From: a virus
Lineage: Duplodnaviria; Heunggongvirae; Uroviricota; Caudoviricetes
Length of the DNA: 64,000 nt
Virus record (IMG/VR): IMGVR_UViG_648028025_000005
Reading direction: 5' to 3' (one strand)
Part shown: one piece after another, positions 1-64,000 of the stretch
How the letters are laid out: the number at the start of each line of letters is the position of its first letter
How positions within the stretch are numbered: the stretch's first letter is position 1
Notes under the pieces: model-generated
Told to the model about the DNA's origin: nothing
Databases searched by the model: none
Seen by the model: the letters and a program-made list of their open reading frames with translations, nothing else
Made by a program: the position numbers and the translations under genes

Positions 1-651
1 TTACCAGTCAATCCAGAGTGGACCGTGTTCAGCGTAAATATAACTGTACACATCCAGATTATATTTGTGGTCTGTTAAGAACAGGCCGCAAATACATGCC
101 GAAGCTTCCAGTGCAGCGGCTCTGTTACTGAATAACCATGTAGCAACATTCCAGCGTTTTTCTGCATCCCAGTCTTTCTCAAGGCCTGATACCATGAAGA
201 AACCGTTAGTGTTGCCATCAAATAATTCTGTTTCCAAATTTTTAAGCAATGCCTGATGGACTCTTGCCAGGTATTCCGCCGGAATTTCGCCACGAATTCT
301 AATGAGATTGTCATAAACAAACATGTTCCCCGCATATGGCGATTTTTCTTTCTTGTTTTTTAAACCAGCATCATGAGCAAACTGATCAATTTCTTCTTCC
401 GTTGGTTTCGTATTGATGTTTTGCGCTGTCGTTTCTGCAATTTTATTTGCCATACTCTCTGAGTCGTGTTTATTTATAGACGCACAGAAATACAATCCGG
501 TAAACGCATCGCGCACATTACGAGCCATATTATCAGTGTCTTTTTTCGTTACCGATTCCAATTCAAGTTCGTTCAGACGATGACGAAGTGTGTGTGCTGC
601 AATCTCCTGGATTGAAGGAGGTAAATCTTTAAATTCCATCGTCAACCTCAT
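1..651 (-). CDS. hypothetical protein; distal gene of the leftward (pL-side) early operon of prophage A
   Basis: 216-aa ORF from track; stop TAA at 1-3; ATG at 649-651 overlaps the stop of an upstream 50-aa ORF (TGATG); no family motif recognised by eye. Confidence 0.5.
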   Translation of the reverse strand: MRLTMEFKDLPPSIQEIAAHTLRHRLNELELESVTKKDTDNMARNVRDAFTGLYFCASINKHDSESMANKIAETTAQNINTKPTEEEIDQFAHDAGLKNKKEKSPYAGNMFVYDNLIRIRGEIPAEYLARVHQALLKNLETELFDGNTNGFFMVSGLEKDWDAEKRWNVATWLFSNRAAALEASACICGLFLTDHKYNLDVYSYIYAEHGPLWIDW

Positions 652-803
652 CAGTCAGTGTTTCTGGCTAACCAGCGACGCGCGCCAGCTTCAGTTTTAA
701 ACGTTTTGCTTTTGGTATACGTCATCGCGGTGAACGTACCGTCCTGGTTGGGAAACACGCCGCATACCAGAGATTCGTTGTTGCCAAGATTGAGCGTATC
801 CAT
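651..803 (-). CDS. small hypothetical protein (50 aa), translationally coupled to the 216-aa ORF
   Basis: ATG at 801-803 preceded by GAGG; stop overlaps next start; below six-frame track length cutoff; first ORF after the conserved leader element. Confidence 0.3.
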   Translation of the reverse strand: MDTLNLGNNESLVCGVFPNQDGTFTAMTYTKSKTFKTEAGARRWLARNTD

Positions 804-816
804 GTTGACCTCATTC

Positions 817-971
817 CCCCTTAACGCCGGGTCGCGGAACTAAAAACCTGCTGCGCTGTTATACAAAGTGTTCCCGCCGTCATGTTCATACGCCTCGGGC
901 TGGCTACTTAACCCCTGACCACTGCTTGGTAACTCGAAGTATTGCCCGGCGTTCTGTGGGGCGGGGTGGGT
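817..971. promoter_or_regulatory. conserved ~155-bp leader-like element just outside O_L (copy A)
   Basis: near-identical copy at 49659-49813 in prophage B; in both prophages it lies between the O_L palindrome and the first leftward gene. Confidence 0.4.
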
Positions 972-995
972 GGTTGGTGTATGTAATCTACAAGT

Positions 996-1022
996 AAAAA
1001 CTGTTTTGTGTCAACAGTTTTT
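996..1022. promoter_or_regulatory. O_L-type palindromic operator (AAAAACTGTT-N7-AACAGTTTTT)
   Basis: perfect inverted repeat read from sequence; same half-sites recur in the repressor/cro intergenic region at 2029-2057. Confidence 0.45.
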
Positions 1023-1079
1023 AATTGTTGTTTTGGGCAAAAAAATCCCTCGAAAGAGGGAGTATGAAAATTGTTCAAC

Positions 1080-1367
1080 TCAGATAGAGAAGGGAAATTG
1101 TCGCCGAGAATGTGTCACGCTTACAATCTCAATGCTTGAAGCAGCTACTCTGTACAGGATTATGTAGTTAGGGTGGGTCACGATCTCTCTCAATCCAGAA
1201 ACCCGTTCGCTTGGTGGATATAAGTACGGATGCTCAGATAGAGGTAATACCGATGTTTCAATGCGTATTTTTAGTCTACGTGCTGCCGGTGGGTTCTCCT
1301 TGGCGATGTAAGTTATGATCTGGCGCAAATCATCGCGAGCAGACGGTAGCCATAAAATGGGTAACAT
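1080..1367 (-). CDS. parE: type II toxin, ParE/RelE superfamily (ParE of a three-component paaR-paaA-parE module)
   Basis: 95 aa; ParE-like C-terminal pattern LREIVTHPNYIILYRV...HSRRQFP; start overlaps stop of upstream antitoxin ORF; operon position. Confidence 0.85.
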   Translation of the reverse strand: MLPILWLPSARDDLRQIITYIAKENPPAARRLKIRIETSVLPLSEHPYLYPPSERVSGLREIVTHPNYIILYRVAASSIEIVSVTHSRRQFPFSI

Positions 1368-1558
1368 TACTCGCTCTTGTTAGTTACAGCAATTTGAGCA
1401 ATAAGATTTTCCATTTCAGCCATTACCTCGTCATGTGGAATTGCGGGGCGAGTGTCTGCAAGGCTTGACGTTACTTTAGTGCGCAACCATTCGTTGTAAC
1501 TGTTTTCTTGTTCGGTAGTTTCGAATTCTGAAACTATCGGAGAAAGGGCTGTACCCAT
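1367..1558 (-). CDS. paaA: PaaA-family antitoxin (63 aa)
   Basis: 63-aa ORF immediately upstream of and overlapping parE; N-terminal SEFETTEQENSYNEWLR segment typical of PaaA-type antitoxins (recalled, not searched). Confidence 0.75.
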   Translation of the reverse strand: MGTALSPIVSEFETTEQENSYNEWLRTKVTSSLADTRPAIPHDEVMAEMENLIAQIAVTNKSE

Positions 1559-1585
1559 GGCATAACTCCTCTTCTTGTACTGTGG

Positions 1586-1987
1586 TCACGCCCGGCGGCT
1601 TTTTTGTGCCGCCAGCCACCTAGCAATGGTTTCTTCCATTGATTTTTTCTTGTCTTTGATTTCTTGAAGCATTTTTTCTTGGTCTTCCTCAGGAAACGCA
1701 CTAAAAGCTTGGAGCAGTTCGCGTTGGCGAGGACCAATTTTCATCGTGTCAGGGGTGAAAATTTGCTCACACTCTTCAGGAGGCAATAAAAACCAATGCA
1801 ATGGATGCCCTGAAACCTCAACCAGTTTATCCAAACTTGAGGCTTTAGGTGTAGCCTTACCGCTGACCCATTGTTGAACAGTTTGTTGTGTCACACCAAT
1901 TCTACGGGCAAGCTCAGCCTGGCTCCATCCAGTTTCCTGAAGAAGCTTGCTGATTCTGTACATAGATACTTCTAGGGCGCTCATCAT
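1586..1987 (-). CDS. paaR: HTH XRE-family repressor (PaaR/RacR-like); immunity repressor of prophage A
   Basis: 133 aa; helix-turn-helix QAELARRIGVTQQTVQQW; divergent from Cro-like gene across an operator-bearing intergenic region; first gene of repressor-antitoxin-toxin operon. Confidence 0.8.
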   Translation of the reverse strand: MMSALEVSMYRISKLLQETGWSQAELARRIGVTQQTVQQWVSGKATPKASSLDKLVEVSGHPLHWFLLPPEECEQIFTPDTMKIGPRQRELLQAFSAFPEEDQEKMLQEIKDKKKSMEETIARWLAAQKSRRA

Positions 1988-2095
1988 TATTCAATTTTAC
2001 AGGTAAATACTGTTAAAAGCATCACAATAAAAAACTGTTGATTGCATACAGTTTTTTATTGTAGGCTTTGCTTATAGTTTTTAGAGGAGGGCAAA
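1988..2095. promoter_or_regulatory. divergent repressor/cro promoter-operator region (O_R-like), prophage A
   Basis: palindrome AAAAAACTGT-N9-ACAGTTTTTT at 2029-2057 plus an extra ACTGTT half-site upstream; lies between divergent repressor and cro-like genes. Confidence 0.5.
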
Positions 2096-2368
2096 ATGCT
2101 AGATAGCACTCGCGAAAAAATTAGGCAGAAATACACTCAGGCTGAAATAGGTCGTTATATGGGGGTCGCTCAACAGACTGTTTGGCAATGGTTTAGCTTT
2201 GGCGTTCCCCCAAAGCAGGTAATTCCGTTATGCCAACTAATGAAGTGGGAAGTTACCCCGCATGAAATCCGCCCAGATATTTATCCTAACCCAACCGACG
2301 GTTTACCTGTTGGATGTAAGGTTAACACATCAAATGCGCCGGAGTTGATTCATGAAAATCAAGCATGA
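2096..2368 (+). CDS. ydaS: Cro/YdaS-like HTH protein
   Basis: 90 aa; HTH segment QAEIGRYMGVAQQTVWQW; cro position; homolog in prophage B at 51151-51411. Confidence 0.7.
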   Translation: MLDSTREKIRQKYTQAEIGRYMGVAQQTVWQWFSFGVPPKQVIPLCQLMKWEVTPHEIRPDIYPNPTDGLPVGCKVNTSNAPELIHENQA

Positions 2369-2777
2369 ACACATCCGCATGGCGATGAATGCCTGGGCGC
2401 ATCCGGACGGCGAAAAAGTACCGGCTGCGAAAATTACCAAAGCGTATTTCGAGCTGGGAATGACGTTCCCGGAACTGTATGACGACAGCCATCCGGAAGC
2501 CATGGCTCGCAATACTCAGAAAATTTTCCGCTGGGTGGAGAAAGACACTCCTGATGCGGTTAAAAAAATTCAGGCGTTGTTACCAGCGATCGAAAAAGCG
2601 ATGCCGCCTCCGCTGGTGGCCCGAATGCGCAGCCACAGTTCCGCTTATTTTCGGGAGTTGGTAGAGACGAAGGAACGGCTGGTGAAAGATATTGATGATT
2701 TCGTTGCATCAGCGATCGTTCTGTTCGATCAGATGAATCGTGGTGGCCCGGCAGGAAACACTCTGGCTGTGCATTAA
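2352..2777 (+). CDS. ydaT: YdaT-like protein (CII position)
   Basis: 141 aa starting MKIKHEHI; overlaps ydaS-like stop; C-terminal half conserved with prophage B copy (51408-51845). Confidence 0.7.
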   Translation: MKIKHEHIRMAMNAWAHPDGEKVPAAKITKAYFELGMTFPELYDDSHPEAMARNTQKIFRWVEKDTPDAVKKIQALLPAIEKAMPPPLVARMRSHSSAYFRELVETKERLVKDIDDFVASAIVLFDQMNRGGPAGNTLAVH

Positions 2778-2790
2778 TTGGGTAATAAAT

Positions 2791-3300
2791 ATGAGTAATG
2801 ACAAAAAATTGACACTGAGCGTTTACGAAAACAGTCCGCACATCTGGCGTGGCGGTTTATCTGATGTGGAGCTGGCAGAGTGGTTGATACATAAAGCTAA
2901 TGCGCTGCTCTGGCGTTTGTCAGCCAGAGAACAGCGCAAGGAAACCAGAATAAAGCTGGCTGATGCAGAAGCGTGTGCCGGGCTTATTGAGGATTATACA
3001 AATCTTGGTATTTCTTCAGCAGAGAGTGATCCCATTCAGCCTCTGAGCAGGGAGTCAATCCAGCACGCTGGTTGTATGGCACATCTTGTAACTGCTCGTC
3101 AACATGAGGTGGGTATTGGATCACTTCCGGTGGGATATTCGCTGATTCCAGAGCTGGTTGAAGCAAGAAAATCAGTTCAGAAAAAGAGAGATGACGCACT
3201 TCAATTATTGAGAGAGCACTATGGCGCGATACCAGAATGCGAACAGCATCGATACCCTGAAGGTTATGAATGGATGCAGTCTCTTTTTGAAGTTCGCTAA
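2791..3300 (+). CDS. hypothetical early protein
   Basis: ORF track 2740-3300; likely ATG at 2791 (MSNDKK) after ydaT-like stop. Confidence 0.45.
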   Translation: MSNDKKLTLSVYENSPHIWRGGLSDVELAEWLIHKANALLWRLSAREQRKETRIKLADAEACAGLIEDYTNLGISSAESDPIQPLSRESIQHAGCMAHLVTARQHEVGIGSLPVGYSLIPELVEARKSVQKKRDDALQLLREHYGAIPECEQHRYPEGYEWMQSLFEVR

Positions 3301-3406
3301 TCAATATGTCGAGACGAAGGTATGTTTCGGCGCGCAGCCAGGCTCTGTAATCCGGGAGCATTTCGGGGCTGTTACACCAGCGGTTTGTTGCTGCAACATT
3401 TAATAC

Positions 3407-4633
3407 ATGAGCCTGATAAAGGCTTTTCAAAAAATACATGTCGAACCTCCTCTGGTTCTGTCGATTGGGAACCACAGATTATATCCGGAGGAAGGTTCGG
3501 CACCAGATGAGGTAGCCATGCGTGATTACGCAAAAGTTTCTCCGCGATTCTGGCTGGGAGAAACGGGGAGAGAACTTAGAAAGGCGGGTGCAGAAGCGCA
3601 AGTTGTTGCTTTTTACCTGATGACATCCCCTCACGCAAATATGCTGGGTTTGTATTACCTGCCAGTTTTATACCTTGCTCATGAAACCGGGCTTGGTCTG
3701 GAAGGGGCTTCAAAGGGGCTTAAAAGGGCTGTTGAAGCTGGTTTTTGTAGCTATGACCATGATGCAGAGATGGTCTGGGTCCATGAAATGGCAGCCTGGC
3801 AGGTTGGGGAAACGTTGAAGCCTGGCGATAACCGTTGTGCAGGTGTCAGGAATGAGTATGCATCATTACCTGAAAACGCTTTTCTGTCAGTGTTTTACGA
3901 CAGATATAAAACGGATTTCCATCTGGATGTGAGGCGGAATAATAGCCGAAATTCGGTAAGGGGCTTCGAAGGGGCTTTTAAGGGGCTTCGAAGCCAAGAA
4001 CAGGAACAGGAGCAGGAGAAAGAACAGGAACAGGACAAAAACACTATGGTTCATGGCAAAAAAAACACCACGAACCAGGCAGGGGATGTTCAGACCGTCA
4101 ATCCTGGTCAGCCAGCAGGCACGACACCGGAAGCCGATTCAGCGTATGCGCTGAAAGCCGATTCGGGCGCTGTGCAGCAGGTGATGACCGCAAGGCCGAA
4201 GCAATCACACCAACTGCAGCAGCCTGAAGCCGATTCCGCCATTCAGCGGGAAGCCGATCGGGTAGTCCCGGAAAACACCGGGCTGTCTGTGGGACGAGTG
4301 GATTATCCGGATGTGTTCGAACAGGTCTGGCGGGAGTACCCGTTGCGTGCCGGAGCAAACCCGAAGAAATCCGCATTCAGTGCCTGGAAGGCCAGATTGC
4401 GCGAGGGGGTGCCACCAGAGACCATGCTGGATGGTGTGAGGCGTTACGCGAGATACCTGGCGGCGACCGGGAAAGCGGGAACGGAATTTGTTCAGCGAGC
4501 GACGACGTTTTTTGGGCCGGACCGGAATTTTGAAAACCCCTGGTTGCTCCCGGTAAGCGGCACGAACAACCAGCGTTGTGTGAATCATATTTCTGAACCG
4601 GATACCGAAATTCCGCCGGGATTCAGGGGGTGA
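3407..4633 (+). CDS. phage replication initiation protein (O position); start uncertain
   Basis: 408-aa ORF upstream of DnaC-like loader; internal acidic EQEQEQEKEQEQ linker; alternative start ATG 3518. Confidence 0.55.
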   Translation: MSLIKAFQKIHVEPPLVLSIGNHRLYPEEGSAPDEVAMRDYAKVSPRFWLGETGRELRKAGAEAQVVAFYLMTSPHANMLGLYYLPVLYLAHETGLGLEGASKGLKRAVEAGFCSYDHDAEMVWVHEMAAWQVGETLKPGDNRCAGVRNEYASLPENAFLSVFYDRYKTDFHLDVRRNNSRNSVRGFEGAFKGLRSQEQEQEQEKEQEQDKNTMVHGKKNTTNQAGDVQTVNPGQPAGTTPEADSAYALKADSGAVQQVMTARPKQSHQLQQPEADSAIQREADRVVPENTGLSVGRVDYPDVFEQVWREYPLRAGANPKKSAFSAWKARLREGVPPETMLDGVRRYARYLAATGKAGTEFVQRATTFFGPDRNFENPWLLPVSGTNNQRCVNHISEPDTEIPPGFRG

Positions 4634-4639
4634 TGTGGC

Positions 4640-5386
4640 ATGAAAAACATTGCGGCAGCCGGGGTTCTTGAACGTATTCGCAGACTTGCACCACCGGCGT
4701 CGGTTCCACCGTACCGGACGGTGGAGGAGTGGCGGGAATGGCAACTTGCTGAAGGACGAAAACGCAGCGAGGAGATTAACCGCCAGAATCACCAGTTGCG
4801 GGTGGAAAAAATCCTGAATCGTTCGGGCATCCAGCCTCTGCACAGCAAATGCTCGTTTGCGAATTATCAGGTGCAGAACGACGGGCAAAAATACGCGCTG
4901 AGCCAGGCCAAATCCATAGCTGACGAACTGATGACCGGGTGCACGAATTTTGTGTTCAGCGGTAAAACCGGCACCGGGAAAAATCACCTTGCAGCGGCGA
5001 TGGGTAACCGGCTGATGGCGAAGGGGCGCAGCGTGATTATCGTCACCGTGTCTGATGTCATGAGCGTGTTGCATGACAGCTACGACAACGGCAAATCCGG
5101 GGAAAAATTTTTACAGGAGCTTTGCAGTGTTGATTTGCTGGTCCTGGATGAAATAGGCGTTCAGCGGGAGACGAAAAACGAGCAGGTGGTATTACACCAG
5201 ATAATTGATCGCCGGACAGCATCACTGTGCAGTGTCGGGATGTTAACAAACCTGAATCATGCCGCAATGAGTACGCTTCTTGGTGAGAGGATTATGGACC
5301 GCATGACCATGAACGGTGGTCGATGGGTGACGTTTAACTGGGATAGCTGGCGTCCAAATGTCAGCAATATGAGGGTTGTGAAGTAA
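4640..5386 (+). CDS. DnaC/IstB-like AAA+ helicase loader
   Basis: Walker A GKTGTGKNHL and Walker B LLVLDEIG motifs; 248 aa; P position. Confidence 0.85.
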   Translation: MKNIAAAGVLERIRRLAPPASVPPYRTVEEWREWQLAEGRKRSEEINRQNHQLRVEKILNRSGIQPLHSKCSFANYQVQNDGQKYALSQAKSIADELMTGCTNFVFSGKTGTGKNHLAAAMGNRLMAKGRSVIIVTVSDVMSVLHDSYDNGKSGEKFLQELCSVDLLVLDEIGVQRETKNEQVVLHQIIDRRTASLCSVGMLTNLNHAAMSTLLGERIMDRMTMNGGRWVTFNWDSWRPNVSNMRVVK

Positions 5387-5407
5387 TTTTGTCCGGAGGA
5401 AATTTTA

Positions 5408-6178
5408 ATGGAAACCGTATCTGACGCACTGAAAGCACTGAAAAAAGCCTCTTCACATGTGGTGGCAGCTCGCCTTGGAATCAGTCGTGAAGAGGCTGTC
5501 AACGAGCTGTGGGAACTCAAAAGAAATGGCGTCGTTGATAAAACTGGTCACACCTGGTTTCTGGCTGGCGAAGGTGAATCCCGGGTAACCGAAGAGCGGC
5601 CAGTAAAATCTGAAGCACAGGATATGCTGACCGGGGAGGTCGAACAAAAAGTTACCGCAGACATGATGATTGAGTTTATCGGTCAGGATGGGGCTAAAAC
5701 GTGTGAGGAACTGGCGGGTAAGTTCGGTGTCAGTACTCGCAAGGTTGCTTCCACGCTGGCGGTGGTAACCGCAACGGGGCGGCTGGCACGCGTTAATCAG
5801 AACGGTAAATTTCGTTACTGCATGCCGGGCGATAATTTACCAGCAGAGCCGAAAGCCGCGCTGGTAACGGAAAGTGATGGTAAGGCCTTTCCTCAGCCAG
5901 CAGGTGCTGCGTTACCAGTCCGGGAAGCCGCAACACAGGAAGAAATTAAAACAGAAACTGTGGCGGACATTGTGCAGCCGTTGCCATCGTTTACCGAAAC
6001 GCAAGCAGATGAGCTGATTTTTCCGTCCCTTCGCAGGGCAAACCTGGCGCTGCGCAGGGCGAAAAGTGATGTTCAGAAGTGGGAGCGAGTCTGCGCCGCG
6101 CTGCGGGAGCTGAACAAGCACCGGGATATTGTTCGACAGATTACTGATTCTTCCCGCCGTGTTGTATCGGAAAAGTGA
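5408..6178 (+). CDS. conserved lambdoid nin-region protein (hypothetical)
   Basis: 256 aa; paralog in prophage B at 53412-54155 with near-identical N- and C-termini. Confidence 0.55.
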   Translation: METVSDALKALKKASSHVVAARLGISREEAVNELWELKRNGVVDKTGHTWFLAGEGESRVTEERPVKSEAQDMLTGEVEQKVTADMMIEFIGQDGAKTCEELAGKFGVSTRKVASTLAVVTATGRLARVNQNGKFRYCMPGDNLPAEPKAALVTESDGKAFPQPAGAALPVREAATQEEIKTETVADIVQPLPSFTETQADELIFPSLRRANLALRRAKSDVQKWERVCAALRELNKHRDIVRQITDSSRRVVSEK

Positions 6179-6193
6179 TTGCCGGAGGCGCTT

Positions 6194-6607
6194 ATGGCAA
6201 AAGTATTTACACAGGAAGAGCGGGAAAAAATTAAAGGGCAGGTTGTTGAGCTAGTACGCCGGAGTGGGCGCGAGACGTTACGGCAACTGGAAGCCAAGAC
6301 AGGTGCGACAAGATATCTGATGAGCGTTCTTGCCAGAGAGCTGGTTGCCAGTGGCGATGTATACAACTCTGGTTACGGGTTATTCCCATCTGAACAGGCT
6401 CGTAAGGACTGGCAAAACGCCCGCAAAAAACTATCGAGGGCAAAACTGAAGAAACCGGTTGTGGTTGATCCTGACCTTATCTGGTCATTACCAGACGGAG
6501 AAATACGCCGCTATGACAGGCAATTGAACATAATTTGTAGTGAGTGCCGTAACAGTGAAGTGATGCAGCGAGTTTTGATATTTTACACAGGAGTAATGAT
6601 GGAATAG
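6194..6607 (+). CDS. hypothetical protein
   Basis: ATG 6194 (MAKVFTQEE) with GGAGG upstream; paralog in B at 54171-54563. Confidence 0.5.
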   Translation: MAKVFTQEEREKIKGQVVELVRRSGRETLRQLEAKTGATRYLMSVLARELVASGDVYNSGYGLFPSEQARKDWQNARKKLSRAKLKKPVVVDPDLIWSLPDGEIRRYDRQLNIICSECRNSEVMQRVLIFYTGVMME

Positions 6608-7197
6608 TGAAAATAACATGAAACCTTTGGATTCTGGTGTTTCAGTGGATGGGAAAAGAGCAGATACATAGAAAATGAATAGCAATAATTCACAGTCTGG
6701 ATGTTGTTTGTATGCTTATAAAATGATCCTAGTATGCATTGCCGGAGTTGAATCAGCTCCAATGAAGAAACTGAGAGGAGTATTTAGAAGATAGCTAAAT
6801 GGATGTAATTATTAGTATCTAAAAAATAGTATTTTTGAAATGGGTCTAAGAACACAACAATGTACAAATGAGAAGTTATCTTTTAATATGTTCAAAGACC
6901 CATTAGGATTGATATCAGTTATGTTAGCTAGATTGATAAAGTGATTACATATTTTCTGTTATATGCTGAAATGAATAATGCTATTCCAGAGTGCAGCAGA
7001 GAAAGTCTCCTGATGATTGAGCTCTGGAAATTGTACAATAGAAAAATTACTGTATTTTTCTGTCAAAATATTTCTCAAAACAGATTCCGCTTTGATGGCT
7101 TCAGGATATAAAGATGCGGAGTAATCAAGGCTAAGATTTCCGTTAAGCAAGCATATTGAACCGCCCCGGGTTCCTGGAGAGTGTTTTATCTGTGAAC

Positions 7198-8088
7198 TCA
7201 GGCTGCCAGATCATCGTTTCCGATGGAAGCATAATAAGCTTTTTCTGCTTCTGCCGGAGGAGTATGGCCCAGCCTTCCCAGCAATCGTCGATTGTTATAC
7301 CAGTCCACCCACGTTAGTGTGGCCAGTTCCACTTCTGCACGGTTTTTCCAGCTCTTACGGTGTATTACCTCCGCTTTGTAAAGACCATTGATGCTCTCAG
7401 CCATCGCGTTGTCATACGAGTCGCCTGTACTCCCTGTTGATGCCAGTAATCCGGCTTCTTTTAGTCGCTCCGTATAGGCCAGTGACACATACTGAGAGCC
7501 TTTATCGCTGTGATGGATGGTGCCAGACGGACGACGGGCCCACAACGCCTGCTCCAGCGCATCCAGCACGAATGTCGTTTCCATAGACGATGAGACCCGC
7601 CACCCCACGATGTATCCGGCAAACACATCAATGATAAACGCCACATAGACGAAGCCCTGCCATGTGCTGACGTAAGTAAAATCAGCCACCCACAGCTGGT
7701 CAGGTCGTTCTGCCACGAACTGACGGTTTACGCGGTCGCCTGCGGCAACGGCTTTCCGGCTGATGGTCGTACGGACCTTTTTACCCCGGAGAACACCGGC
7801 AAGTCCCATAACCGCCATGAGACGTGCCACTGTACATCTGGCCACCCTGATTCCTTCCCGTAACAACTGACGCCAGACTTTACGCACACCGTACACCTGA
7901 TGATTTTCATCGTATACGCGCTGTATCTCTCTCTTCAGCCAGTCGTCGTGCTGCGCACGGGCACTGCGTTTATCCGGATGATGTCGCTGTTGCTGACAAT
8001 GGTAATACGTTGACGGGGCAATATGCAGTTCGCTGCATACCGGTCCGACCCCGTACTGCTCACGCAGCTTATCCAGCAGTGGCATCAT
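7198..8088 (-). CDS. IS629 transposase OrfB (DDE catalytic domain)
   Basis: 296 aa, recognised IS3-family OrfB sequence ([16 protein letters not shown]...). Confidence 0.9.
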
Positions 8089-8411
8089 TTTTTCCAGAGG
8101 CGGTCGAACTCCGCCTTCGCAAAATAAGCGGAAGCCTGGCGAAGGATATCGTTACTGCGGCGCAGTTCACGATTTTCACGTTCCAGCTCTTTCAGACGCT
8201 GACGTTCAGCGCTGGTGAGCCCACCATCACCGCCCCCGGTATCCCGCTCATGCTGGCGAACCCAGACACGCAGGGTCTCCGGCGTACAGCCAATCTTTGG
8301 GGCAATGGAACAAATTGCCGCCCACTGTGAGTCATATTCATCCTGACTTTCCAGAACCATACGAATCGCCCGCTGACGGACTTCGGGGGAAAAACGAGTA
8401 TTTTTAGTCAT
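8085..8411 (-). CDS. IS629 transposase OrfA
   Basis: 108 aa HTH protein [19 protein letters not shown]...; overlaps orfB start at A-rich run (GGAAAAAATGATG). Confidence 0.9.
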
Positions 8412-9499
8412 CCTGTTTACCTCTTTCTCAGGGAGTTTAGTCTCCAGGATTTCCGGGGCGGTTCATATACTTTTAGTGTGCTTTGATTCTGATATATCAT
8501 CTTTAATTATCTTGATGATTCTTTCATTCTGCCATAGAAGTGATGGTGCAGATATATAATAATAGTTAAAGCATGAATTATTTTTTAAGCAATCAAGCAC
8601 AAAAATAGCACCTAGCGAGTGCCCCCATATACCGATTCTGGAACTGTTCGGAGCAATAGTACTAACCCATGGCATGATCTGAGTTAGTAATAATTCTCGG
8701 AAAGACTGGCTTCCTCCACCAGTAAAGTAGATCCATGCTGGTTTAGAGTTATCAACAATAGCATTTTCACCATCAGGAGTATAATCGTAAGCACGGCGAT
8801 GAATGCTAAGGTTATTCCAAGATTCATAACCAAGTGTAACTAACACTGGTGGATTGGGTAGTGCATCAATAACAGGCAGAATATCAGAAATGTAATTGTT
8901 GGCACTATTCCCATCAAGTATATAAAGAGTTGCATTATTTTTTTTAATGTTTTTTGGAGTAAAAATACATATTTTATATTTGGTGTCATGGTTAATTGAG
9001 TTAAATATGCGTGTTTGACAATGAATGTCCATATGTTTAGTCATGCGTTCTCCCCATGAGCATTAAAGGATGCTTAAGATATGCTATGTCACTGATAAAA
9101 AATTTGTTGTGTGTGTTTAGTTATTTTATCTACCTCCATTATGATTTAAGACTGATATATGTTATCAGCAAAGGTACATCGTTATTATTTTACCTGTCAA
9201 TACATTTGATATTGATTATCGTTTACATCGCTTGCTTAGGAAATTGAAGGCAGGTAACTATCATGTCAATGAACTAACCCACAGTCTAACGTACTTCTTT
9301 CCCCAATCACCAACAACCAAATTCCTGTTATCACCACTGGGATTTTGGCGCAACTTCATGGTGCAGAGGTAAATAGCATCAAGCAAAATCTCTTTTTCCG
9401 TTGTTGTCCTTATGGGACGTCTGTCTTTCTGACCGATTTCATATTGGCGAGGTAATGGGAAGTTAAGTAGAATAGCTGCGGGTGCTTGAGGCTATCTGC

Positions 9500-9648
9500 C
9501 TCGGGCATGAACACCAACGGCAGATAGAGAAAAGCCCCAGTTAACATTACGCGTCCTGCAAGACGCTTAACATTAATCTGAGGCTCAATCTATGAACGGC
9601 AAATCTAGGTTAGCCTCTTACGTGCCGAAAGGCAAGGAGAAGCAGGCT
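9500..9648. promoter_or_regulatory. hok leader region; expected location of mok start and antisense sok RNA
   Basis: by analogy with hok/sok loci only; in-frame upstream extension of hok ORF begins at 9592; no sok promoter mapped. Confidence 0.3.
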
Positions 9649-9804
9649 ATGAAGCAGCAAAAGGCGATGTTAATCGCCCTGATCGTCATCTGTTTAACCG
9701 TCATAGTGACGGCACTGGTAACGAGGAAAGACCTCTGCGAGGTACGAATCCGAACCGGCCAGACGGAGGTCGCTGTCTTCACAGCTTACGAACCTGAGGA
9801 GTAA
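9649..9804 (+). CDS. hok: Hok/Gef-family type I toxin (HokD/RelF-like, 51 aa)
   Basis: MKQQKAMLIALIVICLTVIVTALVTRKDLCEVRIRTGQTEVAVFTAYEPEE; single transmembrane helix; followed by terminator. Confidence 0.85.
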   Translation: MKQQKAMLIALIVICLTVIVTALVTRKDLCEVRIRTGQTEVAVFTAYEPEE

Positions 9805-9872
9805 GAGACCAGGCGGGGGAGAAATCCCTCGCCACCTCTGATGAATCAGGCATCCTCAACGCACCCGCACTT

Positions 9873-9899
9873 AACCCGCTTCGGCGGGTTTTGTTTTTT
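9873..9899 (+). terminator. rho-independent terminator after hok
   Basis: hairpin AACCCGC-TTCG-GCGGGTT followed by TTTGTTTTTT. Confidence 0.5.
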
Positions 9900-9971
9900 C
9901 CTGGCATTCTGGTTTACAATTCGCACGCCAGCCTGAACAACTGGCACCTGCTGCGCCAGCAGAGACAACCG

Positions 9972-10250
9972 ATGGCGCACGATACCAAATTATACAATTC
10001 TGATGATTCTGCCGTCTTTGCCAGCAGGCGCGGACGGTGTTTTCACGCATTCAAATCTGACTGGTACCAGCATCCCCCATGCACTGAAGAACAGGCCGAA
10101 TGGCTCATTCAGTGTTACCGCAGGCGCGGATGCGAGGTTAAAAAAGCCCTTAGCCTCGACTACCGTCACTGGATAATCTCCGTCAGGCTCCCTTACTCCG
10201 AACGGCCACCGCGTCCGTCCCGCACATTCCAGCAACGGATCTGGAGGTAA
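9972..10250 (+). CDS. small hypothetical protein upstream of DUF968 gene (Rem-position)
   Basis: ATG 9972 (MAHDTKLYNSD); paralog in B at 58845-59117. Confidence 0.5.
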   Translation: MAHDTKLYNSDDSAVFASRRGRCFHAFKSDWYQHPPCTEEQAEWLIQCYRRRGCEVKKALSLDYRHWIISVRLPYSERPPRPSRTFQQRIWR

Positions 10251-10251
10251 T

Positions 10252-11301
10252 GTGCGGGTATTACTTCGACCTGTTCTGGTACCGGAACTCGGTCTGGTTA
10301 TCGTTAAGCCAGGCCGTGAATCCATGCGGGTATTTCATGGCGGCAGGGTGCTGGTGGAGTCTGAACCGAAAAGCATGCGTAATCTGCCGTCCGGGGTCGT
10401 TCCTGCCGTTCGCCAGCCGCTGGCGGAAGATAAATCATTACTGCCATTTTTCAGCAATGAGCGTGTGATTCGTGCTGCTGGTGGCGCTGGTGCACTGTCT
10501 GACTGGTTATTACGTCACGTTAAATCCTGCCAGTGGCCTCATGGTGATTACCACCACAGCGAAACCGTCATACATCGTTACGGTACCGGCGCGATGGTGT
10601 TGTGCTGGCACTGCGACAACCAGCTGCGCGACCAGACATCCGAATCACTTGAGCAACTTGCTCAACAAAACCTGTCAGCATGGATGATTGACGTCATCCG
10701 CCACGCAATGAATGGCACACAGGAACGGGAATTATCGCTGGCTGAATTATCCTGGTGGGCAGTCTGCAATCAGGTGGTGGACGCATTACCTGAGGCAGTA
10801 TCGCGTCGTTCTCTGGGATTACCGGCGGAAAAAATCCGCTCCGTATACCGTGAAAGCGACATCATACCGGGAGAACAGACCGCCACCAGCATACTGAAGC
10901 AGCGCACAAAAAATATTGCGCTACCGCCTCACACCCACCAGCAACAGAACCCACCACAGGAAAAGACGGTGGTCAGCATTGCCGTTGATCCGGAGTCTCC
11001 GGAATCCTTCATGAAACGACCTAAACGTCGCCGCTGGGTAAATGAGAAATACACACGCTGGGTAAAGACACAGCCGTGTGCGTGTTGTGGTAAGCCAGCG
11101 GACGATCCTCATCATCTGATTGGTCATGGTCAGGGTGGAATGGGAACAAAATCCCACGATATTTTCACGCTACCGCTGTGTCGGGAGCATCACAACGAGC
11201 TTCATGCGGATCCGCTGGCGTTCGAAGAAAAGCATGGTTCCCAGGTTGATTTAATTTTTCGTTTTCTTGATCACGCTTTTGCAACCGGCGTGCTCGGGTA
11301 A
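10252..11301 (+). CDS. DUF968-family protein (YdfU-like) with C-terminal Cys/His motif
   Basis: 349 aa, GTG start after upstream stop; C-terminal CACCGKPADDPHHLIGHGQGGMGTKSHD...CREHH; paralog in B at 59119-60165. Confidence 0.8.
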   Translation: MRVLLRPVLVPELGLVIVKPGRESMRVFHGGRVLVESEPKSMRNLPSGVVPAVRQPLAEDKSLLPFFSNERVIRAAGGAGALSDWLLRHVKSCQWPHGDYHHSETVIHRYGTGAMVLCWHCDNQLRDQTSESLEQLAQQNLSAWMIDVIRHAMNGTQERELSLAELSWWAVCNQVVDALPEAVSRRSLGLPAEKIRSVYRESDIIPGEQTATSILKQRTKNIALPPHTHQQQNPPQEKTVVSIAVDPESPESFMKRPKRRRWVNEKYTRWVKTQPCACCGKPADDPHHLIGHGQGGMGTKSHDIFTLPLCREHHNELHADPLAFEEKHGSQVDLIFRFLDHAFATGVLG

Positions 11302-11313
11302 AAGAGGTTACTG

Positions 11314-11685
11314 ATGCGTATAGAGTTTGTTTTGCCTTACCCGCCGACGGTGAACACCTACTGGCGACGTCGTGGCAGCACATATTTTGTATCAAAAGCC
11401 GGTGAGCGTTATCGCCGGGCTGTGGCGCTTATTGTTCGCCAGCAGCGGCTGAAATTAAGCCTGTCCGGACGGCTGGCAATAAAAATTATTGCAGAACCAC
11501 CGGATAAGCGCCGCCGTGACCTGGACAACATTCTGAAAGCACCGCTGGATGCGCTGACGCATGCGGAAGTGCTCATTGATGACGAGCAGTTTGATGAAAT
11601 CAATATTGTGCGCGGTCAGCCTGTGCCAGGTGGACGGCTGGGCGTGAAGATTTACGAAATCAGAGGTGGTAACGATGGCGCGTGA
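11314..11685 (+). CDS. rusA: Holliday junction resolvase RusA
   Basis: 123 aa; RusA signature [15 protein letters not shown]...[13 protein letters not shown]. Confidence 0.9.
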
Positions 11686-12046
11686 TATCCAGATGGTTCT
11701 TGAGCGATGGGGGGCATGGGCAGCAAATAATCATGAAGATGTAACATGGCCCTCGATAGCTGCTGGTTTTAAAGGATTAATCCCGACTAAAGTGAAATCA
11801 CGTCCTCAGTGTTCTGATGATGACGCCATGATAATTTGTGGTTGTATGGCACGATTAAACAAGAATAATCAGTATTTGCACGATTTGTTGGTGGATTATT
11901 ACGTAGGTGGAATGACATTTATGGCTCTTGCACGTAAGCATAGATGTTCTGATGGGCTTATTGGTAAAAGGCTTTATAAAGCGGAAGGTATTATTGAAGG
12001 AATGCTTATGGCTCTGAATGTCCGGTTAGATATGGATATGCGGTAG
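11675..12046 (+). CDS. Q: late-gene antiterminator Q (phage 82 / QuuD-like)
   Basis: ATG 11675 with GAGGTGG upstream; ~123 aa; position between rusA and late region; Cys-rich segment [17 protein letters not shown]. Confidence 0.75.
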
Positions 12047-12197
12047 GGATATATAGTGATGAGGGTTATGTTTTCTGTGTTTATAATTAACATGTTTATT
12101 TTTTGATGGTCATGTATTGTGGAAGGTAGATAAAATGTTGCCTGGTGAATTGAAAATATTGATAATCAATCTTCATCATTAAATAAAAGGAGTGCTT

Positions 12198-13016
12198 ATG
12201 TGGATTGTGTTAGTACTGTCACTGTCAACTCTCAGTTGGCATAAGGTAGTGGCTTTTTCATTGTTGACGGTGTCTGTTGTCCTGGCTGTGCTTAATGATA
12301 TTATTGATTGGTCGGTGTTATTTTTTGTTGCTACAATCGTTTTTTTTATTATTTTGAAGTTCAACTGGAAATATAACGCCTGGGCTAAATCTATATATGA
12401 AGTTGGCATAGTTTTATCAGCCATAGCATTATCTTTCCATCTATGGCCAGGGTTTCACAATCCTGTAGTGCTAAATTCTGTTACTGTTGGCCCTCAGAGT
12501 ACTCCCTATACAATGTATTTTAATTTTGATAAAGCGCTGGTGCCATTTTTGTTAGTCCTGTGTACATCTTCTTTGTTTAAAAAAGAAGTAAAATCAGAAG
12601 TGTCTTTGTGGAAGTGGGGGGCTCTGTCGCTCTCTGTTCCTCTTATCCTGTTTTTGGCTGTTTTTTTTGGTGGATTAAAGCCAGAGATTCATTTTCCTGA
12701 GTGGTTGCCAGAGTTTATATTGGCTAATTTGTTTTTTGTGTCTCTGGCAGAGGAATCATTATTTAGAGGGTATATTCAATCACGGCTATCAGAAGTAACG
12801 TCTCCATTGGTTGCATTAATTGTGGCGGCTTTGTTGTTTGGTTTTTATCACTATTCAGGTGGTGCTTTACTTGTATTATTTGCCACGTTATCTGGTGTTG
12901 TGTATGGATTGTCATGGATGTGGAGTGGGCGTTTGTGGGTTGCCACCCTTTTCCATTTTGGTTTGAATCTGTGTCACTTGTTATTCTTTACCTATCCATT
13001 TTTAAAACATAATTGA
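12198..13016 (+). CDS. CPBP-family intramembrane metalloprotease (CAAX protease / Abi family)
   Basis: polytopic membrane protein with the three CPBP motifs EESLFRGY, FGFYH, HFGLN; AT-rich moron absent from prophage B. Confidence 0.75.
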   Translation: MWIVLVLSLSTLSWHKVVAFSLLTVSVVLAVLNDIIDWSVLFFVATIVFFIILKFNWKYNAWAKSIYEVGIVLSAIALSFHLWPGFHNPVVLNSVTVGPQSTPYTMYFNFDKALVPFLLVLCTSSLFKKEVKSEVSLWKWGALSLSVPLILFLAVFFGGLKPEIHFPEWLPEFILANLFFVSLAEESLFRGYIQSRLSEVTSPLVALIVAALLFGFYHYSGGALLVLFATLSGVVYGLSWMWSGRLWVATLFHFGLNLCHLLFFTYPFLKHN

Positions 13017-13302
13017 TTTTTTCTATGGTTTTAAATTTATAAGACTGAAAAATAGCAGGACGTGACATTTGCATGAAAAATATGCACGGCAAAGCATTTA
13101 CGTACGTAAAAAATCAGGTATGCTGTTAAGAGTGGTTATTTCGCCGCATAGCTTGACCCCGCCTCTGAGCGGGTTTTTTGTGCCCGCAAAGTAGCGCAGT
13201 GCGTTAAATGTGCTGGTAGTTATTAATACAGGTCTTTCAGCTTGCTGGCTTTTTCGGCAAGAGTTATTGGTGTGTCACGTTAACCGGAAAGGGTAAAAAG
13301 AC

Positions 13303-13500
13303 ATGCTGAAACAGCAGGATATGACAGAAACCGCCAGAGTTGTGTTTGATGAATTAAGCGTCACCGAACCGGCGACAGTCGGGGAGATTGCGCAGAATAC
13401 TTACCTTTCACGCGAACGCTGCCAGTTAATACTGACCCAGCTTGTTATGGCGGGTCTGGCAGACTATCAGTGCGGTTGTTACAGACGCCTTCAGTCCTGA
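13303..13500 (+). CDS. small putative DNA-binding protein upstream of AraC regulator
   Basis: 65 aa; paralog at 61318-61515 in B; followed by hairpin plus T-run. Confidence 0.5.
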   Translation: MLKQQDMTETARVVFDELSVTEPATVGEIAQNTYLSRERCQLILTQLVMAGLADYQCGCYRRLQS

Positions 13501-13637
13501 AGGCTTTTTTATTTGTGGTAAATGGGCGGCTGGTGGGTGTTAGCGGCACCTGTCAGTCCTTTGCTTATGTGTTGATGATAATTTACCTTTTGGGGCTATA
13601 ATTGAACTAACCAATTGCTAATGAAAGTAAAATTATA

Positions 13638-14351
13638 ATGGTTGTTGTCTGTTCAGTTATCATGGTTTGCTCCCCAATTAATATTTTTCTTGAAAAGGAT
13701 ACGTTGTCACTTAAGCCCGGCTCAGTCGTTCTGGCCACCAAATGCATCAGGGCGCTTTTCCTTATGCATTATGGCAAAGTTAAAATTTTCGATATAAACC
13801 ATTCCATAGTAAGTCAATATCTGGAAATTCAGCATAAGCTGACAAGAACTCATCTGACTGACGTTCCGCTTTATCTGTCACTGGAACCCAACAACCCTGC
13901 GTTGGCTGAGGCTTTAATTACCAGCCAGAGATTTTCCGGAGATACCACGGATATGTTTCTTATGATGGCATGCCTGTCGCTGTTTGAATCAGATGAACGG
14001 ATATTATTATTTTTAAGTGGATGTTTATCCAGTATAAGTGCCAAAGTCAGGGCGATAATTCAGACAGATATATCAGCAAGCTGGACGCTTGGTGCGATTG
14101 CGTTACGCCTGCATATGAGTGAGAGTTTGTTAAAGATAAAACTGAAAAATGAAGGGCACATGTTCAGTCGCTTGTTGCTGGAAGAGCGGATGCGTGTTGC
14201 TGTGAATATGTTATGTTCCCGGCATGGATATGGACAGGCTATAGCAGAAAAATGCGGTTATTCAAGCAGGTCCTACTTTATTTCTGTATTTCACCGCTAT
14301 TATGGCTTCCCGCCAGACAGATATGTATCCAGGCAAGGGCTTGATTATTGA
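13638..14351 (+). CDS. AraC-family transcriptional regulator (prophage-borne, YdeO/GadX-like)
   Basis: 237 aa; C-terminal AraC HTH (AIAEKCGYSSRSYFISVFHRYYGFPP); paralog in B at 61650-62363. Confidence 0.8.
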   Translation: MVVVCSVIMVCSPINIFLEKDTLSLKPGSVVLATKCIRALFLMHYGKVKIFDINHSIVSQYLEIQHKLTRTHLTDVPLYLSLEPNNPALAEALITSQRFSGDTTDMFLMMACLSLFESDERILLFLSGCLSSISAKVRAIIQTDISASWTLGAIALRLHMSESLLKIKLKNEGHMFSRLLLEERMRVAVNMLCSRHGYGQAIAEKCGYSSRSYFISVFHRYYGFPPDRYVSRQGLDY

Positions 14352-14379
14352 TTTTCATCTGATTATTATTTTTTGACCC

Positions 14380-14455
14380 GGCCCTTTAGCTCAGTGGTGA
14401 GAGCGAGCGACTCATAATCGCCAGGTCGCTGGTTCAAATCCAGCAAGGGCCACCA
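14380..14455 (+). tRNA. tRNA with CAU anticodon (Ile2/Met type, ileZ-like)
   Basis: 76 nt cloverleaf read by eye; acceptor GGCCCTT/AAGGGCC; anticodon loop CT-CAT-AA; T arm GCTGG-TTCAAAT-CCAGC; CCA encoded. Confidence 0.85.
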
Positions 14456-14462
14456 TCACATA

Positions 14463-14539
14463 CCGCCATTAGCTCATCAGGAAAGAGCGCCAGCTTTCGA
14501 AGCTGGTTGCGCGGAGTTCGGGTCCCCGAAGGCGGTCCA
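14463..14539 (+). tRNA. tRNA-Arg(UCG)-like, degenerate copy
   Basis: anticodon loop TT-TCG-AA; relative to canonical B copy (62477-62553) it has an A-A acceptor mismatch, an A-C T-stem mismatch and altered T loop TTCGGGT. Confidence 0.55.
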
Positions 14540-14552
14540 TTATCTGTATCCT

Positions 14553-14629
14553 GCGTTGTTAGCTCAGCCGGACAGAGCAATTGCCTTCTAAGCAATCGGT
14601 CACTGGTTCGAATCCAGTACAACGCGCCA
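14553..14629 (+). tRNA. tRNA-Arg(UCU) (argO-like)
   Basis: 77 nt; acceptor GCGTTGT/ACAACGC; anticodon loop CT-TCT-AA; T arm ACTGG-TTCGAAT-CCAGT; CCA encoded. Confidence 0.85.
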
Positions 14630-14643
14630 CACTTATTTTCCCT

Positions 14644-14669
14644 GGCTCGCTTTTGCGGGCCTTTTTTTT
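14644..14669 (+). terminator. rho-independent terminator after tRNA cluster
   Basis: hairpin GGCTCGC-TTTTG-CGGGCC followed by TTTTTTTT. Confidence 0.5.
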
Positions 14670-14734
14670 AAATGTCTCACAATTCAGGCGGTTGACTGTT
14701 GTCTGGTTTGCGGGGAGTTTGTTAAAAGAAACTG

Positions 14735-14842
14735 GCATGGTGAATCCCCCTGTGCGGAGGGGCAATCAGCGAGTAGGTATATGGGATAATCGCGGATTCA
14801 GGTGCTGGTACTGAATTCACCGGGAGGCACCCGGCACCATGC
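14735..14842. promoter_or_regulatory. conserved ~105-bp non-coding element upstream of nanS-p (copy A)
   Basis: ~90% identical copy at 63442-63549; contains hairpin CCCCCTGTGCGGAGGGG; A copy followed by hairpins at ~14868-14920. Confidence 0.35.
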
Positions 14843-15118
14843 AATGGCACATAGCGCCACTCTCCAGCCCCTCTCCGGAGGGGCTTTCTTATGGACAAAA
14901 AAAGCCCGCGCAGGGAGACGCGGGCGGCAAGGAATAAACAACAAAACGTGAAGTAATATTTCAGCTGGCGAATAATATCCGACAGTAATCACTCTGCGCA
15001 ATAGCGCGGCCTTTTTCGTATTGCGGGCTGTTGTCTCTCTTCTGCCATTGTCCTGTAACTTCCGGACTTCAGCCCGCTCCTCATTTTACTCACAATATTA
15101 TCCCGGCCGGGAGGATTC

Positions 15119-16969
15119 ATGGCATTTAAACACTATGATGTTGTCAGGGCGGCGTCGCCGTCAGACCTTGCGGAAAAGCTGACACACAAACTGAAAGAGG
15201 GCTGGCAGCCATACGGCGGACCGGTTGCCATTACGCCGTACACACTGATGCAGGCGGTGGCTATTGAAGGAGATCCACAGGTCGGCCCTTCATCTGAGCC
15301 GGACTGGTTCTACGTGGTTGTGCTTGCCGGACAGTCCAACGGCATGGCCTACGGTGAAGGGCTTCCGTTACCGGATTCTTACGATGCTCCGGATCCGCGC
15401 ATTAAACAGCTGGCGCGCCGCAGCACGGTAACTCCGGGTGGAGAGAGTTGTACGTATAACGACATCATTCCGGCTGACCACTGCCTGCATGATGTGCAGG
15501 ATATGAGTACGCTGAATCATCCGAAGGCAGACCTGAGCAAAGGGCAGTACGGCTGTGTCGGCCAGGGCTTACATATTGCCAAAAAACTGCTTCCGTATAT
15601 CCCGAATAACGCGGGGATCCTGCTGGTACCATGCTGTCGTGGTGGTTCGGCATTTACCCAGGGCGCGGAGGGGACATTCAGTGCGGACACGGGGGCCAGC
15701 CAGGATTCGGCGCGCTGGGGTGTGGGTAAACCGTTATATCAGGACCTGATTGCGCGCACCAAAGCTGCATTACAGAAGAACCCGAAAAATGTGTTGCTGG
15801 CGGTGTGCTGGATGCAGGGAGAGTTTGACATGAGCGCCGCCACCCACGCACAGCAACCTGCGCTGTTTACAGCCATGCTGACACAGTTTCGTGCTGACCT
15901 CTCCGTGTTTAACGCGCAGTGCCATGGTGGCAGTGCTGCAGATGTGCCGTGGATTTGTGGTGACACGACGTATTACTGGAAAAATACATACGCTACCCAG
16001 TACGACACCGTGTACGGCGGGTATAAAAACAGGGAGAGTGAGGGCGTTTATTTTGTGCCCTTCATGACAGACGGTAACGGCGTCAATACCGCCACTAACG
16101 CGCCGGCAGAAGATCCGGATATTCCGGCATCAGGATATTACGGTGCGGCATCGAGAACGAATGGAAACCAGGTATCATCAAACCGCCCGACACATTTCAG
16201 TTCATGGGCGCGCAGGAGCATTATTCCGGATCGTATGGCAACCGCTATTCTGAACGCAGCCGGGCGCACCTCAGCCTTCATCAGTGGTAAGGCACCGGAA
16301 ATCAAACCCTCGCCCGGCGGCAACACGCCATCGGGTCCGTCTGCAGATACGTCCGTTCGCACAATCTCCCTGCTGCCGGCAGCCGGAGAGGCTGCTGCGC
16401 AGGGCTGGAGCATTAAGGATGGCGGAATTCAGTTGTCAGATGGTGTATTTAAGATCACCAAGCAGAGCAATAAAACCTGGTCCCTGACGCATCCGGTGGA
16501 TGACGCAATTACCCTGCTGACACAGGGCGGCAGACTGACCTGTAAGTTCCGCCTGTCAGGCGCACTGACCAACAATCAGTTCGGGCTGGGGATTTATCTG
16601 TATACGGATGCTCCCGTTCCTGATGGTGTGGCGATGACGGGTACCGGTAATCCGTTCCTGATGTCGTACTTCACTCAGACCACTGACGGCAGAGTGAATC
16701 TGATGCATCACAGGAAAGCCGGAAACACGAAGCTGGGGGAGTTCGGCGATTACGGTAACGACTGGCAGACGCTGGAGCTGGTGTTCACCGCCGGCAGTGC
16801 CACGGTTACTCCGAAACTGAATGGAGTGGCTGGCCCGGCATTCCAGGTTATAAAAGACAGTATGACACTGGGACTGAATGCGCTGACGCTGACGGATGTT
16901 ACAAAAAATGCAGCGTATGGCGTTGAGATAGAAAGTCTGGTGCTGGAGATAAATGCACCGGCAGCATAA
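15119..16969 (+). CDS. nanS: prophage 9-O-acetyl sialic acid esterase NanS-p (SGNH/SASA-type)
   Basis: 616 aa; N-terminal MAFKHYDVVRAASPSDLAEKL domain then GQSN nucleophile motif (VVLAGQSNGMAYGEG); sits after the Q-tRNA block as in Stx-type phages. Confidence 0.8.
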   Translation: MAFKHYDVVRAASPSDLAEKLTHKLKEGWQPYGGPVAITPYTLMQAVAIEGDPQVGPSSEPDWFYVVVLAGQSNGMAYGEGLPLPDSYDAPDPRIKQLARRSTVTPGGESCTYNDIIPADHCLHDVQDMSTLNHPKADLSKGQYGCVGQGLHIAKKLLPYIPNNAGILLVPCCRGGSAFTQGAEGTFSADTGASQDSARWGVGKPLYQDLIARTKAALQKNPKNVLLAVCWMQGEFDMSAATHAQQPALFTAMLTQFRADLSVFNAQCHGGSAADVPWICGDTTYYWKNTYATQYDTVYGGYKNRESEGVYFVPFMTDGNGVNTATNAPAEDPDIPASGYYGAASRTNGNQVSSNRPTHFSSWARRSIIPDRMATAILNAAGRTSAFISGKAPEIKPSPGGNTPSGPSADTSVRTISLLPAAGEAAAQGWSIKDGGIQLSDGVFKITKQSNKTWSLTHPVDDAITLLTQGGRLTCKFRLSGALTNNQFGLGIYLYTDAPVPDGVAMTGTGNPFLMSYFTQTTDGRVNLMHHRKAGNTKLGEFGDYGNDWQTLELVFTAGSATVTPKLNGVAGPAFQVIKDSMTLGLNALTLTDVTKNAAYGVEIESLVLEINAPAA

Positions 16970-17416
16970 TAAAAAAAGAGCCAGCGACTGACCTGAAAGA
17001 AGACGCTGGCTAAAAGGCCTTATATGTTTGTAGAGACTTATTTTTCACAGACAGCAATGATGCCTGTCAATATATTATCAATATGCGGATTGTTTCAGTT
17101 ACAGATGCTTTATTAAGGAAAAAAACAGCCAGCACTGACTTTCGGTGGAGAGGTGCTGGCTCAGAAGGATAGTTGGATTTCACATGATACTTATGCCTGG
17201 CGGTATATTTTCTGACAGACAGTGACGGGTGTTGTCAAGATATTGTGTCATTTATAACCTGAATCAGGGGAGGCCGGAATGTTATCTGGCATTTTTAGCA
17301 GAGCCTGAATGCCATAATCACGGCTCCCGGAGTTGGCCGTCAGTGGGTGACACTGGCGGCTTTTTTGTTTTTCTTTACTTTCATTTTCTGTCGGCGGTGA
17401 CGGAGACATACATCAG

Positions 17417-17623
17417 ATGGAAAAAATCACAACAGGTGTGTCATACACCACGTCAGCGGTGGGGACGGGATACTGGTTACTGCAGCTGCTGGACAAAGTC
17501 TCTCCGTCCCAGTGGGTGGCAATAGGTGTGCTGGGAAGTCTGCTGTTTGGCCTGCTGACGTATCTGACTAACCTGTATTTCAAAATCAGAGAGGACCGTC
17601 GTAAGGTGGCGCGGGGAGAGTAG
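17417..17623 (+). CDS. S: class II holin (phage 21 S / pinholin type)
   Basis: 68 aa, two TM helices, C-terminal [13 protein letters not shown]; closely resembles S21 by recall. Confidence 0.8.
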
Positions 17624-17878
17624 TCGATGAATAAACAATACGAACTGGTTGTAAAATGAATATTTCTAACTGAAAAAACGTTCCATGAGGTAAGAAAAGG
17701 TCACAGGCAATCAATAACAGGACGTGATGAAAGACCCTTGCATTTGTGCGCTTTCTCTTTAGATAGCAGCAGATACTGAAAATCTGAGTTGTCGGGGAGT
17801 CAGGGATACAGCTGTGCAAGAGTTGGTCATTGTGATTCCATTGAAATCCTGTATGCCATGAAGGGCAGGATTTTATGG

Positions 17879-18193
17879 CTACCTGAGCTTTGGTGATAGT
17901 AAGTTGAAAATTCGCATTTTTTGCTGACATGCGTAACGAGAATCCCATAAACAGGGAGGACTTAATTCTTCATTAACCCATGCGTTGATATTATGTTTCA
18001 GCCGTTGAAGCATCAGCGGTGTTAATGTTGTGGTAATAATATCCAGCGTTTTATGTGAGATCTTACCGTAAGGGTCTGCAAGAATGCTGCTTGTTGCTTC
18101 GTTATTATCTGCCATCAGAAGAAGTAACTCTGATTTAACGTTTTCTGTCATTAGTTGTAAAAATCTTCTGCGCAAACTTTCTTTACTGTTCAT
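17879..18193 (-). CDS. hypothetical protein on opposite strand between holin and endolysin
   Basis: 104-aa ORF in the 687-bp S-R gap; size/position reminiscent of Qin ydfR but strand and identity unverified. Confidence 0.4.
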   Translation of the reverse strand: MNSKESLRRRFLQLMTENVKSELLLLMADNNEATSSILADPYGKISHKTLDIITTTLTPLMLQRLKHNINAWVNEELSPPCLWDSRYACQQKMRIFNLLSPKLR

Positions 18194-18310
18194 TTATATG
18201 GCTTCATTTGTTGTAATCTGCTGCGTCTCAAGGGATATGTTTATGAGAGCGACCATGAGTGTTTGATTATATACCTAACATATCAAGGGATTAGAAATCG
18301 ATAAATCCCC

Positions 18311-18844
18311 ATGAACGAAAAAATAAAATACGGCCTGTCGGCTGCCGTTCTGGCGCTGATTGGTGCAGGTGCTTCTGCGCCTGAAATCCTCGACCAGTTT
18401 CTGGATGAAAAGGAAGGTAACCACACCACGGCATACCGTGATGGTGCGGGGATCTGGACCATCTGCCGTGGTGCCATTCTGGTGGATGGTAAGCCTGTTA
18501 TTCCTGGCATGAAGCTGTCAAAGGAAAAATGCGACCGGGTTAATGCCATCGAACGTGACAAGGCGCTGGCATGGGTGGAGAAAAACATCCGGGTGCCGCT
18601 GACCGAACCCCAGAAAGCGGGGATCGCGTCATTCTGTCCGTACAACATTGGCCCCGGTAAGTGCTTCCCGTCGACGTTTTATAAACGAATTAATGCAGGC
18701 GATCGAAAAGGTGCCTGTGAGGCGATTCGCTGGTGGATTAAGGACGGTGGTAGAGACTGCCGTATCCGTTCAAATAATTGCTACGGTCAGGTCTCACGGC
18801 GTGACCAGGAGAGCGCGCTGGCGTGCTGGGACATCGACAGATAG
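18311..18844 (+). CDS. R: SAR endolysin (phage lysozyme R)
   Basis: 177 aa; N-terminal signal-anchor-release segment YGLSAAVLALIGAGASAP; lysozyme-like remainder; paired with pinholin. Confidence 0.9.
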   Translation: MNEKIKYGLSAAVLALIGAGASAPEILDQFLDEKEGNHTTAYRDGAGIWTICRGAILVDGKPVIPGMKLSKEKCDRVNAIERDKALAWVEKNIRVPLTEPQKAGIASFCPYNIGPGKCFPSTFYKRINAGDRKGACEAIRWWIKDGGRDCRIRSNNCYGQVSRRDQESALACWDIDR

Positions 18845-19179
18845 CAGAATATTTTCCTGAAAAATGACGTTGGCCAACGCGGGGGGATAACACGAAATCC
18901 TGAAAACTGGTAAAACCTAAGTGAATAAAAGTAAAAACCCCGTTTGTTGGCAGCAAGCGGGGTTTTGTGTTTTCTGACCTTGAGTAAGGCAAGGGAGAAA
19001 TTATGGGTAGGGAGGTACTTTCCCTGTGAGGAAGTATAAAAGATTCTTTCTGAGGTTGTCCATTATGAAAGGCATTGAAGTGGAGACGCCAGCCAGTCTG
19101 GATTTAACAAGAGCGGCAGCTTTTGCCATTCGTATTGTGGCCATTGCTGTTCTGGTCTGGGCAATCCGTTGGTGGTGAT

Positions 19180-19647
19180 ATGAACCGTGTTCTGTGCGTG
19201 GTTATCATTGTCCTGCTGGTGGCCTGTGGTGCGCTTAGTCTGGGGCTGAATCATTACCGTGATCACGCCATCATCTACAAAGAGCAGCGCGATAAAAAAG
19301 CCAGTGAGCTGGAGCTGGCGAACGCGACAATTACTGATATGCAGATACGCCAGCGTGATGTCGCTGCACTTGATGCCAGATACTCGAGGGAATTAGCCGA
19401 TGCGAGAGCTGAAAATGAAACTCTGCGTGCTGATGTTGCCGCTGGTCGTAAGCGCCTGCGGATCAACGCCACCTGCTCCGGTACCGTGCGTGAAGCCACC
19501 GGCACCTCCGGCGTGGATAATGCAACCGGCCCCCGACTGGCAGACACCGCTGAACGGGATTATTTCATCCTCAGAGAACGGCTGATGGCAATGCAGAAGC
19601 AACTGGAAGGAGCACAGGAATATATCCGTACCCAGTGTATACCGTGA
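19180..19647 (+). CDS. Rz: i-spanin Rz
   Basis: ATG 19180 (MNRVLCVVIIVLLVACG) N-terminal TM anchor; coiled-coil body; contains embedded Rz1 in +1 frame. Confidence 0.8.
   Translation: MNRVLCVVIIVLLVACGALSLGLNHYRDHAIIYKEQRDKKASELELANATITDMQIRQRDVAALDARYSRELADARAENETLRADVAAGRKRLRINATCSGTVREATGTSGVDNATGPRLADTAERDYFILRERLMAMQKQLEGAQEYIRTQCIP
19415..19585 (+). CDS. Rz1: o-spanin Rz1 lipoprotein, embedded in Rz
   Basis: lipoprotein signal MKLCVLMLPLVVSAC followed by Pro-rich region; entirely within Rz in a different frame. Confidence 0.7.
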   Translation: MKLCVLMLPLVVSACGSTPPAPVPCVKPPAPPAWIMQPAPDWQTPLNGIISSSENG

Positions 19648-20111
19648 TGTTTTGTTATGAAGGTGTTACTGGTAACGTTAAGGTAATTTAACAAAGAGTC
19701 AGTTCCGGACTTTATAGTGTGCTCAGTTCATGGCCAAAAACGATTTCTGTGATAAATATTTTGAATATTATTTACAGGTAAATGGAGTGGGGCACATGGA
19801 TAGAAATATTACAATAGAGAATGAAGTATATGCCCGTATTGTATGGGCAGAGAAGGCAAAAACACGGTAATTCCGTGTGTTGCCATGATACCTGATTGGC
19901 AGAATAGTTGTTTGGTTTTGAGTATATAGTCAGCGTTTTTTGTTCAGTAATTGCTCCCTCAAAAAATAATAAAACAAGGTGATTATTTTTGTTTATTATT
20001 TAGTTTTTTTGTGTGTTGTTTTATTGTTTTTGCGTGGTTTGTTTTTTATTGTTATTTCATTAAGGGAAGGTAAATTCAGGATGGCAGTCTGTAGATAATC
20101 GGAGGTCACTT

Positions 20112-20426
20112 ATGCTACATGATCACGTGGCAGAATGTCTGGAGAAAAAAGGACTGTACCGGAGAGCAGCTGAACGATGGGCAAAAGTGATGGTACAGCT
20201 AAGTGATGACCAGAAAAGAAAAGTGGCGGCACAGAAACGAGCAGAGTGTTTGCGTAAGGCGCGCCGGACTCCGGTTTCACCGGTGAACCTGACCGAAATA
20301 AAACAAGCGGTCAACAGACTACATTCTGAGTTGGGAATGGGATTTGAAGAGCGGCGGGTATTCCGACGATATAAAGGGACAGGAGAACAGAATACGTCCG
20401 GAAACGCGCGGTCAAAAAAATGCTAA
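20112..20426 (+). CDS. pch: PerC-family transcriptional regulator (Pch-like, prophage-borne LEE activator homolog)
   Basis: 104 aa; conserved core KGLYRRAAERWAKVM...KRAECLRKAR; AT-rich T-tract promoter region upstream (19960-20100). Confidence 0.7.
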   Translation: MLHDHVAECLEKKGLYRRAAERWAKVMVQLSDDQKRKVAAQKRAECLRKARRTPVSPVNLTEIKQAVNRLHSELGMGFEERRVFRRYKGTGEQNTSGNARSKKC

Positions 20427-20507
20427 AAAATATCTGAGAGAGTTATTGCCTGTTACCATAAGAAAAAGCGACTTTAGTGGTCGCTTTTTGTGTCATATAT
20501 AAGTCGT

Positions 20508-20732
20508 TTAAGTAAACCTGTCTGAACAGGTGCTCTGGTCGTGTTTGTCTTTGTTGGGTACAAATTGAGAATATTTTTCATTAATTAATCTTCTTCTGCA
20601 GGCTTCAATAACCCACGCTGAAAAATTACCTGAACCTTTCAGGTCAAGAGCGATGTTAATTTGTTCAATTATCTGGTTTGGAAATCGGATGTTGCGGGTT
20701 GTTGTTCTGCGGGTTCTGTTCTTTGATGACAT
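20508..20732 (-). CDS. ribbon-helix-helix DNA-binding protein (putative)
   Basis: 74 aa; beta-strand NIRFP then helices QIIEQINIAL and NFSAWVIEACRRRL. Confidence 0.45.
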   Translation of the reverse strand: MSSKNRTRRTTTRNIRFPNQIIEQINIALDLKGSGNFSAWVIEACRRRLINEKYSQFVPNKDKHDQSTCSDRFT

Positions 20733-20859
20733 AATGTTGCCCCGTATTCAGTGTTGCTGATTTGTATTATCTGAAGTTGCTTTTACGCTAATTTGATGCA
20801 GATCAATTAATACGATACCTGCGTAATAATTGATTATTTCTCGTGGTTTGATGGCGTAC

Positions 20860-21128
20860 ACACATGTCGTGATAAACCTCATGTAGATGATAATTATTAT
20901 CATTTTCGTGGGTCCTTTCCGGCGATCCGACAGGTTACGGGGCGGCGACCTCGCGGGTTTTCGCTATTTATGAAAATTTTCCGGTTTAAGGCGTTTCCGT
21001 TCTTCTTCGCCGTAACCTAATGTTTTTATTTAAAACACCCCCTGAAAAGAAAGGAAACGACAGGTGCTGAAAACGGGCTTTTTGGCCTCTGTCGTTTCCT
21101 TTCTCTGTTTTTGTCCGTGGAATGAACA
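20860..21128 (+). other. cos: lambda-type cos site (cosQ-cosN-cosB); cosN 12-nt cohesive-end sequence at 20940-20951
   Basis: CGACAGGTTACG|GGGCGGCGACCTCGCGGGTTTTCGCTATTTATGAAAATTTTCCGG matches the joined lambda right/left ends as recalled. Confidence 0.85.
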
Positions 21129-21648
21129 ATGGAAGTCAACAAAAAGCAGCTGGCTGACATTTTCGGTGCGAGTATCCGTACCATTCAGAACTGGCAGGAA
21201 CAGGGAATGCCCGTTCTGCGAGGCGGTGGCAAGGGTAATGAGGTGCTTTATGACTCTGCCGCCGTCATAAAATGGTATGCCGAAAGGGATGCTGAAATTG
21301 AGAACGAAAAGCTGCGCCGGGAAGTTGAAGAACTGCGGCAGGCCAGCGAGACAGATCTCCAGCCAGGGACTATTGAGTACGAACGCCATCGACTTACGCG
21401 TGCGCAGGCCGACGCACAGGAGCTGAAAAATGCCAGAGACTCCGCTGAAGTGGTGGAAACCGCATTCTGTACTTTCGTGCTGTCGCGGATCGCAGGTGAA
21501 ATTGCCAGTATTCTCGACGGGATCCCCCTGTCGGTGCAGCGGCGTTTTCCGGAACTGGAAAACCGACATGTTGATTTCCTGAAACGGGATATCATCAAAG
21601 CCATGAACAAAGCAGCCGCGCTGGATGAACTGATACCGGGGTTGCTGA

Positions 21649-21674
<26 letters not shown>
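21129..21674 (+). CDS. nu1: terminase small subunit Nu1
   Basis: 181 aa, essentially lambda Nu1 (MEVNKKQLADIFGASIRTIQNWQEQGMPV...). Confidence 0.95.
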
Positions 21675-25355
<3,681 letters not shown>

Positions 25356-25375
<20 letters not shown>

Positions 25376-26675
25376 TCTCCCGCATATTGCCAGCATGGCT
25401 TTTAATGAGCCGCTGATGCTTGAACCCGCCTATGCGCGGGTTTTCTTTTGTGCGCTTGCAGGCCAGCTTGGGATCAGCCGCCTGACGGATGCAGTATCCG
25501 GCGACAGCCTGACTGCCGGAGAGGCACCCGCGGCGCTGGCGTTATCCGGTGATGATGACGGACCACGACAGGCCCGGAGTTATCAGGTCATGAACGGCAT
25601 CGCCGTGCTGCCGGTGTCCGGTACGCTGGTCAGCCGGACGCGGGCGCTGCAGCCGTATTCGGGGATGACCGGTTACAACGGCATTATCGCCCGTCTGCAA
25701 CAGGCTGCCAGCGACCCGATGGTGGACGGCATTCTGCTCGATATGGACACACCGGGCGGAATGGTGGCGGGAGCATTTGACTGTGCTGACATCATCGCCC
25801 GTGTGCGTGACATAAAACCGGTATGGGCGCTGGCCAACGACATGAACTGCAGTGCAGGTCAGCTGCTTGCCAGCGCCGCCTCCCGGCGTCTGGTCACGCA
25901 GACCGCCCGGACAGGCTCCATCGGCGTCATGATGGCTCACAGTAATTACGGTGCTGCCCTGGAGAAACAGGGCGTGGAAATCACGCTGATTTACAGCGGC
26001 AGCCATAAGGTGGATGGCAACCCCTACAGCCATCTACCGGGTGATGTCCGGGAAACACTGCAGTCCCGGATGGATGCAACCCGCCGGATGTTTGCGCAGA
26101 AGGTGTCGGCATATACCGGCCTGTCCGTGCAGGCTGTGCTGGATACCGAGGCTGCAGTGTACAGCGGTCAGGAGGCCATTGATGCCGGACTGGCTGATGA
26201 ACTTGTCAACAGCACCGATGCGATCACCGTTATGCGTGATGCACTGGATGCACGTAAATCCCGTCTCTCAGGAGGGCGAATGACCAAAGAGACTCAATCA
26301 ACAACTGTTTCAGCCACTGCTTCGCAGGCTGACGTTACTGGCGTGGTGCCAGCGATGGAGGGCGAAAACGCCAGCGCGGCGCAGCCGGACGTGAACGCGC
26401 AGATCACCGCTGCGGTTGCGGCAGAAAACAGCCGCATTATGGGGATCCTCAACTGTGAGGAGGCTCACGGACGCGAAGAACAGGCCCGCGTGCTGGCAGA
26501 AACCCCCGGTATGACCGTGGAAACGGCCCGCCGCATTCTGGCCGCAGCACCACAGAGTGCACAGGCGCGCAGTGATACTGCGCTGGATCGTCTGATGCAG
26601 GGGGCACCGGCACCGCTGGCTGCAGGTAACCCGGCATCTGATGCCGTTAACGATTTGCTGAACACACCAGTGTAA
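25356..26675 (+). CDS. C: head maturation protease/scaffold C (Nu3 scaffold encoded in-frame in its 3' part)
   Basis: GTG at 25356 (VTAELRNLPHIASMAF), lambda gpC-like; overlaps B 3' end. Confidence 0.9.
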
Positions 26676-26684
26676 GGGATGTTT

Positions 26685-27017
26685 ATGACGAGCAAAGAAA
26701 CCTTTACCCATTACCAGCCGCTGGGCAACAGTGACCCGGCTCATACCGCAACCGCGCCCGGCGGATTGAGTGCGAAAGCGTCTGCAATGACCCCGCTGAT
26801 GCTGGACACCGCCACCCGTAAGCTGGTTGCGTGGGATGGCACCACCGACGGTGCTGCCGTTGGCATTCTTGCGGTTGCTGCTGACCAGACCAGCACCACG
26901 CTGACGTTCTACAAGTCCGGCACGTTCCGTTATGAGGATGTGCTCTGGCCGGAGGCTGCCAGCGACGAGACGAAAAAACGGACCGCGTTTGCCGGAACGG
27001 CAATCAGCATCGTTTAA
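26685..27017 (+). CDS. D: head decoration protein D
   Basis: 110 aa [20 protein letters not shown]..., lambda gpD-like. Confidence 0.9.
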
Positions 27018-27072
27018 CCTGACCCTTCATCACTAAAGGCCGCCTGTGCGGCTTTTTTTACGGGATTTTTTT

Positions 27073-28098
27073 ATGTCGATGTACACAACCGCCCAACTGC
27101 TGGCGGCAAATGAGCAGAAATTTAAGTTTGATCCGCTGTTTCTGCGTCTCTTTTTCCGTGAGAGCTATCCCTTCACCACGGAGAAAGTCTATCTCTCACA
27201 AATTCCGGGACTGGTAAACATGGCGCTGTACGTTTCGCCGATTGTTTCCGGTGAGGTTATCCGTTCCCGTGGCGGCTCCACCTCTGAATTTACGCCGGGA
27301 TATGTCAAGCCGAAGCATGAGGTGAATCCGCAGATGACCCTGCGTCGCCTGCCGGATGAAGATCCGCAGAATCTGGCGGACCCGGCTTACCGCCGCCGTC
27401 GCATCATCATGCAGAACATGCGTGACGAAGAGCTGGCCATTGCCCAGGTCGAAGAGATGCAGGCAGTTTCTGCCGTGCTTAAGGGCAAATACACCATGAC
27501 CGGTGAAGCCTTTGATCCGGTTGAGGTGGATATGGGCCGCAGTGCGGCAAACAACATCACACAGTCCGGTGGCACGGAGTGGAGCAAGCGTGACAAGTCC
27601 ACGTATGACCCGACCGACGATATCGAAGCCTACGCGCTGAACGCCAGCGGCGTGGTGAATATCATCGTGTTTGATCCGAAAGGATGGGCGCTGTTCCGTT
27701 CCTTCAAAGCCGTCAGGGATAAGCTGGATACCCGTCGCGGCTCTCATTCCGAGCTGGAGACAGCGGTAAAAGACCTGGGCAAAGCGGTGTCTTATAAGGG
27801 AATGTATGGCGATGTGGCCATCGTCGTGTATTCCGGACAGTACGTGGAAAACGGCGTCAAAAAGAACTTCCTGCCGGACAACACGATGGTGCTGGGGAAC
27901 ACTCAGGCACGCGGTCTGCGTACCTATGGCTGTATTCAGGATGCGGACGCACAGCGCGAAGGCATTAACGCCTCTGCCCGTTACCCGAAAAACTGGGTGA
28001 CTACCGGCGATCCGGCGCGAGAGTTCACCATGATTCAGTCAGCACCGCTGATGCTGCTGGCTGACCCTGATGAGTTCGTGTCCGTACAACTGGCGTAA
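27073..28098 (+). CDS. E: major capsid protein E
   Basis: 341 aa MSMYTTAQLLAANEQKF..., lambda gpE-like. Confidence 0.95.
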   Translation: MSMYTTAQLLAANEQKFKFDPLFLRLFFRESYPFTTEKVYLSQIPGLVNMALYVSPIVSGEVIRSRGGSTSEFTPGYVKPKHEVNPQMTLRRLPDEDPQNLADPAYRRRRIIMQNMRDEELAIAQVEEMQAVSAVLKGKYTMTGEAFDPVEVDMGRSAANNITQSGGTEWSKRDKSTYDPTDDIEAYALNASGVVNIIVFDPKGWALFRSFKAVRDKLDTRRGSHSELETAVKDLGKAVSYKGMYGDVAIVVYSGQYVENGVKKNFLPDNTMVLGNTQARGLRTYGCIQDADAQREGINASARYPKNWVTTGDPAREFTMIQSAPLMLLADPDEFVSVQLA

Positions 28099-28139
28099 TT
28101 ATGGCCCTTCGGGGCCATTGTTTCTCTGTGGATGAGTCC

Positions 28140-28535
28140 ATGACGAAAGATGAACTGATTGCCCGTCTCCGCTCGCTGGGTGAACAACTGAACCGTGATG
28201 TCAGCCTGACGGGGACGAAAGAAGAACTGGCGCTCCGTGTGGCAGAGCTGGAAGAGGAGCTTGATGACACGGATGACGCAGCCGGTCAGGACACGTCTGT
28301 CAGCCCGGAAAATGCGCTGACCGGACATGAAAATGAGGTGGTATCAGCACAGACGGATACCGTGACTGATACGGCTGCTCTGGTCACGGTTGTGGCACTG
28401 GTGACGCTGCATACCGATGCACTTCACGCCACGCGGGATGAACCTGTGGCATTTGTGCTGCCGGGAACGGCGTTCCGTGTCTCTGCCGGTGTGGCAGCCG
28501 AAATGACAGAACGTGGCCTGGCCAGAATGCAATAA
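28140..28535 (+). CDS. FI: DNA packaging protein FI
   Basis: MTKDELIARLRSLGEQLNRD..., lambda FI-like. Confidence 0.9.
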   Translation: MTKDELIARLRSLGEQLNRDVSLTGTKEELALRVAELEEELDDTDDAAGQDTSVSPENALTGHENEVVSAQTDTVTDTAALVTVVALVTLHTDALHATRDEPVAFVLPGTAFRVSAGVAAEMTERGLARMQ

Positions 28536-28546
28536 CGGGAGGCGCT

Positions 28547-28900
28547 GTGGCTGATTTCGATAACCTGTTCGATGCTGCCATTGCCCGCGCCGATGAAACG
28601 ATACGCGGGTACATGGGAACGTCAGCCACCATGACATCCGGTGAGCAGTCCGGCGCAGTAATACGTGGTGTTTTTGATGACCCTGAAAATATCAGCTATG
28701 CCGGACAGGGCGTGCGCGTTGAAGGCTCCAGCCCGTCCCTGTTTGTCCGGACTGATGATGTGCGGCAACTGCGGCGTGGAGACACGCTGACCATCGGTGA
28801 GGAAAACTTCTGGATAGACCGGATTTCGCCGGATGATGGCGGAAGCTGTCATCTCTGGCTTGGGCGTGGCGTGCCGCCTGCCGTTAACCGTCGCCGCTGA
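28547..28900 (+). CDS. FII: head-tail connector FII
   Basis: 117 aa MADFDNLFDAAIARADETIRGYMG..., lambda FII-like. Confidence 0.9.
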   Translation: MADFDNLFDAAIARADETIRGYMGTSATMTSGEQSGAVIRGVFDDPENISYAGQGVRVEGSSPSLFVRTDDVRQLRRGDTLTIGEENFWIDRISPDDGGSCHLWLGRGVPPAVNRRR

Positions 28901-28911
28901 AAGGGGGATGT

Positions 28912-29490
28912 ATGGCCATAAAAGGTCTTGAGCAGGCCGTTGAAAACCTCAGCCGTATCAGCAAAACGGCGGTGCCCGGTGCGTCAGCAATGGCCATTAA
29001 CCGCGTTGCTTCATCCGCGATATCGCAGTCTGCGTCACAGGTTGCCCGTGAGACAAAGGTACGCCGGAAACTGGTAAAGGAAAGGGCCAGGCTGAAAAGG
29101 GCCACGGTTAAAAATCCGCAGGCCAGAATCAGGGTTAACCGGGGGGATTTGCCCGTAATCAAGCTGGGGAATGCGCGGGTTGTCCTGTCCCGACGCAGGC
29201 GTCGTAAAAAGGGGCAGCGTTCATCCCTGAAAGGTGGCGGCAGCGTGCTTGTGGTGGGTAACCGTCGTATTCCCGGCGCGTTTATTCAGCAACTGAAAAA
29301 TGGGCGGTGGCATGTCATGCAGCGTGTGGCCGGGAAAAACCGTTACCCCATTGATGTGGTGAAAATCCCGATGGCGGTGCCGCTTACCACGGCGTTTAAA
29401 CAGAATATTGAACGGATACGGCGTGAATGTCTTCCGAAAGAGCTGGGCTATGCGCTGCAGCATCAACTGAGAATGGTAATAAAGCGATGA
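28912..29490 (+). CDS. Z: tail completion protein Z
   Basis: 192 aa, lambda gpZ-like. Confidence 0.9.
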   Translation: MAIKGLEQAVENLSRISKTAVPGASAMAINRVASSAISQSASQVARETKVRRKLVKERARLKRATVKNPQARIRVNRGDLPVIKLGNARVVLSRRRRRKKGQRSSLKGGGSVLVVGNRRIPGAFIQQLKNGRWHVMQRVAGKNRYPIDVVKIPMAVPLTTAFKQNIERIRRECLPKELGYALQHQLRMVIKR

Positions 29491-29882
29491 AACATACTGA
29501 ACTCCGTGCAGCCGTACTGGATGCACTGGAGAAGCATGACACCGGGGCGACGCTTTTTGATGGTCGCCCCGCTGTTTTTGATGAGGCGGATTTTCCGGCA
29601 GTTGCCGTTTATCTCACCGGCGCTGAATACACGGGCGAAGAGCTGGACAGCGATACCTGGCAGGCGGAGCTGCATATTGAAGTTTTCCTGCCTGCTCAGG
29701 TGCCGGATTCAGAGCTGGATGCGTGGATGGAGTCCCGGATTTATCCGGTGATGAGCGATATCCCGGCACTGGCAGGACTGATTACCACGATGGTTACGCA
29801 GGGCTATGAGTATCGTCGTGATGACGATATGGCGTTATGGAGTTCTGCAGATCTGACTTATTCCATTACATACGAGATGTGA
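29487..29882 (+). CDS. U: tail terminator protein U
   Basis: 131 aa [21 protein letters not shown]..., overlaps Z stop (ATGA). Confidence 0.9.
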
Positions 29883-29889
29883 GGACGAT

Positions 29890-30642
29890 ATGGCAACACC
29901 AAATCCCCTTGAGCCGGTAAAAGGTGCCGGTACCACTCTGTGGGTTTACAACGGCAAGGGTGATGCTTATGCAAACCCGTTGTCAGACGATGACTGGCAG
30001 CGACTGGCTAAGGTGAAGGATCTGACGCCGGGCGAGATGACGGCAGAACCCTACGATGATAACTACCTGGATGATGAAGACGCGGACTGGACCGCGACCG
30101 GGCAGGGGCAGAAGTCTGCAGGAGATACCGGTTTTACGCTGGCCTGGAAACCGGGAGAAGAAGGTCAGAAATGGCTTATAGGCTGGTTTGAAAGCGGGGA
30201 TGTGCGGGCCTATAAAATCCGTTTCCCAAATGGCACGGTGGATGTGTTCCGTGGCTGGGTCAGCAGTATCGGTAAGGCCGTGACGGCGAAAGAAGTGATC
30301 ACCCGCACGGTGAAAGTGACCAACGTGGGCAAACCTTCTGTAGCGGAAGAACGCAGCAAAATTACGCCGGTCACTGCGATTAAGGTGACGCCGACATCCG
30401 GTACGGTGGCAAAAGGGAAAACAACCACCCTGACGGTTTCTTTTGAGCCGGAAAGTGCAACCGACAAGACGTTCAGAGCGGTTTCCGCCGATCCGTCGAA
30501 AGCCACCATTAGTGTGAAAGATATGACAATTACGGTAAACGGCGTGGCGACAGGTAAGGTGCAGATCCCTGTGGTGAGCGGAAATGGTCAGTTCGCCGCA
30601 GTGGCTGAAGTCACCGTTACTGAAGCGGGCGCTGCAGGGTAA
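29890..30642 (+). CDS. V: major tail tube protein V
   Basis: 250 aa, lambda gpV-like with C-terminal Ig-like domain. Confidence 0.9.
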
Positions 30643-30655
30643 ACGGAGGTAATAC

Positions 30656-31078
30656 ATGTTTCTGAAAACAGAACAATTTGAATATAACGGTGTGTCCGTC
30701 ACGCTTTCCGAATTGTCTGCGCTGCAGCGGTTTGATTATATAAAGTTTGTTTCAGACGCAGAACAACAGGAGACAACGAAGCATGATGTCGTGCACATTA
30801 ACCAGCGATATCTGGAAACGGCATCCCTGCTTGTGGCGATGTCGCTATGGCATTCCCATTCCCTCAAAGGCACTCTGGCCTCTCCGGAGACAGAGATGCA
30901 GCAGATCCGCCGTGAAGTGATGCTGGGATGGCCTGCTGATGCACTGAATCAGGCAACGAACCGGGTGCTTTATCTTTCAGGTATGCTGGATAACCGGCAC
31001 GATGCCGATCCTGAACAAACCGGGAAAGCAGAAGCGACTGAGCCGGTAACATCAAAAAAGCATTCGAAGGCGAGCTGA
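30656..31078 (+). CDS. G: tail assembly chaperone G
   Basis: 140 aa MFLKTEQFEYNGVSVTLSELSALQR... Confidence 0.9.
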   Translation: MFLKTEQFEYNGVSVTLSELSALQRFDYIKFVSDAEQQETTKHDVVHINQRYLETASLLVAMSLWHSHSLKGTLASPETEMQQIRREVMLGWPADALNQATNRVLYLSGMLDNRHDADPEQTGKAEATEPVTSKKHSKAS

Positions 31079-31518
31079 ACTTTGTCCTGAAACTGGCGCG
31101 AGAGATGGGGAGACCCGACTGGCGCGCCATGCTTGCCGGGATGACATCCACCGAATATGCCGACTGGCGACGTTTTTACTGCACGCATTATTTTCAGGAT
31201 ACCCAACTGGACGCTCATTTTTCCGGGCTGATGTACGCCGTACTCAGCCTGTTTTTTGGCGATCCGGATATGCATCCGGCGGATTTCAGTCTGCTTGCTC
31301 CAGCGTGTGAGGAAGAGCAGACGGAGATGCCGGACGAGGAAGAAATGCTGATGCAGAAAGCGACAGGAGTTGCCGGAGGCGTCCGGTTCGGAGGGGACGG
31401 AGGGCGCGATATTTCACCTTCTGCGGATGTGGTGGATGTCAGCGAGGATGATGTTGCATTAATGATGGCTTCAGCGGGGATTTACGGAGGTGTGAGATAT
31501 GTCCCAGCCAGCGGGTGA
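30656..31518 (+). CDS. T: tail assembly chaperone G-T fusion made by programmed -1 frameshift (slip site A AAA AAG at 31054-31060)
   Basis: T frame open from 31042 to 31518 without its own credible start; -1 heptamer 6 codons before G stop; the GGGAAAG at 31022-31028 is followed by a -1-frame stop at 31039-31041 so cannot be the site. Confidence 0.75.
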
Positions 31519-34111
31519 TCTGGTTATTGATTTGAGTCTGGATGCGGCCCGGTTTGATGAACAGATGGCCCGGGTACGCCGTCATTTTTCCAGTCTGGAG
31601 GCGGATGCCAGAAAAACCGCCAGTACTGTTGAACAGGGGCTGAGCCGACAGGCGCTGGCGGCACAAAAAGCCGGGATATCAGTCGGACAGTATAAGGCTG
31701 CCATGCGCACACTGCCCGCACAGTTCACGGATATTGTCACTCAGCTTGCCGGTGGTCAGAATCCCTTCCTTATCATGCTGCAGCAGGGGGGGCAGATCAG
31801 CGATTCATTCGGTGGACCGCTCAGCCTGCTTACCCTGCTGAAGGAGGAACTTCTCGGGATCAGGGATGCCTCTGAATCATCAGAGGAGTCGCTGTCAGAT
31901 ACGGCAAATGCACTGGCTGAAAATGCCCGGAATGCCGGTGAGCTGGGACGATTTATGTCGGTGGCCCGTGTGGCGGCAGGTGGCGGGGTTGCCGTACTGG
32001 CCGCGCTTGCTGCCGCCGCCTGGCAGGCAGAGCAGGCTGACCGGGCCTTATTGCGTTCACTGATCCTGACCGGAGGGGCGGCTGCCACCACAACGGCAGA
32101 ATTGTGGAAAATGGCCGGGGTGATCAGCGATGAAGCCGGTGGTGGTATCAGACAGGCGGCAGAAAATCTGGCCCGTCTGGCAGAAAGCGGGAAATATACC
32201 GCCGGGCAGCTACGGATCATGGGGGAAACCTCTCAGAGATGGCTGCAGACGGTGGGGGACGATGCCGGGAAGGTGGAAAAAGCCTTTGAAGGGATTGCAG
32301 CAGATCCGGTGAAGGCGCTGGCCTCCCTGAATCAGCAGTATAACTTCCTGAGCGTTTCCCAGTTACGCCATATTGATGAGCTTGAGCGCACGAAAGGTAA
32401 ACAGGCTGCGGTGACGGAGGCGATGTCCCTGTTTGCGGATGTCATGAATGCACGTCTGGAGCAACTTGATAAAGCGGCCACGCCGGTGGAAAAAATCTGG
32501 GACGATGTTAAAACCTGGACTTCTGACGCATGGGCATGGATAGGTGATCATACACTGGGGGCACTCAGTCTGATCACTGACGTGGTGGCCGGAACCGTTG
32601 AACAAGTGAAGCTGCTGCTTGTGCAGGGGGATCTGGCGCTGGCTGAATTTATTCAGTCAGCCTGGGAAACGACAAAGAATGTGCCCGGCGTTGGTGCGTT
32701 GTTTGGTGAACTGGCAGAAGAGAACCGCGTATTTATTGAGAAAACAAAACGCGATGAACTGGCGCTGAGAAAATCCATTGCGGAACGGGATGCGCGTATA
32801 CGCCAGGGGGAAATGGGGTACATCAACCGTTCGCGTGCAACAGGCGTCAGCAAAGGTCCGGGGCAGCAGGAAGCCGTCAGCCGTCTGGCTGAAGAGCTGA
32901 CAGGTAAAAAGCATACATCACCGAAAACGCGCTCTGCCGGGGAGAGGGAAGAGGAGCAGGCAAGAGAGGCTCTGCTTGCCCTTGAAGCTGAGCTCAGGAC
33001 GCTGGAAAAACACAGCGGTGCGAATGAGAAAATCAGCCGGCAGCGCCGTGATTTATGGAAGGCGGAAAGTCAGTATGCGGTCCTGAAAGAGGCTGCCACG
33101 AAACGACAGTTATCTGAGCAGGAAAAATCCCTGCTGGCGCATAAAGACGAGACGCTGGAGTACAAACGCCAGCTGGCTGAGCTGGGCGACAAGGTTGAAT
33201 ACCAGAAACGCCTGAATGAGCTGGCACAGCAGGCGGTGCGGTTTGAAGAGCAGCAGAGCTCGAAGCAGGCCGCCATCAGCGCAAAAGCCCGCGGTCTCAC
33301 TGACCGTCAGGCGCAGCGGGAGTCTGAAGCGCAGCGTCTTCGGGACGTGTACGGTGATAATCCGGCTGCGCTGGCGAAGGCCACATCGGCACTGAAGAAC
33401 ACCTGGTCTGCGGAGGAGCAGCTTCGTGGAAGCTGGATGGCCGGGCTGAAGTCCGGCTGGGGCGAGTGGGCGGAAAGTGCGACGGACAGTTTTTCGCAGG
33501 TTAAAAGTGCTGCCACGCAGACCTTTGACGGTATTGCACAGAATATGGCGGCGATGCTGACCGGTGCAGAGGCAGACTGGCGGGGATTCACCCGTTCTGT
33601 GCTGTCCATGATGACAGAAATCCTGCTTAAACAGGCCATGGTGGGCATTGTCGGGCGTATCGGCAGCGCCATTGGCGGTGCTTTCGGTGGTGGTGCATCT
33701 GCTTCCTCGGGGACGGCCATTGAGGCTGCGGCGGCGAACTTCCATTTCGCGACCGGAGGATTTACGGGGACGGGCGGCAAATATGAGCCTGCGGGGATAG
33801 TTCACCGCGGGGAGTTTGTTTTCACGAAAGAGGCAACCAGCCGGATAGGTGTGGGGAATCTTTACCGTCTGATGCGCGGCTATGCGGAAGGTGGTTATGT
33901 GGGCGGTGCCGGAAGTCCGGCGCAGATGCGGCGGACGGAAGGCATTAATTTTAATCAGAACAATCACGTGGTGATTCAGAACGACGGCACCAACGGACAG
34001 GCGGGGCCGCAGCTGATGAAGGCGGTGTATGACATGGCCCGCAAGGGGGCGCAGGATGAGCTCCGGCTGCAGTTGCGTGATGGCGGTATGTTATCAGGGA
34101 GCGGGCGATGA
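31499..34111 (+). CDS. H: tail tape measure protein H
   Basis: 870 aa; ATG 31499 with GGAGG upstream; lambda gpH-like N and C termini. Confidence 0.9.
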   Translation: MSQPAGDLVIDLSLDAARFDEQMARVRRHFSSLEADARKTASTVEQGLSRQALAAQKAGISVGQYKAAMRTLPAQFTDIVTQLAGGQNPFLIMLQQGGQISDSFGGPLSLLTLLKEELLGIRDASESSEESLSDTANALAENARNAGELGRFMSVARVAAGGGVAVLAALAAAAWQAEQADRALLRSLILTGGAAATTTAELWKMAGVISDEAGGGIRQAAENLARLAESGKYTAGQLRIMGETSQRWLQTVGDDAGKVEKAFEGIAADPVKALASLNQQYNFLSVSQLRHIDELERTKGKQAAVTEAMSLFADVMNARLEQLDKAATPVEKIWDDVKTWTSDAWAWIGDHTLGALSLITDVVAGTVEQVKLLLVQGDLALAEFIQSAWETTKNVPGVGALFGELAEENRVFIEKTKRDELALRKSIAERDARIRQGEMGYINRSRATGVSKGPGQQEAVSRLAEELTGKKHTSPKTRSAGEREEEQAREALLALEAELRTLEKHSGANEKISRQRRDLWKAESQYAVLKEAATKRQLSEQEKSLLAHKDETLEYKRQLAELGDKVEYQKRLNELAQQAVRFEEQQSSKQAAISAKARGLTDRQAQRESEAQRLRDVYGDNPAALAKATSALKNTWSAEEQLRGSWMAGLKSGWGEWAESATDSFSQVKSAATQTFDGIAQNMAAMLTGAEADWRGFTRSVLSMMTEILLKQAMVGIVGRIGSAIGGAFGGGASASSGTAIEAAAANFHFATGGFTGTGGKYEPAGIVHRGEFVFTKEATSRIGVGNLYRLMRGYAEGGYVGGAGSPAQMRRTEGINFNQNNHVVIQNDGTNGQAGPQLMKAVYDMARKGAQDELRLQLRDGGMLSGSGR

Positions 34112-34437
34112 AAACCTTTCGCTGGAAAGTGAAGCCGGATATGGAGGTGAACTCACAGCCATCGGTGCGTGAAGTGCGTTTTGGTGACGGGTACTCACAG
34201 CGTATGGCGGCAGGGCTGAATGCTGACCTGAAAACATACCGGGTGACGCTTTCCGTGACCCGGGAGGAGGCCCGGCATCTGGAAGCGTTTCTGGCAGAGC
34301 ACGGGGGCTGGAAGGCATTTTTGTGGAAGCCACCCTATGCATACCGGCAGATAAAGGTGACCTGTGCCGGGTGGTCTGCGCGGGTCGGGATGTTGCGCGT
34401 TGAGTTCAGCGCGGAGTTTAAGCAGGTGGTGAACTGA
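34108..34437 (+). CDS. M: tail tip protein M
   Basis: 109 aa, lambda gpM-like. Confidence 0.9.
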   Translation: MKTFRWKVKPDMEVNSQPSVREVRFGDGYSQRMAAGLNADLKTYRVTLSVTREEARHLEAFLAEHGGWKAFLWKPPYAYRQIKVTCAGWSARVGMLRVEFSAEFKQVVN

Positions 34438-35135
34438 TGCAGGATATTCACGAAGAAAGTCTGAACGAGTCGGTTAAATCAGAGCAGTCACCGCGGGTGG
34501 TGCTCTGGGAAATCGACCTGACGGCGCAGGGCGGTGAGCGGTATTTTTTCTGCAATGAGCTGAATGAAAAAGGGGAGCCGGTGACCTGGCAGGGGCGTGA
34601 ATATCAGGCGTACCCGATTGAGGGCAGCGGCTTTGAGATGAACGGAAAGGGCAGCAGTGCCCGCCCGTCGCTGACGGTGTCCAATCTGTTCGGTCTTGTC
34701 ACCGGGATGGCGGAGGATTTGCAGAGCCTGGTGGGTGCCACGGTGGTCCGCCGCCGGGTGTATGCGCGTTTTCTGGATGCGGTGAACTTTGTGGCAGGCA
34801 ATCCGGAGGCCGACCCGGAGCAGGAGCTGACTGACCGGTGGGTGGTGGAGCAGATGTCATCGCTGACGGCCATGACGGCCTCGTTTGTGCTGGCCACACC
34901 GACCGAGACGGACGGGGCGCTGTTTCCCGGTCGCATCATGCTGGCGAACACCTGTATGTGGGATTACCGGGGAGATGAATGCGGGTATAACGGTCCTGCG
35001 GTGGCGGATGAGTTCGACAACCCCACCACGGATATCCGTAAGGACAGATGCAGCAAGTGCATGCGCGGGTGTGAGATGCGCGGCATGGCGGTCAATTTTG
35101 GCGGTTTCCTTTCCATCAATAAACTTTCGCAGTAA
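34437..35135 (+). CDS. L: tail tip protein L
   Basis: 232 aa, lambda gpL-like. Confidence 0.9.
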   Translation: MQDIHEESLNESVKSEQSPRVVLWEIDLTAQGGERYFFCNELNEKGEPVTWQGREYQAYPIEGSGFEMNGKGSSARPSLTVSNLFGLVTGMAEDLQSLVGATVVRRRVYARFLDAVNFVAGNPEADPEQELTDRWVVEQMSSLTAMTASFVLATPTETDGALFPGRIMLANTCMWDYRGDECGYNGPAVADEFDNPTTDIRKDRCSKCMRGCEMRGMAVNFGGFLSINKLSQ

Positions 35136-35145
35136 ATCCTGTTTT

Positions 35146-35889
35146 ATGACACAGACTGAATCAGCGATTCTGGCGCATGCCCGGCGGTGTGCGCCTGCGG
35201 AGTCGTGCGGCTTCGTGATAAGCACGCCGGAGGGGGAACGGTATATCCCTTGTGTGAATATCTCTGCAGAGCCGGAGGCGTATTTTCGTATCGCACCGGA
35301 AGACTGGCTGCGGGCAGAGATGCAGGGGGAGATTGTGGCACTGGTCCACAGTCATCCCGGTGGACTGCCCTGGCTGAGCGAGGCTGACCGGCGGCTGCAG
35401 ATAAAAAGCGCACTGCCCTGGTGGCTGGTCTGCCGGGGTGACATTCATAAATTCCGCTGTGTGCCACATCTGACAGGACGGCGCTTTGAGCACGGGGTGA
35501 CGGACTGTTACACGCTGTTCCGGGATGCCTACCATCTGGCGGGAATTGATATGCCGGATTTTGAGCGTGAGGATGACTGGTGGCGCAACGGTCAGAACCT
35601 TTACCTGGACAATATGGCGGTCACAGGCTTTTACCGGGTGCCCCTGTCCTCTGCACAGGCGGGCGATATCCTGCTGTGCTGCTTTGGCGCATCGGTGGCC
35701 AATCATGCCGCCATTTACTGCGGCAACGGTGAACTGCTTCACCATATACCTGAACAACTGAGTAAACGGGAGAGGTATTCTGAAAAATGGCAACGACGAA
35801 CGCATTCTGTCTGGCGTCACCGCCACTGGTCCGCATCTGCCTTCACGGGGATTTACAACGATTTGGCCGCCGCCTCAGCCTGTATGTGA
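35146..35889 (+). CDS. K: tail tip assembly protein K (JAMM/MPN plus NlpC/P60-like); start may be further downstream
   Basis: MTQTESAILAHARR...; JAMM-like HSHPGG...SEAD motif; overlaps I by 103 nt as in lambda. Confidence 0.75.
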   Translation: MTQTESAILAHARRCAPAESCGFVISTPEGERYIPCVNISAEPEAYFRIAPEDWLRAEMQGEIVALVHSHPGGLPWLSEADRRLQIKSALPWWLVCRGDIHKFRCVPHLTGRRFEHGVTDCYTLFRDAYHLAGIDMPDFEREDDWWRNGQNLYLDNMAVTGFYRVPLSSAQAGDILLCCFGASVANHAAIYCGNGELLHHIPEQLSKRERYSEKWQRRTHSVWRHRHWSASAFTGIYNDLAAASACM

Positions 35890-36467
35890 ACACGGCAGCG
35901 GAGGCCATCCGTGCCCTGTCGCTGCAGGTGCCGGGATTCCGCCGTCAGATGAACGAAGGCTGGTACCAGATACGTATTGCTGGTGAGGACACGGCACCGG
36001 AGGCGGTGTATGCCCGCCTTCACGAACAACTGGGTGAGGGGGCGGTCATCCATATTGTGCCGCGACTGGCCGGTGCAGGGAAAGGCGGACTGCAGATTGT
36101 GCTGGGGGCGGCAGCCATCGTGGGCTCTTTCTTCACGGCCGGAGCATCGATGGCAGCCTGGGGTGCAGCGCTGAGTGCCGGCGGTTTTTCTGCCACCACG
36201 ATGCTGTTTTCACTGGGTGCCAGCATGATACTGGGTGGTGTGGCTCAGATGCTGGCCCCGAAGGCTAAAGTACCGGAGTACAAAAGCACGGATAACGGCA
36301 GACAGAACACGTACTTTTCCTCGCTGGATAACATGATTGCACAGGGGAACCCGATGCCGGTGCCTTACGGTGAAATGCTGGTTGGCTCACGGCGAATCTC
36401 CCAGGACATCAGTACCCGTGATGAAGGCGGTGACGGGAAGGTGGTGGTTATCGGGCGGCAGGCATAA
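35787..36467 (+). CDS. I: tail tip assembly protein I
   Basis: 226 aa, lambda gpI-like. Confidence 0.85.
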   Translation: MATTNAFCLASPPLVRICLHGDLQRFGRRLSLYVNTAAEAIRALSLQVPGFRRQMNEGWYQIRIAGEDTAPEAVYARLHEQLGEGAVIHIVPRLAGAGKGGLQIVLGAAAIVGSFFTAGASMAAWGAALSAGGFSATTMLFSLGASMILGGVAQMLAPKAKVPEYKSTDNGRQNTYFSSLDNMIAQGNPMPVPYGEMLVGSRRISQDISTRDEGGDGKVVVIGRQA

Positions 36468-36638
36468 AAGCGAAAAAATCCCGCAGTGACCGAAGGCTGC
36501 GGGAACAGAAAATGAAGATTAACCACAGGGAGTTTTGTTTTTATTGGCCCGAAAAAACTGTAACGCCCGGGAATGATATCTGCCACGGGGGCGTACAGAA
36601 AATGTGAAGATATTCAGAATTTTTATTCAGTCATGATA

Positions 36639-36670
36639 CAGGCATCCTCCGGGATGCCTGTTGTTTTTGT
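36639..36670 (+). terminator. terminator-like hairpin inside late operon upstream of J
   Basis: CAGGCATCC-TCCG-GGATGCCTG followed by TTGTTTTTGT, about 35 nt before J start; I-J spacer is 235 bp. Confidence 0.35.
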
Positions 36671-36702
36671 GCGTAACAGTTATCACAGTAAAGGGTGAGA
36701 CA

Positions 36703-39700
36703 ATGGGCAAAGGTGGCGGCAAGGCGCACACGCCGGTTGAGGCAAAGGACAATCTTAAGTCCACGCAGATGATGAGCGTGATTGATGCGATTGGTGAAGG
36801 GCCGATTGAAGGTCCGGTGAAGGGGCTGCAGAGTATTCTGGTGAACAAAACCCCGCTGACGGACACGGACGGTAATCCTGTGATACATGGTGTGACAGCG
36901 GTCTGGCGCGCCGGGGAGCAGGAGCAGACACCACCGGAAGGCTTTGAGTCCTCCGGGGCGGAAACCGCACTGGGCGTGGAAGTGACGAAGGCAAAGCCGG
37001 TGACGCGCACCATTACGTCCGCGAACATTGACCGCCTGCGGGTCACCTTCGGGGTGCAGTCACTGGTGCAGACCACCTCAAAGGGCGACCGTAATCCCTC
37101 TTCTGTCCGACTGCTGATTCAGTTGCAGCGTAACGGTAACTGGGTGACGGAAAAGGATGTCACCATTAACGGCAAGACCACCTCACAGTTCCTGGCCTCG
37201 GTGATTCTGGGTAATCTGCCTCCCCGTCCTTTTAACATCCGGATGGTCCGGGAGACAGCGGACAGCACCTCGGACCAGCTGCAGAATAAGACGCTCTGGT
37301 CGTCATACACCGAAATCATCGATGTGAAACAGTGCTACCCGAACACGGCGATTGTGGGGCTGCAGGTGGATGCGGAGCAGTTTGGCGGTCAGCAGATGAC
37401 GGTGAACTACCATATCCGCGGTCGCATCATCCAGGTACCGTCAAACTATGACCCGGAAAAACGCACGTACAGCGGCATCTGGGACGGCAGCCTGAAACCG
37501 GCATACAGCAACAACCCGGCCTGGTGCCTGTGGGACATGCTGACTCACCCGCGCTACGGCATGGGAAAACGTCTGGTGGCGGCGGATGTTGACAAGTGGG
37601 CGCTGTATGCCATCGGGCAGTACTGCGACCAGACGGTCCCGGATGGTTTCGGGGGCACAGAGCCGCGGATGACCTTTAATGCGTACCTGTCACAACAGCG
37701 TAAGGCGTGGGACGTTCTCAGTGATTTCTGCTCGGCGATGCGCTGTATGCCGGTATGGAACGGCCAGACGCTGACGTTCGTTCAGGACCGCCCGTCGGAT
37801 GTGGTGTGGCCGTACACCAACTGCGATGTGGTGGTGGATGATAACGGCGTGGGGTTTCGCTACAGCTTCAGCGCCCTGAAGGACCGCCACACGGCGGTGG
37901 AGGTGAATTACACCGACCCGCAGAACGGCTGGCAGACCTCCACGGAACTGGTGGAAGACCCGGAAGCCATACTGCGCTACGGGCGCAACCTGCTGAAGAT
38001 GGATGCGTTCGGTTGCACCAGTCGCGGTCAGGCCCACCGTGCCGGGCTGTGGGTGATAAAGACCGGACTGCTGGAAACGCAGACGGTGGATTTCACGCTC
38101 GGGTCACAGGGGCTGCGTCACACACCCGGTGACATTATTGAAATCTGTGATAACGACTATGCCGGGACCCTGACCGGCGGACGTATCCTGTCCATCGATG
38201 CCGCCAGCCGCACCCTGACACTGGACCGTGAGGTGACCCTGCCGGAGACAGGTGCCGCCACGGTGAACCTGATTAACGGCAGCGGTAAGCCGGTGAGCGT
38301 GGCCATCACTGCACACCCCGCGCCGGACCGGATACAGGTCAGTACCCTGCCGGATGGTGTGGAGACATACGGTGTGTGGGGGCTTTCCCTGCCGTCACTG
38401 CGTCGTCGCCTGTTTCGCTGTGTCTGCATCCGGGAAAACACGGACGGCACTTTTGCCATCACGGCAGTGCAGCATGTGCCGGAAAAAGAAGCCATTGTGG
38501 ATAACGGGGCCAGCTTTGAGCCACTGTCCGGTTCGCTGAACAGCGTCATCCCGCCGGCAGTACAGCACCTGACGGTGGAGGTGAGCGCGGCTGACGGTCA
38601 GTATCTGGCACAGGCGAAATGGGACACGCCGCGGGTGGTGAAGGGTGTGCGCTTCAGTCTGCGCCTGACCAGCGGAAGCGGAGAAGACAGCCGTCTGGTG
38701 ACCACCGCCATCACTGCGGATACAGAGCATCGTTTCAGTGGTCTGCCGCCCGGGGAATACACCCTGACAGTCAGGGCAATTAACAGTTATGGCCAGCAGG
38801 GCGAACCGGCCACCACCACGTTCAGGATTAATGCACCTGCGGTACCCGCCACGATTGAGCTGACACCGGGCTATTTTCAGATAACAGCGGTCCCGCGTCT
38901 TGCGGTGTATGACCCGACGGTACAGTTTGAGTTCTGGTTTTCGGAGGCAAAAATCGCAGACATATCTCAGGTGGAAACCTCTGCCCGTTATCTGGGGACC
39001 GGCAGTCAGTGGAGTGTATCCGGCCCGCACATTAAGCCCGGGAAGGATTTCTGGTTTTACGTGCGCAGCGTCAACCTGGTGGGGAAATCTGCTTTTGTGG
39101 AAGCCAGTGGCCGGGCCAGCAATGATGCAGAAGGGTATCTGGGACTGTTTCGGGAAAAAATAGGAAAACTGCATCTGGCTCAGGGGCTGTGGGAGCTGAT
39201 AGACAACAGCCAGCTTGCGGATGAGATGGCGGAGATGAAGACCACCATCACCGAAACCCGCAATGAAATCACACAGACGGTCAGTAAAACGCTGGAGGAC
39301 CAGAGCGCCACCATACAGCAGATACAGCGCGTGCAGAAGGACACAAATGATGACCTTGCTGCACTTTACATGCTGAAGGTACAGAAAACAAAAAATGGCA
39401 TACCCTATGTTGCCGGGATTGGAGCGGGGATTGAGGATACTGATGGCCAGTCACTGAGCAACATACTGCTGCTGGCTGACCGTATCGCGATGATAAATCC
39501 GGAGAGCGGCAACAGCACGCCGTTATTTGTGGCGCAGGGGAATCAGCTGTTCATGAACGACGTGTTCCTGAAACGACTGTTTGCGGTGAGTATCACGTCA
39601 TCCGGCAACCCCCCGACGTTTTCCCTGACGCCGGAAGGGAAGCTGACAGCCAGGAACGCGGATATCAGCGGAGCAATTACCGCGAATACCGGCACGCTCA

Positions 39701-40179
39701 ATAATGTCACCATTAACGAGAACTGTGTCATCAGAGGGAAACTGTCTGCAAACCAGATTGAAGGCGACCTGGTGAAGACGGTGGGGAAAGCCTTTCCCCG
39801 GAATAACAGTTATGCCAGCGGGACGGTAACCGTCACAGTTTACGATGACCAGGGCTTCGACCGGCAGATTATCATTCCCCCGGTGCTGTTTCGCGGGACG
39901 AAACACCAGAATTTCAACAGCCCGAATCAGCAGTCGTACTGGTATTCCACCTGTAAGCTGCAGGTGCTGAAGAACGGGGTTGAGATTTTCCATGAACCGG
40001 CAACGGATGTCAGCCGGGTGTTCTCATCGGTGATAGATATGCCGGCAGGGCGGGGTCATGTCACCCTGACGTTTAATGTGTCGTCGGCCGGTGCGAACAA
40101 CTGGACGCCGACAACGTACATCAGTGATTTACTGGTTGTGGTCATGAAAAAATCCACGGCAGGGATCAGTATCAGCTGA
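36703..40179 (+). CDS. J: central tail fibre / host specificity protein J
   Basis: 1158 aa from ATG 36703 ([20 protein letters not shown]), lambda gpJ-like. Confidence 0.9.
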
Positions 40180-40197
40180 CGGTTTATTAACCCGGAC

Positions 40198-40224
40198 GGG
40201 CACCTCAGGAGGTGCCTTTTTTAT
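40198..40224 (+). terminator. rho-independent terminator after J
   Basis: GGCACCTC-AGG-AGGTGCC followed by TTTTTT. Confidence 0.5.
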
Positions 40225-40247
40225 TGACTGAAAACAAAGAGGTAATC

Positions 40248-40871
40248 ATGCGGCATTTATACGCAACGATATTATTGTTTACTACCCTGCTGGCAGGAAT
40301 TGCCTTTCCTGCACAGGCTGAAAGCGGACACGGTGCATTTTCCGTGGGATATGCTCAGGTTCACCCGGGCGGCGTACCGGCATTGTCCGGTACCGGTGCG
40401 CGTGCAGGTGATTTAAAAGGGATTAATGTGAAATACCGTTATGAGTTCACGGATCACCTGGGCGGCATTGTCGCGCTGAGTTATGCATCGGTGAAGAAAA
40501 GTGACACGATGAAGACGGGTGAAAATACCTTCCATTATGAAAGCCTGCGCGGTCGTTATGTCAGTCTGATGGCCGGCCCTGTCTGGCAGCTCAGTGAGCG
40601 GGTCAGTCTCTATGGCATGGCCGGGATGGCGTACACCCGCTGGTCTGACAGTGTTCAGGATTACCGGCGTGATGAAGTGAAACCGGGGTATGTGAAGGAG
40701 ACCACCACCGCCAGTGATGGCCATACTGCGCGTCATCTGTCGCCGGCCTGGAATGCCGGGATTCAGTTCAGTCCCGTAGAGACGGTGGTTATTGACCTTG
40801 CTTATGAAGGTTCCGCCAGTGGCGACTGGCGCACTGACGGCTTCATCGTGGGTATCGGCTATAAATTCTGA
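40248..40871 (+). CDS. lom: Lom/Ail-family outer membrane beta-barrel protein
   Basis: signal peptide MRHLYATILLFTTLLAGIAFPAQA; Ail/Lom-like body ending GIGYKF; flanked by terminators (moron). Confidence 0.85.
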   Translation: MRHLYATILLFTTLLAGIAFPAQAESGHGAFSVGYAQVHPGGVPALSGTGARAGDLKGINVKYRYEFTDHLGGIVALSYASVKKSDTMKTGENTFHYESLRGRYVSLMAGPVWQLSERVSLYGMAGMAYTRWSDSVQDYRRDEVKPGYVKETTTASDGHTARHLSPAWNAGIQFSPVETVVIDLAYEGSASGDWRTDGFIVGIGYKF

Positions 40872-40897
40872 TTAGCCAGGTAACACAGTGTTATGAC

Positions 40898-40926
40898 AGC
40901 CCGCCGGTTCAGGCGGGCTTTTTTGT
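40898..40926 (+). terminator. rho-independent terminator after lom
   Basis: GCCCGCC-GGTTCA-GGCGGGC followed by TTTTTTGT. Confidence 0.5.
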
Positions 40927-40935
40927 GGGGTGAAT

Positions 40936-42249
40936 ATGGCAGTAAAGATTTCAGGTGTACTGAAAGACGGCACAGGAAAACCGGTAGAGAACTGTACCAT
41001 TCAACTGAAAGCCAGACGGACCAGCAGCACGGTGGTGGTGAACACGGTGGCCTCTGAAAATCCGGATGAAGCCGGTCGTTACAGCATGGACGTTGAGTAC
41101 GGTCAGTACAGCGTCATTCTGTTGGTGGAAGGATTCCCGCCGTCACATGCCGGGACCATCACCGTGTATGAAGATTCTCAACCGGGGACGCTGAATGATT
41201 TTCTCGGTGCCATGTCGGAGGATGACGTCCGTCCGGAGGCACTGCGTCGTTTTGAACTGATGGTGGAAGAAGCAGCGCGTCACGCAGAGGAGGCGAAGAA
41301 GAATGCCGGAGAAGCAGAGACGTCCGCGAGGAATGCCGGCATATCAGCCAGTAAGGCGGAAGCGAGCGCTGCAAATGCTGATACTTCAGCAGAGGATGCA
41401 TCGGAGTCAGCCCGGCAGGCGGCAGAAAGTGCAGCCGCTGCAAAGCAGTCAGAGGAGGCGTCCTCGTCCTCGGCCTCTGCGGCCGCTCAAAAAGCCAGTG
41501 AGTCATTACAAAGTGCAGCAGAAGCTGAATTGTCAAGAAAGACGGCAGAAAGTGCAGCCGGTAATGCAGCCAGGGATGCAACGACCGCAACAGAAAAAGC
41601 CCGGGAGTCAGCAGAAAGCGCACAGTCAGCGGAACAAAGCAGGATAGCGGCGGAAGAGGCCGTAAACCGAATCCCCACCGTGGTGGGACCTCCCGGGCCA
41701 AAGGGGGAACAGGGGCCCGCGGGTCCTCAGGGGCCGAAGGGTGATAAGGGAGAGCGCGGTGACACCGGCCCTGTCGGGGCAACCGGTGAACGGGGACCGG
41801 CAGGTGATGCTGGTCCGGCAGGCCCGCAGGGGCCGAAAGGTGACAGGGGAGAGCGGGGAGAGACCGGTCTGACGGGAAATGCAGGTCCACAGGGTCCAAA
41901 GGGAGATACCGGTGCGGCAGGCCCGGCAGGCCCACAGGGACCGAAAGGAGAAACAGGTGCGGCTGGCCCGGTGGGGGCAACCGGACCTCAGGGGCCGAAG
42001 GGCGACCCGGGGGAGGCACAAATACGGTTCCGTCTGGGGCCGGGAAACATTATTGAGACAAACAGCAATGGCTGGTTCCCGGATACAGATGGCGCACTCA
42101 TCACCGGACTGACCTTTCTTGCCCCCAAAGATGCCACACGGGTTCAGGGTTTTTTTCAGCATTTGCAGGTCAGGTTTGGTGACGGGCCGTGGCAGGATGT
42201 TAAGGGGCTTGATGAAGTGGGCAGTGATACAGGCAGAACAGGAGAATGA
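40936..42249 (+). CDS. stf: side tail fibre protein with collagen-like Gly-X-Y repeats
   Basis: N-terminus [17 protein letters not shown] lambda Stf-like; ~100 aa of GPXGXXG repeats ([25 protein letters not shown]...); short C-terminal domain. Confidence 0.8.
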
Positions 42250-42520
42250 CATGAATATACTAAAAAAACTTATGCAGCGTCTGTGTGGTTGCGGAAAGCA
42301 TGATGGCCGTGAACACGTGCAGTCGCTTACAGCACAGCTGCGACTGGGACCGGCAGACATTCTGGAGTCCGATGAGAATGGCATTATCCCGGAGCAGGCC
42401 AGGGTAATCACGCAGGTGGTGATACTGGATGCGGATAAAAAGCAGATACAGTGTGTGGTAAGACCGCTGCAAATCCTGCGTGCTGACGGGACGTGGGAAA
42501 ATATTGGCGGAATGAAATAG
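42250..42520 (+). CDS. small hypothetical protein downstream of side tail fibre
   Basis: ATG 42250 overlapping stf stop; 90 aa; followed by terminator hairpin at ~42535-42562. Confidence 0.4.
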
Positions 42521-42644
42521 CCGACAGCTTCACAAAAACCGGAGTCCGGCTCCGGTTTTTGTTGGTTAGATGTAATCTGACAGATACCTGTATAAATAAC
42601 CGGTAACTGTCAGGTCAGAGCTAATACAGGTAATTATATTATAA

Positions 42645-51931: not shown

Positions 51932-52942
51932 ATGGCCGCATTACCATACATGCAACTGTACATAGCTGATTACCTGGCTGACACCATGCATTTGTCCGCA
52001 GAGGAGCACGGTGCGTATTTGTTGCTGATGTTCAATTACTGGCAAACAGGGAAACCAATACCTAAAAACAGGCTGGCAAAAATTTCCCGTCTGACTAACG
52101 AGCGATGGGCTGATGTGGAACCATCCTTGCGGGAGTTTTTTTGCGATAACAGCGATGAATGGGTGCATCTTCGGATTGAGGAAGATCTGGCATCAGTCAG
52201 GGAAAAATTGACCAAAAAATCAGCCGCCGGAAAAGCATCTGTTCAGGCCAGAAGAAGCAGAAAGGAAGCATATGTTCAAACAAAACAAGAGAGAGATTTA
52301 ACAGGTGTTCAAACAAATGTTGGTGTTGTGTTTGAACATGACGCAAACACAAAAGCAACTAATAAAGATACAGATCTAAAAGAATTAAACCCCACACATA
52401 ACGTGCGTGAACGCGAGAGTATTCCGACCAGTGAGTCGCATGGTGCGCCGTTGCAGACAGCCGAACCTGAATACCTGGACGGCCTGAGCGAACCGATCGG
52501 GAAATTTTCGATGACTACTGTCTGGCAGCCGTCGCCGGATTTTCGACAACGGGCAGCAGTGTGGGGTATGGCTCTGCCTGAGCCGGAATTTACACCTGCT
52601 GAGCTTGCCGCATTCCGGGATTACTGGATGGCGGAGGGGAAGGTTTTCACGCAGGTTCAGTGGGAGCAGAAATTTGCCCGCCACGTGCAGCACGTCAGGG
52701 CACAGGTAAAACCAGTCAGCAAGGGGGTAAGCCATGCAGCATCAGGTGGCACGGCATCACGGGCAGTTCAGGAAATCCGGGCAGCACGCGAACAGTGGGA
52801 ACGTGAAAACGGATTTATCAGCAACGGAAACGGCCTGGAAGCTGTGGGAGCTTATGGGGGAGGTGTATTCGAACCGCTGGACTCAGAAGAACGGGGCCGC
52901 ACCTTCGAAGCTCTGGATTGCCCAGATTGGTGCGATGACTGA
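51932..52942 (+). CDS. replication protein, DUF1376-like (O position); start uncertain
   Basis: N-terminal PYMQLYIADYLADTMHLSAEEHGAYLLLMFNYWQTG characteristic of DUF1376 phage replication proteins (recalled); track ORF begins 51878. Confidence 0.55.
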   Translation: MAALPYMQLYIADYLADTMHLSAEEHGAYLLLMFNYWQTGKPIPKNRLAKISRLTNERWADVEPSLREFFCDNSDEWVHLRIEEDLASVREKLTKKSAAGKASVQARRSRKEAYVQTKQERDLTGVQTNVGVVFEHDANTKATNKDTDLKELNPTHNVRERESIPTSESHGAPLQTAEPEYLDGLSEPIGKFSMTTVWQPSPDFRQRAAVWGMALPEPEFTPAELAAFRDYWMAEGKVFTQVQWEQKFARHVQHVRAQVKPVSKGVSHAASGGTASRAVQEIRAAREQWERENGFISNGNGLEAVGAYGGGVFEPLDSEERGRTFEALDCPDWCDD

Positions 52943-53396
52943 ACAGCAAATCCGTCTGGTCTGCCGTCAGTGCATGGACCGCTGCCGGGCGGGTGAAACG
53001 TGGCCCCCGGACCTGGCTGAGTTTGTTGCGCTGATTTCGGAGAGTGGGGCAAATCCATTTGGTCTTACGGTGGATGCCGTGATGGAAGAGTACCGGCGCT
53101 GGCGCAATGAATCCTGGCGATACGACGGGAGTGATAAATACCCGTGGCCACAGCCTGTGCTGTACCACATCTGCCTCGAAATGCGTACCAGAGGGATTGA
53201 GCGCCAGATGACGCAGGGTGAGTTAAAACTACTTGCAGAACGGCAACTGACGAAATGGGCAAAGCATGTTGGTAACGGGATGAGTGTTCCGCCAGTGCGA
53301 CGACAACTGGAAGGGGCGAAACACCCGCAAGGGCCAACGCCAATTGAGCGGCTGAAACAGGAATACGAACGCCGGAAGGCAGCTGGTTTTATTTGA
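52734..53396 (+). CDS. replication protein P-like (helicase loader family); start uncertain (52854 or 52935)
   Basis: weak lambda P-like pattern; ATG 52935 overlaps upstream stop (ATGACTGA) but homology seems to extend upstream, so 5' boundary unresolved. Confidence 0.5.
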   Translation: MQHQVARHHGQFRKSGQHANSGNVKTDLSATETAWKLWELMGEVYSNRWTQKNGAAPSKLWIAQIGAMTEQQIRLVCRQCMDRCRAGETWPPDLAEFVALISESGANPFGLTVDAVMEEYRRWRNESWRYDGSDKYPWPQPVLYHICLEMRTRGIERQMTQGELKLLAERQLTKWAKHVGNGMSVPPVRRQLEGAKHPQGPTPIERLKQEYERRKAAGFI

Positions 53397-53411
53397 ATCT
53401 GAGAAACGATT

Positions 53412-54155
53412 TTGTCGGAGGAAATTTTAATGGAAACCGTATTTGACGCACTGAAAGCACTGAAAAGAGCCTCTTCACAGGTAGTGGCGGCCCGCCTTGG
53501 AATCAGCCGTGAAGATGCGGTCAACGAACTGTGGAAACTGAAGCGCCGCGGTGAAGCGGATAACAAGGGGTCGATGTGGTGGCTGATTCAGGCTGGTGAA
53601 AGTGAACCGGTGTCACCGGTACCGAAAGTGACAGCGCAAATGCTGACTGAGGCGATTGAACAACATGGCCCACAAACGGCGGATGAGCTGGCACTGATGT
53701 TCGGGATTACCTCCCGCCGGGCGAATTCATCGCTGGCCATGGTAATCAGCAAAGGGCGTCTGATTCGCGTGAATCAGGGCGGTAAATTTCGTTACTGCAT
53801 ACCGGGCGCTGATTTACCGGCAGAGCCGGAAGCTGCATCCGTAGCGGAAACCGATGGTAAAGCCTTTCCTCAGCCAGCAGGTGTTGCGTTACCAGTTCGG
53901 GAAGCAGAAACACAGGAAGAAATAAAAACGGAAAGTGTGGCGGTCACAGTGCAGTCACAGCCGTCGTTCACCAGAAAACATCCGGATGGTCTGATTTTAC
54001 CATCGCTGCATGTGGCTAACCGCGAGCTGCGCCGGGCAAAAGGTCAGGTTCAGAAGTGGGAGCGAGTCTGCGCCGCGCTGCGGGAGCTGAACAAGCACCG
54101 GGATATTGTTCGACAGATTACTGATTCTTCCCGCCGTGTTGTATCGGAAAAGTGA
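53412..54155 (+). CDS. conserved lambdoid nin-region protein (hypothetical)
   Basis: 247 aa; paralog of 5408-6178. Confidence 0.55.
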
Positions 54156-54170
54156 TTGCCGGAGGCGCTT

Positions 54171-54563
54171 ATGGCAAAAGAATTTACACCAGAAGAGCGG
54201 GAAGAAGTGAAGGCGCGCATTGTGGAATTCGTGCGCCTGAGCGGACGAGAAACTTTTCGACAACTGGCAGATAAAACGGGTGTCAGTAAGACCGCTATTC
54301 GTCGTTTATCTGGTGCGCTTGCGGCCAGTGGTGATGTCTGGCTCTCTGGTTGCGGGGTATTTCCATCAGAGCAGGCGTATCGCGTATGGCGTAAGACACC
54401 GGAGAAGGCTGCTGACCCGACACTGATTCGAAAGTTACCTGACGGAGAAATACGTCGTTACAACAGACGGCAGAACATAATTTGTCGTGAGTGCCGCCAG
54501 AGCGAAGTTATGCAGCGTGTGCTGGCGTTCTATCGGGGAAACTTTCAGGAGGTGATGGAGTGA
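54171..54563 (+). CDS. hypothetical protein
   Basis: paralog of 6194-6607; ATG 54171. Confidence 0.5.
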   Translation: MAKEFTPEEREEVKARIVEFVRLSGRETFRQLADKTGVSKTAIRRLSGALAASGDVWLSGCGVFPSEQAYRVWRKTPEKAADPTLIRKLPDGEIRRYNRRQNIICRECRQSEVMQRVLAFYRGNFQEVME

Positions 54564-54856
54564 GGGTGAGAGTTTATATTGCCGGTCCAATGACGGGATA
54601 TGAAAATTTCAACCGTGAGGCGTTTCACAAGGCGGAAGAGGAACTGAAACGGGAAGGGCATACCGTCTTAACTCCGGCAGTACTTCCGGACGGGCTGACA
54701 CAGCCGCACTACATGGATATTTGCATGGCAATGATTCGTTGTGTGGATGCGATTTACATGCTGAATGGCTGGCAGCGGTCAGCGGGCGCTAAGGCAGAGC
54801 TGGCACTGGCGGAGAAACTGGGGCATGCGGTGATTTATCAGGAGGTGGCTCGATGA
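54560..54856 (+). CDS. DUF4406-like protein (nucleoside 2-deoxyribosyltransferase-like fold, putative)
   Basis: GTG 54560 after GGAGG; N-terminal VYIAGPMTG motif typical of this family (recalled). Confidence 0.5.
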   Translation: MRVRVYIAGPMTGYENFNREAFHKAEEELKREGHTVLTPAVLPDGLTQPHYMDICMAMIRCVDAIYMLNGWQRSAGAKAELALAEKLGHAVIYQEVAR

Positions 54857-55314
54857 GAGAGGTTAACTATGAGGCGCTTCGTGAGGCAGCACAAAACTAT
54901 CAGTCGACGCTGGCGTGGTATCAGGCTACCCCGGACAGCCCAAATGCTGAACGGGATTGTGATGCGGCTCTTGCTGCGTTTAAGCGTCATATCCGTCATC
55001 GGGAAGCGGATATTATCGCTGGTTTGCTGGATGGACTGGAAGAAGCAAAATCACAACTCAACGAGCAGCGTGAGTATTACGAAGGCGTTATCTCTGATGG
55101 GAGCAAGCGTATTGCTGAACTGGATGCGCGGGAAGTTCAATTACCGACTCGCTACGACCTTCGATATGGACACCCGATAAATGCAGATGAGCGACATGTC
55201 ATGATACCTAAAGAAAATGGCAGTTGGCTTTACCTGATTGACCTAGAACACGCATTACGCGTCGCTGGCATTCGCATCAAAGGAGAGGAGCATGGAAATA
55301 AAACCAGAGGATGA
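54853..55314 (+). CDS. Ead/Ea22-like protein
   Basis: 153 aa; N-terminal MREVNYEALREAAQ shared with 56293-56928. Confidence 0.5.
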   Translation: MREVNYEALREAAQNYQSTLAWYQATPDSPNAERDCDAALAAFKRHIRHREADIIAGLLDGLEEAKSQLNEQREYYEGVISDGSKRIAELDAREVQLPTRYDLRYGHPINADERHVMIPKENGSWLYLIDLEHALRVAGIRIKGEEHGNKTRG

Positions 55315-55648
55315 GTTAAGCAATATCGTTTTATTTCCGGTAAAAGAGGATGACCCTCGTAATCAGGTTAATTTTCTTTATGAGCCATCGGAAAGACCAT
55401 ATTGTCATCACGCCTCTGTTCGGGTTGACGAAAAAGAGCGCCAGGTCCGCTGTAAAATCTGCGGTGCGGTTGTGGAGCCGTTTGACTGGATGCTCTCTGT
55501 GGCGAAAAGAGAAACCAGACTGGCAGATGATGTAAGGCTATTGCGCCAGGAGGAACAGGAAAGGCGGAAAAATATAGAAAAGTTAATTCAGATTGAACGT
55601 AACGCGAAAGCGCGGATACGCAGGGCGACAAAATCCAGAACTGAATAA
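55292..55648 (+). CDS. hypothetical protein
   Basis: 118-aa ORF; Cys/His-containing; C-terminal basic coiled coil. Confidence 0.45.
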   Translation: MEIKPEDELSNIVLFPVKEDDPRNQVNFLYEPSERPYCHHASVRVDEKERQVRCKICGAVVEPFDWMLSVAKRETRLADDVRLLRQEEQERRKNIEKLIQIERNAKARIRRATKSRTE

Positions 55649-55698
55649 ATAAATTTAGCGCTGTAAATAAAATCTAATCCTGAACTGGAGGTATATTT

Positions 55699-55911
55699 AT
55701 GTTAAATACACAGAAAGCCATTAATGCGGAAAAATATAACGAGTGGGCAAGAAAATTCTCTGAGCAGATTTTTAAAATTACTGGCGATGAGAATGCGGCA
55801 AAAAATGAATTAGAACCGTGGACACCTGAAGGAAACGCACCAAATTATTGCTGGTGGGAGGTTGATCCGGTTGATGTTGCAAATGAAGCCATGAGTTACC
55901 ACAACGATTAA
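55699..55911 (+). CDS. hypothetical protein
   Basis: 70-aa ORF with RBS-like GGAGGT upstream. Confidence 0.4.
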   Translation: MLNTQKAINAEKYNEWARKFSEQIFKITGDENAAKNELEPWTPEGNAPNYCWWEVDPVDVANEAMSYHND

Positions 55912-55944
55912 TGTCAGGAGGCCGCCCGAAAGGGCGGTAGTTAA

Positions 55945-56127
55945 ATGCGAAAGTTTAAAATAATTATTGAAACGGGAATAGCCGGTGGAGATTTCGAGGA
56001 TGAATTCGAAGTGGATGATGATGCGACGCCTGATGAAATACATGACGAAGCAAAAGATATTTTCTTTAACTACTGCAATTATTCATATCACGAAATAAAA
56101 GACGAAGAGGAAGAACAAAATGGCTGA
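55945..56127 (+). CDS. small acidic hypothetical protein
   Basis: 60-aa ORF, highly acidic. Confidence 0.4.
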   Translation: MRKFKIIIETGIAGGDFEDEFEVDDDATPDEIHDEAKDIFFNYCNYSYHEIKDEEEEQNG

Positions 56128-56296
56128 TTTTGGTTCAACTAAATACAGCGTCAGTTTTGAAGAATGGCATGAACTGTTAATGGAATATGCAGAGTTACGT
56201 GGTGGCAGTGCTGCTGATGCTGAAGCATGGCGTGATGATTATGAAGCAGGAAAAAATCCGGTCGAAGCATATTGTGATGAGTGGGGCGATGAATGA
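56120..56296 (+). CDS. small hypothetical protein
   Basis: 58-aa ORF (MADFGSTKYSVSFEEWHELLMEYAELRGG...) overlapping neighbours by ATGA-type junctions; below track cutoff. Confidence 0.35.
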   Translation: MADFGSTKYSVSFEEWHELLMEYAELRGGSAADAEAWRDDYEAGKNPVEAYCDEWGDE

Positions 56297-56928
56297 GCGA
56301 GATTGACTATCAGGCGCTGCGTGAAGCAGCAGAGAAAGCAACTAAAGGATGCTACATCGTAGGGCATACATCGGGCAATCAGCATGGGAATATAACAGGA
56401 GTTTTTGTTTGTCAAAAATGGAAAGGAGAGCCCGGTGGCGTAATTGCAGAATGTCATGTTAACTGCCTGGTTGAAACAGATGTTCAGGCTTATGCAAACG
56501 CTGAATTTATTGCTGCTTTTAATCCAAATGTTGCGCTGGCACTACTGGATGAACGGGAAGCCCAAAACAAACGAATTGCAGAGCTGAAAGCTAATCTTGT
56601 GGCGCTGGCGGCGGAGAATGCGGTAATAAAGTCTGCAATTCCAGAACCACGGGATATTGAGGACGACAATGACAATATGGATGACGTATCTCTTGCTGAA
56701 GATTTCGGGTTCAATCATGCAATAGAACGGATGAGGAGACGGATTCCTGAAACTCCGGCCACCGACGCTTTCCTGGCTGAAGTACGGGCGGGGTTGTTTA
56801 ACGAGCTTTGCGCGGCGTTTGTCAGGTACGAAAAAGTTGCAGGACTGGATGATAGCGATACAGTAACGCTTAAGGAAGCGACAGAAGCATTGCTGGATTG
56901 TGCGGAACAGCTTATCGCGCCTGAATAA
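56293..56928 (+). CDS. Ead/Ea22-like protein
   Basis: 211 aa; MSEIDYQALREAAEKATKG N-terminus. Confidence 0.5.
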   Translation: MSEIDYQALREAAEKATKGCYIVGHTSGNQHGNITGVFVCQKWKGEPGGVIAECHVNCLVETDVQAYANAEFIAAFNPNVALALLDEREAQNKRIAELKANLVALAAENAVIKSAIPEPRDIEDDNDNMDDVSLAEDFGFNHAIERMRRRIPETPATDAFLAEVRAGLFNELCAAFVRYEKVAGLDDSDTVTLKEATEALLDCAEQLIAPE

Positions 56929-57015
56929 TTAAATTTAGTTAAAAATTTAATCCTTAACCGGAGGGATTTCTGCACCCTCAAAACATCAGGAGGCCGCCTG
57001 AAAGGGCGGTAAGAA

Positions 57016-57234
57016 ATGACTACATTATTCAGAAAAGAATATCCGAGAAAAAGTAGAGCGACAGAATTTTTGTTTCTCATTATATTTATCGTGTTGATGA
57101 TACCGATACCCCCGCTATTACTGGTCTGGTTTATCGTGAAAATAATTGAGCCAGTTATTGAATTGTATAACGACGTGGTGTGGGCGTCGTTCAGCACACT
57201 GCACAATAAAATTAATCCGTATAAGGAAAGCTGA
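57016..57234 (+). CDS. small membrane protein (hypothetical)
   Basis: 72 aa with one hydrophobic helix FLFLIIFIVLMIPIPPLLLVWFIV. Confidence 0.4.
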   Translation: MTTLFRKEYPRKSRATEFLFLIIFIVLMIPIPPLLLVWFIVKIIEPVIELYNDVVWASFSTLHNKINPYKES

Positions 57235-57235
57235 T

Positions 57236-57601
57236 ATGGCACTGACGAAAAAACAACGTGCAGAGCTGCGCATGAAGTTCGGCGGTCGCTGTGCTTATTG
57301 CGGCTGCGAACTTGGCGAAAAGTGGCATGCAGACCATGTAAAACCGGTCATTCGTTTTGATGGAAATATGCTTCACCAGGAACGTGACGATATATCCAAC
57401 ATGGTTCCGGCATGCCACCCATGCAATCTGCACAAGCATTGCAGTAGTCTGGAAGATTATCGGCGAATTATCAGTGATGGTCGTCGTGAATTCCTTGCGT
57501 CCGGGAAAGGCAAAGCGCTGGTTCGTATGGGATTGGTTGAAATGAAATCTGACCCAGTTGTGTTCTGGTTTGAAAAATATCAAGAAGGGGCTACGGCATG
57601 A
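57236..57601 (+). CDS. HNH endonuclease-domain protein
   Basis: CAYCGC...HADHV...[10 protein letters not shown] motif; ATG 57236. Confidence 0.65.
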
Positions 57602-57942
57602 CGACTTTTACCAGAGAGCAGTTAATAGCTCACGCAGAGGAGACTATTGAAACACAGAGACTGTGCATACCGGGCACAATCGACCATGACATCATCCGCA
57701 CATATAAGATGGATATTGCTGTTCTGGAAATCGCACTGGTATCGCTGGCAGCAGAGCCAGCCGGTAAATTGCATGAATACAAACCAGTGGGATATCAGCG
57801 TCTGGTCGATGAGTTAACCATGCTGGTAAAGCAGTTAACCTGGCAACTGAGGAAAGCGAAGCCAGACTGCAAATTACCGGATAAGGCGATGAGTTATCTG
57901 GAGCGGAACGGACTGATAAGCGTGGAGGATATTTTACGATGA
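57598..57942 (+). CDS. hypothetical protein
   Basis: 114-aa ORF overlapping HNH stop. Confidence 0.45.
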
Positions 57943-58146
57943 CCTGGCCTGAAGCATTCACAACGGTAGGAATTGCGATGGCGGTGGCGCTGGTGGTGTA
58001 TTCGATTTGCCGCTGGGGATAAATCGCCGAAAAAAGATCCCGACATAAACATGAGCCGGGATCTTTGATTTATATAGCCTACGAATCCGCCAGTAAGAGA
58101 GGGGGCGGACGGTTAATTCTAACACCGGAATGATGTGGGTAAAAGT

Positions 58147-58446
58147 TTATAAGAAATCGGTTTCATAACTTTGCCCACCATGATAGATACCGACAATAAA
58201 GACTTTTCTGCTATCAACGGCAAAAGCAATAATCGTTCTGTGGCGGAAATGAGTTACCCGCATCCCCTGGCGAATATCATCGCGTTTATTGCCCCGATGC
58301 GGGAATGTAGAAAACCCATCAAGATAATCAAGAAGCGCATTGGCATAATTGTCAGCAATGACGTTCCCTGCTTTCTCCGTTATATACCTGTGCAGGTTGA
58401 TTATTTGTTGTTCGGCCTCAGGAGTAATGATGACTTCATATGTCAT
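58147..58446 (-). CDS. parE: type II toxin ParE (RelE/ParE superfamily)
   Basis: 99 aa; ParE-like C-terminus RQGMRVTHFRHRTIIAFAVDSRKVFIVGIYHGGQ; downstream of ParD-like antitoxin. Confidence 0.8.
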   Translation of the reverse strand: MTYEVIITPEAEQQIINLHRYITEKAGNVIADNYANALLDYLDGFSTFPHRGNKRDDIRQGMRVTHFRHRTIIAFAVDSRKVFIVGIYHGGQSYETDFL

Positions 58447-58451
58447 GCAGA

Positions 58452-58709
58452 TTACTTCCCGGATCGAATCGCGGCGCGAACCTGTGAAATGGAGCGTCCG
58501 TTGTTTGGATTTTCGCGGATAGAATCAAGAGAGGGGGCGGCTGAATGCGTTAACCACGCTTCGATTGCTTTATCGCGCTCATTCAGTGCGCGAAGCCCTT
58601 CACGAATGACCTCGCTTTCTGAAGCATAGGCACCGGAAGCCACACGGGCGCGCACCATGTCAGCCATTTCGTTAGTTAATGTAATGCTGAATTGTTGGGT
58701 TGTACGCAT
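58452..58709 (-). CDS. parD: type II antitoxin ParD (ribbon-helix-helix)
   Basis: 85 aa from ATG 58709 (MRTTQQFSITLTNEMADMVRARVASGAYASESEVIREGLRAL). Confidence 0.75.
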   Translation of the reverse strand: MRTTQQFSITLTNEMADMVRARVASGAYASESEVIREGLRALNERDKAIEAWLTHSAAPSLDSIRENPNNGRSISQVRAAIRSGK

Positions 58710-58844
58710 GGTAAACCTCACGGAGTAGGATAGAACACCATTCGATGATAGCACGTTGCCTGTTGACGACAACAGAAATCAGAGACAATATTGCCGCACG
58801 CCAGCTTGAACAACTGGCACCTGCTGCGCCAGCAGAGAAAACCG

Positions 58845-59117
58845 ATGGCGCACAATACCAAACATCACAATTCTGATATCGCCCCTGCCAGCAGGCAAGG
58901 GCGGTGTTCTCACACATTCAAATATGACTGGTATCAGCACGATCCCTGCACTGAAGAACAGGCCGAATGGCTGATTCATAACTACCGCAGACGTGGGTAT
59001 GAGTTTAAGAAAGCCCTTAGCCTCGACTACCGTCACTGGATAATCTACGTCAGGCTCCTTTATTCCGAACGCCCGCCGCGTCCGTCCCGCACATTCCAGC
59101 AACGCATCTGGAGGTAA
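58845..59117 (+). CDS. small hypothetical protein upstream of DUF968 gene (Rem-position)
   Basis: paralog of 9972-10250. Confidence 0.5.
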   Translation: MAHNTKHHNSDIAPASRQGRCSHTFKYDWYQHDPCTEEQAEWLIHNYRRRGYEFKKALSLDYRHWIIYVRLLYSERPPRPSRTFQQRIWR

Positions 59118-59118
59118 C

Positions 59119-60165
59119 GTGCGGGTATTACTTCGACCTGTTCTGGTACCGGAACTCGGGCTGGTGATCGTTAAGCCGGGTCGTGAATCCATGCCGGTAT
59201 TCCACAATACCCGGGTACTGGTGGAGCCGGAACCGAAAAGCATGCGTAATCTGCCGTCCGGGGTTGTTCCTGCCGTTCGCCAGCCGCTAGTGGAAGACAA
59301 AACATTGCTGCCGTTTTTCAGTAACGCACGGGTGATTCGTGCTGCTGGTGGTGCTGGTGCATTGTCTGACTGGCTGTTGCGCCATATTAAATCCTGCCAG
59401 TGGCCACACGGCGATTATCATCACAGCGAAACCGTCATTCACCGTTATGGTACCGGCGCAATGGTGTTGTGCTGGCACTGCGACAACCAGCTGCGCGACC
59501 AGACATCCGAATCACTCGGGCAGCTTGCTCAACAAAATCTGACAGCCTGGATGATTGACGTCATACGTCACGCAATAAGTGGTGCACAGGAACGGGAATT
59601 ATCTCTGGCTGAATTATCCTGGTGGGCGGTCCGCAATCAGGTGGCGGACGCGCTACCGGAAGCGGTATTACGTCGTTCGCTGGGGTTGCGTGCGGAAAAA
59701 ATCCGCTCAATGTACCGTGAAAGCGACATCGTACCGGGAGAGCAGACCGCCACCAGCATACTGAAGCAGCGCACAAAAAATCTTGCGCCGCTGCCTCACG
59801 CTCACCAGCAAAAACCGCCACAGGAAAAGACGGTGGTCAGCATTGCCGTTGATCCTGAGTCTCCGGAATCTTTCATGAAACGACCTAAACGTCGCCGCTG
59901 GGTTAACGAGAAATACACGCACTGGGTGAAGACACAGCCGTGTGCGTGTTGTGGTAAGCCTGCTGACGATCCGCATCACCTGATTGGTCATGGTCAGGGG
60001 GGAATGGGGACAAAATCTCACGATATTTTCACGCTACCGCTGTGTCGGGAGCATCACAACGAGCTTCATGCGGATCCGCTGGCGTTCGAAGAAAAGCATG
60101 GTTCTCAGGTTGATTTAATTTTTCGTTTTCTTGATCACGCCTTTGCAACTGGCGTGCTTGGGTAA
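59119..60165 (+). CDS. DUF968-family protein (YdfU-like)
   Basis: 348 aa; paralog of 10252-11301. Confidence 0.8.
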   Translation: MRVLLRPVLVPELGLVIVKPGRESMPVFHNTRVLVEPEPKSMRNLPSGVVPAVRQPLVEDKTLLPFFSNARVIRAAGGAGALSDWLLRHIKSCQWPHGDYHHSETVIHRYGTGAMVLCWHCDNQLRDQTSESLGQLAQQNLTAWMIDVIRHAISGAQERELSLAELSWWAVRNQVADALPEAVLRRSLGLRAEKIRSMYRESDIVPGEQTATSILKQRTKNLAPLPHAHQQKPPQEKTVVSIAVDPESPESFMKRPKRRRWVNEKYTHWVKTQPCACCGKPADDPHHLIGHGQGGMGTKSHDIFTLPLCREHHNELHADPLAFEEKHGSQVDLIFRFLDHAFATGVLG

Positions 60166-60177
60166 AAGAGGTGACTG

Positions 60178-60537
60178 ATGCTCATAGATTTGGTTTTACC
60201 TTACCCGCCGACGGTGAACACTTACTGGCGACGCCGTGGCAGCACATATTTTATCTCGGAGGAGGGAAAGCGTTATCGCCGGGCTGTGGCGCTTATTGTT
60301 CGCCAGCAGCGGCTGAAATTAAGCCTGTCCGGAAGGCTGGCGATAAAGGTGATTGCAGAGCCACCGGATAAGCGCCGCCGTGACCTGGACAACATTCTGA
60401 AAGCACCGCTGGATGCGCTGACGCATGCGGAAGTGCTCATTGATGACGAGCAGTTTGATGAAATCAATATTGTGCGCGGTCAGCCAGTATCTGGTGGACG
60501 GCTGGGTGTGAAGATTTACAAAATTGAGAGTGAGTGA
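60178..60537 (+). CDS. rusA: Holliday junction resolvase RusA
   Basis: 119 aa; paralog of 11314-11685. Confidence 0.9.
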   Translation: MLIDLVLPYPPTVNTYWRRRGSTYFISEEGKRYRRAVALIVRQQRLKLSLSGRLAIKVIAEPPDKRRRDLDNILKAPLDALTHAEVLIDDEQFDEINIVRGQPVSGGRLGVKIYKIESE

Positions 60538-61076
60538 GCGTAAATATGATATATCCGGAAATTACAGGCAAAAGCGGCGAACATTTACGCCTGAACACGC
60601 TGGAAGCAGTCTGGATCCAGGGGAAATTACGGATGTGGGGGCGGTGGTCGTATATCGGTGGGGGTAAATCCGGAAATATGTTTAACCGGTTACTGGTTTC
60701 GAAAAAGCTGACGAAAACAGCAGTTAATGAGGTTTTACGCAGCATGAAGAAATCCGGGCTGGAAAAACCGGAACTTGAGGCATTTTTTCGGGATATGACC
60801 AGAGGGAAGCAGAAGAGCTGGTTGTCACATTGTACAGACACAGAGGCGTTGATTATTGATCGCGTTATCAGTGAGGTGCTTGGGGAATATCCCGGGCTAA
60901 TCAATATTCTCCGGCAAAGGTACGAAGGACGGGGAATGAGTAAGAGAAAAATGGCAGAATGTTTAAATCGTACTCACCCGGAATGGTGTTTCAGCACATG
61001 TGAGAAACGTATTGCAGGTTGGTTAGCCGTGGCTGAACACATGCTTTATGTACCTATGCACGATTCATTTCGATAA
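60534..61076 (+). CDS. putative late antiterminator Q (positional call; unrelated in sequence to Q of prophage A)
   Basis: 180-aa ORF overlapping rusA stop, in the Q position; no family motif confirmed. Confidence 0.45.
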   Translation: MSVNMIYPEITGKSGEHLRLNTLEAVWIQGKLRMWGRWSYIGGGKSGNMFNRLLVSKKLTKTAVNEVLRSMKKSGLEKPELEAFFRDMTRGKQKSWLSHCTDTEALIIDRVISEVLGEYPGLINILRQRYEGRGMSKRKMAECLNRTHPEWCFSTCEKRIAGWLAVAEHMLYVPMHDSFR

Positions 61077-61317
61077 AAAAAGCTTGCTTTTTTACGCAGA
61101 AACAGCTTGAATTCCTGTAAGCTTCGCAAAGCTGTATCGCGAGGCGAAATGCAAGTTTTTTCGCACAAGGAAGCCACCGGAAGGTGGTTTTTTTGTGTCC
61201 GTAATATACAGCAGCGCAATAAATTCGCTGGTGGTTATTAATACCGTTCTTTCAGCTTGCTGGCTTTTTCGACAAGAGTTATTGGTGTGTCACGTTAACC
61301 GAAAAAGGGAAAAAGAC

Positions 61318-61515
61318 ATGCTGAAACAGCAGGATATGACCGAAACCGCCAGAGTGGTGTTTAATGAATTAAGCGTTACCGAACCGGCGACAGTCGGGGA
61401 GGTTGCGCAGAATACTTACCTTTCACGCGAACGCTGCCAGTTAATACTGACCCAGCTTGTTATGGCGGGTCTGGCAGACTATCAGTGCGGTTGTTACAGA
61501 CGCCTTCAGTCCTGA
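61318..61515 (+). CDS. small putative DNA-binding protein upstream of AraC regulator
   Basis: paralog of 13303-13500. Confidence 0.5.
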   Translation: MLKQQDMTETARVVFNELSVTEPATVGEVAQNTYLSRERCQLILTQLVMAGLADYQCGCYRRLQS

Positions 61516-61649
61516 AGGCTTTTTATTTGTGGTGAATGGGCGGCTGGTGGGGGGGCGACACCTGTCAGTCCTTTGCTTATGTGTTGATGATAATTTACCT
61601 TTTGGGGCTATAATTGAGCTAACCAATTGCTAATGAAAGTAAAATTATA

Positions 61650-62363
61650 ATGGCTGTTGTCTGTTCAGTTATCATGGTTTGCTCCCCAATTAATATTTTT
61701 CTTGAAAAGGATACGTTGTCACTTAAGCCAGGCTCAGTCGTTCTGGCCACCAAATGCATCAGGGAGCTTTTCCTTATGCATTATGGCAAAGTTAAAATTG
61801 TCGATATAAGCGAATCCGTCGTAAGTCAATATCTGGAAAGTCAGCATAAGCTGACGAGGACTCGTCTGACTGACATTCCGCTTTACCTGTTGCTGGAACC
61901 CAACAATCCTGCGTTGGCTGCGGCTTTAATTACCAGCCAGGGATTTTCCGGAGAGGCCACGGATATGTTTCTTATGATGGCCTGCCTGTCTCTGTTTGAA
62001 ACAGATGAACGGATGTCATTGTTTTTAAGTGGATGTTTATCCAGCATAAGTGCCAAAGTCAGGGCGATAATTCAGACAGATATATCAGCAAGCTGGACGC
62101 TTGGTGCGATTGCTCTACAGTTGCATATGAGTGAGAGTTTGTTAAAGACAAAACTGAAAAATGAAGGGGGCATGTTCAGTCGCTTGTTGCTGGAAGAGCG
62201 GATGCGTGTTGCTGTAAATATGTTATGTTCCCGGCATGGATATGGACAGGCTATAGCAGAAAAATGCGGTTATTCAAGCAGGTCCTACTTTATTTCTGTA
62301 TTTCACCGCTATTATGGCTTCCCGCCAGACAGATATGTATCCAGGCAAGGGCTTGATTATTGA
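61650..62363 (+). CDS. AraC-family transcriptional regulator (prophage-borne)
   Basis: 237 aa; paralog of 13638-14351. Confidence 0.8.
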   Translation: MAVVCSVIMVCSPINIFLEKDTLSLKPGSVVLATKCIRELFLMHYGKVKIVDISESVVSQYLESQHKLTRTRLTDIPLYLLLEPNNPALAAALITSQGFSGEATDMFLMMACLSLFETDERMSLFLSGCLSSISAKVRAIIQTDISASWTLGAIALQLHMSESLLKTKLKNEGGMFSRLLLEERMRVAVNMLCSRHGYGQAIAEKCGYSSRSYFISVFHRYYGFPPDRYVSRQGLDY

Positions 62364-62391
62364 TTTTCATCTGATTATTATTTTTTGGCTC

Positions 62392-62467
62392 GGCCCTTTA
62401 GCTCAGTGGTGAGAGCGAGCGACTCATAATCGCCAGGTCGCTGGTTCAAATCCAGCAAGGGCCACCA
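62392..62467 (+). tRNA. tRNA with CAU anticodon (Ile2/Met type)
   Basis: identical in sequence to 14380-14455. Confidence 0.85.
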
Positions 62468-62476
62468 TATCACATA

Positions 62477-62553
62477 CCGCCATTAGCTCATCGGGACAGA
62501 GCGCCAGCCTTCGAAGCTGGCTGCGCGGGGTTCAAGTCCCCGATGGCGGTCCA
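62477..62553 (+). tRNA. tRNA-Arg(UCG), canonical copy
   Basis: acceptor CCGCCAT/ATGGCGG fully paired; anticodon loop CT-TCG-AA; T arm CGGGG-TTCAAGT-CCCCG. Confidence 0.8.
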
Positions 62554-62566
62554 TTATCAGCATCAT

Positions 62567-62643
62567 GCGTTGTTAGCTCAGTCGGACAGAGCAATTGCCT
62601 TCTAAGCAATCGGTCAGTGGTTCGACTCCACTACAACGCGCCA
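62567..62643 (+). tRNA. tRNA-Arg(UCU)
   Basis: anticodon loop CT-TCT-AA; T arm AGTGG-TTCGACT-CCACT. Confidence 0.85.
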
Positions 62644-62649
62644 CACTTA

Positions 62650-62680
62650 TTTTCCAGGCTCGCTTCGGCGGGCCTTTTTT
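62650..62680 (+). terminator. rho-independent terminator after tRNA cluster
   Basis: GGCTCGC-TTCG-GCGGGCC followed by TTTTTT; approximate coordinates. Confidence 0.5.
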
Positions 62681-62812
62681 GTATCTGCGCCACGCCCGGC
62701 GCATATCAACCACAGAGCCTTTCGGGGGTGAGCTTACGGAGTGGTCAGTGTGACTTTCTCTGTGGGCAGATCGCTCCCGGGCGTTGGCTCACCCACCCAA
62801 AGGAACGTCACG

Positions 62813-63244
62813 ATGTTTGGAATCTTCAAAAAGAAAACCCGCAGAGCGGCAGCGGAAATTAAAAAGTTTGAGAAACGCGATCTGGCACAGGCGGTGATTA
62901 ACGCTGCATACCTGGTGGCCTATGCAGATGGTGAATGCGAGGCATCCGAGAAAGCGAAGATCGAACAGGTCTTACGTAATCAGCCTGCGTTGTCTGCGTT
63001 TACCTCGGAAATTAATGCGATTAGCGCAACTATTATCGGTCAGCTGGATACCAATTTTAAAATTGGTCGTCGTGCCGCGTTACGCGAGATTGAGGATGTG
63101 AAACACGATACGCGTGAAGCGGAAGATGTGCTGGATGTGGCGGTGGCCATTGCGGAGGCAGACGGCGAAATTGAGCCGGAAGAGCGCAAGGTGCTGGAAG
63201 AGATTGCCGGTGTTCTGGGTCTTCGTCTGGAGAATCACCTGTGA
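62813..63244 (+). CDS. TerB-family protein (tellurite-resistance TerB-like fold)
   Basis: 143 aa from ATG 62813; two TerB-like repeats with acidic loops (AAYLVAYADGECEASEKAKI and VAVAIAEADGEIEPEERKVL). Confidence 0.6.
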   Translation: MFGIFKKKTRRAAAEIKKFEKRDLAQAVINAAYLVAYADGECEASEKAKIEQVLRNQPALSAFTSEINAISATIIGQLDTNFKIGRRAALREIEDVKHDTREAEDVLDVAVAIAEADGEIEPEERKVLEEIAGVLGLRLENHL

Positions 63245-63408
63245 CGGTAAAACTGCGCCTGGCTGTGGCTGCACTCCTGCTGTTTCTGGTGGTGATGGTG
63301 GATTTCACCAGCAGAATCATGTCGGTGCTGGCGGATGGGGTGCTGGTCTGCGGCATTGTGGTATTGCTGTGGCCGGTGATAAAAAGAAACAGCCTGCATA
63401 ATGCTTGA
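63241..63408 (+). CDS. small membrane protein (55 aa), coupled to TerB-like gene
   Basis: GTG 63241 overlapping TerB-like stop (GTGA); two hydrophobic helices; below track cutoff. Confidence 0.3.
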   Translation: MTVKLRLAVAALLLFLVVMVDFTSRIMSVLADGVLVCGIVVLLWPVIKRNSLHNA

Positions 63409-63441
63409 TTTTTTTGTTTGCTGTTTATTAAAAACACTTCT

Positions 63442-63549
63442 GCATGGTGAATCCCCCTGTGCGGAGGGGCGATCAGCAACCAGGTATATGGGATAATCGC
63501 GGATTCAGGTGCTGATACTGAATTCACCGGGAGGCACCCGGCACCATGC
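63442..63549. promoter_or_regulatory. conserved ~105-bp non-coding element upstream of nanS-p (copy B)
   Basis: ~90% identical to 14735-14842. Confidence 0.35.
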
Positions 63550-63721
63550 TTTGCCACAAAAGTGTTGTTTCTGTTTTTCTCAAACTATCATCGTTATCCC
63601 TTTATTTCCGGCTGCGCATGGCGTGGCCTTTTTTTACGACCAGCCACTGGCAGATGGCCATCCTGTAATTTGATTCCGGTTCCGGCTTTTTAACTCTGTT
63701 CCTGTACACGGGAGAAATTCG

Positions 63722-64000
63722 ATGTCGATTAAACATTATGATGTTGTCAGGGCGGCGTCGCCGTCAGACCTTGCGGAAAAGCTGACACAAAAACTGAAGG
63801 AGGGGTGGCAGCCATTTGGCAGCCCGGTGGCCATCACGCCTTATACTCTGATGCAGGCCATTGCGGCGGAAGGTGATGTCACCACACCTGTGTTGGTGAA
63901 GCCGTCGGATGGAGAAGGCACAGTAATCAGCGCCACCAGAGACCCGGAGTATTACTTTGTTGTGGTTCTGGCGGGGCAGTCAAACAGCATGGCATATGGT
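63722..64000 (+). CDS. nanS: prophage sialate O-acetylesterase NanS-p, 5' part only (runs off window)
   Basis: MSIKHYDVVRAASPSDLAEKLTQKLKEGWQPFG and VVLAGQSNSMAYG match paralog at 15119; no stop before window end. Confidence 0.8.
   Translation, partial: MSIKHYDVVRAASPSDLAEKLTQKLKEGWQPFGSPVAITPYTLMQAIAAEGDVTTPVLVKPSDGEGTVISATRDPEYYFVVVLAGQSNSMAYG

What the first reader, a model, noticed from the sequence alone, without database searches (positions are those of the whole stretch)
12047..13302. CPBP/Abi-family intramembrane protease moron downstream of Q, present only in prophage A
The protein has all three CPBP motifs (EExxxR, FxxxH, HxxxN) in a polytopic membrane context. It sits in an AT-rich insert between Q and the AraC block that is absent from the otherwise homologous region of B (61077-61317). 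CPBP/Abi proteins are associated with bacteriocin immunity and abortive-infection functions, so a lysogen-protective role is plausible.
Basis: partly seen in the sequence, partly recalled or inferred. Interest (0 to 1): 0.6.

Follow-up and report, generated by a model that had tools for sequence, protein, structure and literature searches.

The report

Summary

The "insert absent from B" is only partly right. The unit that differs between the two prophages is Q + CPBP + a Q-specific promoter element, against a different Q in B.

New here:
- This CPBP lineage is almost always linked to a QuuD/Q21-family Q, in 571 E. coli genomes and 41 of 44 IMG/VR loci.
- It sits between Q and a conserved palindrome/-10/terminator module that I read as pR'-tR'. 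This is a cargo slot that holds a porin in a DLP12-type prophage (APEC O1).
- Relatives are solo chromosomal genes in many Enterobacterales, with no toxin partner.
- There is no PADLOC match.

The immunity/Abi interpretation is unsupported. Substrate and benefit remain unknown.

The parts
11675..12046 (+). Antiterminator Q, QuuD-like, Pfam PF06530 (Q21/Q933W family). The ORF listing extends it to a GTG at 11666. It is the conserved upstream partner of the CPBP gene.
   Evidence: Pfam E=4.9e-52. PGAP CDS. PF06530 is the Q21/Q933W family according to bioRxiv 10.1101/651190. Q proteins at 81-94% identity precede CPBP copies at 59-83% identity.
12138..12166 (+). Candidate sigma-70 promoter for the CPBP gene (TTGCCT-17 nt-GATAAT), 31 nt upstream of the ATG. 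This is an inference.
   Evidence: Consensus scan. The same arrangement, TTGTCA-17-GATAAT, is present in the E. albertii copy. The region is AT-rich, so the match alone is weak evidence. Transcripts in lysogens are reported in PMC2654852 and PMC7649339.
12198..13016 (+). [not shown]
12750..12767 (+). Motif 1, EESLFR (E185, E186, R190).
   Evidence: E185, E186 and R190 are invariant in 48 homologues at 48-84% identity to the window protein.
12837..12851 (+). Motif 2, FGFYH (F214, H218).
   Evidence: F214 and H218 are invariant.
12954..12968 (+). Motif 3, HFGLN (H253, N257).
   Evidence: H253 is invariant and N257 is conserved in at least 90% of sequences.
13097..13124 (+). Perfect 14-bp palindrome TTTACGTACGTAAA (13097-13110), then 8 nt, then the -10-like hexamer TATGCT (13119-13124). 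I read this as the Q-specific late promoter pR' with its Q-binding element. This is an inference.
   Evidence: It occurs once in the window, with 0.01 matches expected by chance. It occurs once in every Q-CPBP locus, 75-100 nt after the CPBP stop. In the DLP12-type prophage of APEC O1 it lies after the porin cargo gene and just before the holin. In phages with a 48%-identical Q it is replaced by GCGGTCCGC at the same aligned position.
13158..13179 (+). Intrinsic terminator (CCCGCCTCTGAGCGGG followed by T6), the candidate tR'. Homology with prophage B resumes inside its T-run.
   Evidence: The stem shows compensatory changes across lineages in alignment A2.

Best explanation

Origin and location.
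- Shown: the gene is phage cargo, not part of the phage machinery. It belongs to a family that is a solo, partly syntenic chromosomal gene in many Enterobacterales (half of the sampled species have modF upstream). The K-12, UTI89 and APEC O1 loci looked at lack it.
- Shown: it is lodged immediately behind a QuuD/Q21-family Q gene and has stayed there, under purifying selection, until synonymous sites saturated.
- Inferred: it lies upstream of that Q's own late promoter and terminator (pR'-tR'). It would then be the last gene of the early-right operon, and it also has its own promoter-like site. This would explain the published detection of its mRNA in uninduced lysogens.

Mechanism (inferred). 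In the lysogen's inner membrane the Glu-Glu/His/His-Asn site cleaves a membrane-anchored or peptide substrate, host- or prophage-encoded. This alters an envelope or exported factor. That is the most plausible route to the one reported phenotype, loss of EHEC's block on IFN-gamma-induced STAT-1 phosphorylation. The enzyme is not itself released. The substrate is unknown.
For: Family and fold:
- Pfam PF02517 E=1.4e-19, covering positions 3-92 of the 93-position profile.
- The motif residues are invariant or near-invariant in 48 homologues.
- The AF2 model has pLDDT 95.7 and pTM 0.92.
- PGAP names it a CPBP endopeptidase.

Cargo status:
- GC is 0.38 against about 0.53 in the flanks.
- The same slot holds a porin in the DLP12-type prophage of APEC O1, and a lipocalin plus a YbgA-family gene in strain G3.

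Linkage to Q:
- The same number of complete E. coli genomes, 571 of 5426, carries the CPBP locus as carries this Q allele together with the CPBP start.
- E. albertii, E. coli and S. flexneri copies at 83, 62 and 59% identity all follow a Q of this type.
- So do 41 of 44 IMG/VR loci.
- dN/dS is 0.12-0.24, with dS above 1 for the more diverged copies.

The pR' model.

Chromosomal relatives are solo genes with a modF neighbour in 40 of 80 species.
Against: - No protease activity or substrate has ever been shown for this protein.
- The STAT-1 phenotype comes from one laboratory with a marked kanamycin replacement two genes upstream of psrA. Only partial gain of function was seen in HB101. The group's later paper on the same phenotype does not mention the gene in its text.
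- A later RNA-seq study found the gene down-regulated, not up-regulated, in adhered cells.
- The promoter assignments are consensus- and conservation-based only. The candidate pR' scores 8 of 12 against consensus by my own reading (TTTACG / TATGCT), below the 9-of-12 threshold of the scan.
- In a lambda-family-Q lineage the related CPBP gene lies downstream of a promoter and terminator instead. Its position relative to pR' is therefore not fixed.
Confidence: 0.6

Rival explanations
1. Immunity or defence determinant. The CPBP would protect the lysogen against a bacteriocin or membrane-acting toxin, or against superinfecting phage by exclusion or abortive infection.
For: CPBP proteins in Firmicutes bacteriocin loci confer immunity or process peptides (summary in PMC9298176). 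Prophage cargo genes often encode exclusion or immunity functions (general knowledge). The protein is a polytopic inner-membrane protein with an intact active site.
Against: No PADLOC model matches at E<=0.1. No toxin, bacteriocin or exporter gene accompanies it in any prophage or chromosomal locus examined. Relatives are solo, partly syntenic chromosomal genes in whole genera, which fits a housekeeping envelope role better than a cognate immunity gene. No phage-resistance function is documented for PF02517 in the papers read.
Confidence: 0.12
2. Non-catalytic membrane scaffold or regulator. It would bind and modulate a partner such as a sensor kinase or a cell-wall hydrolase, as SpdC and Abx1 do, and so change virulence regulation indirectly.
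Against: SpdC lacks the catalytic motifs. Here E185, E186, R190, H218 and H253 are invariant, and N257 is at least 90% conserved, across homologues at 48-84% identity to the window protein. That pattern argues that catalysis is under selection.
Confidence: 0.13
3. Phage lytic-cycle function. The protease would act during induction, for example on lysis timing, envelope remodelling or a holin or antiholin-like target, and would be kept next to Q for co-expression.
For: It always lies in the interval between Q and the lysis genes, with two unrelated Q families: PF06530 and PF03589. In the PF03589 lineage it lies after a promoter and terminator and about 400 nt before the holin. The association has outlasted saturation of synonymous sites.
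Against: That interval is the classic cargo hot spot. In this window it also holds psrA, tRNA genes and a SASA esterase, and it holds a porin or a lipocalin in sister Q lineages. Phages with related Q proteins do without the gene. mRNA is detected in uninduced cultures. The family is mainly non-phage and chromosomal.
Confidence: 0.1
4. Released or secreted protease that acts directly on host epithelial cells, as suggested in the 2009 paper.
For: The authors' discussion and a partial effect when the gene was expressed in HB101.
Against: The whole protein is membrane helices plus a short loop domain. It has no soluble protease domain, and the active-site residues sit within predicted helices. 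The two solved CPBP structures it resembles, SpdC and Rce1, are both integral membrane proteins.
Confidence: 0.03

Closest known systems
[not shown]
   Same: It is the same gene. Both lambda-Red homology arms and both RT-PCR primers match the window exactly and uniquely. The neighbours are the same: Q upstream, then a 65-aa ORF and psrA (z1789) downstream.
   Different: This copy is in an O26-type genome. The paper treated it as a generic, possibly released protease. It did not recognise the CPBP fold, the linkage to Q or the chromosomal relatives.
Rce1 (type II CAAX prenyl endopeptidase; Methanococcus maripaludis structure 4CAD)
   Different: No sequence-level match to any PDB chain, even with a profile. 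It has extra N-terminal helices and a family-specific invariant loop at residues 81-117. No prenylated CAAX substrates are expected in E. coli (my own knowledge).
SpdC/LyrA of Staphylococcus aureus (6U0O, complex with SagB)
   Same: It is the best structural match. NCBI names several relatives "lysostaphin resistance A-like".
   Different: SpdC lacks the catalytic motifs and acts as a partner or scaffold. This protein keeps all of them.
Abi/CPBP bacteriocin-immunity and peptide-maturation proteins of Firmicutes (PlnI-type, SagE, MroQ, SilX)
   Same: Same family and motifs. These are membrane proteases that act on small exported peptides.
   Different: Those genes sit inside bacteriocin or quorum-sensing loci. 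This one has no such neighbour in any locus examined.
Cargo genes of the Q-to-lysis interval in lambdoid prophages (stx, nmpC porin, psrA, nanS-p)
   Same: Same genomic slot. It is AT-rich, and other genes occupy the same position in sister phages.
   Different: It lies upstream of the inferred pR'-tR', not downstream as stx does (for the Stx phage layout). It is far more tightly tied to one Q lineage than is usual for cargo.

Membership tests
CPBP / Rce1-like intramembrane proteases (Pfam PF02517) | Profile match above the curated threshold | tested here: met
   70.6 bits against a cut-off of 22.4, E=1.4e-19, covering profile positions 3-92 of 93.
CPBP / Rce1-like intramembrane proteases (Pfam PF02517) | Motif 1, EExxxR | tested here: met
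   E185, E186 and R190 are invariant in 48 sequences.
CPBP / Rce1-like intramembrane proteases (Pfam PF02517) | Motif 2, FxxxH | tested here: met
   F214 and H218 are invariant.
CPBP / Rce1-like intramembrane proteases (Pfam PF02517) | Motif 3, HxxxN | tested here: met
   H253 is invariant and N257 is conserved in at least 90%.
CPBP / Rce1-like intramembrane proteases (Pfam PF02517) | Polytopic alpha-helical fold like the solved members | tested here: met
   [not shown]
CPBP / Rce1-like intramembrane proteases (Pfam PF02517) | Endoproteolytic activity | not testable with these tools
   This needs biochemistry or active-site mutants.
Known anti-phage defence / abortive-infection systems | Match to a model of a known or candidate defence protein | tested here: not met
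   PADLOC-DB v2 gives no hit at E<=0.1.
Known anti-phage defence / abortive-infection systems | Phage-resistance phenotype | not testable with these tools
   No report of one was found in the papers searched.
Bacteriocin-immunity CPBP ("Abi") proteins | Location within or next to a bacteriocin or toxin locus | tested here: not met
   Neighbours are Q, a late promoter, psrA or lysis genes in prophages, and housekeeping genes in chromosomes.
Bacteriocin-immunity CPBP ("Abi") proteins | Protection against a cognate bacteriocin | not testable with these tools
   No candidate bacteriocin was identified.
Prophage cargo gene (moron) | Dispensable slot with other occupants in related phages, and deviant base composition | tested here: met
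   A porin, or a lipocalin plus a YbgA-family gene, or nothing, occupies the same position behind related Q genes. GC is 0.38 against about 0.53.
Prophage cargo gene (moron) | Own promoter and terminator; expression in the lysogen | tested here: inconclusive
   A promoter-like site lies at 12138-12166, conserved in the E. albertii copy. No terminator lies between the stop codon and the inferred pR'. Expression in lysogens is taken from the literature only.

The most novel reading that the evidence does not exclude
The CPBP protease may not be accidental cargo but a functional companion of the late-gene switch. Related copies have been fixed directly behind Q in two unrelated Q families, and in the PF06530 lineage the pairing has been kept under purifying selection past synonymous saturation. 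The protease might cleave a host or phage membrane protein when the early-right operon or the late operon fires. Possible roles are superinfection exclusion, control of lysis timing, or maturation of an exported factor that also accounts for the STAT-1 phenotype in EHEC.
Probability: 0.15. Interest if true: 0.6.

Novelty: already known. Interest (0 to 1): 0.3.

Why it matters
About one in ten complete E. coli genomes carries this gene, chiefly O157:H7, O55:H7, O26 and O111. It sits two genes upstream of the virulence regulator gene psrA. Its only reported role, helping EHEC to silence interferon-gamma signalling, has never been explained or independently confirmed.

This analysis makes the 2009 "released protease" idea unlikely. 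The protein is an intact intramembrane CPBP enzyme whose relatives are ordinary chromosomal genes in other Enterobacterales. It points instead to a substrate-processing role inside the bacterial membrane.

The gene-order result is a small but useful addition to the map of cargo slots in lambdoid prophages. It also gives a testable candidate Q-binding site for the QuuD lineage.

Tried and rejected
1. I first thought the gene lay between pR' and tR', so that it would be transcribed constitutively like the StxS leader. I rejected this. The conserved palindrome, -10-like hexamer, leader and terminator module lies downstream of the gene in all Q-CPBP loci. In APEC O1 it lies directly before the holin.
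2. A profile search of PDB sequences found no hits at E<=1. Only fold comparison worked.
3. DNA and tblastn searches of 50,697 deposited phage genomes found no Q-CPBP cassette. Only the shared tR'/65-aa-ORF segment matched, plus two weak Listeria phage hits. IMG/VR prophage contigs do contain the cassette.
4. I looked for transcription-start data. The supplement of the StxS paper is not held. Sakai prophage Sp6 does not carry the gene, so no experimental TSS could be tied to the locus.
5. Rfam found no known RNA between Q and the 65-aa ORF.
6. I tested whether modF and the chromosomal CPBP gene form an operon. The gaps are 186-871 nt in 40 loci, so this is synteny only.
8. Kjos et al. 2010 (PMC2849437) is not held. 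The remark about the historical "Abi" name therefore rests on my memory.

Full report
**What is there**

The window is identical over the tested 2.9 kb to E. coli O26 strain RM8426. At 12198-13016 (+) lies a 272-codon ORF with ATG preceded by AAGGAG. RefSeq annotates the same CDS as "CPBP family intramembrane glutamic endopeptidase", WP_000265267.1.

The gene order around it is:
- a DUF968 gene;
- rusA;
- Q (11675-12046, Pfam PF06530);
- the CPBP gene;
- a 65-aa ORF (13303-13500);
- an AraC-type gene (13638-14351);
- three tRNA genes;
- a SASA esterase gene, followed by the lysis genes.

The AraC gene is of the PsrA type. In EDL933 psrA is z1789 on O-island 50. GC falls to 0.34-0.41 across the ORF, against 0.50-0.57 on either side.

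**Is it a CPBP protease?**

- Pfam PF02517 (Rce1-like) matches at E=1.4e-19 over nearly the whole profile.
- In an alignment of 48 homologues at 48-84% identity to the window protein, E185, E186, R190, F214, H218 and H253 are invariant. N257 is conserved in at least 90%.
- A further block at residues 81-117, around PGFHNP...MY(F/Y)N(F/L)DKAL.PF, is invariant and specific to this subfamily.
- The AlphaFold2 model is very confident (pLDDT 95.7, pTM 0.92).
- A profile search of PDB sequences finds nothing.

Membership of the family is thus met on every feature that can be tested in silico. Enzymatic activity cannot be tested here.

**It is already known**

They reported the following:
- the gene was induced 2.7-fold with HEp-2 cells;
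- the mutant lost the EHEC block on IFN-gamma-induced STAT-1 tyrosine phosphorylation;
- the mutant was complemented;
- expression in HB101 gave a partial effect.

They suggested a released protease. That does not fit a protein made entirely of membrane helices.

**How the two prophages differ**

Homology between prophages A and B stops at 11660/60524, the end of rusA. It resumes at 13171/61186. In between:
- A has Q, the CPBP gene and about 150 nt of non-coding DNA;
- B has a different 180-aa Q, which aligns with A's Q over only about 60 residues at 29% identity, and about 110 nt of non-coding DNA.

The homology resumes inside the T-run of an intrinsic terminator. The terminator stem differs between the two prophages: CCCGCCTCTGAGCGGG in A and CCACCGGAAGGTGG in B. 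The gene is indeed absent from B. But the exchanged unit is a whole Q module, not an insertion.

**Linkage to Q**

- The CPBP locus is present in 571 of 5426 complete E. coli genomes. In 546 of these it is at least 99% identical, and they include O157:H7, O55:H7, O26 and O111.
- The same number of genomes, 571, carries this Q allele joined to the start of the CPBP gene.
- The next most similar Q is quuD of DLP12, at 78% nucleotide identity. Its similarity ends at the Q stop codon.
- Diverged CPBP copies at 83% (E. albertii), 62% (E. coli) and 59% (S. flexneri) identity all lie 122-143 nt behind a 122-124-aa PF06530 Q. Those Q proteins are 94, 82 and 83% identical to this one. The prophages are otherwise different.
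- Of 44 IMG/VR loci with a relative, 41 show the same pairing.
- dN/dS among these CPBP copies is 0.12-0.24. dS exceeds 1 for the more diverged pairs.

The pairing is old and the gene is maintained by selection.

**Where the late promoter is**

My first idea was that the gene sat between pR' and tR'. The data reject it.

In the window a perfect 14-bp palindrome, TTTACGTACGTAAA, lies at 13097-13110, starting 81 nt after the CPBP stop. It is followed by 8 nt, then TATGCT, then a conserved leader (GTTAAGAGTGGTTA...), then the terminator at 13158-13179. The evidence that this is pR'-tR' is as follows.
- The palindrome occurs once in the window, where 0.01 matches are expected by chance.
- It occurs once in every Q-CPBP locus, 75-100 nt after the stop codon. 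The surrounding non-coding DNA there is otherwise unalignable.
- In APEC O1 the DLP12-type prophage has quuD, then a porin gene on the opposite strand. The same palindrome, TATGCT, leader and terminator follow, about 130 nt before the holin essD.
- In a Stx2a phage and in an E. coli prophage whose Q is only 48-50% identical, the same leader and terminator follow Q directly. There GCGGTCCGC occupies the aligned position of ACGTACGT.

A conserved promoter-proximal element that changes with the Q type is what a Q-binding site should look like. The general cassette layout is described, and the constitutive pR'-tR' of Stx phages.

I therefore infer the order Q - CPBP - pR'(QBE) - tR' - late region. 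On this reading the gene is the last gene of the early-right operon. It also has a promoter-like site of its own, TTGCCT-17-GATAAT at 12138-12166, which is conserved in the E. albertii copy. All of this is inference from sequence, and no transcript ends were available.

**The slot is a cargo hot spot**

- Behind related Q genes the same position holds a porin (APEC O1), a lipocalin plus a YbgA-family gene (strain G3), or nothing.
- A more distant CPBP relative at 55% identity follows a lambda-family Q (PF03589) in other phages.
- In one of these, L147, a promoter-like site and a terminator lie between Q and the CPBP gene, and the holin follows about 400 nt later.
- The same protein family has therefore been captured at least twice in the interval between Q and the lysis genes, on either side of pR'-tR'.

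**Where the gene came from**

- Full-length homologues at about 45-55% identity occur in 80 or more species of Enterobacterales. These include Photorhabdus, Xenorhabdus, Proteus, Morganella, Serratia, Cedecea, Enterobacter and Pantoea.
- None of these species loci has a Q gene or the palindrome nearby.
- In 40 of the 80, a ModF-like ATPase gene lies upstream, with gaps of 186-871 nt. Downstream genes include gpmA, aroG and pnuC, or gal genes.
- Other species have different housekeeping neighbours.
- No conserved partner gene exists.
- The phage copies are AT-rich at 36-38% GC.

**Function**

The intact and invariant active site argues for a working protease rather than a SpdC-like pseudo-enzyme. 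The defence or immunity idea has no support. PADLOC gives no match. No toxin or bacteriocin neighbour was found in any locus. The relatives behave as ordinary chromosomal genes.

The most economical reading is a lysogenic-conversion gene. It would supply an intramembrane protease acting on an unknown membrane or peptide substrate. The STAT-1 phenotype, if real, would be an indirect consequence.

The rivals cannot be excluded with the tools available, and they are ranked in the report sections. They are a non-catalytic scaffold, a lytic-cycle role, and an immunity or exclusion function.

**Verdict**

Noticed in passing
window 13097-13179; also L101 4522-4605 and L015-L020: A candidate Q-binding site and late promoter for the QuuD/Q(A) antiterminator lineage. 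A perfect palindrome TTTACGTACGTAAA is followed by 8 nt, TATGCT, a conserved leader and a terminator. In phages with a 48%-identical Q, GCGGTCCGC takes the aligned place of ACGTACGT. I found no description of it in the papers searched.
   Followed up: partly
window 13303-13500 and 61318-61515: A 65-aa ORF (PHROG 331) with a weak TrmB-like winged-helix match at E=0.003. It lies just after the terminator and is conserved behind at least four different Q types (A, B, UTI89, Stx2a EH2201). It is frameshifted in one O157:H7 strain. Its function is unknown.
   Followed up: partly
window 13638-14351 and 61650-62363: Two YdeO/GadX-like AraC regulators. By position and homology they are of the PsrA type (z1789) and the PsrB type. 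Each is preceded by the best promoter match in its region (ATGATA-16-TATAAT at 13575-13602 and 61587-61614).
   Followed up: partly
L101 3071-4153; L102 3032-4708: The position directly behind QuuD-type Q genes holds other cargo genes: an OmpC/NmpC-type porin on the opposite strand in APEC O1, and a lipocalin plus a YbgA-family gene in strain G3. This slot upstream of the late promoter appears to be a cargo hot spot distinct from the stx position.
   Followed up: partly
L142 1905-3834; L147/L148 2905-4864: A 55%-identical CPBP relative follows a lambda-family Q (PF03589). In L147 it sits after a promoter-like site (TTGATT-18-TATGCT) and a terminator, about 400 nt before the holin. This looks like an independent capture in the same interval.
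   Followed up: partly
L021-L100 (species genomes): In 40 of 80 Enterobacterales species the chromosomal CPBP relative lies downstream of modF, often with modE as well, and next to gpmA/aroG/pnuC or gal genes. Gaps of 186-871 nt argue for synteny rather than an operon.
   Followed up: partly
L023, L068: Two "Helicobacter sp." genomes (locus GC 0.32-0.34) carry full-length homologues 49-51% identical to this otherwise enterobacterial family. This could be horizontal transfer or a mislabelled or contaminated assembly.
   Followed up: no
window about 6959-9044 (-): An alpha/beta-hydrolase (esterase-like) gene is split by an IS3-family IS1203 element in the identical RefSeq genome. It is intact in an O157:H7 strain.
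   Followed up: no
window 14380-14629 and 62392-62643: Each prophage carries three tRNA genes. ARAGORN calls the first Met (CAT), while RefSeq calls it Ile. The other two are Arg (TCG) and Arg (TCT).
   Followed up: no
window 14706-14800 (+): An Rfam match to the sRNA STnc100 (RF02076) lies between the tRNA cluster and the SASA esterase gene. It scores 52 bits against a gathering score of 47 and is cut off by the end of the stretch searched.
   Followed up: no
window about 1080-1560 (-) and 9649-9804 (+): According to the RefSeq annotation of the identical genome, prophage A also carries a RelE/RelB toxin-antitoxin pair and a HokD-type toxin gene.
   Followed up: no

What the first reader, a model, noticed from the sequence alone, without database searches (positions are those of the whole stretch)
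13303..14351. Conserved small-ORF plus AraC-regulator pair embedded in the late region of both prophages
A 65-aa ORF and a 237-aa AraC-family regulator are conserved between A and B, immediately upstream of the tRNA cluster and downstream of Q. They would be expressed from late, Q-antiterminated transcripts and could regulate host loci such as acid-resistance or secretion genes, as described for prophage-borne AraC regulators in EHEC.
Basis: partly seen in the sequence, partly recalled or inferred. Interest (0 to 1): 0.5.

Follow-up and report, generated by a model that had tools for sequence, protein, structure and literature searches.

The report
Known prophage Psr acid/secretion regulators
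The two AraC-type genes are near-identical copies of PsrA and PsrB, prophage regulators of acid resistance and type III secretion in pathogenic E. coli, while the small gene upstream is an unrelated phage backbone gene that normally precedes a DNA methylase.

Summary
A 65-aa ORF (13303-13500; copy B 61318-61515) and a 237-aa AraC/XylS gene (13638-14351; copy B 61650-62363) lie between Q and the ileZ-argN-argO tRNAs in both prophages.

**The AraC genes are known Psr regulators.**
- Copy A is 99% identical to Sakai ECs_1087 (psrA).
- Copy B is 99% identical to the second EDL933 copy, which sits in a psrB-type context.

**Each psr gene sits in a ~790-bp low-GC cassette.** The cassette carries its own promoter-like site with an invariant TATAAT. 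It lies downstream of three hairpins, so expression in lysogens need not depend on Q.

**The small ORF is a real protein but not a Psr partner.**
- It is under purifying selection (dN/dS 0.04-0.2) and looks like a winged helix.
- In 19 of 21 other Enterobacterales species and in many phages it precedes an M.EcoGII-type adenine methylase, never psr.
- psr replaced that methylase in a fixed slot.
- The small ORF is frameshifted in Sakai Sp4, next to ECs_1087, the gene a 2026 paper names psrA.

Verdict: already known and of low interest. A conserved hairpin (13519-13568) tied to the small ORF is a minor open lead.

The parts
11666..12046 (+). Antiterminator Q of prophage A
   Evidence: Pfam Phage_antitermQ, E 4.9e-52. 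RefSeq annotation of the identical O26 locus calls it 'antiterminator Q family protein'.
13158..13179 (+). tR'-like intrinsic terminator; left edge of the module shared by A and B
   Evidence: GC hairpin CCCGCC...GGCGGG followed by T6; folds at -14 kcal/mol. A/B homology, and homology to phiP27, SfV and Stx2 phages, begins here.
13303..13500 (+). Small ORF, 65 aa, winged-helix-like (phrog_331; NCBI name 'TrmB family'). A phage backbone gene, not part of the psr cassette.
   Evidence: phrog_331, E 6e-37. dN/dS 0.04-0.2 against close homologues. AF2 model shows an HTH-type helical core, pLDDT 72. It precedes a methylase in other phages and species.
13487..13510 (+). Intrinsic terminator T1, overlapping the small-ORF stop codon
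   Evidence: 7-bp stem plus T6; folding z-score -3.4. Two stem pairs show compensatory changes (UA to CG, GC or GU) across 9 phages.
13519..13568 (+). Conserved long hairpin (T2) with the core ATGGGCGGCTGG; function unknown
   Evidence: 19-pair consensus stem. It is 82% identical to mEp460, where the small ORF is only 58% identical. The 12-mer is present at a fixed distance in 18 of 21 species. No Rfam match.
13574..14362 (+). psr cassette (~790 bp) that replaces the methylase gene of related phages
   Evidence: Left breakpoint from alignment A5; right breakpoint from alignment A8. GC is 40.7% against 49.3% for the adjacent backbone.
13575..13602 (+). Sigma-70 promoter-like site inside the cassette (ATGATA-16-TATAAT); prediction only
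   Evidence: Best-scoring site in the region, 10 of 12 matches. The TATAAT is invariant in all 9 upstream variants across 79 psr loci. The same site occurs in B at 61587-61614.
13638..14351 (+). psrA-type AraC/XylS regulator, 237 aa
   Evidence: HTH_AraC and HTH_18. 99% identical to Sakai ECs_1087 read from the long start. YdeO profile match over the full length.
14380..14629 (+). ileZ-argN-argO tRNA cluster
   Evidence: ARAGORN, Rfam and RefSeq annotation.
14644..14669 (+). Intrinsic terminator after the tRNAs
   Evidence: 7-bp GC stem plus T8; folding z-score -3.9.
60534..61076 (+). Q-like antiterminator of prophage B (DUF1133)
   Evidence: phrog_753 'anti-termination protein Q-like', E 3.8e-74. 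Pfam DUF1133 plus Phage_antitermQ.
61163..61198 (+). Strong tR'-like terminator of prophage B
   Evidence: 16-bp stem, -23.9 kcal/mol, z-score -5.0.
61318..61515 (+). Small ORF, copy B (65 aa)
   Evidence: 97% aa identity to copy A. The 106-aa reading from GTG at 61195 has no counterpart in A.
61650..62363 (+). psrB-type AraC/XylS regulator, 237 aa
   Evidence: 234/237 identical to the EDL933 copy that lies in the same context (DUF968, RusA, DUF1133, small ORF, AraC, tRNA, TerB).
62392..62643 (+). ileZ-argN-argO tRNA cluster, copy B
   Evidence: ARAGORN and Rfam.

Best explanation
The locus is two separate units placed side by side.

**Unit 1: a lambdoid late-operon leader.** It consists of the tR'-like terminator, a 65-aa winged-helix-like protein gene, its terminator T1 and a conserved long hairpin T2. 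In most phages this leader precedes an M.EcoGII-type beta-class adenine methyltransferase.

**Unit 2: a ~790-bp, 41%-GC cassette that has replaced that methylase.** It carries a psr gene and, by prediction, its own sigma-70 promoter. Copy A is the PsrA allele and copy B the PsrB allele.

**Function (from the literature, not tested here).** Psr proteins are YdeO-like AraC/XylS activators. [quoted passage not shown]

**Expression (inferred).** In a lysogen, transcription from pR' stops at tR', T1 and T2, and psr is read from its own promoter. After induction, Q-modified polymerase reads through the whole stretch.

The small ORF is a late phage gene tied to the methylase module, not a Psr co-regulator.
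For: **Identity of the AraC genes.**
- Copy A is 99% identical to Sakai ECs_1087, with the same gene order DUF968, RusA, Q, CPBP, small ORF, AraC, ileZ-argN-argO, esterase.
- Copy B is 99% identical to the second EDL933 copy in a matching context.
- EDL933 has exactly two psr places.
- YdeO is the best NCBIfam profile, 2.6e-30 over residues 1-229; identity to K-12 YdeO is 32%.
- The candidate PatE ortholog ECs_0287 is only 37% identical.

**Cassette.**
- Homology to methylase-bearing phages ends at ~13573 and resumes ~15 nt before ileZ.
- GC is 40.7% against 49.3% for the backbone.
- The promoter-like site is inside the cassette, and its TATAAT is invariant in 79 loci.

**Small ORF is uncoupled from psr.**
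- 55 phage records carry the small ORF; only 1 of them has a close Psr.
- IMG/VR holds at least 589 small-ORF loci against 95 psr loci.
- Among the 80 closest small-ORF loci the downstream gene is psr in 40, the methylase in 33, cut off in 6, and absent (empty slot) in 1.
- In species-representative genomes it is the methylase in 19 of 21 and psr in 0 of 21.
- The small ORF is disrupted in 12 of 80 psr loci, including Sakai Sp4.

**Other support.**
- No promoter-like site was found between tR' and the small ORF.
- Literature on Psr function and on the psrA deletion phenotype: PMC10877973, PMC4456613, PMC13502914.
Against: - The psr promoter is a consensus match only. Its -35 element is weak, and no transcription start data could be read.
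- The 80 IMG/VR psr loci are not independent lineages.
- The small ORF is intact in 68 of 80 psr loci and in both copies here, so some retained function next to psr is not excluded.
- Assigning copy B to 'PsrB (Z2104)' rests on context and on EDL933 having two copies. The RefSeq record used carries new locus tags, so it is not a locus-tag match.
- Papers disagree on the psrA tag: z1789 (OI-50) in PMC10877973, ecs1087 (Sp4) in PMC13502914.
- The primary Psr and PatE papers could not be read.
Confidence: 0.85

Rival explanations
1. The small ORF and the AraC gene form one late operon, transcribed only by Q-modified polymerase, and the small protein acts as a co-regulator of Psr.
For: The two genes are adjacent, on the same strand and downstream of Q in both prophages. 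The small protein looks like a DNA-binding winged helix. All 80 psr loci examined have the small ORF or a remnant of it upstream.
Against: - A terminator with compensatory stem changes, plus a second long hairpin, separate the two genes.
- The small ORF is linked to a methylase in 19 of 21 other species and to psr in none.
- It is frameshifted or deleted in 12 of 80 psr loci, including the Sakai locus of ECs_1087, named psrA in PMC13502914.
- The review states that psrA alone complements the deletion in trans.
- The universal adjacency is explained by one fixed insertion slot.
Confidence: 0.08
2. The retained leader still controls psr. The small winged-helix protein binds the conserved hairpin element (13519-13568), which abuts the -35 region of the psr promoter. 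This would couple psr expression to the prophage late programme.
For: The hairpin element is more conserved than the small ORF itself: 82% against 58% identity to mEp460. It lies at a fixed distance in 18 of 21 species. It is kept in every psr locus aligned, directly upstream of the cassette junction.
Against: There is no evidence of binding. The element could simply be a second terminator, or an RNA element for the lost methylase that was kept because the recombination breakpoint lies beyond it. The small ORF shows no promoter of its own, so it should be silent in lysogens, where Psr phenotypes are reported.
Confidence: 0.1
3. The psr copies here are silent or decaying passengers of defective prophages, with no present function.
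For: Prophage A carries IS elements and looks partly degraded. AT-rich cargo of this kind is commonly silenced by H-NS (general knowledge).
Against: - Both ORFs are full length.
- Among 79 IMG/VR loci, 77 encode 237 aa and 2 encode 235 aa.
- The gene is present in 725 of 5426 complete E. coli genomes, with a median of 2 copies.
- Near-identical alleles have published phenotypes.
Confidence: 0.05

Closest known systems
PsrA (Sakai ECs_1087 in Sp4; given as z1789, OI-50, in EDL933)
   Same: Copy A is 99% identical over 237 aa. The gene order from DUF968 to the esterase gene is the same.
   Different: Three amino-acid differences. In this window the upstream small ORF is intact, whereas in Sakai Sp4 it is frameshifted at codon 49. 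Sakai annotates a shorter 195-aa product.
PsrB (z2104, OI-57 of EDL933)
   Same: Copy B is 234/237 identical to the second EDL933 psr copy. The context is the same: DUF1133 Q-like gene, small ORF, AraC, tRNAs, TerB-domain gene. A and B are 92% identical to each other, close to the published 90% for PsrA vs PsrB.
   Different: Equating it with z2104 is inferred from context, not from a locus tag.
PatE (z0321, OI-8)
   Same: A prophage-borne AraC/XylS activator of gadE and hdeA.
   Different: The candidate ortholog ECs_0287 is only 37% identical. It sits at the end of the defective prophage Sp1, not in the Q-to-tRNA slot.
YdeO (E. coli K-12 b1499)
   Same: Homologous over the full length, including the N-terminus: 32% identity, E 3e-32. 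It is the best NCBIfam profile. Like the Psr proteins, it is an activator of gadE (literature).
   Different: The score is far below the equivalog cut-off (105.9 against 348 bits). YdeO is chromosomal and under EvgA control. Its upstream 65-aa gene safA shows no similarity to the small ORF.
Late-region M.EcoGII-type methylase module of lambdoid phages (phiP27 L23-L24, SfV orf47-orf48, phage 1720a-02)
   Same: These phages share the same terminator, small ORF (92-97% aa), T1 and hairpin upstream of the slot.
   Different: In this window the ~1.06-kb methylase gene and its leader are replaced by the psr cassette.
Lambda 'morons' (bor, lom type cargo genes)
   Same: An extra gene with different base composition and its own predicted promoter, inserted between backbone genes and active in lysogens (literature for activity).
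   Different: There is no strong terminator of its own. The next good terminator follows the tRNAs. The cassette replaces a gene rather than adding one.

Membership tests
AraC/XylS transcription factors | C-terminal double helix-turn-helix DNA-binding domain | tested here: met
   Pfam HTH_AraC 41.4 bits (cut-off 26.6) and HTH_18 39.5 bits (cut-off 33.6), covering residues 155-230.
Psr (prophage-encoded secretion regulator) family | High sequence identity to PsrA or PsrB | tested here: met
   Copy A is 99% identical to ECs_1087. Copy B is 99% identical to the second EDL933 copy.
Psr (prophage-encoded secretion regulator) family | Carried by lambdoid prophages | tested here: met
   Both copies lie between Q and the late and lysis genes of lambdoid prophages. 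All 80 IMG/VR psr loci share the slot between the small ORF and ileZ. Association with effector loci and Pch regulators was not examined in this window; pchA lies in Sakai Sp4.
Psr (prophage-encoded secretion regulator) family | Activates gadE, yhiF and hdeA, and represses LEE secretion | not testable with these tools
   Known only from the literature for near-identical alleles (PMC10877973).
YdeO (NCBIfam NF007407 equivalog) | Score at or above the curated equivalog cut-off | tested here: not met
   105.9 bits against a cut-off of 348. It is a homologue, not an ortholog.
TrmB family (Pfam PF01978), for the small ORF | Score at or above the Pfam gathering threshold | tested here: not met
   17.8 bits against 25.6, E 0.003. 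NCBI nevertheless names the cluster 'TrmB family transcriptional regulator'.
Winged helix-turn-helix fold, for the small ORF | Three-helix HTH core followed by a beta-hairpin wing | tested here: inconclusive
   The AF2 model (pLDDT 72) has helices at 4-18, 26-32 and 37-49, then a helix rather than a wing. The best Foldseek matches are winged-helix proteins (CzrA, OhrR, PefI), but all have E of at least 0.4.
Moron (autonomously expressed prophage cargo) | Own promoter, deviating base composition, insertion between backbone genes | tested here: inconclusive
   Composition and breakpoints fit. The promoter is predicted only, and there is no dedicated terminator.
safA-ydeO type operon (small connector protein plus YdeO) | Upstream small protein homologous to SafA | tested here: not met
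   BLASTP finds no alignment at E up to 100.

The most novel reading that the evidence does not exclude
The 65-aa winged-helix-like protein and the conserved hairpin (core ATGGGCGGCTGG, 13519-13568) may form a dedicated control unit. Its normal job would be to gate the toxic, non-specific M.EcoGII-type methylase of lambdoid phages. In Psr prophages the unit has been kept and might now tie psr expression to the phage late programme.
Probability: 0.1. Interest if true: 0.45.

Novelty: already known. Interest (0 to 1): 0.2.

Why it matters
The AraC genes are alleles of regulators already shown to link prophage carriage to acid resistance and to the timing of type III secretion in EHEC. Finding two of them in tandem prophages of a non-O157 background adds little.

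Two practical points do come out of the work:
- The upstream small ORF should not be treated as part of the psr system.
- The Sakai annotation of psrA appears to lack 42 N-terminal residues that align with YdeO.

There is also a side product. The small ORF, the hairpin and an M.EcoGII-type methylase form a strongly conserved unit across Enterobacterales. This may bear on how such a toxic enzyme is kept silent in lysogens, a question that PMC5778455 leaves open.

Tried and rejected
- **SafA analogy.** K-12 ydeO is preceded by the 65-aa safA gene, but SafA and the small ORF share no similarity.
- **Small ORF as a spurious or non-coding ORF.** Rejected by dN/dS of 0.04-0.2 and by homologues down to 50% identity that keep the same length.
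- **The 106-aa reading in copy B from GTG at 61195.** Rejected because the extension has no counterpart in A.
- **Rfam.** No family matches between 13150 and 13640, even at E up to 1.
- **PADLOC.** Nothing for Psr or the CPBP gene, and only a chance-level match for the small ORF.
- **PDB sequence and fold searches for the small protein.** Only non-significant winged-helix matches.
- **HnrS.** I looked for this 66-nt late-region sRNA, reported to raise psrA expression (PMC13502914). Its sequence is not in the held text. A window-wide RNA duplex scan timed out. A k-mer search against the hha ribosome-binding region found no convincing site near either psr locus.
- **Primary papers.** The PsrB and PatE papers (PMC4288888, PMC3416394) are not held, and the Tree et al. 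2011 paper was not among the results of the search for it. Functional statements therefore rest on reviews.
- **A second TATAAT overlapping the start codon (13634-13639).** It has no usable -35 element and was not flagged by the scan.

Full report
**1. Observation**

The small ORF is 13303-13500 (65 aa) and the AraC-type ORF is 13638-14351 (237 aa). The second copies are at 61318-61515 and 61650-62363.

The AraC proteins are 92% identical and the small proteins 97% identical. The DNA of the two prophages becomes alignable at the T-tract of an upstream terminator. It stays at about 94% mean column identity through the three tRNA genes.

The tRNAs are at 14380-14629 and 62392-62643. The first carries a CAT anticodon and is annotated tRNA-Ile (ileZ) in RefSeq.

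Q genes lie upstream in both prophages but are of different types:
- Prophage A has a Phage_antitermQ protein.
- Prophage B has a DUF1133 / Q-like protein.

In A a CPBP/CAAX protease gene sits between Q and the small ORF.

**2. What the AraC genes are**

The C-terminal domain passes the Pfam thresholds for HTH_AraC and HTH_18. The best curated profile is YdeO, aligned over residues 1-229 but far below the equivalog cut-off. Direct comparison with K-12 YdeO gives 32% identity over the whole length, including the first residues.

Copy A matches PsrA:
- The identical DNA occurs in O26, O111, O145 and other STEC genomes.
- Sakai prophage Sp4 has the same gene order: DUF968, RusA, Q, CPBP, small ORF, AraC (ECs_1087), ileZ-argN-argO, esterase.
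- Read from the long start, ECs_1087 is 99% identical to copy A.
- A 2026 paper from the Tree laboratory names ecs1087 in Sp4 as psrA (PMC13502914).

Copy B matches PsrB:
- It is 234/237 identical to the second psr copy of EDL933.
- That copy lies in the same context as prophage B: DUF968, RusA, DUF1133, small ORF, AraC, tRNAs, TerB-domain gene.
- EDL933 holds exactly two copies.
- The review literature describes PsrA (z1789) and PsrB (z2104) as 90% identical.

I therefore read A as the PsrA allele and B as the PsrB allele. The B assignment is by inference rather than by locus tag. The candidate PatE ortholog, ECs_0287 at the end of Sp1, is only 37% identical.

The gene is common. It occurs in 725 of 5426 complete E. 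coli genomes, at 1322 places, with a median of two per genome.

**3. What is published about function**

According to PMC10877973 and PMC4456613:
- PsrA and PsrB increase GadE and YhiF expression and thereby repress LEE type III secretion.
- Deletion of psrA raises secretion and is complemented by psrA in trans.
- PsrB binds the hdeA and gadE promoters and raises acid resistance.
- Six further Psr homologues were found in EHEC, EPEC and NMEC.

PMC13502914 reports that psrA and gadE transcripts respond to the prophage sRNA HnrS. I could not read the primary papers, so these statements rest on secondary sources.

**4. Anatomy: a cassette in a fixed slot**

I aligned the region with the same region of Sakai Sp4, phage phiSTEC1575-Stx2k, phiP27, SfV and Stx2a_1447. 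There is a shared backbone from the tR'-like terminator (13158-13179) through the small ORF and about 70 nt beyond it, up to roughly 13573. Past that point:
- Psr-bearing genomes share one sequence.
- The others share a different one that leads into a 352-aa DNA methylase.

Homology resumes about 15 nt before ileZ. The psr unit is therefore a cassette of about 790 bp (13574-14362). Its GC content is 40.7%, against 49.3% for the adjacent backbone.

The strongest promoter-like site in the region is ATGATA-16-TATAAT at 13575-13602, inside the cassette. Its -10 hexamer is unchanged in all nine upstream sequence variants found in 79 psr loci. Copy B has the same site.

Three hairpins lie upstream of the cassette:
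- tR' (13158-13179).
- T1 (13487-13510), a terminator that overlaps the small-ORF stop codon. It has a folding z-score of -3.4 and compensatory stem changes across phages.
- T2 (13519-13568), a long conserved hairpin.

The scan found no promoter-like site between tR' and the small ORF.

The inference is as follows. In a lysogen psr is read from its own promoter, while the small ORF is reached only by Q-modified polymerase. After induction everything is read through. This fits the published phenotype of psrA deletion in uninduced cultures, but the promoter itself is not demonstrated.

**5. The small ORF**

It is a real protein-coding gene.
- Synonymous changes far outnumber non-synonymous ones. 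SfV against phiP27 shows 19 synonymous and 4 non-synonymous differences, and dN/dS is 0.04-0.2 among close homologues.
- Homologues at about 50% identity in mEp460 and Hafnia phage yong2 keep the same length and N-terminus.
- It belongs to phrog_331, and NCBI names the cluster 'TrmB family'. The Pfam TrmB score is below threshold.
- An AlphaFold model built on a 30-sequence alignment has pLDDT 72 and an HTH-type helical core.
- Fold matches are all winged-helix proteins, but none is significant.

It is not a Psr partner.
- In the phage collection 55 records carry it, and only one of them has a close Psr.
- IMG/VR holds at least 589 small-ORF loci against 95 psr loci.
- In phiP27, SfV, Stx2a_1447, Citrobacter phiNP, mEp460, Hafnia yong2 and 1720a-02, the gene about 150 nt downstream is a PF01555 adenine methylase.
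- Among the 80 closest small-ORF loci the downstream gene is psr in 40, the methylase in 33, cut off in 6, and absent (empty slot) in 1.
- In one genome per species, 19 of 21 loci have the methylase and none has psr. The genera include Escherichia albertii, Salmonella, Kluyvera, Citrobacter, Klebsiella, Enterobacter, Buttiauxella and Proteus.
- Murray et al. describe the 1720a-02 methylase as very similar to M.EcoGII. That enzyme is non-specific, silent in lysogens and harmful when expressed (PMC5778455).

Every one of 80 psr loci has the small ORF or a remnant upstream and ileZ downstream. This is what a single fixed insertion slot predicts. The small ORF is intact in 68 of them, frameshifted to a 79-aa product in 8, and 5'-deleted in 4. 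The frameshifted form is the one in Sakai Sp4, next to ECs_1087, the gene PMC13502914 names psrA. Together with trans-complementation by psrA alone, this argues against a required co-regulator role.

**6. An unexplained element**

The hairpin at 13519-13568 is better conserved than the coding sequence next to it. It is 82% identical to mEp460, where the small ORF is 58% identical. Its core 12-mer ATGGGCGGCTGG sits at a fixed distance after the small ORF in 18 of 21 species.

It has no Rfam match. Its stem varies mostly by GC to GU changes, and only one pair shows a change on both sides. It could be:
- a second terminator,
- a control element for the methylase, or
- a binding site for the small protein.

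This is the basis of the novel reading, which I rate as unlikely but not excluded.

**7. Comparison and verdict**

The AraC genes are members of the known Psr family by sequence and context. They are homologues, not orthologs, of YdeO, and distant relatives of PatE.

The cassette behaves like a lambda moron in composition, placement and predicted autonomy, though it lacks its own terminator.

The idea of a conserved functional pair and of purely Q-dependent expression is not supported.

Novelty: already known. Interest is low. The methylase-leader module is a modest side lead.

Noticed in passing
window 13519-13568 (copy B about 61532-61580): A long hairpin with the core ATGGGCGGCTGG is more conserved across phages than the neighbouring small ORF. 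It is present after the small ORF in 18 of 21 Enterobacterales species and has no Rfam match.
   Followed up: partly
L004 3001-4407, L005 3001-4397, L169 2468-3907, L172-L192: The small winged-helix-like ORF, the hairpin and an M.EcoGII-type beta-class adenine methylase form a conserved three-part unit downstream of Q in lambdoid phages and prophages of many genera. One locus (L141) has the slot empty.
   Followed up: partly
L002 18804-19391 (Sakai ECs_1087): Sakai annotates psrA as 195 aa, starting at an internal Met. The 237-aa reading aligns from residue 1 with YdeO and is the one used by PGAP in other genomes, so the Sakai start is probably 42 codons too short.
   Followed up: partly
L002 18344-18583 (Sakai ECs_1086): The small ORF next to Sakai psrA has a 1-nt deletion that shifts the frame at codon 49 and gives a 79-aa product. 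The same allele occurs in 8 of 80 IMG/VR psr loci.
   Followed up: yes
window 14706-14896 and 63413-63585: Strong Rfam matches to the sRNA family STnc100 (138 and 105 bits) lie just downstream of the tRNA clusters in both prophages, ahead of the esterase gene.
   Followed up: no
window 12192-13016: A low-GC (38%) CPBP/CAAX intramembrane protease gene lies between Q and the tR'-like terminator in prophage A only. It looks like another cargo insertion.
   Followed up: no
window 62741-63244: A TerB-domain ORF (167 aa) lies between the tRNAs and the STnc100-like region in prophage B and in the EDL933 psrB locus. It is absent from prophage A.
   Followed up: no
window 14341-14369 and 62353-62381: A promoter-like site (TTGATT-17-TATTAT) spans the right edge of the psr cassette just before ileZ. 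The -10 part is shared with methylase-bearing phages, while the -35 part is supplied by the cassette.
   Followed up: no
window 48602-48653 (-), 9480-9654 (+), 8014-8130 (-): Rfam matches to DicF, to the sok antitoxin RNA next to hokD, and to an IS3-type ALIL frameshift pseudoknot.
   Followed up: no
L170 4763-4960 (K-12 safA): K-12 ydeO is also preceded by a 65-aa gene (safA). The equal length is a coincidence, since the two small proteins show no similarity.
   Followed up: yes
window 61076-61200: The short stretch between the Q-like gene of prophage B and its very strong terminator could encode a short pR' transcript, like StxS or the reported HnrS sRNA.
   Followed up: partly

Follow-up and report, generated by a model that had tools for sequence, protein, structure and literature searches.

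STnc100 (Rfam RF02076) is a Gammaproteobacterial small RNA (sRNA) that was first listed in Salmonella and whose function is given as '-' in Rfam-based reviews. RpoD ChIP-exo signal has been reported at Salmonella STnc100 promoters (PMC10794520), STnc_100 has been detected by qPCR in STEC vesicles (PMC12370729), and in EDL933 RNA-seq reads were found for 11 of 11 STnc100 copies, one of which (STnc100_4) was northern-positive (PMC5331693). In the O157:H7 strain Sakai, sRNA dyads lie between the late promoter and the lysis genes of at least eight prophages (PMC4104026; reviewed in PMC7873438). The dyad of prophage Sp4 includes EcOnc05 on the plus strand, recovered in 5/5 Hfq CRAC data sets and seen as a northern band of ~222 nt (Tree et al. 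2014, PMC4104026 Table S2), and the convergent minus-strand Hfq peaks EcOnc08 and EcOnc21 (Sakai 1179938-1180010 and 1180016-1180101; PMC4104026). Another Sakai RNA, EcOnc27, gives a 247-nt band that is destabilised in a delta-hfq strain (PMC4104026). The EPEC RIL-seq sRNAs PasD1 and PasD2, which according to a preprint descend from a common ancestor with STnc100 (10.64898/2026.05.13.724894), are reported to depend on Hfq for stability, as judged by northern blotting (PMC8550237). StxS and lambda 6S RNA, too, are short RNAs that bind Hfq and come from the late region of lambdoid or Stx phages. However, they are made from PR' by early termination, 5' of the tRNAs and stx, whereas the element described below has its own promoter, lies 3' of the tRNAs and is unrelated to them in sequence.

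Two prophage copies of a catalogued sRNA

The window, that is, the whole 64,000-nt stretch of DNA analysed here (IMG/VR record IMGVR_UViG_648028025_000005), contains the late regions of two lambdoid prophages, A and B. The gene order in A is Q-family antiterminator, CPBP protease, AraC-type regulator, three tRNAs, element, nanS-p and holin. The relevant positions are as follows.

13638-14351: AraC-type regulator, prophage A
14380-14629: tRNA cluster of prophage A (Met/Ile-CAT, Arg-TCG, Arg-TCT), followed by the cluster's terminator and then the element
14735-14842, plus strand: 5' domain of copy A, inside the Rfam STnc100 match
15119-16969: SASA sialate esterase (nanS-p), prophage A
17417-17623: holin, prophage A
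62392-62643: tRNAs of prophage B, the same ones as in A
62813-63244: TerB protein (PF05099), prophage B
63241-63408: DUF3927 protein, prophage B, between the tRNAs and the element
63442-63549, plus strand: 5' domain of copy B, inside the Rfam STnc100 match
63722: start of nanS-p, prophage B

In a pairwise alignment the two 108-nt blocks differ by 5 mismatches (103/108 identical, 95%). The first-pass annotation had reported a block of ~90% conservation at these same positions; both copies are indeed there, but their identity is higher than it estimated. A 108-bp repeat of 95% identity is far beyond chance. When both intergenic regions were aligned, the flanks proved poorly alignable except for a short promoter-like stretch and the distal terminator. 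Since identity collapses on either side of 14735-14842 and 63442-63549, the block is sharply bounded. The different upstream content that had been noticed earlier corresponds to the tRNA cluster and its terminator in A, and to the TerB and DUF3927 genes standing in between in B. The same DNA is present in 2860 of 5426 complete E. coli genomes, at a median of two places per genome.

Scanning the whole window against Rfam at the gathering threshold identified both copies as STnc100, copy A with 138 bits (14706-14896) and copy B with 104.7 bits (63413-63585), the curated gathering score of the family being 47 bits. Permissive (E-value-mode) Rfam scans of both regions returned nothing credible besides STnc100, only chance-level matches. 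The element resembles the family in the full or near-full length of the match, in its helices and in its prophage setting. The closing helix of STnc100 and helices P1, P3 and P4 can all form, with support from substitutions. The Rho-independent terminator hairpin that ends the model is present in copy A (14866-14885 plus a U-rich tail) but not in copy B, where the cmscan alignment has a 24-position deletion in the terminator part of the model. A tRNA-like or tmRNA identity was rejected, as ARAGORN and the Rfam tRNA model find only the three upstream tRNAs. Elsewhere in the window, matches above the gathering score were obtained for the ALIL pseudoknot, an IS3-family frameshift signal (8014-8130, minus strand), for sok antitoxin RNA adjoining hokD (9480-9654, plus strand) and for DicF (48602-48653, minus strand).

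Copy A, together with ~500 bp of surrounding sequence, is base-for-base identical (501/501) to prophage Sp4 of O157:H7 Sakai at an offset of +1165039; its sequence is that of EcOnc05. The source of the window is a different EHEC-type strain, in which a second prophage copy lies ~48.7 kb away. Mapped onto the identical sequence, the EcOnc05 Hfq peak covers 14767-14875 and ends inside the copy A terminator. The published STnc_100 qPCR primers (PMC12370729) match exactly at 14737-14756 and 14810-14829. The element is therefore already catalogued, as Rfam STnc100 with copy A as EcOnc05, and is no new discovery. The guess of the first-pass annotation that the block is a phage sRNA is thus borne out by the Rfam match to both copies, by covarying helices and by homologues beside stx in Stx phages. 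The two checks it had proposed, an Rfam/Infernal scan and a covariation analysis, both came out positive, and the discrete transcript whose absence would have counted against it exists for the identical Sp4 sequence as the EcOnc05 northern band (PMC4104026).

The location of the element, between late promoter or moron and lysis genes, is that of the family (Q, tRNAs, element, SASA esterase, holin), and the same position is occupied in VT2-Sakai, VT1-Sakai and phage F039, where it is annotated as STnc100. The VT2-Sakai homologue (207.7 bits) lies just 3' of stx2B and abuts AsxR on the opposite strand; that of VT1-Sakai (176.7 bits) lies just 3' of stx1B. According to the ORF lists and the annotation of the identical Sakai and PV15-279 regions, there is no stx gene between tRNA cluster and element in A or B. 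The homologue in Sp5 is both EcOnc27, whose published probe is the reverse complement of its 3' part, and sRNA103. EcOnc27/sRNA103 (Sp5/933W) shares family, position and a dyad arrangement with a convergent anti-sRNA, but is only about 72% identical, has a longer P2 insert and its own linker and terminator, and faces a partner of the AsxR class.

RefSeq (PGAP) annotation has no ncRNA feature at the sRNA; what it shows there is a minus-strand 'hypothetical protein' pseudogene, partial or frameshifted, for example at L001 5086-5211 (window about 14725-14850, minus strand) and at L006 1098-1339. This pseudogene is likely a mis-annotation that has spread through many genomes. A further observation concerns the interval between nanS-p and holin of prophage A, where the plus strand contains an exact match (17128-17152) to the antisense northern probe published for EPEC sRNA PasA, which places a PasA-type sRNA gene on the minus strand there; this layout is that of EPEC prophage PP2.

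A closed 5' domain with a covarying pseudoknot

The conserved block coincides exactly with a single closed RNA domain, which is made up of the following parts (copy A coordinates, plus strand).

14735-14742 with 14835-14842: helix P0, the first 8 nt of the domain paired with the last 8
14747-14751 with 14758-14762: helix P1
14765-14770 with 14804-14809: pseudoknot, AUCAGC after P1 paired with GCUGGU in the P3 loop
14771-14793: P2 region, a variable insert
14794-14801 with 14811-14818: helix P3
14820-14824 with 14830-14834: helix P4

The 'strong hairpin' CCCCCTGTGCGGAGGGG singled out by the first-pass annotation is real and corresponds to P1. For covariation analysis, two IMG/VR motif scans supplied 52 (alignment A5) and then 98 (A6) distinct domain variants; a scan of genome contigs with the 17-mer GCATGGTGAATCCYCCT gave mostly chance matches in unrelated phyla among the matches listed, L062 and L109 being usable. 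Paired cells make up 92% in A6 compared to 40-47% for slid-partner controls, and 92-96% over both alignments. Among the 98 variants of A6, compensatory changes were observed in 5/8 pairs of P0 and 6/8 pairs of P3. The pseudoknot is changed on both sides in 6/6 of its pairs, each of which occurs as four to six standard pair types. P1 and P4 are almost invariant, P4 being uninformative in A6 because it was fixed by the search motif, and the unpaired nucleotides AAUC are near-invariant as well. The five differences between copies A and B fall in a junction, the variable P2 region and the pseudoknot, the last of them turning a G.U pair into A-U.

Minimum free energy (MFE) folding of copy A reproduced P0-P4, with z-scores of -2.6 for the full length and -2.0 for the domain alone. 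P0 is also closed in the MFE folds of the copy B, PasD2 and Sp5 domains, although full-length copy B folds less decisively than copy A. Two other pairings were considered and dropped. In the RNAalifold consensus of A5 the partner of the 5' strand was CACCCGGC, not CACCAUGC; this consensus was rejected because relaxing the 5' motif exposed the compensatory changes in P0. A nested P2 helix, GCGA/UCGC, was 86% paired in A5, but since it overlaps the far better supported pseudoknot, we set it aside and treat P2 as a variable insert. The structure line of the STnc100 model in cmscan shows no pseudoknot, and we found no description of the 14765-14770/14804-14809 pairing in the papers searched, including the preprint on STnc100 and PasD (10.64898/2026.05.13.724894). 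What may be new here is limited to the pseudoknot, with its support from covariation, and to the view of the RNA as modular, one domain taking exchangeable tails.

Promoter, tails and a convergent partner

Upstream of each domain a promoter-like site can be read from the sequence.

14699-14727, plus strand: copy A site, TTGTCT (14699-14704), 17-nt spacer, TTAAAA (14722-14727), 7 nt to G14735
63405-63433, plus strand: copy B site, TTGATT (63405-63410), 17-nt spacer, TTAAAA (63428-63433), 8 nt to G63442

This geometry is conserved: almost all of the 47 distinct upstream sequences listed have a TTTGTTAAAA/TTTATTAAAA box 7-8 nt before GCATGG and a TTGnnn hexamer 17 nt farther upstream of the box. 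The copy B promoter region aligns with that upstream of EPEC PasD2 with few substitutions, and the 5' end of PasD2, as estimated from RNA-seq, is the G of GCATGG. A strict sigma-70 consensus scan of both regions picked up no promoter, the copy A site being too weak, so that our call of a sigma-70-like promoter is based on the conservation and on the PasD2 5' end. Starting from the G of GCATGG, the predicted RNAs would be about 157 nt (A) and about 194 nt (B) long. The northern sizes of EcOnc05 (~222 nt) and EcOnc27 (~235/247 nt) exceed the corresponding inferred lengths of about 157 and 177 nt by 60-70 nt; candidate explanations are a 5' end farther upstream, near a TCACAATTCAG box, and cross-hybridisation of the probe with paralogues. 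The conserved TCACAATTCAG box (window 14670-14698), ~58 nt 5' of the inferred start, is found in A-type and Stx-phage copies and is absent from those of the B/PasD type. The box may be the site of a regulator; alternatively, it may belong to a longer transcript, which would account for the larger northern sizes.

Downstream of the domain the two copies continue as follows; terminators were located by a terminator scan.

14843-14865, plus strand: variable linker of copy A, the candidate seed region, which differs among 21 tail classes
14866-14893, plus strand: intrinsic terminator of copy A, AGCCCCTC-TCCG-GAGGGGCT followed by TTCTTAT, also the terminal hairpin of the Rfam model
14994-15009, plus strand: further terminator downstream of copy A
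14897-15062, minus strand: convergent sRNA of EcOnc08/EcOnc21 type, stem 14925-14904, U-tract 14903-14897 (T7)
63550-63635, plus strand: tail and terminator of copy B, stem 63610-63628 plus T7

The U-tract of the copy A terminator is interrupted. Among the IMG/VR matches, the same domain is joined to 21 tail classes, that of copy B being seen 13 times. Some metagenomic viral contigs carry tandem arrays of three to five complete units, each with a promoter-like region, the domain, a different linker and a terminator (L254 373-988, L263 1726-2341, L278 4380-5459; spacing about 253 bp in the regular part). We also noticed that the 3' arm of P1, GGAGGGGC (14758-14763), is nearly duplicated in the 3' arm of the copy A terminator (14866-14885). 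Hypothetically, the 5' arm of the terminator could thus pair with P1 as an antiterminator.

The 'bidirectional terminator-like structure' seen earlier past copy A resolves, in the terminator scan, into convergent plus- and minus-strand intrinsic terminators, and is the tail-to-tail junction of two convergent sRNA genes. By the Sakai offset, EcOnc08 maps to window 14899-14971 and EcOnc21 to 14977-15062. The minus-strand sRNA is homologous to the EPEC RIL-seq sRNA 'E2348C_1409.E2348C_1408.IGR'. Depending on its start site, it would be antisense to the nanS-p 5' UTR. No Rfam match to AsxR/AgvB was found in the window. RNAs of that class are 51-60 nt long with a conserved ~42-nt 3' region ending ...GCCCGAACCCAYTCGGGC, whereas the minus-strand partner of copy A has the terminator GCCCGCGTCTCCCTGCGCGGGC, unlike AsxR/AgvB, and belongs to the EcOnc08/21/42 group.

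The tail of copy B, together with its terminator (GGCTGCGCATGGCGYGGCC, then a T run), aligns with PasD2 and with EcOnc13 of Sakai Sp3. PasD1/PasD2 (EPEC E2348/69) and EcOnc13 share with the element their synteny, upstream of sialate esterase or holin, a homologous promoter, the same 5' end and the domain helices including the pseudoknot. They differ from it in a domain of about 99 nt with a shortened P4 region, and the domains of PasD and copy B differ widely; the PasD loci score below the STnc100 gathering score. Copy B falls short of the BLAST-level similarity and the UGUGAG seed expected of a PasD, carrying UUUAUUUCC where PasD has UUGUGAGUUC. With an STnc100-type domain and a PasD-like tail, copy B is thus best called an intermediate that links both families.

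What the element might do

We consider it very probable that the two copies are STnc100-family sRNA genes, each self-contained, and that their products bind Hfq and most likely base-pair in trans through the 3' linker. Each gene would sit in the lambdoid 'moron' region, between the Q-dependent late promoter with the tRNA cluster and nanS-p with the lysis genes. A weak sigma-70-type promoter would start transcription at the G of GCATGG in lysogens, and the first 108 nt would fold into a closed four-helix domain locked by the pseudoknot, followed by a short variable linker and the intrinsic terminator. The RNA would bind Hfq, and its variable 3' linker would most likely pair with host or prophage mRNAs, while the conserved 5' domain may serve as a common scaffold, for stability or for a putative partner. 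Discrete transcripts, Hfq binding and expression in lysogens are taken from the published work. Placing specificity in the linker follows from the 21 tail classes on one domain and from PasD, whose RIL-seq target chimeras and predicted seed are in the 3' part, equivalent to the copy A linker. By analogy, the seed of the A and B copies is expected in the variable linker; its location, the trans-acting mechanism and the role of the 5' domain are what we infer.

Could the block instead be kept for what it does in cis? In lambdoid phages, Q-modified polymerase reads through the late region on induction. It must therefore cross the element, which is always on the late-gene strand and 5' of nanS-p in both copies, and conservation might then reflect only a late-operon promoter, 5' UTR or processing site of nanS-p. 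We regard this as improbable. The element has a conserved promoter and terminator of its own, and a promoter of its own makes it more than a piece of the late transcript; moreover, plus-strand terminators (one in B, two in A) stand before nanS-p, homologues are found where the nanS-p body is deleted (Sakai Sp3), next to holin (PasD1) and in tandem arrays, and discrete Hfq-bound RNAs are documented (PMC4104026). A coding role, either as the remnant of a minus-strand protein gene, as in RefSeq, or as a small peptide from the AUG at 14737, is barely credible, even though PGAP draws its partial pseudogene over the element, ORFs exist mechanically and ribosome footprints were reported on some EDL933 copies (PMC5331693). 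Domain lengths range from 102 to 138 nt in steps that are not multiples of 3, the substitutions compensate one another in RNA helices, and the AUG is replaced in many variants while helix P0 is kept. The plus-strand ORF stops after 12, 23 and 11 codons in A, B and Sp5, respectively, and that of the minus strand has no Pfam match.

Base pairing by an sRNA does not call for a domain of several helices and a pseudoknot, and the Hfq base-pairing model leaves this domain unexplained. It might be an autonomous RNA module for protein or ligand binding, a processing signal or terminator control, with seed pairing by the tail secondary or absent. The closed junction, the strongly covarying pseudoknot, the near-invariant unpaired AAUC and the P1 and P4 sequences would all fit such a module, as would its retention while tails are swapped, its repetition in tandem arrays and, in A-type copies, the likeness of GGAGGGGC to the terminator 3' arm, which makes an alternative P1-terminator pairing conceivable. 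However, no Rfam riboswitch or ribozyme family was matched, neither copy B nor PasD-type tails can form the P1-terminator pairing, and Hfq binding together with the PasD target chimeras already suffices as an sRNA explanation; we therefore hold such an autonomous module to be rather unlikely. It is tempting to speculate, if only tentatively, that the pseudoknot-locked 108-nt module is a shared 5' 'chassis' for many sRNA tails that also has a function of its own, be it a protein or ligand partner, protection or processing of the late transcript, or control of the adjacent terminator.

Whichever role its domain plays, the element is a member of an sRNA family that roughly every second complete E. 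coli genome contains, often more than once, and that is located beside the Shiga toxin genes in Stx phages. In practical terms, the analysis exposes a likely mis-annotation in RefSeq, ties STnc100 to PasD through copy B and delimits the conserved part as a closed pseudoknotted domain. Should this domain prove to have a specific partner, its retention in prophages that swap the target-pairing tails would be accounted for.

Follow-up and report, generated by a model that had tools for sequence, protein, structure and literature searches.

The interval between the lysis genes and the cohesive-end site in this DNA is, in our estimate with a probability of about 90%, the pchA locus of an O26 EHEC counterpart of Sakai prophage Sp4, in which a cargo cassette lies beside a separate backbone gene, ylcI. 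The window, by which we mean the whole stretch of 64,000 nucleotides that was analysed, holds two tandem prophages, and the genes around the locus follow one another in the order holin (class II), endolysin, Rz/Rz1, pch, ylcI, cos and Nu1 (Table 1). The finding of pchA at this place is real but was already known. What is corrected here concerns the ribbon-helix-helix gene next to it, which the sequence-only reading had taken for a second inserted gene and which belongs to the backbone, not to the cargo.

Table 1. Features of the pchA-ylcI locus and of the related genes elsewhere in the window (window coordinates).
Feature	Position	Strand	Basis or remark
AraC-type (Psr-like) gene, first prophage	13638-14351		99% identical to Sakai ECs_1087
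Rz spanin gene	19123-19647	+	Pfam Phage_lysis, E=1.2e-48; last lysis gene, left border of the moron slot
Rz1	19400-19585		Embedded in Rz; E=1.7e-21
46-aa ORF	19730-19870	+	Left end of the pch cassette; PHROG 2157
pchA upstream region (promoter and leader)	19871-20111	+	AT/T-rich; T-rich core at ~19980-20065
pchA, 104 aa, group-1 PerC-homologue transcriptional activator	20112-20426	+	Pfam PerC; identity to Sakai PchA
Hairpin, putative two-way intrinsic terminator between convergent pchA and ylcI	20463-20489		
ylcI, YlcI/YnfO-family (DUF3950) gene, 74 aa	20508-20732	-	Profile matches
Lambda right-end homology, ~91% identity	20598-20939		Alignment to lambda 48160-48502
cosN cohesive-end sequence GGGCGGCGACCT	20940-20951	+	Single exact match
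Nu1 small terminase	21129-21674	+	Pfam Phage_Nu1, E=3.9e-101; right border, start of the packaging module
gpA terminase gene	begins 21649		After Nu1
tccP2-like effector gene, intact, right end of first prophage	42645-43397		Four EspF repeats
DicF gene, neighbouring prophage	48602-48653		
Second AraC-type gene, neighbouring prophage	61650-62363		

The borders of the locus are those expected for an insertion between the lysis cassette and cos, as had been proposed: Rz/Rz1 end on one side, and cosN, followed by the Nu1 and gpA genes, stands on the other. The start that RefSeq gives to Rz corresponds to window position 19180. The 12-mer of lambda cosN was found only once, where 0 occurrences are expected by chance, and we take it to be equivalent to the left end of lambda, an assignment also supported by the lambda alignment. 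Between ylcI and cosN there are two palindromes (20802-20834 and 20886-20901). A search with Rfam over positions 17000-22000 returned nothing at E≤1 except chance microRNA and leader matches; the interval contains no RNA of a described family.

The 104-aa PerC-family ORF is present as described. Its match to Pfam PerC (PF06069) covers the full domain (E=3.8e-44; 149.3 bits against a cut-off of 22.6; residues 1-89 on positions 1-89 of the 90 in the profile), and the homology to PerC and Pch that had been suggested for it is borne out by identity to Sakai PchA (ECs_1091) at 104 of 104 residues. This exact sequence is named 'PerC family transcriptional regulator' in RefSeq (WP_001303878.1) and 'PchABC family transcriptional regulator' in UniRef. 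A 1551-bp query around pchA has matches of 100% identity in many O26 chromosomes of E. coli, where the PGAP labels are 'PerC family transcriptional regulator' for one gene and 'YlcI/YnfO family protein' for the other, and the window and the Sakai locus have a mean column identity of 98% over ~1.06 kb, from the 3' end of Rz to the IS629 junction. In the O26 strain E2865 the prophage adjoins tusE-yccA, which is the same integration site as that of Sakai Sp4. Both the sequence identity and the location, after the lysis genes of a lambdoid prophage, place the protein in group 1 of Pch (PchA/B/C). Given the identity to PchA, the shared tusE-yccA site, the AraC-type neighbour and tccP2 at the prophage end, the 104-aa gene is, on sequence and map position, the positional orthologue of pchA. 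A sequence search of the PDB gave no usable match for either the Pch or the YlcI protein.

Full ler expression, EspA and adherence depend on pchA, pchB and pchC, the group-1 perC homologues (PMC6265319, PMC4456613). In Sakai the prophages that carry them are Sp4, Sp11 and Sp14, and their conservation extends to EHEC of O26, O111 and O103 (PMC2323221). Pch binds AT-rich DNA and lowers H-NS occupancy at LEE1, and its activation of the LEE1 promoter is seen only under H-NS/StpA/Hha silencing (PMC4764244). Regulated transcription of pchA itself has been reported in O157 (PMC4456613), and LrhA, Lrp/butyrate and NtrC act upstream of the gene (PMC4456613, PMC13012123). Translation of pchA is reported to be blocked by intramolecular pairing over the Shine-Dalgarno sequence, and the prophage sRNA DicF lifts this block in low oxygen (PMC7769764, PMC7873438).

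LEE activation by the window gene is carried over from these O157 experiments, by analogy. PchA, identical to the O157 protein, would bind AT-rich DNA at the LEE1/ler promoter and would displace the H-NS/StpA/Hha silencing complex there; Ler would then be made and would turn on the LEE type III secretion genes and effector genes. The T-rich region upstream of pchA most likely serves as an H-NS-silenced promoter and as the leader on which the pchA signals (LrhA, Lrp/butyrate, NtrC and DicF) would act.

This upstream region is indeed rich in T-tracts, as had been noticed, with a GC content of 0.28 and an AT skew of -0.32 over 19900-20099, against a GC content of 0.50-0.59 in the coding DNA of Rz and pch on either side. 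A Shine-Dalgarno sequence (GGAGG) is found at 20101-20105, 6 nt before the ATG of pchA, and one weak promoter-like site lies at 19880-19908. Scanning for sigma-70 promoters of pchA and ylcI produced no convincing candidate (2 sites, against 3.4 expected from shuffled sequences). Since the leader folds no more stably than its shuffles (z=-0.06), and likewise the 5' part of pch, we claim no structured element on the strength of these data. The predicted pairing of DicF with pch at 20159-20216 is marginal, 3% of shuffled DicF sequences scoring equally well, and so are the predicted anti-Shine-Dalgarno candidates at 20265-20297. On the other side of pchA, a gap of 81 bp separates the gene from the convergent ylcI, and in it lies the hairpin AAAAAGCGAC-7 nt-GTCGCTTTTT (inverted repeat I8), whose arms of 10 nt are 100% complementary, with an A-run and a T-run on either side. 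The RNA fold has -14.7 kcal/mol on the plus strand and -12.1 on the minus strand (z=-4.1 and -4.3), and the hairpin sequence is unchanged in the cassettes of O121 and A25. We read this hairpin as a putative two-way terminator.

Together, the 46-aa ORF, the T-rich leader, pchA and the two-way terminator form a cassette of ~0.85 kb that is cargo (a 'moron'): it has the hairpin terminator, its GC content is 0.28-0.39 against ~0.5 in the flanks, and it is absent from lambda, DLP12 and the Stx phage BP-4795. It sits, as the sequence-only reading had it, where lambda carries bor, since the slot is shared with lambda and DLP12, where it holds bor-p78/ybcV-p79/ybcW. The gene order of DLP12 (rzpD, borD, ybcV, ybcW, ylcI, nohD) implies that the pch cassette replaces bor-ybcV-ybcW and that ylcI is the fixed right-hand neighbour.

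Taken as a query of 853 bp (19648-20500), from the Rz stop to just beyond the terminator, the cassette behaves as a unit. Of 5426 complete E. coli genomes, 672 contain it, the median being 3 copies; each match spans 80% of the query or more, and in 649 records the identity is 99% or higher. E2865 is listed with 3 copies. Among 50,697 phage records, only two short fragments were recovered, from an O157 strain. The 46-aa ORF at the left end, which matches PHROG 2157 over positions 1-46 of 46 (E=2.7e-37), was represented among the phage records by one O157-derived fragment only. This ORF carries no PGAP annotation and did not figure in the sequence-only reading, although it lies inside the interval. 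The most divergent copy of the cassette that we found, in A25, stands at 91.7% overall. Here the leader differs by 21% and pch by 6%, against 0-3% for the 46-aa ORF (intact, with one amino-acid change), the hairpin and ylcI. As the divergence of A25 is concentrated in pch and the leader, these two parts form a sub-module with a history of its own.

The convergent 74-aa ORF was also found at its place, but the claim that it was inserted there does not hold. A homologue is present in lambda (48109-48303, minus strand), and homology to lambda resumes inside the window gene, at about 20598, the point at which phage megablast matches begin (query position 999); the lambda right-end homology covers ylcI in its 5' part and the DNA directly left of cosN. 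The lambda ORF, of 64 aa, is unannotated in NC_001416, and its product is identical to K-12 YlcI. The window protein matches Pfam DUF3950 (PF13132; E=1.3e-17, 63.8 bits, cut-off 25) and NCBIfam YlcI_YnfO_N (NF041551; E=1.6e-8, 34.5 bits, cut-off 30), and a ylcI homologue is encoded in 151 phage records. In the Stx phages BP-4795 and JLK-2012, ylcI runs opposite to late transcription and directly before an HNH-TerS-TerL packaging module. The pch-bearing prophages of O121 and A25 have a module of the HNH-TerS type as well, and their homology to the window ends exactly at the start codon of ylcI. By these comparisons ylcI is a separate, conserved gene of the lambdoid backbone, always the last before the packaging module and opposite to late transcription.

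Synonymous codon changes in ylcI outnumber non-synonymous ones, by 12:4 with respect to lambda and by 18:4 with respect to JLK-2012, which argues that it is a real gene under purifying selection. The YlcI/YnfO family still counts as uncharacterised (PMC11551758). For K-12, a convergent overlap of the ybcW and ylcI transcripts is on record (PMC12288877), and ylcI is therefore transcribed there. The protein has two parts, a ribbon-helix-helix-like N-terminal domain at residues ~12-49 (nucleotides 20586-20699) and a variable C-terminal tail at residues 50-74, encoded by DNA on the cassette side. Across the family the first 49 residues are nearly invariant and the tails are unrelated.

The ribbon-helix-helix label that had been given to YlcI is upheld by the predicted topology and by the structural neighbours, but not by any significant match of sequence or profile. 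No ribbon-helix-helix family of Pfam matched YlcI up to E=10, and one YlcI homologue matches RHH_6 with E=0.092. The top match of the family profile in the PDB is a CopG ribbon-helix-helix protein at a non-significant E=0.21. An hhalign comparison of the YlcI alignment with Arc/Mnt has a sensible register but is likewise not significant (E=0.079, probability 0.7%); it lays the beta-strand and helix 1 of Arc on YlcI residues 12-33 and the N-x-R motif of Arc on N14-I15-R16. Models of YlcI predict an extended strand followed by two helices, with structural similarity to ribbon-helix-helix proteins. When two models were compared with solved structures, 5 of 5 comparisons for the first and 9 of 9 for the second supported this fold, the neighbours of the second being TacA1-3, PrpA/ParD, the CopG-family protein StnY, XACb0070, Reg576, pCXC100 ParB and RelB. 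The beta-strand is not formed in the monomer model. Since the structural support is consistent, for a domain of 45 residues in monomer models, we accept the predicted fold as likely. As a working view, we infer that YlcI is produced in the lysogen and that its dimer most likely binds DNA and acts there as a small repressor of transcription.

We considered whether pch and the ribbon-helix-helix gene might instead be one co-inserted unit, in which YlcI might act on pchA as a repressor or an insulator, for instance, or transcription of each convergent gene might disturb that of the other. The 74-aa tail variant of YlcI does accompany pch into the prophages with the HNH and TerS module, where homology stops at its start codon, the C-terminal tail is encoded by DNA that lies on the cassette's side of the junction with lambda, the two convergent genes share one hairpin, and the ybcW-ylcI overlap of K-12 (PMC12288877) is consistent with such interference. 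However, ylcI occurs without pch in lambda, DLP12, the Stx phages and the 151 phage records, and the divergence of A25 is limited to pch and its leader, with ylcI and the hairpin conserved, which points to separate histories. Furthermore, IS629 truncates the ylcI of Sakai Sp4 and has removed its ribbon-helix-helix domain, yet the pchA of that prophage is the experimentally active reference gene (PMC4764244), and YlcI is therefore dispensable for PchA function. We hold joint insertion to be quite unlikely and retain the reading of a cargo cassette beside a separate backbone gene. That the window copy of pch is inactive or functionally different is very improbable. PchD and PchE, which have little effect on LEE (PMC6265319), would offer a precedent, but the window protein is 100% identical to PchA over its 104 aa, its promoter and leader are near-identical to those of Sakai pchA, and its ribosome-binding site and terminator are intact.

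For YlcI itself, other activities than that of a small repressor have to be weighed. In a search of 1.84 billion representative proteins, only 197 relatives were detected at E≤0.001. In two independent, distant relatives, DUF3950 is joined to the N-terminal ~50 residues, the DNA-binding part, of a small terminase of the Terminase_2 family (E=1.6e-11 and 1.7e-6), and the elements that carry the fusions are small and satellite-like, with an integrase, a D5-type primase, a TerS of their own and a capsid-like gene. One such element, lodged in a lambdoid prophage within its terminase region, has a second, unfused DUF3950 gene of 60 aa that is divergent from the long operon of the element. These are hints, and no proof as regards the window gene, of a link between the DUF3950 family and packaging or repression. 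The terminase fusions, the unfused copy in a position like that of a master repressor and the tail variant that travels with the pch cassette suggest, tentatively, that YlcI might be a regulator that binds DNA, is expressed in the lysogen and has a tie to the cos/terminase region, an idea we judge unlikely. It is unlikely, too, that YlcI acts as a packaging-associated DNA-binding factor at or near cos/terminase, and not as a transcriptional repressor. Such a factor would suit the invariable location of ylcI directly before the packaging module, be it Nu1/cos or HNH-TerS, the conserved palindromes between ylcI and cosN, and the two fusions to a small terminase, both of them in satellite-like elements. 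But ylcI runs against late transcription and so stands outside the late packaging operon, the two packaging types have unrelated DNA upstream of the gene, there are just 2 fusions among the 30 aligned family members scanned, and the unfused gene of the satellites has a repressor-like, divergent position. Since the best structural neighbours are the ribbon-helix-helix antitoxins TacA, ParD/PrpA and RelB, and a weak HicB-like match was found in PHROG (E=0.0099), we also considered an orphan type II antitoxin. This is barely plausible: no adjacent ORF is co-oriented with ylcI, downstream of which, on its own strand, come the hairpin and then pchA on the opposite strand; a PADLOC scan revealed no toxin-antitoxin or defence-system family, and no toxin family is nearby; and ylcI is equally alone in lambda and DLP12. 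The antitoxin reading was rejected because the partner gene is absent. A match of YlcI to a Type II methyltransferase in PADLOC (E=0.0026) was taken as noise. Our working view of YlcI stays that of a small, lysogen-expressed repressor that binds DNA.

The statement that this prophage carries several host-virulence regulators, with tccP among its genes, is true in part. The first prophage has pchA and one AraC-type gene, but the second AraC-type gene belongs to the neighbouring prophage and TccP2 is an effector. E2865 and the window are different downstream of the tail genes.

pchA ranks among the master switches of EHEC virulence. Its presence on Sp4-type prophages beside effector genes and Psr-type AraC regulators has been published, and so has the joint carriage of Pch, such regulators and effectors by prophages (PMC10877973); its occurrence in O26 confirms existing knowledge. 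O26 shows the locus in undisturbed form; in the O157 Sakai reference it has been rearranged by IS elements. The YlcI homologue of lambda, missing from the reference annotation, is a small and cheaply testable gap in a model phage.

Among known systems, Sakai Sp4 is the closest to the locus described here, with the same 104 aa of PchA, a ~1.06-kb locus of 98% mean column identity, the same prophage type and integration site, and the same neighbours (lysis cassette, AraC-type gene and tccP2). In Sp4, however, the segment from the lysis genes to pchA is inverted between IS629 and ISEc8, IS629 has cut away the ribbon-helix-helix domain of ylcI, and tccP2 is a pseudogene, whereas in the O26 locus the arrangement is undisturbed and ylcI and tccP2 are both intact. 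PerC, encoded by perABC on the EAF plasmid of EPEC, belongs to the same Pfam family (PF06069), and both proteins are reported activators of LEE1/ler (PMC4456613, PMC4764244). The identity of the window Pch to a plasmid PerC-family gene (on NC_010862.1) is only ~47%, over residues 2-88. PerC is plasmid-borne, in the per operon, while Pch is a prophage moron, and Pch, compared with PerC, has a C-terminal extension of 15 aa past the Pfam domain. The bor and borD genes of lambda and DLP12 occupy the same slot between Rz and ylcI, before cos, and are likewise cargo that benefits the lysogen and not the phage; the contents are unrelated, bor, ybcV and ybcW in one case and the 46-aa ORF and pchA in the other, and bor is on the minus strand while pchA is on the plus strand.

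As for the backbone gene, YlcI of DLP12 and YnfO of Qin, both in K-12, are members of the same family; of the first 49 residues of the window protein, 45 are identical to YlcI, and the ylcI of DLP12 has the same position and strand relative to nohD/Nu1. The tails differ, with 25 residues in the window protein and 15 in K-12 YlcI, and have no similarity. With the repressors Arc, Mnt and CopG and the antitoxins TacA, ParD and RelB, YlcI shares a predicted strand-helix-helix topology. Unlike those ribbon-helix-helix proteins, it has no partner toxin and no known operator, and its N-terminal tail is rich in Arg and Thr (RTRRTTTR).

The 46-aa ORF that precedes the pch leader, for which PGAP gives no annotation, was always accompanied by the pch cassette. 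A second small ORF was found among the lysis genes, where the RefSeq call is a hypothetical protein shorter than the 104-aa ORF. These and the other features located in the window are collected in the table.

Features located in the window, with strand and family or context
Feature	Window position	Strand	Match or context
ALIL pseudoknot (IS3-family frameshift element)	8014-8130	-	full-length match
sok antitoxin RNA	9480-9654	+	adjoins hokD
AraC-type (Psr-like) gene, first prophage	13638-14351	+	
STnc100 sRNA match	14706-14896		after first AraC-type gene
104-aa ORF	17879-18193	-	between holin and endolysin genes; PHROG 1853, E=3.5e-47
46-aa ORF	19730-19870	+	between Rz and pch leader; PHROG 2157, whole length, E=2.7e-37
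Palindrome pair	20802-20834 and 20886-20901		between ylcI start and cosN
TccP2-like effector, intact, 250 aa	42645-43397	-	four EspF proline-rich repeats; right end of first prophage
DicF sRNA gene	48602-48653	-	Rfam, 75 bits; neighbouring tandem prophage
AraC-type (Psr-like) gene, second prophage	61650-62363	+	
STnc100 sRNA match	63413-63585		after second AraC-type gene

Translation of pchA is activated by DicF, according to published work. The prophage that bears pchA has itself no DicF match at the Rfam threshold, and the DicF gene of the window is the one in its tandem neighbour. At the site of the ALIL match, the annotation of the O26 strain E2865 carries no IS.

Between ylcI and cosN, the first palindrome reads ATCAATTAATACG/CGTAATAATTGAT and the second, which is imperfect (92% complementary) and self-overlapping, reads GATGATAATTAT/ATAATTATTATC. 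Identity to lambda is ~91% in the region surrounding both, and they are candidate protein-binding sites. Lambda itself also has an intact DUF3950 ORF of 64 aa adjoining cos on the left (NC_001416 48109-48303, minus strand; 3110-3304 of the lambda locus L003), whose product is identical to K-12 YlcI and which is absent from the annotation in both NC_001416 and J02459.

In loci L011 (5590-6363 and 8040-9776) and L010 (4714-5103), satellite-like integrative elements carry a gene in which DUF3950 is fused to the N-terminal part of TerS. These elements encode an integrase, a D5-type primase, their own TerS and a capsid-like gene. The L011 element, which has a second, separate DUF3950 gene of 60 aa, sits within the terminase region of a lambdoid prophage, behind a 93-codon terL fragment.

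Each of the two prophages has one AraC-type regulator gene, followed by three tRNA genes (Ile-Arg-Arg by the E2865 annotation). The first regulator shares 99% identity with Sakai ECs_1087, although the annotated Sakai protein lacks 42 residues of its length. After the tccP2-like gene comes the integrase of the second tandem prophage (about 44201-45221), which appears to be split into two ORFs.

In prophage Sp4 of O157 Sakai (L002 22130-29826), an inversion flanked by IS629 and ISEc8 has turned round the stretch from holin and endolysin through Rz to pchA. There, ylcI is interrupted by IS629 at the position equivalent to window ~20598, and only a pseudogene of tccP2 is present. The undisturbed arrangement is the one seen in the O26 window.

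Follow-up and report, generated by a model that had tools for sequence, protein, structure and literature searches.

The question raised by this locus is whether the Q antiterminator gene alone, or a larger late-gene switch, differs between two prophages that share the genes on either side of it. The window, a 64,000-nucleotide stretch of DNA held as IMG/VR virus record IMGVR_UViG_648028025_000005, contains both prophages, here called A and B. Complete chromosomes of E. coli O26:H11 (e.g. RM8426 and E2865) were found to match the A and B regions of the window at 100% identity, and the RefSeq annotation of RM8426 resolves the window into two lambdoid prophages, in each of which immunity and replication genes are followed by a nin-like region and then by the genes for lysis and terminase. 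A previous sequence-only reading had proposed that Q was swapped on conserved flanks. The core of this proposal was borne out by the BLAST blocks that delimit the swapped segments, and by the separate Q-family genes and cassettes found inside them. Overall we consider it highly probable that the difference arose when one cassette took the place of another in the lambdoid Q slot, with each prophage carrying a self-contained late-switch module.

Shared flanks and junctions of the Q slot

On the left of the slot, both prophages carry a DUF968 gene (A, 10252–11301; B, 59119–60165, plus strand, PF06147 with E = 8e-77) followed by rusA (A, 11314–11685; B, 60178–60537, PF05866; both on the plus strand). 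On the right lie a 65-aa ORF (A, 13303–13500; B, 61318–61515), an AraC-family regulator gene (A, 13638–14351; B, 61650–62363; both on the plus strand) and three tRNAs (A, 14380–14629; B, 62392–62643, assigned as Ile(CAU), Arg and Arg), after which A continues with a nanS-p-type esterase gene and B with a TerB-family gene and an esterase gene. Comparison of the two regions with each other by BLAST gave a left block of 89.5% identity (A 9922–11660 with B 58795–60524) and a right block of 93.7% identity (A 13171–14670 with B 61186–62683, plus strand). BLAST detected zero DNA similarity between A and B in the interval separating these blocks, and the replaced segments were therefore delimited as 11661–13170 in A (1,510 bp) and 60525–61185 in B (661 bp).

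The products of the flanking genes are 92.6% (DUF968), 86.2% (RusA), 96.9% (65-aa ORF) and 91.6% (AraC) identical between the two prophages. The flanks had been described as near-identical; they are indeed homologous, but at a DNA identity of only 89–94%, spanning 77% to 100% in a sliding window, that description was too strong. Identity reached 100% across the final 100 nt before the left junction and was 84% across the initial 100 nt past the right junction. With flanks no more alike than this, A and B are not each other's recent recombination partners, and a recent direct exchange between them was rejected on these grounds. The two prophages rather appear to be two draws from a common prophage pool, and at a flank divergence of 6–11% both the time and the direction of the exchange appear to lie beyond reconstruction.

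Alignment across the breakpoints, which the sequence-only reading had suggested as worth mapping, placed the left one at the rusA stop codon and the right one in the T-tract of the terminator tR′. Specifically, homology of the A rusA gene with B stops at 11660 and the final ~13 nt of B rusA lie past the breakpoint, the junction falling in the last codons of the gene; in each prophage the start codon of the Q gene overlaps or abuts the rusA stop codon. The right junction coincides in both prophages with the T-tract of an intrinsic terminator. The terminator hairpins differ, CCCGCCTCTGAGCGGG in A vs CCACCGGAAGGTGG in B, and homology restarts at TTTTTTGTG, that is at 13171 in A and 61186 in B. 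At the rusA stop, DNA identity is lost over the space of a few bases, from 100% to an undetectable level, and it is regained at the terminator T-tract; the GC content of the modules is unlike that of the flanks.

Several further features of the right flank and of the remainder of the window were recorded. In B, a TerB-family 167-aa ORF and a DUF3927 ORF (62741–63408, plus strand) lie between the tRNA cluster and an STnc100 locus; A has no counterpart of these ORFs, so that they mark a second, smaller indel between the prophages. The STnc100 sRNA itself was matched by Rfam in both prophages with 138 and 105 bits (14706–14896 and 63413–63585, plus strand), just upstream of the nanS-p-type esterase genes, at positions where RefSeq has a minus-strand pseudogene fragment alone. 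The first tRNA (14380–14455 and 62392–62467, plus strand) was called tRNA-Met (CAT) by ARAGORN and is given as tRNA-Ile (ileZ, AUA-reading) in RefSeq and in the 933W record; it is identical between A and B at 76 of 76 positions, and the two Arg tRNAs show 8 and 4 differences. The AraC regulators resemble YdeO/GadX below the NCBIfam cut-offs, and each of their genes has its own near-consensus promoter (ATGATA-16-TATAAT), located at 13575 in A and at 61587 in B. Other Rfam matches were to DicF in the early region of B (48602–48653, minus strand), to the sok antitoxin beside hokD in A (9480–9654, plus strand) and to the ALIL pseudoknot (8014–8130, minus strand) of an IS1203 copy interrupting an alpha/beta hydrolase gene in A.

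The late-switch module of prophage A

The 123-aa protein encoded at 11675–12046 of prophage A (plus strand) is named ‘antiterminator Q family protein’ in RefSeq. It had been read as Q82-like, an assignment that was not upheld: it matched PF06530 over its full length (2–118/118) with 175.3 bits against a cut-off of 26 (E = 5e-52), and this was the only family returned by the Pfam scan at E ≤ 0.01, the Q82 model (PF06323) remaining unmatched. The protein also matched the solved Q21 structures in the PDB (E = 6.9e-8) and is 79% identical over 121 aa to the Q proteins of the Stx2 phages 933W and VT2-Sakai. Yin, Kaelber and Ebright (bioRxiv 10.1101/651190) have designated PF06530 the ‘Q21/Q933W family’ and set it apart from the families of lambda Q and Q82; its sequence places the A protein in this Q21/Q933W family. 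Neither this protein nor the corresponding protein of prophage B matched the lambda Q family (PF03589) in the Pfam scan or any NCBIfam model.

A single gene had been said to separate the two flanks. The 123-aa Q gene of A is indeed there, but the A segment also holds a second gene and a late-promoter cassette. The second gene (12192–13016, plus strand) codes for a 274-aa CPBP/Rce1-like intramembrane protease (PF02517, E = 1e-19) and has a GC content of 38% vs about 54% in the left flank. Beyond it, 13097–13179 (plus strand) aligns with the pR′, qut and first terminator annotated in 933W (AF125520). More specifically, this cassette comprises a −35 element TTTACG (13097–13102) and a −10 element TATGCT (13119–13124) separated by a 16-nt spacer, a conserved AGAGTGGTTA (13129–13138), the counterpart of the annotated 933W qut (13138–13145) and a terminator identified by a terminator scan (hairpin 13158–13173, T-tract to 13179). 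No convincing −10-like pause element could be recognised by eye in the initial transcribed region of A.

The DNA directly after the A Q gene (12047–12200) bore no resemblance to the 933W pR′ region on alignment, whereas the stretch past the CPBP gene did, and the A cassette was therefore positioned after the CPBP gene. The Q gene and pR′ of A thus lie 1.05 kb apart on either side of a low-GC segment, whereas 933W has no CPBP gene and its pR′ abuts Q, overlapping the 3′ end of the gene. Taken with the PF02517 match, the low GC content and the 933W-like cassette beyond it, this arrangement identifies the CPBP gene as a moron lodged between Q and pR′. The placement of a CPBP gene between Q and promoter is common, the module occurring in 571 complete E. 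coli genomes. Both 933W and prophage A have the ileZ-argN-argO tRNAs and a nanS-p-type esterase gene downstream. However, the A protein lacks the ~25-aa C-terminal extension of Q933W, stx genes are absent from prophage A, and the genes upstream of Q are DUF968-rusA vs roi-ninG-ninH in 933W.

The DUF1133 protein and its cassette in prophage B

The ORF reported at 60534–61076 of prophage B (180 aa) exists. RefSeq starts the gene at the ATG at 60546 (60546–61076, plus strand, 176 aa), where the Pfam match also begins, and 60534 is an upstream in-frame GTG. RefSeq names the product ‘DUF1133 family protein’, and it matched the DUF1133 model PF06576 over its full length (E = 1e-110). The same protein had been regarded as unrelated to the Q of prophage A. 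This view had to be abandoned, because the protein also clears the PF06530 gathering score (35.1 bits vs a cut-off of 26) and gives profile and fold matches to Q21; pairwise, it is 29% identical to A Q over 63 aa. As its best model is PF06576, the B protein constitutes a distinct subfamily within the Q21/Q933W superfamily. Precomputed PF06530 matches were present on all 120 close DUF1133 homologues retrieved. Several GenBank phage records label the DUF1133 homologue ‘antitermination protein Q’, some sources call such homologues ‘antiterminator’, ‘Antitermination protein Q’ or ‘Late gene regulator’, and in a list for Stx phages Pinto et al. 2021 gave DUF1133 the entry ‘Q antiterminator (HHPred)’.

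When the DUF1133 protein was searched against the PDB as a single sequence using phmmer, the match to Q21 was marginal (E = 0.18); a profile built from 35 family members matched Q21 (6P18_P) with E = 9.8e-8. The profile match spans Q21 residues 6–44 and 56–152, so that the N-terminal WG.W motif of Q21 is covered as well as its C-terminal body, and roughly 40 extra DUF1133 residues lie between the two blocks. DUF1133 and the Q21 protein of phage 21 (6P18/6P19/6P1A-C, 6JNX/6JNY) have the motifs W..G.L..WG.W.Y and C.D.(D/E).(L/M).I in common at an overall identity of about 18%. A homologue search from the Edwardsiella protein gave four sequences, and the resulting shallow alignment for structure prediction led to a moderately confident model. 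The AlphaFold2 model of the B protein had a mean pLDDT of 63.8, with values of 76–97 for the C-terminal 80 residues and below 50 for residues 1–52, so that its fold match to Q21 depends mostly on the C-terminal half. The best ten Foldseek hits in the PDB were all Q21 chains (probability 1.00, target-normalised TM score 0.57–0.64, E 2.5e-3 to 1.9e-2), and the hit following them had E = 2.2. Judged from sequence and predicted fold together, the B protein appears to be a divergent member of the Q21/Q933W superfamily and a remote homologue of A Q.

The genetic context of DUF1133 was then considered. In RM8426 and in five of five phages inspected (E. coli Rac-SA53 and vB_EcoS-683R6, Klebsiella phage 1 LV-2017, Providencia PSTCR8lys and Edwardsiella EPP-1), the DUF1133 gene is the last early gene, with morons and the lysis cassette after it. 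The sequence-only reading had held that its case would fall if the ORF proved to be a non-antiterminator protein and a separate Q gene lay elsewhere; what we found was a Q21-fold homologue and no other Q in the early region of prophage B, where RefSeq names no second Q-family gene and the unnamed ORFs have no Q-family Pfam match. DUF1133 homologues were also met on two short contigs attributed to taxa outside the enterobacteria, a Candidatus Nanosynbacter MAG (82% identity) and a Vagococcus sp. (56%); these copies are probably contaminating enterobacterial prophage DNA in the assemblies.

In order to examine the downstream region, the DNA past the DUF1133 stop codon was aligned for 41 distinct loci, namely the five phages and 36 genomes from many enterobacterial genera. 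The alignment revealed a conserved order of a −35/−10 promoter, TAnGCT as a second −10-like hexamer 5–7 nt on, a variable stretch of 25–60 nt and a GC-rich hairpin with a T-tract. TAnGCT was present in 36 of the 41 loci, where 5.4 were expected from shuffles (maximum 14 in 500), and a clean terminator stood at the equivalent position in 32. The Providencia, Xenorhabdus and Edwardsiella copies of the promoter are near-consensus (TTGACT/TTGACA-16-TATAGT/TAATAT/TAGTAT). In prophage B the equivalent elements would be a −35-like TTGCTT (61084–61089) and a −10-like TTGAAT (61107–61112), followed by a second −10-like hexamer, TAAGCT (61118–61123), as candidate sigma-dependent pause element. The B terminator (61174–61194, plus strand) consists of a hairpin (61174–61187) and a T-tract (61188–61194) with a fold of −19 kcal/mol and z = −5.2, and has equivalents in other DUF1133 loci. 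The B promoter hexamers are weak, with no A at −11, and a consensus promoter scan gave no sigma-70 site in 61077–61186; the promoter assignment therefore rests on the comparative alignment, and the exact promoter, QBE and pause positions in B are predicted ones. The search for late promoters that had been suggested for both prophages thus yielded the 933W-type cassette of A and a putative pR′ at 61084–61123 (plus strand) in B.

Five of the 41 loci have no TAnGCT. Among these, the loci of E. coli ECMA0423 and Salmonella s1 carry a different cassette, with a downstream TTGACT-17-TATATT and another leader and terminator, despite a DUF1133 protein that is 76–78% identical; a sub-swap of the promoter/qut region alone may have occurred there. 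Rfam returned no family at the pR′-tR′ leader of either A or B. The anti-sRNAs AgvB and AsxR were considered as identities for these leaders and dropped, since Tree et al. 2014 locate these sRNAs at the moron site 3′ of stx, which lies farther downstream.

Overall, the arrangement in B of Q gene, pR′, sigma-dependent pause element and terminator has, as read from its sequence, the layout of a textbook Q-dependent cassette of the design described by Yin et al. 2019 (bioRxiv 10.1101/651190). The same layout is found in the lambda Q/pR′/6S RNA/tR′ system (PF03589), with its constitutive promoter, −10-like pause near +1, short leader and terminator, although the fold of lambda Q is unrelated to that of the B DUF1133 protein. 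The predicted B leader of about 75 nt is also shorter than that of lambda, which is 194 nt. The DUF1133 cassette has no similarity to the Q933W-type cassette of A.

These observations lead us to infer that the B DUF1133 protein is a Q-type late-gene antiterminator. The main competing explanation, which we judge unlikely, is that DUF1133 is some other DNA-binding regulator, for instance one that resembles sigma R4 and represses or activates the morons downstream, and that prophage B has no functional Q and is defective in late transcription. Yin et al. 2019 (bioRxiv 10.1101/651190) relate the fold of Q21 to sigma region 4, so that likeness of fold is by itself no proof of antitermination; moreover, the family is uncharacterised, being named as a DUF in both RefSeq and Pfam, and the N-terminal half of the model is of low confidence. 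However, the profile match is confined neither to the C-terminal body nor to the N-terminal motif, and the DUF1133 gene was always the last early gene before the lysis genes in the phages inspected. It is followed by the promoter, −10-like repeat and terminator in most of the 41 loci across many genera, and it is the sole Q candidate in records of inducible, plaque-forming phages.

A polymorphic Q slot and the predicted independence of late operons

The occurrence of both modules was surveyed in 5,426 complete E. coli genomes, with queries made of one module and 100 nt of flank on either side, at ≥80% coverage. The B-type module was found in 809 of these genomes and the A-type in 571; both arrangements are thus already present in public genomes hundreds of times. 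Copies 99–100% identical to each module occur on the same junctions in other serotypes (O157:H7 and O111), and many further genomes match just to the end of rusA, or just from shortly past the terminator. In E. coli WGS1363 (L051 2054–2875) and A10 (L049 3125–3946), a 273-aa lambda-family Q (PF03589) occupies the slot between the same DUF968-rusA and 65-aa ORF, and consequently the slot holds at least three Q types. This Q carries a terminator of its own, and homology among the three types restarts at the T-tract. It also has a DnaJ-like zinc-finger match. The AraC position is variable too, being taken by a DNA methyltransferase in ST130 and WGS1363.

That no swap occurred, and that the two Q genes diverged in place by accelerated evolution with A later gaining the CPBP insert, is very improbable: the two proteins are remote homologues with a common PF06530 match and limited pairwise identity, but the loss of DNA identity is sharp at both junctions, each module has near-identical copies on these junctions in other serotypes, the closely related 933W protein has different flanks, other strains have a non-homologous lambda-family Q in this slot, and the GC content of the modules departs from that of the flanks.

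Under the cassette replacement that we favour, each module would begin where rusA ends and close in the tR′ T-tract, and would combine three parts: the gene for Q, a matching late promoter that is constitutively active and is accompanied by Q-binding and pause elements, and the terminator tR′. The A module would comprise a Q933W-type Q, the CPBP protease moron and then a 933W-type pR′-qut-tR′. The B module would comprise a DUF1133-type Q, whose Q21 fold is enlarged by some 40 residues, with a compact cassette directly behind it in which a promoter is followed by a −10-like repeat near position +1 and, about 75 nt further on, by a terminator. Exchange of the modules probably took place through recombination between conserved flanks in a shared pool of EHEC prophages, and not directly between A and B. 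Within the swapped segments each Q travels with a promoter-leader-terminator unit of its own, and the two units are dissimilar.

By analogy with Q21 and lambda Q, each Q would bind just its own promoter-proximal paused RNA polymerase, which would become terminator-resistant once loaded with Q and read past tR′ into the tRNA, nanS-p, lysis and structural genes. The basis for this mechanism is given by Yin et al. 2019 (bioRxiv 10.1101/651190), and the specificity of Q for its own qut has been noted before (PMC6266700); low-identity Q alleles in otherwise similar Stx prophages are also described in the literature. As the Q-binding and pause regions differ, A and B would be expected not to cross-activate one another, and with each Q restricted to its own paused polymerase the two late operons would be switched on independently despite their shared flanks. 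The different late-promoter/qut specificity that the sequence-only reading had anticipated is in keeping with these mutually dissimilar promoter, qut and terminator cassettes.

A broader reading can be offered tentatively. DUF1133 may define a specificity class of Q21-fold antiterminators, with a ~40-residue insertion and a compact lambda-like cassette (a −10-like pause element at ~+1, a ~75-nt leader and a strong terminator) conserved from Escherichia to Xenorhabdus and Edwardsiella; the leader RNA, made constitutively, might also act in trans in lysogens; and the tR′ T-tract may be a border at which Q cassettes from three families have repeatedly recombined. We regard this reading as possible but doubtful.

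The swap of equivalent modules at gene boundaries is a defining trait of lambdoid genomes, and the present case is an ordinary, documented one. The diversity of Q alleles in EHEC prophages (q933, q21 and qO111:H-) is well described in the literature; STEC prophages likewise trade functionally equivalent modules between conserved flanks, with the joins at gene boundaries, and nothing substantive sets the present exchange apart, A and B being non-Stx prophages of an O26 strain. That the Q slot from rusA to the tR′ T-tract accepts at least three Q types leaves the current view of lambdoid mosaicism unchanged. DUF1133 had already been predicted to be a Q, and what is mildly new is the explicit delineation of the DUF1133-type cassette. 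The practical gain is small: a RefSeq ‘DUF1133 family protein’ can be read as a predicted Q-type antiterminator with a definable cognate cassette. Q alleles already serve as markers of Stx expression level, and in polylysogenic EHEC the Q/qut type of each prophage decides which late operons, toxin and effector morons included, can be cross-activated by the induction of a neighbour.

Follow-up and report, generated by a model that had tools for sequence, protein, structure and literature searches.

The closest described relatives of the locus analysed here are tciA and tciB, a gene pair that carries these names in phage P1, where they originated, and in JLK-2012. The P1 name, given by Lobocka et al. 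in 2004, reportedly came from similarity to TerB and not from an experiment. Our literature searches found no experiment on tciA/tciB function, including tellurite, phage or colicin resistance; tciABC of P1 was non-essential by CRISPRi, its knock-down causing no plating defect (PMC10695390), and the TerB proteins of prophages and jumbo phages have been discussed as possible agents of superinfection exclusion (PMC7824862, PMC7371120). TerB-type domains also accompany membrane components in Shango (SngA), Bunzi (BnzA) and Dionysus (DinB), and one preprint proposes membrane surveillance for TerB-domain anti-phage components (bioRxiv 10.1101/2025.09.30.679545). For the Shiga toxin genes, a further source describes stx2 as dependent on Q read-through from pR' (PMC7547250).

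We analysed a 64,000-nt stretch of Caudoviricetes DNA (IMG/VR record IMGVR_UViG_648028025_000005; the window), in which prophage B carries a pair that, judged by sequence comparison, is already known, its genes being homologues of P1 tciA and tciB. The two loci agree in families and gene order, and their reading frames abut or overlap (52% identity for TciA and 50% for TciB, in which D21, F22, S28 and D32 are conserved), and P1 tciAB likewise adjoins phage tRNA genes. In P1, however, the pair lies upstream of ban and not in a Q-controlled late operon, and the structured leader described below is absent from P1-type tciAB loci; no tciC-like small gene directly follows tciB in the ORF list or RefSeq annotation of the window. 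JLK-2012 has an identical layout (Q - tRNAs - tciA - tciB - yjhS(nanS-p) - S R Rz) at 90% DNA identity. TerB of the terZABCDEF operon (K. pneumoniae, PDB 2JXU) is homologous to TciA over the full length and shares both acidic ADGE-type motifs, but tciA stands alone among tRNAs, a DUF3927 gene and nanS-p, with TerZ, A, C, D, E and F absent, and TciA is partnered by a 55-aa membrane protein instead of TerC and has a distinctive basic N-terminus (MFGIFKKK). Shango, Bunzi and Dionysus differ further, in that their PADLOC models miss TciA at E ≤ 1, and in that tciAB comes without an ATPase, helicase or pore-forming partner and is phage-encoded, including by jumbo phages that we take to be lytic.

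The predicted cassette runs from the tRNA-cluster terminator through leader RNA, tciA, tciB and an STnc100-type sRNA to nanS-p. Within 62644-63721 the initial annotation had described both ORFs, and these stand; the terminator, the structured leader RNA and the sRNA gene had gone unmentioned. The features are as follows.

62392..62643, plus strand: tRNA cluster, Met/Ile(cat), Arg(tcg), Arg(tct) (ARAGORN, Rfam tRNA); left border of the cargo slot
62656..62682, plus strand: terminator-like hairpin, 8 pairs (6 G-C) and a T-run; follows the tRNAs immediately, with the leader 4 nt further on
62686..62794, plus strand: tciA leader RNA, ~110 nt, four covarying helices, one pseudoknot
62800..62804, plus strand: Shine-Dalgarno sequence AAGGA of tciA, 8 nt before the ATG (from sequence)
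62813..63244, plus strand: tciA, 143 aa, soluble TerB-family protein; ATG at 62813, TGA at 63242-63244
63241..63408, plus strand: tciB, 55 aa, DUF3927 protein with two transmembrane helices; GTG start, own GGAG 8 nt upstream
63413..63585, plus strand: STnc100/PasD-family prophage sRNA gene (Rfam RF02076); right border of the cargo slot
63610..63635, plus strand: terminator-like hairpin with a T7 run, between the sRNA and nanS-p
63722..64000, plus strand: start of nanS-p, DUF1737 N-terminus (Pfam), SASA-family esterase; cut by the window end

The tciA-tciB pair and its distribution

TciA (RefSeq WP_000466957.1; PHROG 632 by profile match) is assigned by its sequence profile to the TerB family. 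It matches Pfam TerB (PF05099) at E 2.9e-16 and 60.2 bits, above the cut-off of 24.4, over residues 26-138, and a profile of its family matches the solved TerB 2JXU at E 2.7e-15 (residues 13-137 against 19-144); the TerB assignment made in the initial annotation thus came through the profile check. The AF2 model is all-helical (pLDDT 88.4), and because its Foldseek matches in the PDB were weak (best E 0.023, TM 0.55-0.62, to TerB-like 2H5N and 2OU3), it is the sequence profiles that carry the assignment. NCBIfam returned only sub-threshold matches (DjlA, YmfL, anti-sigma-E), and weak sub-threshold matches of TciA were to DjlA and DUF533/YebE. The charge and hydropathy profile of TciA contains no hydrophobic segment; the N-terminus (residues 1-22, MFGIFKKK...) is basic-hydrophobic, with a charge of +7, and the remainder is acidic, at -13. 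Family alignments reveal two ADGE motifs, with D39-G40 nearly invariant and D117-G118 and E124 invariant. A longer tciA ORF opening at GTG-62741 was set aside as a mechanical extension only.

TciB (RefSeq WP_000216636.1) matches Pfam DUF3927 (PF13064; E 4.3e-17, 62.3 bits, cut-off 25) and PHROG 1470, 'TciB-like' (E 4e-30), and shows two hydrophobic peaks and basic termini in its hydropathy profile. Its GTG overlaps the TGA of tciA as GTGA at 63241-63244, as had been read earlier, and its Shine-Dalgarno sequence GGAG sits inside tciA, an arrangement in which tciB would be translationally coupled to tciA. A DUF3927 ORF directly follows the TerB gene with a stop overlap of 1-4 nt in 16 of 20 species-level loci, across TciA identities of 47-99%, and this recurrence argues that the small ORF is not a chance one; together with the DUF3927 match it bears out the earlier reading of a real, conserved two-helix membrane ORF. 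The partnership is not obligatory, since TciB occurs without TciA in phage 434 and a different small protein comes next to the TciA homologues of Pseudomonas and Paracoccus. Separately, a natural TerB-DUF3927 fusion protein exists (P0004). E. coli 'DUF3927' annotations lying over the first 75 nt of tciA were considered as N-terminus/TciB fusions and discarded; the case examined, FORC_069, proved to be a pseudogene remnant surrounded by IS elements.

The novelty of the pair that the initial annotation had implied did not survive: both genes are annotated in a RefSeq entry whose DNA matches at 100% identity, the names are in use for P1 and JLK-2012, and PHROG families exist. About 800 complete E. 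coli genomes out of 5,426 (~15%) contain tciAB, and EHEC genomes often have several copies (median 4 matching places per genome). The overlapping pair is spread across Enterobacterales and occurs in Erwinia jumbo phages, and the pair plus leader is present in Erwinia/Salmonella jumbo phages, which we presume to be lytic. The tciAB pair is an accessory module that is common in phages and already has a name, and its presence here changes little.

Shared junctions with stx2AB and the route of expression

The tciAB cassette shares, to within a few bases, the junctions that hold stx2AB in a Stx2a phage. By blastn, homology between prophages A and B is lost at 14670/62683 and regained at 14717/63423 (a global MAFFT alignment misplaced the indel), leaving 46 bp in prophage A against 739 bp in prophage B, and in Stx2a_WGPS9 stx2AB fills the same interval, from the tRNA terminator to STnc100. 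Comparison with prophage A and Stx2a_WGPS9 placed the slot junctions at 62683-62691 and 63423-63428. Both the equivalence of the slot with the stx position and its emptiness in prophage A, as proposed from the sequence beforehand, are borne out by these breakpoints.

The tRNA cluster, labelled tRNA-Ile, Arg, Arg in RefSeq, is 94.7% identical to ileZ-argN-argO of Stx2a_WGPS9. The STnc100 match (104.7 bits against a gathering score of 47) begins 5 nt after tciB, and further copies of this sRNA gene (STnc100/PasD literature: PMC12370729, bioRxiv 10.64898/2026.05.13.724894) lie in prophage A at 14706-14896 and after stx2B in Stx2a_WGPS9; the nanS-p gene at 63722 is labelled 'SASA family carbohydrate esterase' in RefSeq. 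Like the stx1/stx2 operons, tciAB comprises two small genes placed after an ileZ-argN-argO-type tRNA terminator and before STnc100 and nanS-p, whereas the encoded proteins are unrelated. No Stx phage with tciAB was found in the phage collection. That tciAB can take the place of stx in this slot is a neat result, though of modest weight.

Q lies at 60534-61076 (DUF1133/Phage_antitermQ, Pfam), and three terminator-like hairpins separate it from nanS-p. In most prophage loci, some of them lacking tRNAs, the leader is preceded by the hairpin seen at 62656 and its T-run. A simple consensus scan, which weak or non-sigma-70 promoters can escape, found no plus-strand sigma-70-like site in 62684-62812, and a promoter-like TTGATT-17-TATTAT occurs at 62353-62381, just before the tRNAs. 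With a terminator immediately next to the leader and no promoter-like site in the interval, Q-dependent late read-through appears the likeliest route of tciAB expression: as for stx2, transcription on induction would start at the late promoter and depend mainly on RNA polymerase that Q has made resistant to terminators, while in lysogens the tRNA promoter may contribute weak read-through.

Read-through of this second kind, or a promoter escaping recognition, would be the basis for tciAB as lysogenic-conversion cargo, expressed in the lysogen and conferring tellurite or oxidative-stress tolerance, resistance to pore-forming colicins or phage exclusion. The promoter-like site before the tRNAs, the several copies per EHEC genome and a position that is that of stx and other conversion genes would all suit such cargo, as would the link of the ter operon, with TerB, to tellurite, phage (Phi) and colicin (PacB) resistance (PMC7371120). 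We nonetheless consider it unlikely: a strong terminator stands between tRNAs and cassette, TerB is one of seven ter genes of which the other six are absent here, and the leader-tciA-tciB unit recurs in Erwinia jumbo phages, assumed here to be lytic, where no lysogen could benefit. The occurrence of the same pair in these phages argues against a purely lysogen-benefit cargo in particular.

Invariably, tciAB occupies the late region and precedes the lysis genes, even where tRNAs or nanS-p are missing, and in many prophages no other annotated gene lies between it and the holin gene, ~560 nt downstream. This placement could point to a lysis-timing accessory, in which a small membrane protein and its peripheral partner modulate membrane energisation or holin triggering; TciB has the two helices and the size of a holin or antiholin, and a leader related to that of tciA precedes ant inside the lysis cassette. 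In P1 and the jumbo phages, however, the pair does not adjoin lysis genes, the P1 knock-down showed no plating defect (PMC10695390), and TciB matches no Pfam holin family, so that we hold this explanation to be very improbable.

A conserved RNA structure upstream of tciA

The tciA leader is a conserved RNA structure. It lies within the 5' UTR and ends ~6 nt before the tciA Shine-Dalgarno sequence, and four elements were placed by helix mapping, P1 and the pseudoknot helix being recovered independently by RNAalifold.

62686-62691/62698-62703, plus strand: leader helix P1
62710-62717/62758-62765, plus strand: leader pseudoknot
62726-62734/62786-62794, plus strand: leader helix P4
62739-62746/62769-62776, plus strand: leader helix P5

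Pairing across leader copies was 93%, compared with 33-46% for slid partners, with double changes at 13 pairs and 0 of 500 in the shuffle test; when diverged copies were added, pairing was 91.7% against 27-46% for slid partners, and 21 of 31 pairs showed double (compensatory) changes. The pseudoknot was 95% paired though absent from the search model, and the unpaired junctions are highly conserved. The leader model has a single match in the window (166.6 bits), and no Rfam 15 family matched at E ≤ 1 either in 62684-62812 or at the ant copy (L001:12914-13069). The leader is possibly new as a family, whereas the gene pair itself is known; as a well-supported structured RNA absent from Rfam, it is the less ordinary part of the locus.

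Diverged copies precede other late-region genes, among them, in most Stx phages, the ant gene of the lysis cassette, and a further copy stands before an ORF in Klebsiella phages. The leader family serves at least three unrelated downstream genes. Every copy has the same orientation, ends at a Shine-Dalgarno sequence and ATG, and keeps AAAGGAA in the Shine-Dalgarno region. Since copies lie upstream of late-region genes in most Stx phages, the leader may be a new control layer over late-operon accessory genes.

We weighed whether the leader might instead be a conserved DNA boundary or recombination sequence flanking exchangeable modules, its pairing being incidental. It does mark the junction at which cassettes differ between phages, the region upstream of stx2A retains only its two ends (the first hairpin and the Shine-Dalgarno region), and in PPompW prophages an IS110-family element is inserted 45 nt into it. 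Base pairing kept through sequence change is not expected of DNA linkers, however, and the compensatory changes at two-thirds of the pairs (21/31; 92% paired against 27-46%), a pseudoknot maintained outside the search model, and the single orientation with every end at a Shine-Dalgarno sequence and ATG make a DNA boundary very unlikely.

The leader may represent an undescribed family of cis-acting phage RNAs that gate accessory genes in late operons (tciAB, ant, the Klebsiella ORF), and we regard this as a serious possibility, somewhat short of an even chance. Such an RNA could work as a riboswitch, be bound by a late phage protein, or release the message from tRNA or terminated transcripts lying upstream, through processing or ribozyme activity. 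Like pseudoknotted 5' leaders such as riboswitches and translational operators, the leader combines a 5' UTR position with covarying helices, a pseudoknot and conserved unpaired junctions, but it differs from the known ones in having no Rfam match, a Shine-Dalgarno sequence that is not obviously sequestered and at least three unrelated downstream genes, and no ligand or binding protein is known for it. The minimum-free-energy fold lends no support to sequestration as its mode of action, the Shine-Dalgarno sequence not being sequestered there. A hammerhead-like CUGANGA core, considered for the conserved CCUGAGCG junction, was rejected on inspection by eye; the GA is missing, and no Rfam ribozyme family matches. 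A metagenome pattern scan for the leader gave almost entirely chance matches; three of the loci inspected are real leaders.

Possible roles of the cassette

With about an even chance, in our estimate, tciAB is an accessory ('moron') cassette of the late operon, expressed by Q read-through under a cis-acting leader, in which membrane-tethered TciA brings about a membrane or ion change that protects the cell or excludes competitors. The leader would be cis-acting, affecting how the message is translated or processed, or how stable it is. TciB would tether TciA to the inner membrane, in a pared-down equivalent of membrane-linked TerB modules (TerB with TerC, DjlA, YebE), and the complex would alter a membrane or ion property of the infected cell. 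The cell would thereby be protected, or competitors such as superinfecting phages and colicins excluded, during lytic growth, with the genes dispensable for plaques.

A membrane link is suggested by the charge of +7 on residues 1-22, the sub-threshold DjlA and DUF533/YebE matches and the amphitropic nature of TerB proteins (as cited in bioRxiv 10.1101/2025.09.30.679545). A role in the lytic cycle is indicated by the occurrence of the pair with its leader in jumbo phages, by the position of the P1 genes directly upstream of ban and by the non-essentiality of P1 tciABC, the jumbo phages being presumably lytic. If tciAB did serve superinfection exclusion or counter-defence, this would bear on competition and recombination among the lambdoid prophages of EHEC.

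The 'stress/defence-type' label of the initial annotation had been drawn solely from the family name and is not upheld, no PADLOC defence model matching the pair: in PADLOC-DB 2.0 TciA gave only a partial match to PDC-S48 (E 0.0035 over 35 residues) and TciB nothing. Counter-defence would have TciA act as a TerB mimic that titrates or blocks host TerB/Ter systems (the EHEC ter island; Shango, Bunzi, Dionysus) and so shields the lytic cycle of the phage. We judge this improbable, as TciA is dissimilar to the TerB models of PADLOC defence systems and a soluble decoy needs no dedicated membrane partner such as TciB. On the other side stand the full-length similarity of TciA to operon TerB, the probable co-expression with late or lytic genes, a range of carriers that spans temperate phages and phages we take as lytic, and the presence of TerB domains in validated defence systems, including one directed against jumbo phages (bioRxiv 10.1101/2025.09.30.679545).

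The stx position in prophage B and its borders

The final 1.7 kb of the window is 100% identical to EHEC lambdoid prophages (O26, O103 and O111; for example, strain E2865), and RefSeq gives the gene order of the identical region as RusA, a DUF1133 protein, a small hypothetical gene, an AraC-type regulator, tRNA-Ile, -Arg and -Arg, WP_000466957.1 ("tellurite resistance TerB family protein"), WP_000216636.1 ("DUF3927 family protein"), a SASA-family esterase (nanS-p), holin, lysozyme, and other lysis and packaging genes. The DUF1133 protein also matches Phage_antitermQ and is assigned as a Q-type antiterminator. The TerB and DUF3927 genes are called tciA and tciB here, after phage P1.

Features of the cargo slot
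62656-62675 (+), intrinsic-terminator-like hairpin, followed by a T-run (consensus scan)
62813 (ATG) to 63242-63244 (TGA) (+), tciA, 143 aa, AAGGA 8 nt 5' of the ATG
63241 (GTG start) (+), tciB, 55 aa, GGAG 8 nt 5', overlapping the TerB stop as GTGA
63413-63585 (+), STnc100 sRNA gene of prophage B (Rfam)
14706-14896 (+), STnc100 sRNA gene of prophage A (Rfam)

Prophages A and B were homologous across the tRNAs and terminator up to 62683 and again from 63423; therefore, the slot measures 739 bp in B and 46 bp in A, where it indeed lacks a gene, as the initial annotation had stated. In phage Stx2a_WGPS9, left homology to B stops at 62691 and is followed by stx2AB, the STnc100 sRNA gene, AsxR and nanS-p, which places stx2AB between the same tRNA-side homology and STnc100 and bears out the proposal that tciAB lies at the position of stx. 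The sRNA is located 75 nt downstream of stx2 (PMC12370729) and is related to PasD sRNAs (bioRxiv 10.64898/2026.05.13.724894). Thus, the cargo site is delimited by the tRNA terminator on one side and the sRNA gene on the other, with tciAB and stx as its alternative occupants. No tciAB was found in any Stx phage of the phage collection. In each prophage, an STnc100/PasD-family gene immediately precedes nanS-p; that of B, inside the stretch marked by the initial annotation, is 173 nt long, shorter than the 206-position Rfam model yet matched end to end.

The consensus scan found no plus-strand promoter-like site between the 62656-62675 terminator and the tciA ATG, and further terminator-like hairpins at 61502 and 63610. 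The AraC-type gene and the tRNAs are each preceded by a promoter-like site (61587-61614 and 62353-62381, respectively). On the simplest reading, polymerase that starts at the Q-dependent late promoter and resists termination would transcribe tciAB, as with stx2.

The TciA and TciB proteins

Profile searches, named initially as a test of the TerB assignment, upheld it: TciA matched Pfam TerB well over threshold (E 2.9e-16) and falls in PHROG family 632 ("tellurite resistance"), and a profile of 13 TciA homologues matched the solved K. pneumoniae TerB (2JXU) over nearly its full length (E 2.7e-15). Structure prediction with AlphaFold2, also suggested there, gave a confident, all-helical model (pLDDT 88.4), for which Foldseek returned weak matches to TerB-like structures. 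A hydropathy scan of the whole protein detected no hydrophobic segment; residues 1-22 (MFGIFKKKTRR...) carry a charge of +7 and the remainder -13.

The small overlapping membrane ORF likewise proved real. TciB matched DUF3927 (E 4.3e-17) and PHROG family 1470 ("TciB-like"), and its two hydrophobic segments and basic N- and C-termini fit an in-in membrane hairpin. Its conservation, the other test named initially, was surveyed in 20 loci from different species, each encoding a TciA relative, and a DUF3927-type ORF of 49-79 aa (mostly 50-58 aa) was present in 16. In 13 of these 16, the DUF3927 start and the TerB stop share 1-4 nt (ATGA, TAATG, GTGA), and in the other three the start lies 5-29 nt ahead of the stop; the arrangement is kept from 99% down to 47% TciA identity, and D21, F22, S28 and D32 are conserved across the aligned TciB proteins.

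Pseudomonas and Paracoccus relatives (L019:4441-4644; L023:4398-4604) encode, in place of DUF3927, a 67-68-aa protein whose start overlaps the TerB stop as well; a scan of the Pseudomonas protein matched PHROG 27356, and the Paracoccus one looks similar by eye. In phage 434 (L027:2138-3370), the corresponding Q-to-nanS-p interval encodes TciB but no TciA; a 247-aa membrane protein (PHROG 1521) precedes TciB, and another small membrane protein follows it. TerB and DUF3927 domains occur together in a single chain in two database proteins, P0004 (197 aa) and P0066 (170 aa); these could be natural fusions, or could result from a frameshift or misassembly at the GTGA overlap.

A structured leader RNA upstream of tciA

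In an alignment of upstream regions, ~125 nt 5' of the tciA ATG were conserved between genera, with substitutions preserving base pairing. Within this stretch the leader RNA spans about 110 nt (62686-62794, +), with four covarying helices, one of which forms a pseudoknot. Genomes, phage records and viral contigs yielded 58 distinct leader copies, all 58 followed after 16-23 nt by a TerB-type ORF, including a second, diverged TerB subfamily from viral contigs that resembles Klebsiella-phage sequences.

Proposed leader helices
62686-62691 with 62698-62703 (+), helix P1, also found by RNAalifold
62726-62734 with 62786-62794 (+), helix P4
62739-62746 with 62769-62776 (+), helix P5
62710-62717 with 62758-62765 in the P5 loop (+), pseudoknot

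RNAalifold independently recovered the 5' hairpin (P1) and a long-range helix, with compensatory changes in both. In a MAFFT alignment of the leaders, 93% of cells were paired versus 33-46% with partners slid 1-3 columns, and double changes occurred at 13 pairs, values reached by 0 of 500 shuffles, all to be read in light of the sequences being related and from a handful of clades. When diverged copies were added, in an alignment fitted to three of the four helices, double changes rose to 21 of 31 pairs and 91.7% of cells were paired versus 27-46% with slid partners; the pseudoknot was 94.7% paired, although the covariance model, built without it, could not impose it. P5 is indistinct in one clade (L013). 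Two unpaired stretches, AGAGCCUUUCAGGGG and CCUGAGCGCU, are nearly invariant, and a leader CCUUU could pair with the SD AAAGG, which the minimum-free-energy fold leaves open.

The covariance model found a single copy in the window (166.6 bits) and none at P1-type tciA genes. Diverged copies precede other genes and keep all four helices with different sequences.

Diverged leader copies before late-region genes (covariance model)
L001:12914-13069, 86 bits, before a "phage antirepressor" gene (ant), between lysozyme and Rz of the same prophage
L031:7075-7226, leader copy
L060:3688-3815, leader copy
L095:157-284 (-), leader copy

Complete E. coli genomes with the ant-type class number 721 and phage records 292, among them most Stx1a and Stx2a phages, and another copy precedes an unannotated 246-aa ORF without assigned family in a viral contig carrying the Klebsiella-type TerB variant. 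Rfam 15 gave no match at E ≤ 1 for the tciA copy or the ant copy, and the leader RNA family may be the part of the locus that is new.

Upstream of stx2A, nothing is left but the terminator, a hairpin resembling P1 and the SD region, as though stx2AB had taken the place of the leader core and cargo within the same cassette frame. In Stx2a_WGPS9 (L002:3782-3847), the 65 nt 5' of stx2A keep the tRNA terminator, this hairpin and the tciA-leader SD context without the 86-nt core. In PPompW_EH2246 (L273:4329-5787), the IS110-family element ISEc20 interrupts the leader sequence after its first 45 nt, downstream of the tRNA cluster, and is directly followed by terminase; this locus thus lacks tciAB and the lysis region.

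Distribution and possible role of tciAB

Phage P1 (TciA 52%, TciB 50% identity) and phage JLK-2012 carry the same pair, annotated as tciA/tciB, as do several Erwinia and Salmonella jumbo phages; the pair is an already known and widely annotated phage module. Among 5,426 complete E. coli genomes, about 800 carry at least 80% of tciAB and 634 the full tRNA-tciAB-nanS arrangement; 1,144 had any match (median four matching places each, partial matches counted). The cassette is not restricted to the stx-type slot: in many prophages of E. coli its neighbours are a methyltransferase or toxin-antitoxin pair on one side and holin on the other. It repeatedly sits inside or directly after tRNA clusters of varied composition (P1, L005; JLK-2012, L004; jumbo phages, L026 and L148-L152; L007; L018), namely Asn/Thr...Ile in P1 and also Asn/Thr/Gly, Trp/Cys...Tyr/Gln/Ile, Ser and Met/Ser/Gln; this association may be functional or merely a common insertion hotspot.

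No experiment on tciAB function was found in the literature searched. P1 tciA, tciB and tciC scored as non-essential in a CRISPRi screen (PMC10695390), and phage TerB comes up in a review of jumbo phages (PMC7824862) and a survey of Klebsiella prophages (PMC7371120), which suggest phage-phage competition by analogy to the ter operon. The defence systems Shango, Bunzi and Dionysus contain TerB domains (bioRxiv 10.1101/2025.09.30.679545), whereas PADLOC defence models match neither TciA nor TciB. We propose that TciA and TciB would form a late-transcribed, membrane-associated complex serving the phage in lytic growth, for which competitor exclusion or envelope protection is the likeliest role; rival readings would have them act in lysogenic conversion, counter-defence or lysis timing.

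Both prophages encode a 237-aa AraC-family regulator between Q and the tRNAs (61650-62363 and 13638-14351, both +), closest to YdeO and GadX by sub-threshold NCBIfam matches; in B, a separate promoter-like site (61587-61614) precedes the gene. The regulator presumably resembles the acid-stress/T3SS regulators that EHEC prophages encode. Between the Q-region and the AraC-type gene, prophage A carries an ORF absent from B (12192-13016, +), 274 aa long and strongly hydrophobic. RefSeq places a RelE/ParE-ParD toxin-antitoxin pair in the identical region (58147-58772, -), upstream of the DUF968-RusA-Q block and encoded on the other strand.

Other RNA elements above the Rfam gathering score
8014-8130 (-), ALIL pseudoknot (IS3-type frameshift element)
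9480-9654 (+), sok antitoxin RNA
48602-48653 (-), DicF
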